From an uncultured archaeon (GTDB lineage Archaea; Asgardarchaeota; Thorarchaeia; Thorarchaeales; CAZPUN01), in assembly GCA_964589775.1 (NCBI GenBank), contig CAZPUN010000047.1:1-25921 (forward strand): 25,921 nt of DNA. The letters are read 5' to 3'. How positions within the stretch are numbered: position 1 is the first letter of the stretch; each line of letters opens with the position of its first letter. Under the pieces are notes generated by a model that saw nothing but the letters and a program-made list of their open reading frames with translations, was not told the origin of the DNA and made no database searches. The position numbers were made by a program, and so were the translations under genes. Below are positions 1 through 25,921 of the stretch, piece by piece.

Positions 1-722
1 CAAGACTTGTAAATTCAGAACCTGAAATCATGGAACAAATCACACATCTTGCAGCAGTCGCAGGAATTGCAGATCATGTAGAAGGCGATGCATTAGAGCA
101 ATACATAGAAGTCGCAAAACAAAAAGGTTATGATGAAGAAATGCTACGAAAAATCGGATTGGCTGTAGATTATGAAGCCTTCTTTCTAAGATATTCGGAC
201 GGGCGGGGGCTTGTGAATGATCTTCTTGGCGTACAAGTACCAAGAGAACGTCATATTAAGCATGTAGAACTAGTTTCCAAATTAGCCGAAGACGCAATAA
301 ATAATCAGATGAACATAGTAATGCCAAACATTGAAAGTAAGAAATTAGACAATGGTGTTAATCTATATATGATAGACGTTGAAAAGTTTGCCAAGAAATT
401 CGAATTTCCAGCACCCGGCAAAACAACAGGTGCAGTACATGATGAAATGGTAAGTCAAAAAGAAGGCGAGCCAGTGGTTACTCTGGGTATCGGTCCAGAT
501 TTTGTAGTTTTACGTTCTAAAAACATTCTAATAAACTTTCCAAAAATTGTTAAGAACTTACAAAATGAAATGCCTTCTGCAGGAGTAGAAGGAGGCGGAC
601 ATGAAGTTGTAGGTTCTGTGAAATTCGTAGAAGGTAAGCGTGATGAATTTATTAAGCGCTTAATTGAAGAATTAGAAAAGTCAAAAATTGTAGACGATAA
701 AGAGGATGCACAGAATGAATGA
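1..722 (+). CDS. Archaea-specific RecJ-like DHH/DHHA1 phosphoesterase, C-terminal part (5' truncated by window edge)
   Basis: The frame is open from position 3 (RLVNSEPEIM...), so the gene starts upstream. It has AVAGIAD, FPAPGKTTGAVHD and the DHHA1-type GGGHEVVGS motif typical of the archaeal RecJ-like (COG1107-type) family. Confidence 0.8.
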   Translation, partial: RLVNSEPEIMEQITHLAAVAGIADHVEGDALEQYIEVAKQKGYDEEMLRKIGLAVDYEAFFLRYSDGRGLVNDLLGVQVPRERHIKHVELVSKLAEDAINNQMNIVMPNIESKKLDNGVNLYMIDVEKFAKKFEFPAPGKTTGAVHDEMVSQKEGEPVVTLGIGPDFVVLRSKNILINFPKIVKNLQNEMPSAGVEGGGHEVVGSVKFVEGKRDEFIKRLIEELEKSKIVDDKEDAQNE

Positions 723-1527
723 AGTAGATATAATTAGGAAAATCGATGCACATATGTATGAATCATTTCTCGAAAATTCAGCACCTGCAAATAAGGATAC
801 AGAAAATGTGAATCCCTTCGGAGATACTTCAATTTATTGGGACATATATATGGAAAATTCTGCAATAGATGCAATCAAGTCATTGGGAATCAATACGAAG
901 TTAATTACAGAAGAACGTGGGGAAATATCATTCGGCGAAAAACCCGAATACATTATCATAATTGATCCATTAGATGGCTCAAAAAATGCAAAACGCGGAA
1001 TACCATTATATGCATATGGAATTTCGATTGCAAAATATAGTAAAAACCCAACAAACAAGCATGTTCTTGCTAGCTTAATTCGATTGCTCGAATTCGATGA
1101 GGTATATATAGCAGAAACTGGAAAAGGCGCTACAAAAAATGGAAAGAAAATTTCACCATCAAAAACAACTACGTTGAAAGAAGCATTCGTATCAATCGAT
1201 ACTGCATCACATGGATATGACCTTTCCGAATATTTGGAACGAATACATACACTCATGACAAAAATAAAAGATATGCGGCGATTCGGAGCAAACCTAATAG
1301 ATATGGTCTATGTTGCAGACAGCAGACTAGACGCAATGGTCGATCTAAGAGGAATCTTTCCAAGTATTCATGTGTCAGGATGGCACATACTCAAAGAATC
1401 TGGAGCAATAATAATTGATAAAAGTGGTAAAGACCTATCATTCGAACTGAGCATAAATTCAAAAATGTCATTTATAACTGCAGGAACTCAAGAACTTGCT
1501 GATGAAATTCTTCAGATCTTTAAATAA
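715..1527 (+). CDS. Inositol monophosphatase / FBPase (FIG superfamily) protein
   Basis: ITEE, IIIDPLDGSKN and RRFG...DAMVD motifs. ATG at 715 follows GAGG (702-705) and overlaps the upstream stop, suggesting an operon. Confidence 0.85.
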   Translation: MNEVDIIRKIDAHMYESFLENSAPANKDTENVNPFGDTSIYWDIYMENSAIDAIKSLGINTKLITEERGEISFGEKPEYIIIIDPLDGSKNAKRGIPLYAYGISIAKYSKNPTNKHVLASLIRLLEFDEVYIAETGKGATKNGKKISPSKTTTLKEAFVSIDTASHGYDLSEYLERIHTLMTKIKDMRRFGANLIDMVYVADSRLDAMVDLRGIFPSIHVSGWHILKESGAIIIDKSGKDLSFELSINSKMSFITAGTQELADEILQIFK

Positions 1528-1546
1528 TAAAAATAAAGAGGAAACT

Positions 1547-1801
1547 TTATTCCTCACCAACTAATTTTTCCGAAAGCAACATAGCAAGTAAAGCTGAAAA
1601 TCCAGATAATACAACCAATACAATCAAAGCATAATCTGGACTAAATATATTAGTTAAAAGCGAAGTAGCATTATTGCCAAATAAACTAGCTGCCCATGCA
1701 GGAATTACGAAAACTACTGGGATCATTACAATGATCAATAAAATGATCGCACTCAGAAAGCTCTTAATTATCTGAATAATTTTGTCCTTGATGTCTTTCA
1801 T
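1547..1801 (-). CDS. Small membrane protein (84 aa, two hydrophobic segments), unknown function
   Basis: ATG at 1801 is preceded by a perfect GGAGG (1814-1810). Basic N-terminus plus two TM-like stretches, and a T-rich tract after the stop. Confidence 0.7.
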   Translation of the reverse strand: MKDIKDKIIQIIKSFLSAIILLIIVMIPVVFVIPAWAASLFGNNATSLLTNIFSPDYALIVLVVLSGFSALLAMLLSEKLVGEE

Positions 1802-1894
1802 TGCAAATTCCTCCAAATATACAATAATAATTAGTCATAAAAAGTCGTTTCGCTCTTATAAATAATTTCAATGCATTAAATATACGATGGTTCT

Positions 1895-1979
1895 TTGAAT
1901 GCTCGGGGGCGAAAAGGAGTACGGAGGAGGTAGGAGAGGTTTTAAAAGGAGGAGTAAAACATCAACCCCGAGCATTCAA
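1895..1979 (-). ncRNA. Candidate small RNA A: 14-bp terminal stem enclosing a C/U-rich loop with six CUCC (anti-SD) motifs
   Basis: Perfect inverted repeat TTGAATGCTCGGGG (1895-1908) / CCCCGAGCATTCAA (1966-1979). GGAG on the + strand at 1916, 1923, 1926, 1933, 1948 and 1951. TTTATATA on the - strand at 2006-1999. GC-rich island in AT-rich intergenic DNA. Confidence 0.6.
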
Positions 1980-1998
1980 CATTAACTTTTCTAAGAAC

Positions 1999-2006
1999 TA
2001 TATAAA
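1999..2006 (-). promoter_or_regulatory. Putative TATA box for candidate sRNA A
   Basis: TTTATATA on the minus strand, 21 nt upstream of G1977 in the 5' stem arm. No good BRE, and the box could also be read on the + strand. Confidence 0.45.
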
Positions 2007-2114
2007 GAATAGTGTATATGCAATCAATTTTTTCAAATAATCACACCATAATGAGAAAATAAACTAAGAATAACAAAATAACAAAATTAAACTTCAATAA
2101 GGCGCCCGAATACT

Positions 2115-2125
2115 AAAAAAGAGAT
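2115..2125 (-). terminator. Putative oligo-T terminator downstream of sRNA B
   Basis: TCTCTTTTTT on the minus strand, about 30 nt past the 3' stem arm. Confidence 0.35.
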
Positions 2126-2150
2126 AATTATTCAAAAGGAGAACAAGGAC

Positions 2151-2257
2151 GCCGGAAAGGGGCAAAAAATAGACGAGAGGTTTCGAGTGCGAGGAAGGAG
2201 AGAGTGTTTGGAGGAGACGAATTAAGGAGGAGAGAGAATACAGGCCCCTTTTCCAGC
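2151..2257 (-). ncRNA. Candidate small RNA B: 13-bp terminal stem enclosing a C/U-rich loop with five CUCC motifs; may extend to the U-tract near 2115
   Basis: Minus-strand arms GCUGGAAAAGGGGC (2257-2244) and GCCCCUUUCCGGC (2163-2151) pair with one bulged A and one U-G wobble. The wobble would be a C-A mismatch on the + strand. TTTATATA at 2287-2280. Confidence 0.6.
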
Positions 2258-2279
2258 ATATAATTCATTGTTACATAGA

Positions 2280-2295
2280 TATATAAATTCTTTGA
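2280..2295 (-). promoter_or_regulatory. Putative BRE-TATA promoter for candidate sRNA B
   Basis: Minus strand reads TCAAAGAA-TTTATATA. The box ends 22 nt upstream of G2257, the first base of the stem, which is normal archaeal spacing. Confidence 0.55.
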
Positions 2296-2446
2296 TAAAA
2301 CCATCCGCAAATTGCAATTTTTATAAAAAATTAATTTAAAATTATAAAAAATAAAAAAATATAACTAAATTTTATATAAACATTATCTGACAAAGGGGAA
2401 CAAATATATAGAAAAATAATTTAAAAACTGATGAGGGATAAGGAAA

Positions 2447-3520
2447 ATGCAACAGGATACAAATTTAGACAGTAATCTCACAGGGAATTGGAAAGAAATG
2501 CACGAACAAATTTTTGCATTTCCAGATCTATTAAGCGCCTCATTAGAAAAATACAATGAATCGCCATGGACTTTAAAGGACTATGAAGGAATAGCTTTTG
2601 CGGGAATGGGAGGAAGCTCAATAGGTTCAATGATTACAAAAGATATTTATGATTTGAATAGCAAAATACCGCTTATCATAATTCAGAATTTTAATCTTCC
2701 AAGATGGATAACACGCAATTGGTTATTGATAGGTACATCATTCTCTGGGAATACATATGAGACAAACAACGTCGTTAGGGCGGCAATAGAAAGAGGGATA
2801 GATGTAAAAATAATATCATCCGGAGGAAAATTGCTAGAACTCGCAAATAGACACAATCTGGATTTTTTCAAGTTAGACAAGACTATACAAAAGAATAATA
2901 TACAAATACAATTACAGCCCCGCGCTGCATTACCCATGTCAATTGCGCCAATTTTGAAGTTTCTCAGCGAAATTGAGTCAATTAATTTTAATGCGGAACA
3001 AATATACCGTGAATTGGATTCCGATCGTCACTTGTGGAATGAGGAAAACAATACTGAAGACAATTATGCAAAAAGGTTTGCAAAAATCATTTTTACACAA
3101 ATACCGATCTTTCTGGGATATGATGCAACAGCCTCTGTAGCATATCGTGCAAAATGTCAAATTAATGAGAATGCAAAATATATTGCATACAATAATGTGT
3201 TTCCAGAATTTGTCCATAATGAAATAGAAAGTTTTGGCTTTGATGAAGTAAACAAAAGGATCCTTGCGATAATATTGAGTAGTAAGTATTCAACAGTAAA
3301 GAATAAGAGACTTGTCGATGTTACTAAGGGAATATTACAGGAAAAAATAAACGTATTCGAATATACTAATGATAAACCAGATATATTTTCAGAAATTTTC
3401 AGTATGATAATGTTTTGGGACTTTGTGAGCTTATATCTGTCAATTTTAAATCAAAAAGACCCGGTCACAGTAAACAATATAAAGGTTCTAAAAAGAAATT
3501 TGAAAAAAATATTAGAATGA
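2447..3520 (+). CDS. Bifunctional phosphoglucose/phosphomannose isomerase (PGI/PMI, SIS domain)
   Basis: GMGGSSIG, SFSGNTYET, QPRAAL, INENAK and PEFVHNEIE motifs. Confidence 0.92.
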   Translation: MQQDTNLDSNLTGNWKEMHEQIFAFPDLLSASLEKYNESPWTLKDYEGIAFAGMGGSSIGSMITKDIYDLNSKIPLIIIQNFNLPRWITRNWLLIGTSFSGNTYETNNVVRAAIERGIDVKIISSGGKLLELANRHNLDFFKLDKTIQKNNIQIQLQPRAALPMSIAPILKFLSEIESINFNAEQIYRELDSDRHLWNEENNTEDNYAKRFAKIIFTQIPIFLGYDATASVAYRAKCQINENAKYIAYNNVFPEFVHNEIESFGFDEVNKRILAIILSSKYSTVKNKRLVDVTKGILQEKINVFEYTNDKPDIFSEIFSMIMFWDFVSLYLSILNQKDPVTVNNIKVLKRNLKKILE

Positions 3521-4030
3521 CATAGTAACTCCTACAAAATAACCATAAACATGCATTAAAGTATCTTTATCAGAATACGGTGGTAAAACCCATAAATCCA
3601 ATGTATACAGCCAGTACCAGCTATTTGTTGAATTTGCTTCTACAACAATAGCAATATCATCAGGAGAAGTAACATATTCAGATACCTTAAGCTGATTAAT
3701 TTTATGAGGATATATTTTGATGTCCTTTGTATGTATAGAGCCAGTATATGCTAACCGGTGGTTATTAAGAGTAATCAACAAACGATGTGTATCTATGATA
3801 GGAATTGAAACGGAAGAGTTTGTTGTTATATTAAATATGAATGTAATTTTTGGTGTGTCGTTTAATCCAGAAATAGTAACATCAACTAATTGCGTATTTA
3901 GTGTGGCAACACTAACACTCGAATCAATGAACAACGACGATGCATAAGTATAACCAATTAGAGAGCCTACTACGATGCCTACAAATAATATGGATAATAT
4001 CTTTTGAGATTTTTCAGAACTTAATGCCAA
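3512..4030 (-). CDS. Membrane-anchored beta-rich protein, possibly LEA_2/WHy-like
   Basis: TTG start after GGTGA. Single N-terminal TM helix followed by alternating beta-strand pattern (KITFIFNITTNS). Fold assignment is tentative. Confidence 0.6.
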   Translation of the reverse strand: MALSSEKSQKILSILFVGIVVGSLIGYTYASSLFIDSSVSVATLNTQLVDVTISGLNDTPKITFIFNITTNSSVSIPIIDTHRLLITLNNHRLAYTGSIHTKDIKIYPHKINQLKVSEYVTSPDDIAIVVEANSTNSWYWLYTLDLWVLPPYSDKDTLMHVYGYFVGVTMSF

Positions 4031-4081
4031 TTATATTCACCAAATCCATTTAAAAAAATATTAATTATTGAAGATTTCTGT

Positions 4082-4942
4082 CTACGTAATGATAAGAATA
4101 AGCCATACAATTATTGAAAGGGTTACAGGAATGGGCAATACCGGAACATATGTTTTTTCCTCTGACAAGAAGACTAAACTCAGCCGAAGACCAGCTAAAA
4201 GCAAGATAAAGACTAAAATCCATACAAATAAACCAAAAATTAGCATTGTATGACTAGATATTATAGAATAAACAATGAAGTCTCCAGCACCAATCAAAAA
4301 GTTATCATGGGCAAAACGAATATACGAATATGGATCGTATGAAGTGTTTTTCCTGTGGACATGGGGCTTTTTTGATATCATTAATAAATCTTCAAAAACT
4401 AACACCAATAAAATAAATACCATAGAGATCGTTGGAAGTGAAAGACCCAAGAATGTACCAAAAATAGAACTATAGCCGATTACAAATATATTTCTAAGAC
4501 TATTTGGCAGCATATCCGTTAGAATAAAGATAAATGAAAGTGCCGTAAGATATATTGATAGAAAGGCAATTATTAAATATAGAAACGGATTTGGCGTTGC
4601 GCCTTTGAATAAAATTAGTAGTAAAGTATTTCCAAAAAATACGGTTGTAATAAATATAATGGGAGACATTATCGCTGCAATTATTAAATGCTCAGATTTC
4701 TTATTCTTCAATAAAAAGAGATACATAAATAAAACTACAACGCCACTTAATATTATTGAATAAAGTGTCGTAATAATAAGCTCGGTAAGGCTCATATTAC
4801 TAGGAATTGCAGAAGGATGTTCAGGAACCAAATAGCTTCCAGAAGTGATGAAAACAAGCATTCCACTTATAATAATTGGAATTAGCGAAAATTTACTGAG
4901 CACTATGAAAATTTTATTTATATTAAAATCACTCATAATCAT
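4082..4942 (-). CDS. Presenilin/SPP-family (A22) GxGD intramembrane aspartyl protease
   Basis: Polytopic. First Asp in VLVFEDLL (YD equivalent), LIGAGDFIVYS (compare presenilin GLGDFIFYS) and YVPVLP (PAL equivalent), in the right order. Confidence 0.85.
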   Translation of the reverse strand: MIMSDFNINKIFIVLSKFSLIPIIISGMLVFITSGSYLVPEHPSAIPSNMSLTELIITTLYSIILSGVVVLFMYLFLLKNKKSEHLIIAAIMSPIIFITTVFFGNTLLLILFKGATPNPFLYLIIAFLSIYLTALSFIFILTDMLPNSLRNIFVIGYSSIFGTFLGLSLPTISMVFILLVLVFEDLLMISKKPHVHRKNTSYDPYSYIRFAHDNFLIGAGDFIVYSIISSHTMLIFGLFVWILVFILLLAGLRLSLVFLSEEKTYVPVLPIPVTLSIIVWLILIIT

Positions 4943-4991
4943 CAGTATTCAATTTTTAAACGCTTTGATAAAAGAATATTGAACTAAGCAA

Positions 4992-5012
4992 TAAAAAAAG
5001 AAAAAATAAGAG
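4992..5012 (-). terminator. Oligo-T terminator after the solute-binding protein gene
   Basis: TCTTATTTTTTCTTTTTTTAT on the minus strand just after the stop at 5024. Confidence 0.55.
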
Positions 5013-5023
5013 ATAAGCAGATT

Positions 5024-6832
5024 TTACTGCTTCTTTAAGAAGATGTATCCACCAATTAGAATTACAGCTGCCGCACCAATAGCTGCAATACCAATGAACA
5101 TATTGCCACCAGTTGGTGCTGCTGGAGCTGCACCAGTGTGCTCGACACCATACCAGTATCCTGGGCGATATACAAGTTCTACATATTCACCACGTACATA
5201 GTGGTTAACAGTAAATGGACCTGAATATACCCAGTTGGTTGGGTCTTCAATGTTGACTTCGTTGTATGCTTTGCCTTCCCAAAGCATTCTTGGGATGATA
5301 CTCTTGAATCCAATGGAGTGCAAGTACCAGAAGGATTCTCCCTGGAAGTATGCAACTACGGTGTAGTCATCAACAGCAGTGATGTTGATTAAGTTTGCAA
5401 GATCAGCACCACCAGGTGTTGTCTTTACATAATTGATACTGAATACAACATCATCTGCAGTGATTGGATCTCCATTGGACCAAGTTGCATTGTGAATCAA
5501 GTGGAATGTAAACTTGGTTGTATTCTTAATACTGGTTGCTTCCCAGGATTCAGCTAACCAGGGTCTGTCTTCACCATTCCAGTCTAAGGTGATCAATGAG
5601 TCGTAGAGCATCATAAGTACGTTTGATGCATATGCACTGTTTGTGGTGAATGGGTTAAAGGTATCGATGTCCTTGGGGTTGGACCAGATAAATGTACCAC
5701 CAGTGGGGATAGTACCACCAGTACTCTTAAGATGTACTTTCATGTTGGTCCAGTAGTTAGGTGCACCATGGCTTACATCATTAATGAAGCCTTCAAACTT
5801 GTTAGTTCTGTATGCACTAACTAAGGTGTTTTCATACATAACAATTTCAGGACATGCATGTACCCAAATTTCCTGCATCTTCTTTGCAGCATTCATAACT
5901 TCAGTTGCATTAGTTGAGTGCAACAGGATTGGAATGTAGCTATCATAGGTAGCGTTTCTCCAGTTCGGGAAGTTATAGAATGGTTTGTCAGCATAATCAC
6001 TCGCAAATTCGTATGCAAGCCAGTCTACGTCGAAGCTTCCAAAGCTAACACCAAGGAAGGTCATATCATAATCTCCATGGTATTGAAGTCTCTGGAGGTA
6101 TTCGTAGAAGTCTGTTGCTTGCATCTTTGCAGGAATACCGATCTTAAGCATAGCATCAGCAATGTATTGGGCAACACCCATAGCAATGTCTGATGACTGT
6201 GCTGCTTCAACAATAATTGTCTTAATTACAGTGCCATTTGGTGTCTTTCTGTAGAAACCATTTGGCATTGCAGTACCATCAGGACTGGTATCACCAGTAA
6301 CTCTGGTGAATCCTGCATTATCTAGCATTTGGTTAGCAAGTTCAATATTTGCTTCATAGTAGTGGTATGGTAATTCATCTTCAACAGAATAAGGATTAGC
6401 TTTTGGTACACAGCTGTCGAGTGGAACTGATAGACCACTCCAGATTTCCTGGGAGACAGCTTGCTTGTCTACTGCAAATGCAATAGCTCTTCTCAAAACG
6501 GTGTAGTTCAATGGATACTTTGCAGTGTTAATAGTAACGTATCCATAACCGTTTCGGAAGGTATAAGCTAAGTCGATTTCAGGATCTTCTTGTAGATACG
6601 GCACATTGTTTGGATCTACCATATCACCGATCATGTCAATTTCGCCAGATTTGAGTGCAATAATTTGCTGGCTCTGACCGGTGATAACTTTGTAGATAAT
6701 CTTGTCCACATAAGGACCGTGTGGGTCCCATGCAGGACTAGAGGATTGTGCCGCCGCAGTTTGCGCTCCTGCGCTAGCTAGGAACGCTACAATAAAGAAT
6801 AGCACAAGAGCTCTCTTGTGATAGGCGTGCAT
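5024..6832 (-). CDS. ABC transporter family-5 (peptide/oligosaccharide) substrate-binding protein, permuted domain order, C-terminal membrane anchor
   Basis: Signal peptide; GPYVDKIIY, LKSGEID, YPLN..LRRAIAFAVD, FNPF, LYDSL, PWLAESW, WSNGDPITADDVVFS and SGPF motifs. Ala/Pro linker, TM helix and KKQ tail. Confidence 0.9.
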   Translation of the reverse strand: MHAYHKRALVLFFIVAFLASAGAQTAAAQSSSPAWDPHGPYVDKIIYKVITGQSQQIIALKSGEIDMIGDMVDPNNVPYLQEDPEIDLAYTFRNGYGYVTINTAKYPLNYTVLRRAIAFAVDKQAVSQEIWSGLSVPLDSCVPKANPYSVEDELPYHYYEANIELANQMLDNAGFTRVTGDTSPDGTAMPNGFYRKTPNGTVIKTIIVEAAQSSDIAMGVAQYIADAMLKIGIPAKMQATDFYEYLQRLQYHGDYDMTFLGVSFGSFDVDWLAYEFASDYADKPFYNFPNWRNATYDSYIPILLHSTNATEVMNAAKKMQEIWVHACPEIVMYENTLVSAYRTNKFEGFINDVSHGAPNYWTNMKVHLKSTGGTIPTGGTFIWSNPKDIDTFNPFTTNSAYASNVLMMLYDSLITLDWNGEDRPWLAESWEATSIKNTTKFTFHLIHNATWSNGDPITADDVVFSINYVKTTPGGADLANLINITAVDDYTVVAYFQGESFWYLHSIGFKSIIPRMLWEGKAYNEVNIEDPTNWVYSGPFTVNHYVRGEYVELVYRPGYWYGVEHTGAAPAAPTGGNMFIGIAAIGAAAVILIGGYIFLKKQ

Positions 6833-7063
6833 TTTCTCTCTTTCTCCTTGATTTTCTTTTTGTGAAAATCATTCAAAGTATGTATATGATGCGACTTTAA
6901 AAATGTTTTGTTGCTAGTTTGCACACCTTATTTCAATTCTTGTCATATGTAAAGAAAAAATATGCAAAAAAGAAAATAAGATAGATAAAATATATAAACC
7001 ACTCGGATTTAAATACATTAACATAGTAATAATAACAGAGATAAGAAAATTTGAGGTGTTACT

Positions 7064-7774
7064 TTGAAATATTGGCAAGTGATTACACTCGGATTTATTA
7101 TTACGGGAATTATATATATCGGTAATCTAATTACGTTAGACTATGTTTCAGCGCCATGGTTCTGGAATCCCATGTGGCAACCAATTTCAATTATTATATT
7201 GCTTTCTCCGGTAATAATTTCTGATTTGCTATATAAGGGAGAATTGTCAAAAATTATGCTTAGATATATTACAGGTTGCTTTATGTTCTTCTCACCATTT
7301 TGGATTGCAGTATTCTATGAATTAAGAGGAATTACATGGGATCATATATTTACAGATGGATTGGGACCCTTATTCTTTGACCCAAATACGGGACATGCAA
7401 TATATTTGACATGGTATGAAACAATTGTAGTTATGGCATTTTTATTATTAATTGGCTTAGCTATCATATGGCCTTCAGAACAAGATCTGCGAATGAATCC
7501 ATATTATATCCCTAGATTCAAGAAAGTACAAAGAAAGAAAATAGAGGCAATTATCGATGCTGCAGATTATGAAGTAATGGAAGAACTAAAGAAAATACTA
7601 CGTGAATCAGGGCTATCTGATGCGGATATTGAGAAATTCATTAAGGCAGGCATAACCTCAGCAGCTGAATTATTACTAACCCCACCCGAAGAATTATCCT
7701 CTAAGACTGGAATCCCACAAGCTCAAATAACATCAGTATTAGATAAAGCAATAAAAATATGGGTTCAGATTTAA
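7064..7774 (+). CDS. Four-TM membrane protein with C-terminal Rad51/RadA-N-like helix-hairpin-helix domain
   Basis: TTG start after GAGGTG. About four hydrophobic helices, then GLSDADIEKFIKAGITSAAELLLTPPEELSSKTGIPQAQITSVLDKA. Confidence 0.75.
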   Translation: MKYWQVITLGFIITGIIYIGNLITLDYVSAPWFWNPMWQPISIIILLSPVIISDLLYKGELSKIMLRYITGCFMFFSPFWIAVFYELRGITWDHIFTDGLGPLFFDPNTGHAIYLTWYETIVVMAFLLLIGLAIIWPSEQDLRMNPYYIPRFKKVQRKKIEAIIDAADYEVMEELKKILRESGLSDADIEKFIKAGITSAAELLLTPPEELSSKTGIPQAQITSVLDKAIKIWVQI

Positions 7775-9444
7775 TGAATTACCTCATATATCCAAATATC
7801 ATTATTAGAATAAACTAAATGTAACCACAATAGTGAATTAATTAAGTTAAATCTATCGGGTGGAATCTCTTGCCATTGAAGACCCACCCCAAATAGGAAC
7901 CCTTGGGTCTTCATTTCTTTTGTCACTACAAGATAGTCTGATGATAGATAAAACGCACCATCAACTAGAAAGTTTTCAGCATCAGTTATATTTACGGTAT
8001 AGCCATAATATCCAGACAAAACATAATGCACACGCATATCTGAAGCAATTACGGCATCCTTTGGAATAGTACTATTAATCCATTGGAATCCTTCAAGTTC
8101 GGTCTGCGAGAAAATATTTCCAGCCCCAAAATACTTTTCACCCATGACGGTTCCATCGATGTACATATATCCGCTAAATAATGGTAGAACAATCATAAAT
8201 GTCAGAACAAGATAGTGTAATCGTTTACTAATTTTGAAAGATCTATAAAAATAAAAAATACCGGCTGAAGCTACTATAGCAAATGCAATTATTAGAAATG
8301 TTGTTCCACGTGTCAACAAAACTAAATTCAAAGATGTACGGCCTGAAAACATTGCAAATAACAGAAATGCAACATAACTCATGGATAAAGATATTACAAA
8401 ATCAAACCCATGGTATTTCTGAAATTTTGTTTGATTAGATCTCATATATGAAAAGCCATAACCTGAGAAAATCAAAAGAAGGGCAAATGGGAGAATATCA
8501 ATTATAAAATGCACATCAATCTGAATGAATGGAAATATTTGAATAAATAAAAGAGTTGATAGAACACCCAATGTAAGTCCAGAGATCAATGGAAATGTAT
8601 TTCGAATTGACATGGGTGGCTTTTTATTCACACGAATATGAATACCATAAAAAAGCATTAGCCCATAGAATCCAAGAAAATTAAGGATGAAACTTTCATT
8701 TAATATGCTCTTACCAAACAATGGATCCTTAGGCAATACAGTAAAAGTTCCTAGTATAAAATAATATAAAATAAACAAGACTCCCAATACTACAAATGCA
8801 AATATATCGTAAAGAAAGACGCGAATCTTACTATTCAAATTTGATTCATCAAATAAAGAAATTATGCTAAATATGGGTAATGGTATAAGAAACATAAGTA
8901 ATGTAATATGATGGGTCGGAAGCATTAGTAATGAGATTACAAGGAATCCAATAAAATTCTTGATAAATTTTGCTCGACCATCATGCATCTGAATCCAGAA
9001 GTAAAAACCAGCTAAAAGAAGTGGATGCGCTAATGTTTCCTTAGTAACTCCGGAGGTATGAAATACATATGGACCAGCAAATGCTATGAATGAAGATGCA
9101 TAAATTGCCATACGGTCATCATTCAATATTTTTCTAAATAATAAAAATGAGATAGGAATCACAATTGATATAGTGGCAGGAAAAATATATGTTGCTACAA
9201 AATATGGCGTGGTATGGGTAATTATCGCAAGAACAGCAATATAAATCTCAACCATTGGCCAATATGAATCATAATCACCGGTAGCAAATTGAATTACCCC
9301 AGTTCTTAATATTTCTTCAGCCTTGTGAGTATGGATCCATGAATCAAGAACAAATGGATGACCATAAAGTAACCCTGGGAGTATTCTAAGGAGTAATCCT
9401 CCAATCCAAATTAGGATAAGGAGAATAGAATTCTGCCTATTCAT
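7771..9444 (-). CDS. Polytopic membrane protein, probable GT-C-fold glycosyltransferase
   Basis: TM1 with LLRI followed by a DSWIH loop, YDSYWP, TKE, about 13 TMs and a C-terminal soluble domain (ELEGFQWI...VIASD...LVYSN), as in archaeal GT-C-like proteins. Confidence 0.65.
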   Translation of the reverse strand: MNRQNSILLILIWIGGLLLRILPGLLYGHPFVLDSWIHTHKAEEILRTGVIQFATGDYDSYWPMVEIYIAVLAIITHTTPYFVATYIFPATISIVIPISFLLFRKILNDDRMAIYASSFIAFAGPYVFHTSGVTKETLAHPLLLAGFYFWIQMHDGRAKFIKNFIGFLVISLLMLPTHHITLLMFLIPLPIFSIISLFDESNLNSKIRVFLYDIFAFVVLGVLFILYYFILGTFTVLPKDPLFGKSILNESFILNFLGFYGLMLFYGIHIRVNKKPPMSIRNTFPLISGLTLGVLSTLLFIQIFPFIQIDVHFIIDILPFALLLIFSGYGFSYMRSNQTKFQKYHGFDFVISLSMSYVAFLLFAMFSGRTSLNLVLLTRGTTFLIIAFAIVASAGIFYFYRSFKISKRLHYLVLTFMIVLPLFSGYMYIDGTVMGEKYFGAGNIFSQTELEGFQWINSTIPKDAVIASDMRVHYVLSGYYGYTVNITDAENFLVDGAFYLSSDYLVVTKEMKTQGFLFGVGLQWQEIPPDRFNLINSLLWLHLVYSNNDIWIYEVIH

Positions 9445-11146
9445 TTACTTCAGACTCCATTTGGTTTTCTAATAATTCTCTAACACGCACCTGCAATACA
9501 TCAGCCAATGGTCGACTGTAGACAAAATGTATTTGCCAAATTAATGTTATTAAAGAAAATATTAGAGGCATCATAAGAGAAAAAGTAAAAATTTCAATAG
9601 AAAACACAGGAAAATAAGAATGACCCCCAATTAGCAACAGATCAAAGGAAACTAAGATGTCTATAGAAAAAACACCCACTATGAATCCTAGTATAGAGGA
9701 TATTGTTGTTATAGATATTTGAAGCGGTAGAATATATCTTAACGACTGTGTGAATTTTGCACCCAACATGCGAATTACCGATATATTTCGTCGGACTTCG
9801 GAGAAGAATGTGTTTGTAATGACACGGATCAAAAACAGAGATAGTAAAGCAACAATTAAGAGAATGGCCCACAGCATATTTTCAGTAATACCAATTAATT
9901 GTCCTAAGCTTGAACGAATTAAGCTTGTGGGCGCATCAATTTTTAATTTTGTAGGCTCATAAGAAATGAATTCTGCAGGTATCTTATAATACATAGATGA
10001 TGATCTATGAAAATCTATATCTAGATAAGATATTGAACTACTAACATGAATCTCTTTTACACAAAGACCATCGACAGCATAAATCAATAAATCATTCGAA
10101 TTGAGATGCAAATTCAAAGTGCTATTTGAACTATAATTATGATAGAGTTCTTTATGGGTATATGCATCAATGATAAACAACTTTGTTCCTGTAATAGGAA
10201 TTCCATCAGATAATGTAGAAATTCTAATTTGATAATTAGAAATTGTTTTATTTCGCCCAATATTTAACTTCAAATTTTGATTACCTATTAGGGTTATATT
10301 GTAAATAAAGAAATTACCTTGATATTCCACCATAATAAAATAGTAATTCAATAGTAGTCCAGAAAAAACCGCATATCCTGTTGAATTTGTAAGTTTGAAA
10401 TTCACCAAAGAAAAATCATAACGTAATAATGAAATTCTTGCATCTACAACATTACTGCTCTCATTGACTATGTGAAGGGTTAATACACGACGTAAATAGA
10501 GTGCATCTATAAGTTGTTGTTTTGAAACTAATGATGAATCATATTTTATGCGTATTAAATTTACATAACCAGGATATGTATCTGAAAGCATGGCACCTAT
10601 TGAGAGTGAAATTAATCCTTCATCATCAAGAAGAGAATCAGATCTGTAAATCCCCACAATTCTCACACGCGTATAATCATTTACAAGAGCACTGAACAAA
10701 AAGATGTCATCGCCAATAGTCTTATGTAAGCGATTTGCCAACCGATAACCAAGAATAATTGAAAATGATTCATTGTTATTAAGAGGACGACCGTGGATAA
10801 ATGTCAATTGTTCATTTTTAAAAAACTCAGAAGGTACGATACCGCGAACAAAAAACGAAAAGCCACCAGAACTGCAAGCGGCAATAGTTTCAGGGCTCAC
10901 ACTTATTACACCATGAATACGAGAAATCGGAGTTATTAACCAGTAGGGAACGTGTGATGTTGCAATTGTTGCAGATACGTTACTTGATATAATTAGAGTA
11001 TCTTCAGAGTTTCCCAAGTATTGAATTGTACCATTATAAAATGATGTAATGAATGTTCCTGACGAAGCAAAGATCATACTAGATAAAAATATGCTCAAGA
11101 AGAATGTTGCGATCGCTTTTTGTGAAACAAGTTTAGGTTGATTCAT
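9437..11146 (-). CDS. MacB/FtsX-family ABC permease with enlarged extracellular region
   Basis: 1+3 TM topology, VSPE, VRGI, GRPL, ILGYRLA.RL..IGD, RIVGIY and ISVIRMLGA motifs. Extra beta-rich insert (TNSTGYAVF). Confidence 0.85.
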   Translation of the reverse strand: MNQPKLVSQKAIATFFLSIFLSSMIFASSGTFITSFYNGTIQYLGNSEDTLIISSNVSATIATSHVPYWLITPISRIHGVISVSPETIAACSSGGFSFFVRGIVPSEFFKNEQLTFIHGRPLNNNESFSIILGYRLANRLHKTIGDDIFLFSALVNDYTRVRIVGIYRSDSLLDDEGLISLSIGAMLSDTYPGYVNLIRIKYDSSLVSKQQLIDALYLRRVLTLHIVNESSNVVDARISLLRYDFSLVNFKLTNSTGYAVFSGLLLNYYFIMVEYQGNFFIYNITLIGNQNLKLNIGRNKTISNYQIRISTLSDGIPITGTKLFIIDAYTHKELYHNYSSNSTLNLHLNSNDLLIYAVDGLCVKEIHVSSSISYLDIDFHRSSSMYYKIPAEFISYEPTKLKIDAPTSLIRSSLGQLIGITENMLWAILLIVALLSLFLIRVITNTFFSEVRRNISVIRMLGAKFTQSLRYILPLQISITTISSILGFIVGVFSIDILVSFDLLLIGGHSYFPVFSIEIFTFSLMMPLIFSLITLIWQIHFVYSRPLADVLQVRVRELLENQMESEVNE

Positions 11147-12270
11147 TATTGTAACAACTCTCCTGGCGTTGTTCTCATTAATTGAATGATGGGGATAATT
11201 CCACCGATTAAAGTGAATAAAAATGATGCAAGAATTATTTCACCAACTAATCCAAAAGTTGGTAACGATGGAGCATACAGTTGCTCACCAAATAAGGAAG
11301 AAACATATGACATGATATTTGAAATAACAATTCCAATTGAAACTCCAATTCCGCTTGCGATCATACCAATTCCAATAATTTGAATTAACAATAGAAAGAA
11401 CAAATAGACTCTTGAAGTGCCCATTGAGATTAATAATCCAATTTCATATTTTGCAGACTTTATGAGATGATTTCCAGCCTGATAGATCAAAGACAAGGTA
11501 ATTATAAAAAGAATAATAGCCATGGCCCACAAGGATATGGAAATTTGTCGTACCGCATCTAAGATTACTTGAGATAGTGCACGCTCTTTAAAGATTGATA
11601 TACCGTGAATGGACTGTAAACCTGAGAGAATTTTTGGTAAATCCTCATTTTTAAATAGACGAACCTCAATTTGATTATAGTAATTTTGAGGCAATCGCAG
11701 CATAACACGCCCGAGAGGCTCATTAAGAAAAATACTAAAATCCAAAGGACTATCAAAATTCAGAATACCAACTACAGATACATTCCATTCGAAAAATCGG
11801 GTGGATATTGTTAAATTCGTTCCAACTTTAATCGAGTTCAAATAAGCAAACTGAGCCCCAACAAAAATTGTTTCACTCGTTAAATTGTATGTCCCATCAA
11901 TAATCCGAAATTCGTGAATTTTAAGAAATGTAGAAATATTTGCACCATAAAATGTAATATTGTGCTTAACAAAATGATCTGAAGATACATTCATCTTTCC
12001 GACGATCTGATATGAACAAAGCACATCATATGTATTAATGATTGATATTTGCTCTACATCTATCGGCGCACCAATAGTTGAGTTGGTAATCAGAATAGTA
12101 TTTGTTGTCGCATAACTTTTTGTTGCGTAAGTAAATGAAACTTCATATCCATTTATTAGAGAGAATGATGCAACAATTACTGAAATACATAAAGCAATAT
12201 GAAGTACAGTAGTCCGAGACCGTTCGATATTCCTAATCAAGGATTTGATAATTATGATGGGTAGTATCAT
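11146..12270 (-). CDS. MacB/FtsX-family ABC permease
   Basis: RNIERS before TM1, IIDG, IFVG, VVGI and EIGLLISMG motifs, 1+3 TM. ATG at 12270 (or 12285) is preferred over 12399, which would overlap the divergent gene. Confidence 0.85.
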   Translation of the reverse strand: MILPIIIIKSLIRNIERSRTTVLHIALCISVIVASFSLINGYEVSFTYATKSYATTNTILITNSTIGAPIDVEQISIINTYDVLCSYQIVGKMNVSSDHFVKHNITFYGANISTFLKIHEFRIIDGTYNLTSETIFVGAQFAYLNSIKVGTNLTISTRFFEWNVSVVGILNFDSPLDFSIFLNEPLGRVMLRLPQNYYNQIEVRLFKNEDLPKILSGLQSIHGISIFKERALSQVILDAVRQISISLWAMAIILFIITLSLIYQAGNHLIKSAKYEIGLLISMGTSRVYLFFLLLIQIIGIGMIASGIGVSIGIVISNIMSYVSSLFGEQLYAPSLPTFGLVGEIILASFLFTLIGGIIPIIQLMRTTPGELLQ

Positions 12271-12360
12271 ATACTGTACTTCCATATTATTTATATCAAT
12301 ACAAAATATTTGAACACGTATAAAATTGTTTCCAATAAAACTAATGAGCAGGTGCAAATA

Positions 12361-13347
12361 ATGAATACCCATATTGTTTTGGCTAGTGGCGCAATACACT
12401 TGAAAGATTCTTTTGAAAAAATGGGATATAAAACATATACCTCAGAAATGAACTATGATTCAAAAAGAATTTTCCCAAACACAGACATATATTCTCGAAT
12501 CGCAAATATCCAAGAATTACAAAATCAAAATGTATTACTAATACAAAATGGAACATGTTCAAGCGAAGCAGAGAAAGAATTCTTCACAACTTCGGATAGA
12601 TTGATCGAGACATTGCAACTTGCAGACCTTTTAAGAAACCCCGTTGAAGTTGAAGAAATTGGACATAAAAAATATAAAGCTACACCATTAAGTCCTGTAA
12701 AATCAATCGACGTTTTGTATACATTCTTTCCATATGCGATCCAAGATAAAGCATTCAAAACAGGAGAAGTAATTTCTGGGCGATTGGCATTGGACCTCAC
12801 GTTAACACGAGCAGATAAAGTGCATGCAATTGATCCACACTATCCATTAGACATTGATTGGGTTTCTGATGCGATAAATAAACAAAAACTGAATGTACTT
12901 TCATTATCTGAACATTTAATCAAATTTGCTGCCAAAGTATTTGATTTCGATGAATATATGGTTGTAGGACCAGATGAAGGCGCTCAAGCACGATTTGGAG
13001 TGGAATCATTTAGCAAGAGTAGAACAGATTCATTCACGGTTGAAGTTTCAGGAGATTTTGATGTTAAAGGTAAAAACATTATCGTGATCGATGATTTCAC
13101 CAAAAGTGGCAGTACTTTAATAAAAGCGAAGAAAAGACTTATTGATGAAGGCGCAAAAAAGGTTGGGCTCGCAGTTACACATGTGTTACCCTTACTTGAC
13201 AAGCGTGAAGAACTTTTAAGAAAATTAATTGAAAAAGCTGAAGAATTAATAGTAACTACAAATACGATATACACAAGGTCATTCGCAGTAGAGCATCCAG
13301 AACTTGTTATGGATATTGCAAAAGCAATATCAGAGCAGTTTAAATAA
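12361..13347 (+). CDS. Divergent ribose-phosphate pyrophosphokinase (PRPP synthetase)-like protein
   Basis: FPYAIQDK, IDPH, VVGPDEGA, KSR, and the PRT motif IIVIDDFTKSGSTL, plus VTH and TTNTI. ATG at 12361 follows CAGGTG. Confidence 0.8.
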   Translation: MNTHIVLASGAIHLKDSFEKMGYKTYTSEMNYDSKRIFPNTDIYSRIANIQELQNQNVLLIQNGTCSSEAEKEFFTTSDRLIETLQLADLLRNPVEVEEIGHKKYKATPLSPVKSIDVLYTFFPYAIQDKAFKTGEVISGRLALDLTLTRADKVHAIDPHYPLDIDWVSDAINKQKLNVLSLSEHLIKFAAKVFDFDEYMVVGPDEGAQARFGVESFSKSRTDSFTVEVSGDFDVKGKNIIVIDDFTKSGSTLIKAKKRLIDEGAKKVGLAVTHVLPLLDKREELLRKLIEKAEELIVTTNTIYTRSFAVEHPELVMDIAKAISEQFK

Positions 13348-13427
13348 AATCCCAATCATTTTTATTTTTGTTTGTATACAAATTCAATGAAATTTAATGA
13401 AACAACAAATAAGACGAGGGGTTAAAT

Positions 13428-15011
13428 TTGGTTAAGACATATAATATCGAATATTTATACAGACAGATTAATCCTGGAGGAACTGAAGTTATCCCAGATG
13501 AACGAGCAATACAGGATGCTATCGCATTATTGCATATGAAATCTCGGAGACCTGCAGATGCAGTACTGGAAGTCTTTGCAAGGATTGCATTTCCATATTA
13601 CATAGTACAATGGAGTAGCAATGAATCCATATTAGTAAGTGGTTTTGATAAACACGTAGTTAGTTTTGAGATTCCAGTATATAAAGGGCTCCAAAATATT
13701 AAAAACACAATCGCTTCGATGAACCGTGATAATGTAATAGAAATTCTGAAACAGGTGAAAACTACCTTTGAAAAATCACAATCAGAAACAATTGAAATTA
13801 AAGGTCTTGTAATGCCAGACATCATTCCGAAAATGCGAGGTATCTTGAAGGAGTTAGAACCGGGAAAATTTGATAATGAAATAAAAATTAATTTCACATC
13901 AGATGCAGCTCTAGATACAAGTTCCAGTATGCAAAAGCTTGTAAAAGATTTGGAAACTCAATCAAAGAATATCGATGAATTAAATTCAATGCTAAAATCA
14001 AAAGTTGAAGATATTCTAAAAGTTGTAGATAATCTAATAAACACAGAAAAATCCAAAATGGGAAGACAAGCACAATCACTGGAAGAAACCATTGAGATGG
14101 AAATACAAAGATTAGAACAAAAAGCATCAGATCGAAAATATGAACTTAAAAATAAAAAGGAAGCCGAACTAAAGAAGTTGAATACGGAACTTGCCAAAGC
14201 GATATTTGAGCTAGAACAATTTTATACAAATATTGCAGATTTAGTAAGACAATACAGAGGCGAAATCACAGACCAAATGGACAATTTCAAAGCAGGAAAG
14301 AAAACATTTGAGAAAATGGTATCAGAAGTTACAGAGAAAGAAAAAGGATCCCAAGAGATAATTGAAAGACTTGAGAAATTTGTAAGAGAACTCTATGAAA
14401 AGAATGATAAAATTATCGAAGAGTATGAAGCGGAAATTTCACGAATTGACGAGGCATTGAAGGAACAAATCATACAACAGAAACACAGACGCGTTGAATA
14501 TGACTTGCAAGTCCAAGAAACTCTAAATAGATTACTAGATGAACGCGATGAAATTGCTAAGATTTTTGCGGAAACGACTGAAAATATACAAAATGCATAT
14601 AACAACATACGAAGCAAACTAACTGAAATATATGAATATTCTATCAATCAAAATGAATTTGGTATTACGGTACCAATTTCAAAGGTACAAATAATAACAT
14701 ATGGTGGAAAATATAAGAGCACAAATAAAATTGAACTTGCAACACCAGCGATCATTCCAGAACAAGTAAAACAACCGTTAAAACTAATAGATTTTGAAAA
14801 ATGTAAGTTAAAAGAAATGATTTCGGAATATCTAAATGACTCATCTTTGCGCAATATAATTGAGTCAGCAATGAAAAGCTACAATATGCTAAATGATGAT
14901 GGATTAAATAATATAAAAGAGGGAATTAAAGCTTTAGTCGCTAGAAGAACGATTGATAGCGACTTGGGAGATAGGTTGATTGAATTCTTTGAATCCTCAA
15001 AAACAACTTAA
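13428..15011 (+). CDS. Long coiled-coil protein of unknown function
   Basis: 527-aa ORF, TTG start after GAGGGG. E/K/Q-rich heptad region at about aa 165-405 between globular ends. No Walker A motif. Confidence 0.75.
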   Translation: MVKTYNIEYLYRQINPGGTEVIPDERAIQDAIALLHMKSRRPADAVLEVFARIAFPYYIVQWSSNESILVSGFDKHVVSFEIPVYKGLQNIKNTIASMNRDNVIEILKQVKTTFEKSQSETIEIKGLVMPDIIPKMRGILKELEPGKFDNEIKINFTSDAALDTSSSMQKLVKDLETQSKNIDELNSMLKSKVEDILKVVDNLINTEKSKMGRQAQSLEETIEMEIQRLEQKASDRKYELKNKKEAELKKLNTELAKAIFELEQFYTNIADLVRQYRGEITDQMDNFKAGKKTFEKMVSEVTEKEKGSQEIIERLEKFVRELYEKNDKIIEEYEAEISRIDEALKEQIIQQKHRRVEYDLQVQETLNRLLDERDEIAKIFAETTENIQNAYNNIRSKLTEIYEYSINQNEFGITVPISKVQIITYGGKYKSTNKIELATPAIIPEQVKQPLKLIDFEKCKLKEMISEYLNDSSLRNIIESAMKSYNMLNDDGLNNIKEGIKALVARRTIDSDLGDRLIEFFESSKTT

Positions 15012-15604
15012 CTTTCCTCTTTTTCTATTTTTAAATCATCAAATATAATTACGCTCCCCTTTAATTTTGAAGCTTCTTCAGGAGTTAAAACTTCATATTT
15101 CACTTTTGATAGATCATCAGGTAAAATAGAACTTATTCCGTTTGGGTCTTCCATAATTAATGTGAATTCCAATTTACCTTCAATTGCTTCATGGATCATT
15201 TTTAATACTGTTCTACCTCTCATAACCGCCTCATCAGTTTCTGCAAATTTTATTGCCATTTCAACAGCAGGCATAATTCTGTACAAAACGCCCTCAACAT
15301 TACTGATGAATGAATCTGCTGCAGGCCCGGGTTCAACCTTTATTCCAAACTCAGGGATTGTAAATGTTCCACTGCTGGAACGAATAACACGAATAGATAA
15401 ATCGGATATTGTTTTTACTTTTAACGTCCAACGTGCGGGAGGTTGCTGTTCAACTGCAAAAACATCATTATGTGAAAAGTGACACTTGGGGCACTCCATA
15501 TGAAACATAGCAATCTCATTAAAGAATGGTACACTGTATAATTGCTGTGTCATAATTATTGGTTTATAACCACATACAGGACATGAAACTTCACTGACTT
15601 TCAA
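15008..15604 (-). CDS. ZPR1 zinc-finger domain protein (archaeal single-module type)
   Basis: CPVCG...VPFFNEI...CPKCHF, RVIRSSSG, IEPGP-like VEPGP, SNVEGVL and DPNGIS motifs. TTG at 15604 follows GAGGGA, directly after the upstream stop. Confidence 0.9.
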   Translation of the reverse strand: MKVSEVSCPVCGYKPIIMTQQLYSVPFFNEIAMFHMECPKCHFSHNDVFAVEQQPPARWTLKVKTISDLSIRVIRSSSGTFTIPEFGIKVEPGPAADSFISNVEGVLYRIMPAVEMAIKFAETDEAVMRGRTVLKMIHEAIEGKLEFTLIMEDPNGISSILPDDLSKVKYEVLTPEEASKLKGSVIIFDDLKIEKEES

Positions 15605-15614
15605 AAGGATCCCT

Positions 15615-16307
15615 CTATAATTCAATTTCTGTAACAGTTTTTGTTGCGGGAAGCGCAACATTCCATATTGGAGTATTATTGATTTCAGCATAAAATACCT
15701 TTGACTCGTGCACATGCGCATGAATTACTGCATCAGGCTTTGCATGCACAATAGCTCGGTAAAATTTCTTACTACTAATCCATCGGTATATAGAAGGCTT
15801 AGCCCCAACACATGTCAAAGTTGTAGGTGCATAGTGCATTAGAAGAATTGTAAGGTCCGCTCCAACATGTTTCAAGCGTTTTAACATTTCTTCAACAACA
15901 ATAATTCGATTAGCATATAATTCTCGAATTGCAGGAACATTTCGCAATTGCCATGATGTGGGCTCATCTAAACTTCCTTGGGTCCCTACAATTCCGATCA
16001 CTTTACCATTAATATTTAAAGTTGTAGAAGTATCATCTAAAAATATAATATGCTCTCCGTATTGCTCAACAATTTTGGATCTAGATTCAAAATATTCTTC
16101 ATTTCCAAAGCAGGCTACAATAGGTGGAATTGTTCCGAATTCATTTTCGATTGCATTTAATACTTCCCCATAACCTTCAACACGCCCTTGAAGCACCATA
16201 TCACCCGCAAATAGAAACAGGTCGGGCAAGGGCTTATTTTTTAAGGATTCTATAAATAATTCCAAATATCTAGGGGAATGTACGTCACCTACCGCAAGGA
16301 CCTTCAT
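15615..16307 (-). CDS. Calcineurin-like metallophosphoesterase
   Basis: GDVH, AGD, FGNEE, MHYAP and HAHVH motifs. Start at ATG 16307 or TTG 16313. Confidence 0.88.
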   Translation of the reverse strand: MKVLAVGDVHSPRYLELFIESLKNKPLPDLFLFAGDMVLQGRVEGYGEVLNAIENEFGTIPPIVACFGNEEYFESRSKIVEQYGEHIIFLDDTSTTLNINGKVIGIVGTQGSLDEPTSWQLRNVPAIRELYANRIIVVEEMLKRLKHVGADLTILLMHYAPTTLTCVGAKPSIYRWISSKKFYRAIVHAKPDAVIHAHVHESKVFYAEINNTPIWNVALPATKTVTEIEL

Positions 16308-16474
16308 TTTCAACTCTAAACCTAATCTTTTTGATTACTCTTCAGACAAAACATATAAAAAATATTATGTATATCACAATTTATTCTAATGAACTTTAAA
16401 TTTATGAATAAAACCAACGAATTGATGTATCTAATTGTGGAATAGAACAAGTATGTAAATTATGAGTGATAACA

Positions 16475-17356
16475 ATGAAACTAATCGATGACTTTGATCG
16501 ATTTAACATAAGTCATATTAAAGCAATAGAATATGCACAGAATAATGGTTTTTTGGAATTGTATGTAGTCAAAGGATATGAAAAACCACCAAAAATACAA
16601 GAAATTGAAATTCGTACGAATTCGTTAAATGCATTTACTAAGAATATAATAATAGTCGAAACGTATAATGTAAATGAAGACAATCTCCTGATTTTAGAAG
16701 ATAAAAAAGATTTTGTAAACCCGAATTTGAATCCACAAATTATAAAATTAGAGAAAAGCAGTAATGGATTACCAATCAGCTCAGTGGAAATCAGAAACGG
16801 AAATGTTGATAGAATGGGTAGAGATCTGACAGGATGCTATAAGGAAGATTCAAGATTTTTACAATATGAACTTCGAAGTGCATTAAAACCACCTTTAGGT
16901 AATTTAATTAAAGGTAATGATGAACTGAAAGTAATTAGAAAAGTAATTAACAAAATAAAGGAATATAATAGAGTGATTGCAATAGGTGATGTAGTCACAC
17001 AGAGACTAATGGAAGAACAATTTCAACCGTATCTTGCAGTTTATGATTATAAAACAAAAAGAGAAAAATATAATCTGAAAATTAATTTTAAAGACATTAT
17101 GATAACATACAATCCAGCAGGTATGATTCTAAAAGAAACATGGGCTGCATTAGACTATTGCTTAAAAATGGGAAATATGGCACTTGAAGTCCAAGGGGAA
17201 GAGGACTTGTTGGTATTACCTGCAATTATGTTATCTGAAATAGGAGACGTAATATTATATGGACAGCCGCATGAAGGCGTAGTAATTGTTGAGATTAATA
17301 GAACAATAAAAGAATTCGCTCGCGACTTCATAAATAAAATGAAAAAATTAGATTAA
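16475..17356 (+). CDS. GTP-dependent dephospho-CoA kinase (DUF359) fused to a degenerate phosphopantetheine adenylyltransferase-like domain
   Basis: C-terminal LK.PLG, IGDVVT, DYKTKR, NPAG, GEEDLLVLP and YGQP.EG motifs. The N-terminal part has FDRF..SH and GLPISS.EIR.G.VD..G, as in archaeal CoaD. Confidence 0.85.
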   Translation: MKLIDDFDRFNISHIKAIEYAQNNGFLELYVVKGYEKPPKIQEIEIRTNSLNAFTKNIIIVETYNVNEDNLLILEDKKDFVNPNLNPQIIKLEKSSNGLPISSVEIRNGNVDRMGRDLTGCYKEDSRFLQYELRSALKPPLGNLIKGNDELKVIRKVINKIKEYNRVIAIGDVVTQRLMEEQFQPYLAVYDYKTKREKYNLKINFKDIMITYNPAGMILKETWAALDYCLKMGNMALEVQGEEDLLVLPAIMLSEIGDVILYGQPHEGVVIVEINRTIKEFARDFINKMKKLD

Positions 17357-18888
17357 AATGAGTTTTTGAGATAATCATATCTTAATGCGTAAGGAATCAT
17401 ATCAATAACATCAGTAGGCAGGATTTGTTCGCCTAATTCGGCAACAGCAAACTCTCCCGCTTTTCCAGCTATGAATGCCGCAGCACATGCGGCGACAAAC
17501 GGCGATACGCCTTTTGTCAAAAATGCTGCAGTTATTCCGGTAAGTACATCACCGGTCCCACCAACAGTCATTGCAGGAGTCCCAGAATAATTCAGTTTAT
17601 ATCGTCCATCAGGAGACGCAATAACATCAATGTGGCCTTTTAGAAGAATTACTACATTGAACTTCTTTGCAGCTTCAACAGCATATTTAATCCGATCATC
17701 CAGCGTCTTTATTCGGTCTGTAGGAATTTCAAATAATGTAGCAAATTCTGAAAGATGTGGAGTAAATACAAATTTCCCAGTGGAGGATTTGAATCCAGAA
17801 TGCGCAATAGCTTTTATTGCATCTGCATCAACTACGGTAGGAATTCCACGACGATCAAGTTCAGAAATAATCCGACGAACGGCAATTCTAGTCTGGTCTG
17901 CCAAACCAAGTCCAGGACCTATAGCAACAGCAGTATTCTCGCTACCTGAGATTAATACACGATCTACATGATCACTTCTTAAATGTGGTCCGTCATAACT
18001 GAGAACAATCAAGCTTGGATTAAATGATGCAACTGTAGAAATAGCAAATTCGGAAGTCCAAATTTTTACAAGATCTACGCCAGTGCGTAAAGTTGCCAAT
18101 CCAACAAGTGCTGGAGCACCGAAATAATATTTACTACCAGCAATTACTTGAACCCGACCATTATCGCCTTTATGAGACCATAAATTACGTGGTCGGGATA
18201 CTACAAATAAATCTCCTGGACCAACGGTATATTCAACATCAGGGTTTATTCCAATACAACCAATCTCAATTTCACCAGCAACATCAGGATTCTTATCCAA
18301 TCCGATTTTCTTTTTGTATAGGGTAATTGTCAATTCAGGCTTTACACACTCGCCCAAAATTTCTCCAGTATCTGAATCGATACCAGTGGGTACATCAATA
18401 GAAATTTTATGCCCTTTTAACGAATTAATTAATTTTACAACAGATAAAATCGGTTCGCGGAGCTTACCTCTAACACCAACGCCTAAAACAGCATCAATTA
18501 TAATGGTGTCATCATCTGTATGGAAATTTTGCGGATCAATATATAACGAATCTTTAATTACGGTTTTCTTAATTCCACGTATGAATTTAAGAACTTCCCA
18601 ATTCGCTTTAGTATCAGGCGATGAAATGTTTTCAGGACGACCAATTAAATAAATTTCTACATTTGCGCCTTTTGTATAAAGATATCTTCCTGAAACTAAT
18701 CCATCACCACCATTACCACCGAGTCCAGAAAAAATTATTACTTTCCGACCTTTTATATCAAAGCGCTTGCTAATAATTTCAGAAATAGAACGCCCTGCAT
18801 TTTCCATTAACAATCGTCTTGAAACACCTATGTACTCACTATTTAGCTCAGTAATTCGAAGTTCATCAACATTGATGCTGTCTGACAT
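17353..18888 (-). CDS. nnr: Bifunctional NAD(P)H-hydrate epimerase/dehydratase
   Basis: LMENAG, GGNGGDG, DAVLGVG, SIDVPTG, HKGDNG, IGPGLG, DADA, TPH and GGTGDVLTG motifs. ATG at 18888 follows GAGGT. Confidence 0.95.
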   Translation of the reverse strand: MSDSINVDELRITELNSEYIGVSRRLLMENAGRSISEIISKRFDIKGRKVIIFSGLGGNGGDGLVSGRYLYTKGANVEIYLIGRPENISSPDTKANWEVLKFIRGIKKTVIKDSLYIDPQNFHTDDDTIIIDAVLGVGVRGKLREPILSVVKLINSLKGHKISIDVPTGIDSDTGEILGECVKPELTITLYKKKIGLDKNPDVAGEIEIGCIGINPDVEYTVGPGDLFVVSRPRNLWSHKGDNGRVQVIAGSKYYFGAPALVGLATLRTGVDLVKIWTSEFAISTVASFNPSLIVLSYDGPHLRSDHVDRVLISGSENTAVAIGPGLGLADQTRIAVRRIISELDRRGIPTVVDADAIKAIAHSGFKSSTGKFVFTPHLSEFATLFEIPTDRIKTLDDRIKYAVEAAKKFNVVILLKGHIDVIASPDGRYKLNYSGTPAMTVGGTGDVLTGITAAFLTKGVSPFVAACAAAFIAGKAGEFAVAELGEQILPTDVIDMIPYALRYDYLKNSF

Positions 18889-19006
18889 TTTTCTAAACCT
18901 CAAAATAAATTCAAATTATGAAAAGATAGTTGTTACTTAAATATATTCTTTTCGATTTTAAAAAATATTGTATTACTTTTTACAAAAAAAGAAGAAAATA
19001 TGGGGG

Positions 19007-21267
<2,261 letters not shown>

Positions 21268-21408
21268 TGCAATCACTTCTATGAAGCTGACGTATTTAGC
21301 CAGTTCAAAATCAGTTAAAAAGCTTTAGGAAATAATCAAAAATAAATTCAAAAGATACAGATTTATGAAAAATAACGATTTAAAACAAAAAAATATAGAT
21401 TCTCATTT

Positions 21409-22677
21409 TCAAATACTTAAATTATTTATTATTTTTAACAATTCATAACCATTTATTGCAATAAAGGGAACACGTAATTCATTCAGGGATAATGAACCAT
21501 GACTTCCAACAATCTCGCGCTCAAATAAGCGTTCCTCTTCGATTTTCCGTTCGAAAACAGATACCACATTATCCTTCAAAATGACTAAAAGATCACCTAA
21601 ACGCTCCCGTATTTTCCTACAATTTGTAGAATCACAAGAAATTAGATTGTTCGCAACGCATTCATCGAATGATAGAATTACTGCATTCGCCCCATAGGTT
21701 TCATTCAGCCAATCACGAACAATTCCCATATTATCTTCTGAGGCATAAAAGTGAATTACACGTCCGGACCTACCGGGCATCTTGTTTAAGTACGGAATGA
21801 TCCTTTCAGCATCTCTTTTCTTGATTACGAGCTTATGAGATAAAAATGTTTGACCATGGTCAGCAGTAATAACAAAAGAGGTGTCCTTCAAAATTTCTGA
21901 AGAAATACGATTTAAGAATTGTTTCAATAGGAATAATACGACATCCATACTATCAATGAATTCAGGAGAAAATGGTCCATATCCATGCGCGATATGATCT
22001 AATACACCATTATAAAGCGTAATAATTTTTCTCTGCTTGAAATTTTTAAGGAAATACTTAGTCATTGCCAATCCATCAGCAAATCCATAATATCCGAAGG
22101 TATGCCGAAGGTTTTGAAATGCATAAGATAAACCGTGACCTGCAATACTTTGCTCTGCAATATCAACTAGAAGTATATCTTTTTCAAGATCTGAAATAGC
22201 TTTTTGCCATATCAAATCTGTGGGCTCTATAAATTCAAAAATAAATCTATTATCAGATAATGTTGTCATTTTTAATAGATCAACAATATCATTTAATTCG
22301 GGAATGTATATTTTATGCCCCAATAATCCGTGTTGATAGGGAAATAAGCCCATCATAATACTGGAAACCGCAGCAGACGTTACAGTTGGAAAAACGGAAG
22401 AAAGTTCGAGCCCATTTACATTTTCAAATAATTTTCCAAATTTATGATTCATTATTTGATTAAGACCTAAGCTATCAATTATTATAATAACGACATTATG
22501 AACATTCATGAAGTTATTTTCATCAAGAATCTTTGCATAAGCTGAAGACGTTAATGAATGTCTCTGACAAGAGCAATCAATTGCTTCAAGAGATGTAGGC
22601 ATAATAGTACTAATTGAATATTCAAGATTCGGTGCATATAGTTCATTATCGATTTTTTTATAATTAATTGGCTTCAT
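21409..22677 (-). CDS. Alkaline phosphatase superfamily nucleotide pyrophosphatase/phosphodiesterase
   Basis: IIIDSLG, SVFPTVT, LDHIAHGYGP, TADHGQ and GSHGSLS motifs. ATG at 22677 is the likely start. Confidence 0.88.
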   Translation of the reverse strand: MKPINYKKIDNELYAPNLEYSISTIMPTSLEAIDCSCQRHSLTSSAYAKILDENNFMNVHNVVIIIIDSLGLNQIMNHKFGKLFENVNGLELSSVFPTVTSAAVSSIMMGLFPYQHGLLGHKIYIPELNDIVDLLKMTTLSDNRFIFEFIEPTDLIWQKAISDLEKDILLVDIAEQSIAGHGLSYAFQNLRHTFGYYGFADGLAMTKYFLKNFKQRKIITLYNGVLDHIAHGYGPFSPEFIDSMDVVLFLLKQFLNRISSEILKDTSFVITADHGQTFLSHKLVIKKRDAERIIPYLNKMPGRSGRVIHFYASEDNMGIVRDWLNETYGANAVILSFDECVANNLISCDSTNCRKIRERLGDLLVILKDNVVSVFERKIEEERLFEREIVGSHGSLSLNELRVPFIAINGYELLKIINNLSI

Positions 22678-22770
22678 TGCAACCAAGTTATTGTGTATCA
22701 CATATGTATTAAAAACTTTAAGTAGGTTAATTAGCGTAACAGTAATCACAAAACGAAGAAGGAATCAACC

Positions 22771-24531
22771 ATGTTATATAAAGATCTGGCAGAGTATTAC
22801 GCAAAATTAGAAAGCACAACAAAACGGCTCGAAATGACTGATATTTTAACGGACATGCTAAAATCTGCAGATGCAGAAGAAATTCGCCAGATAATTTATT
22901 TAACACAAGGAAAACTTCACCCAGATTGGAAAAATGAACCAGAATTAGGCCTTGCAGAACGAACTGCAATACAAGCCATAGCACAAGCTGTAGGAATCGA
23001 AACAGATAAAGTGCAAAAAGCCTTGAATAAAATTGGGGATATTGGAATCGTAGCAGAGGAATTAGTAAAGAACAAATCTCAGATGACTATTTTTGAACAA
23101 GAACCATTGAAAGTAATTGATGTATATTCAAAATTAGATAAAATTGCAAAGACTACAGGAGAAGGAAGTAACAAACGAAAGATTAAGATCCTTGCAGGTT
23201 TAATATCTGATGCATCACCATTGGAAGCTCGTTATATTTTAAGAACAGTGACTGGTGAGATGCGATTAGGAATCGCAGACATGACAATCCTAGATGCTCT
23301 AGCACTTGCATTCACAGGAGATAAAGCAAATAGAGAGTTTCTTGAACGTGCTTATAATTTAACCAGTGATTTAGGAGAAGTTGCAGAGTTAATAGCCACA
23401 AAAGGACTGAATGCTATTAAGAATATTAAGATCATTGTGGGCCGCCCTATACGTATGATGGCAGCACAAAGATTACCAAATGCCAAAGAAATTTTGGAAA
23501 AAATGGGGGGAAAGTGTTTTGCGGAATACAAATATGATGGAGAACGAATACAAGCTCATAAAGATGGAGAAACAGTAGTTCTTTATTCTAGAAGACAAGA
23601 ACAGATCTCTGAACAGTATCCGGATGTATGTGAATATATTAGAAAATATGTAAAGGCAAAACAAGCAATTATTGAAGGCGAATGTGTGGCAATTGATCTC
23701 TCAACGGGCAAGATGAAACCGTTCCAAGAATTAATGCAACGAAAACGTAAATATGATATATCTGAAAAAGTAAAAGAACTGCCTGTAAAACTATTCACAT
23801 TTGATGTTTTATATGTTGATGGTATGGATTATACATTAAAAGCATTTACAGAACGACGAAATAAATTATCTAAAATAATCGACGAATCTTCAGAAATCAC
23901 TCTTACAACAGGAAAAGAAATACATACTCCAGAGGAATTACTGGATTTCTTTGATGATGCAATAGCAGAAGGATGCGAAGGAATAATGGCAAAAAGCATG
24001 TCTGAAAACGCTATATATCAAGCAGGCGCAAGAAGTTGGCTATGGGTAAAATTAAAGAAAAGTTATCAAGAAGGCCTTACAGATTCAGTAGATTTAGTGA
24101 TTGTTGGTGCATTTTATGGCCGTGGAAAAAGAGCTGGAGTATATGGTACAATATTAGCCGCTGCATATGATCCAGATACTGATACATTTCAAACAGTATG
24201 TAAATTGGGAAGTGGCTTCACAGAGGATGATTTGGAGGTACTAAAACAACGATTAGAACCTATTACATTAGAGCATAAGCATCCACGAGTTGTTTCTGAA
24301 ATTGATGCAGATATTTGGTTCCAGCCAAAATATGTAATTGAAGTCTTAGGTGATGAAATCACATTAAGCCCAATTCATACATGTTGCAAAGGAAAAATTT
24401 CACAGGATGCTGGACTTGCCATAAGATTTCCTAGATTTATAAGTTGGAGAGATGATAAATCGCCCGAAGAAGCAACAACACCAGAGGAATTAATAAACAT
24501 GTACAAACAATTCTTAGAATCAAAAGGATAA
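22771..24531 (+). CDS. lig: ATP-dependent DNA ligase
   Basis: EYKYDGERIQAH active-site motif, EGECV, FDVL, EGIMAK, WVKLK, DLVIVG and IRFPRF motifs. Confidence 0.98.
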   Translation: MLYKDLAEYYAKLESTTKRLEMTDILTDMLKSADAEEIRQIIYLTQGKLHPDWKNEPELGLAERTAIQAIAQAVGIETDKVQKALNKIGDIGIVAEELVKNKSQMTIFEQEPLKVIDVYSKLDKIAKTTGEGSNKRKIKILAGLISDASPLEARYILRTVTGEMRLGIADMTILDALALAFTGDKANREFLERAYNLTSDLGEVAELIATKGLNAIKNIKIIVGRPIRMMAAQRLPNAKEILEKMGGKCFAEYKYDGERIQAHKDGETVVLYSRRQEQISEQYPDVCEYIRKYVKAKQAIIEGECVAIDLSTGKMKPFQELMQRKRKYDISEKVKELPVKLFTFDVLYVDGMDYTLKAFTERRNKLSKIIDESSEITLTTGKEIHTPEELLDFFDDAIAEGCEGIMAKSMSENAIYQAGARSWLWVKLKKSYQEGLTDSVDLVIVGAFYGRGKRAGVYGTILAAAYDPDTDTFQTVCKLGSGFTEDDLEVLKQRLEPITLEHKHPRVVSEIDADIWFQPKYVIEVLGDEITLSPIHTCCKGKISQDAGLAIRFPRFISWRDDKSPEEATTPEELINMYKQFLESKG

Positions 24532-25854
24532 CTATAATTTAATATTAAATTCTTTTTCTAATACTCTTTTTACCAAATCTCCGTATGAGATACCATCTTT
24601 TTTGCCCTGCTTCACATAAATACGCCATAAAGTTTCAGTCATTCGATTTTGTTCAGAACGGAGAAGATAAAATATGGATCTTGGAACTTCTAAAATTGGT
24701 ACAGGTGATTCATTGCCTTTTAAACAAAACATTATGTCAATTCGATCCGATTTGAAAATACTATTTTTTGTGGATACAAACGCAAAAAAGTCAGTAGGAA
24801 CACCGGATCTATCAGATATCTCATTTAATAAATCAGGATTCTCCTTTATTTCTAAAAGAACCTTAATATTTTCACTTTTAGTTATGGAGGATATTTCATA
24901 GATTTTTTTAAATGGACGCCTATTGAAATAATCATGAATTACAAGTTTAGTATTTTTATTATTACCATCCTTAAGGTAATTACGCATTGCATTAATAATA
25001 TAAATATCATCAAAAGAATACCATAAATTATTATCCAAGTTATCTTTTAATTCATTCCACTTGGGAATATGACCTTCATTAAGGAGTCTTCGTGCAATGC
25101 GAGACAGCATCACTTCAAAACTATTAACTACACTATGATTATAGATAGTTTGATACATATAGTAGCGCCCAAGAATGTAATTTTCTACAGCATGTAAAGA
25201 TTTCTCAGGAAATATATAATATTCACCATCAGGAGATATTGAAATTGTTGATAATAGACGCTCAAGTTCTAAATTACCATATCCAACTCCAGTAAAATAT
25301 GCATCACGAAGCAAATAATCTAAGCGGTCAGCATCAATAGTTGAGGATATTAATAACTTGTAATGCGTTCTATTTGGAACACCCGAAATTAAGTTTGCAA
25401 CCTCTTTGGGTGATATTGATAGTTGTTCAATTCTATCTGCGAGAACTCTTGTGATAATCTCCTTGGAAACTTTTTCATGACTAATGCCAAAAGCACCTTC
25501 AAGTGTGTGCGAAAAGGGAAAATGCCCAATATCATGAAGCAAAGCAGCAGTTTTCAATAATGCAACAGCATTATCAGAAAATAACGCATCCACATCTATA
25601 AGATCATGCGAATTACACCACGAACGCTGATTCTTAACACTTGATATTAACTTCTTAATAATATAAAAAACACCAAGAGAGTGCGAAAAACGCGTGTGCG
25701 TTGCGCCGGGATATACATAAAAAGCAGGACCTAATTGACTAATATAATGTAATCTCTGAAATACAGGATGATCAACGATACTTAAATACTCATTTTTTAC
25801 GAGTATATTCCCATGCAATGGATCGAATATTACTTTTTGTTTTTTGCCCGACAC
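24532..25854 (-). CDS. HD-domain phosphohydrolase, SAMHD1/dNTP triphosphohydrolase-like
   Basis: DPLHG, FQRL..ISQLG, HTRFSHSLG, LLHDIGHFPFSH and DADRLDYLLRD motifs. GTG start after AGGAG. Confidence 0.9.
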   Translation of the reverse strand: MSGKKQKVIFDPLHGNILVKNEYLSIVDHPVFQRLHYISQLGPAFYVYPGATHTRFSHSLGVFYIIKKLISSVKNQRSWCNSHDLIDVDALFSDNAVALLKTAALLHDIGHFPFSHTLEGAFGISHEKVSKEIITRVLADRIEQLSISPKEVANLISGVPNRTHYKLLISSTIDADRLDYLLRDAYFTGVGYGNLELERLLSTISISPDGEYYIFPEKSLHAVENYILGRYYMYQTIYNHSVVNSFEVMLSRIARRLLNEGHIPKWNELKDNLDNNLWYSFDDIYIINAMRNYLKDGNNKNTKLVIHDYFNRRPFKKIYEISSITKSENIKVLLEIKENPDLLNEISDRSGVPTDFFAFVSTKNSIFKSDRIDIMFCLKGNESPVPILEVPRSIFYLLRSEQNRMTETLWRIYVKQGKKDGISYGDLVKRVLEKEFNIKL

Positions 25855-25921
25855 GAATTTAGTAGACTCCTATTCTTTTTAATAAGTTATATATTAATTC
25901 AACATCTCTTTTTGTATATTT

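Follow-up and report, generated by a model that had tools for sequence, protein, structure and literature searches.

The window analysed here is a contig of 25,921 nucleotides from an archaeal genome (2.16 Mb, 35% GC, 96.75% complete) that originates from hydrothermal vent metagenomes, carries an actin gene and is, among the genomes compared, the sole representative of its own family, within the same order as the Thorarchaeaceae. The amino-acid composition suggests that the host is a moderate thermophile, with a rough growth estimate of about 60 °C. Two islands, designated E1 and E2, lie in AT-rich intergenic DNA between a small membrane protein gene and a phosphoglucose/phosphomannose isomerase gene (Table 1), and their GC content (45-51%, versus 17-29% around them) confirms what a previous sequence-only reading had pointed out. 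The conserved block adjoining them includes a presenilin-family protease gene (4082-4942), and a ZPR1-domain gene is found at 15008-15721. ARAGORN detected no tRNA in the region; elsewhere in the genome several tRNA genes display apparent long or multiple introns at unusual positions (for example C13:58586-58724, C13:62045-62173, C13:67527-67649 and C21:51745-51841).

Table 1. Features of the E1/E2 locus and micro-ORFs of the host genome; positions refer to the window unless preceded by a contig label.
Feature	Position	Strand	Remarks
Two-helix membrane protein gene, 84 aa	1547..1801	-	Thorarchaeales-specific synteny anchor; in 75/86 Thorarchaeaceae genomes
GGAGG SD site of the membrane gene	1808-1816	-	
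TATA-like box of the membrane gene	about 1855-1864	-	
E1, small RNA gene	1895..1979	-	Terminal stem and 57-nt C/U loop with 6 CUCC; predicted 5' end G1977
E1 promoter, predicted	1999..2022	-	TATA box 1999-2006; the block upstream of it (2007-2022) is conserved
E2 3' tail	2128..2150	-	Sixth CUCC, then U run; weak hairpin; 24/24 identical in the related species
E2, small RNA gene	2151..2257	-	13-bp stem and 80-nt loop with 5 CUCC; predicted 5' end G2257
43-codon open frame through E2	2128..2259	-	ATG start here, TTG in the related species
E2 promoter, predicted	2280..2314	-	TATA box 2280-2287; the block upstream of it is conserved as far as about 2314
Phosphoglucose/phosphomannose isomerase gene	2447..3520	+	Opens the conserved block that flanks the cluster on its other side
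Host micro-ORF	C45:13155	-	
Host micro-ORF	C17:7973	+	
Host micro-ORF	C21:89060	-	
Host micro-ORF	C25:3879	-	

The two minus-strand panhandles described from the sequence were recovered by folding and shuffling. The stem of E1 is a perfect helix of 14 bp (1895-1908/1966-1979) and that of E2 (2151-2163/2244-2257) contains a single bulged A, the corresponding fold z-scores on the minus strand being -5.25 for E1 and -2.8 for E2, or -3.4 when the tail of E2 is included. Counted with overlapping motifs, the CUCC content of the loops exceeds that of shuffled loops (means of 1.1 for E1 and 1.7 for E2; p = 5e-5 and 0.013), and at 65 °C the predicted probability that a loop motif is unpaired is 0.91-0.98. 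Of 16 CUCC clusters in the genome, E1 and E2 are the only two that are both intergenic and enclosed in a panhandle, and GC-rich stems of at least 12 bp occur four times in the real genome versus none in shuffled intergenic DNA. The stem sequences had been considered unrelated, and they do differ, but both share the G4/C4 inner core typical of the family described below. The possibility of circularisation, also raised previously, found no support, since a bulge-helix-bulge motif is missing at the ends of E1, only trivial slipped registers inside the helix were seen at E2, and the flanks are not conserved. A GC-rich heptamer located 3' of E2 (2101-2107), partly kept in a related species, is able to base-pair with the last part of the 3' arm (2147-2153) and may represent an alternative fold.

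Both elements are preceded on the minus strand by the same TATA box, at a distance of 21 nt from G1977 and 22 nt from G2257, as had been noticed in the sequence-only reading. In a syntenic related species (GCA_053940065), 103 of 104 positions of E2 and 74 of 85 of E1 are identical, 12 of the 14 pairs of the E1 stem being kept, whereas the flanking genes reach only 61-71% DNA identity and the spacer between E1 and E2 54%. The conserved unit of E2 extends 24 nt beyond the stem, to 2128, and its tail is a probable termination region. The E1 promoter is kept at 12 of 15 positions and its TATA-to-stem spacer at 7 of 18, while the TATA box of E2 and its BRE side are identical (17/17) and seven changes fall within 2258-2279; this retention of the TATA boxes and their upstream side, with drift between TATA and stem, is the hallmark of promoters on the minus strand. 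The same pattern is seen in contigs from three additional runs, although these may be the same species. No strand was favoured by G-U asymmetry, and a sigma-70 promoter scan is unsuited to archaea. Conservation far above that of the neighbouring coding genes bears out the earlier proposal of selection on non-coding minus-strand RNA genes, and E1 and E2 are very probably functional RNA genes, for which we propose lengths of about 83 nt (E1) and 107-130 nt (E2).

A BLAST search of the region against 40 relatives from the order gave no match because the sequences are too diverged, but position reveals a family. In the Thorarchaeaceae, a cluster of panhandles with C/U-rich loops is found upstream of the same small membrane gene; member C lies 80-130 nt away and member B 260-350 nt away, and in many cases a divergent member A is present as well. 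E1, at 89 nt from the membrane gene, occupies slot C and E2, at 344 nt, slot B, and of 51 Thorarchaeaceae loci about 46 have conserved panhandles with a CU loop in these slots; a third gene of the divergent A type was not found in the host genome. E2 shares 14 of the 15 bases of the B core, within its first motif, and it is the top hit in the host genome, by a small margin, for a matrix derived from Thorarchaeaceae alone. Homology scores by themselves are weak (with a profile HMM, E = 2.4-4.2 for E2 and no match for E1; with a covariance model, E = 0.27), and the case for orthology consequently depends on the combination of position, core and promoter. Assignment of E1 to family A, whose end bases are alike, was considered and rejected, given that position and promoter indicate slot C and the A model scored 15 bits. 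TATA-like boxes precede 20 of 28 B and 19 of 22 C members on the CU strand (39/50 pooled), versus 1 of 28 and 3 of 22 on the opposite strand (4/50).

Across the Thorarchaeaceae the stem sequences vary while pairing is retained. In family A, 97% of the cells are paired and five pairs are changed on both sides, a result obtained in none of 500 shuffles, and arms pair better with their own partner than across RNAs (about -27 versus -18 kcal/mol for A and -23 versus -16.5 kcal/mol for B; permutation p < 1e-5), some helix counts being partly so by construction. RNAalifold found no stem on two MAFFT alignments because the arms were out of register. The comparison with relatives advocated earlier thus yielded both conserved slots and stem covariation, the latter in a paralogous family. 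The B pattern occurs in 38 of 86 Thorarchaeaceae genomes (control 0) and the A model finds one copy in 27 of 86. No B pattern was found in 313 other Asgard genomes, Lokiarchaea included, although so strict a pattern can miss diverged members; a scan of metagenome contigs returned 47 matches, all unrelated, and a generic triple-CUCC pattern across the order retrieved mostly coding repeats, at control level. Loops of E1 and E2 carry 5-6 motifs, compared with 2-4 in most B members. The best reading of these data is that the CU-loop family reaches a second, deep-branching and thermophilic family of the order, with multivalent loops. The shared architecture had been ascribed to selection on structure rather than to duplication; selection is upheld, but the exclusion of duplication is doubtful, as the cluster looks like a set of old paralogues.

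Two further features of the Thorarchaeaceae loci deserve mention. In one genus, a 31-nt hairpin interrupts the invariant core of the family A copies (L020:1018-1209, L021:1031-1220). Palindromes of 15 bp (TTGYGA-N3-TCRCAA), with a spacing like that of Lrp/AsnC-type operators, lie upstream of B and A promoters, full or half sites being present in 18 of 49 loci (among them L235, L243, L245, L256, L257, L259, L261, L262 and L273) against a single one in 78 kb of control sequence; none occurs in the window.

The tail of the host 16S rRNA contains CCUCCUU, and the host employs Shine-Dalgarno (SD) sites of a GGAG/GAGG and a GGUG class, the former being complementary to the loops. Among 1790 genes, GAGG (417), GGAG (348) and GGUG (325) are strongly enriched at positions -16 to -4. 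Perfect 7-nt seeds for E1 are present in 12.7% of SD windows, versus 6.2% with dinucleotide-shuffled loops, and those for E2 in 14.9%, versus 9.7% (p < 0.01); in coding windows the figure is 3-4%. For seeds of 7 and 8 nt, SD windows were matched about twice as often as by shuffled loops and three to six times as often as control windows, an enrichment that follows almost automatically from the CUCC content. A G-rich 6-nt seed match is found in about 25% of genes, whereas GGUG-class sites and genes devoid of an SD do not match the loops, and the reach is therefore broad and class-selective but not global. Accordingly, from the earlier proposal of multivalent RBS-binding RNAs acting as global repressors, complementarity to SD sites in use is retained and the term global is not. 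Ranking by full duplex or whole-loop energy in the host genome performed no better than shuffled loops, so that no specific target stands out there. Seed enrichment in genes for secreted proteins is weak, and SD sites in general behave likewise. The SD site of the membrane gene itself finds a 9-nt perfect complement in the second motif of E2 (8 nt in the relative), with only a moderate energy rank. Taken as a whole, we consider it somewhat probable, at roughly 0.55, that E1 and E2 are trans-acting anti-SD small RNAs that pair with GGAG-class sites. In Lokiarchaea, SD sites have been reported to be rare (PMC12993045).

A candidate target emerged in the Thorarchaeaceae from sampling of starts preceded by a complement of the B core, which yielded a proline-rich micro-ORF ahead of an 82-residue orphan gene in four genomes of three genera. 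The orphan gene is present in 75 of 86 Thorarchaeaceae genomes, and the micro-ORFs comprise 11-16 codons and end in Pro-Trp/Phe (L326-L355). In 30 of 30 loci their RBS shows perfect complementarity to the B core along 7-14 nt, compared with 3 of 245 other starts having a complement of at least 8 nt; these loci are related by descent and not independent, and the counts hence overstate their independence. AGA follows GGAG in 18 of 28 micro-ORF sites versus 2 of 70 ordinary sites, an extension not accounted for by the 16S tail. Two genera additionally show a match of 12-13 bases between the micro-ORF site and their local C RNA. The micro-ORF RBS is thus a candidate for a conserved target of the B RNA in this family. 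The host genome harbours three identical copies of a 13-codon micro-ORF and one 11-codon relative, but the sites of these look-alikes are GGUGA, unmatched by E1 and E2, and homology between the host C45 orphan and the Thorarchaeaceae orphan is not significant (P = 0.11).

These observations also bear on other readings of the locus. The loops could act as decoys that capture a protein recognising single-stranded C/U-rich RNA or the 3' tail of 16S rRNA, such as Dim2/Pno1, a NusA-like protein, an Rrp4 KH protein or LSm rings, the last in line with the Sm/Lsm sponge suggested earlier, and so tune ribosome maturation, termination or RNA decay, which we judge unlikely. An open loop with short, repeated motifs is a usual trait of sponges, the host encodes Dim2-like, NusA-like and Rrp4 KH proteins and three LSm genes, and the loops of both RNAs share CCUCCUU with the tail of the host 16S rRNA. 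In addition, archaeal Dim2 binds the 16S 3' end, according to the citation of PMID 20363226 in PMC12127562. However, the GAUCA part of the tail is missing from both loops, the candidate proteins occur throughout the archaea, unlike the RNAs, which were found in a single order, and a decoy leaves unexplained the conserved complement of the micro-ORF site and the 99% conservation of the whole E2 loop. That conservation, near total and beyond the need of short seeds, would rather suit real RNA genes with another role, for example as guide or scaffold of an unknown ribonucleoprotein or as decoy that acts on rRNA precursors, with incidental SD complementarity; the outline reminiscent of Y and vault RNAs and the existence of further uncatalogued panhandle RNAs in the genome point the same way. 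Yet the invariant part is exactly the anti-SD-like core, no Ro60/TROVE gene (PF05731) was matched in the host genome (the control matched in two genomes), Rfam gave nothing for E1 and E2 at gathering score or at E 10, and the boxes of guide RNAs are absent, E1 having a C-box-like pentamer but no D box and neither stem being followed by ACA, which makes such a role rather improbable.

The open frame through E2 starts at the predicted start site and terminates where conservation ends, at 2128, and the single E2 substitution is synonymous, as expected if E2 served, additionally or even primarily, as a leaderless mRNA encoding a peptide of 43 residues. Nevertheless, 127 of 128 identical nucleotides is not a coding pattern at such divergence, the start becomes TTG in the relative, Thorarchaeaceae orthologues share neither frame nor start, and no comparable frame exists in E1; the base composition of C/U-rich strands in itself keeps them free of stops, and the frame is probably incidental, a coding function being very unlikely. 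Terminal inverted repeats and a GGA-rich plus strand would be compatible with DNA-level elements or plus-strand RNAs, either a MITE or sponges of the CsrA/RsmA type (CsrB/RsmZ). Both are largely refuted and retain hardly any likelihood: each element is present in a single copy at a position fixed across the order, in agreement with the sequence-only reading, which had argued against a MITE, the promoters lie on the CU strand, and no CsrA gene (PF02599) was matched, the control having matched in three genomes.

Other elements of this kind were observed in the genome. Intergenic panhandles at C26:21962-22048 (L276) and C21:157001-157087 (L277) have stems of 13 bp and about 14 bp and shared inner motifs; they are C-rich on one strand, the placement of TATA and T-tract favours the purine-rich strand, and Rfam gave no match. 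Terminal-stem elements occur at C34:10344-10487, C27:31556-31663, C15:8695-8851, C56:11707-11835, C20:56999-57099, C21:58839-58915 and C21:51971-52025, with no Rfam match at E 0.5; that of C34 contains two C-rich repeats, and a short CGCA repeat is common to C34 and C27. A region at C13:54305-54540 (L285:106-340) weakly matches the H/ACA RNA HgcG/Pab40 (23.8 bits, E 0.0013, below gathering), and a terminal-stem element with C- and D-box-like motifs at C57:32936-33002 is likely a C/D guide RNA.

Under the preferred reading of trans-acting anti-SD RNAs, E1 and E2 would be separately promoted members of a Thorarchaeales-specific family, in which the GC-rich terminal helix, as judged in silico, clamps and protects the ends and keeps the long C/U loop single-stranded. 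The CUCC motifs of the loop would then pair in trans with GGAG-type SD sites and block loading of the 30S subunit on a subset of mRNAs, and several motifs with different flanks may provide a wider target set or higher avidity. More speculatively, U-rich stretches beside the 3' arm may serve as a loading site for a chaperoning LSm/SmAP ring. In the Thorarchaeaceae the best candidate target would be the RBS of the proline-rich micro-ORF upstream of the orphan gene. A wider and more tentative hypothesis, with the odds against it, is an order-wide Asgard circuit in which clamp-and-loop RNAs mimicking the 16S tail gate the translation of proline-rich leader micro-ORFs and of further mRNAs with GGAG-type sites, aided by LSm chaperones, the loop having grown into a multivalent array in the thermophilic lineage. 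Neither Rfam nor the literature searched yielded a regulatory small RNA family from Asgard archaea. A conserved anti-SD family with a candidate target makes base-pairing translational control testable in the lineage closest to eukaryotes, and connects the CU-loop RNAs with the proline-rich micro-ORFs, both of them orphan features of Thorarchaeota.

The empty Rfam scan agrees with the earlier remark that no described archaeal RNA class was recognised in these elements. Y and vault RNAs, of about 80-150 nt, have a 5'/3' terminal helix, a large pyrimidine-rich loop and tandem gene clusters, all of which recall the helix, loop and tandem genes of E1 and E2; the Ro60-binding bulged-C helix of Y RNAs is nevertheless missing, and the major vault protein (PF01505) had no match in the host, nor did its control match in any genome. 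AbcR1/2, NfeR1, RsaE/RoxS and RNAIII are bacterial, hairpin-based and often Hfq-dependent. E1 and E2 resemble these RNAs of rhizobia (AbcR1/2, NfeR1) and Firmicutes (RsaE/RoxS, RNAIII) in the use of unpaired C-rich anti-SD motifs against many mRNAs (in part PMC4615179), but share no sequence or Rfam similarity with them. In Archaea, sRNA162 of Methanosarcina mazei is a trans-acting RNA in which a single-stranded region masks the RBS (PMC3510493), although it has one linker, a specific target, no panhandle and no repeated generic anti-SD motif, and belongs to an unrelated lineage. The parallel drawn earlier, with the cuckoo RNAs of Alphaproteobacteria (RSs0680/CcsR1-4, SmelC397), extends to clustering, variable stems around a constant C/U-rich anti-SD-like motif, several motifs per RNA and a conserved neighbourhood (PMC4615179). 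Cuckoo RNAs, however, consist of 2-4 adjacent hairpins, each with a loop of 9-27 nt containing CCUCCUCCC, and in Rhodobacter are cut from a shared transcript (PMC4615179), whereas E1 and E2 each have their own archaeal promoter, a single terminal helix and one loop of 57-80 nt in which CCUCCUCCC is absent and the motifs read CUCCUCC followed by U, G or A. The analogy with cuckoo and AbcR RNAs consequently holds for the way of working, if the model is right, but not for the definition of the cuckoo class, and one clamp around a long multivalent loop, distinct from the design of bacterial anti-SD RNAs, is probably a convergent solution.
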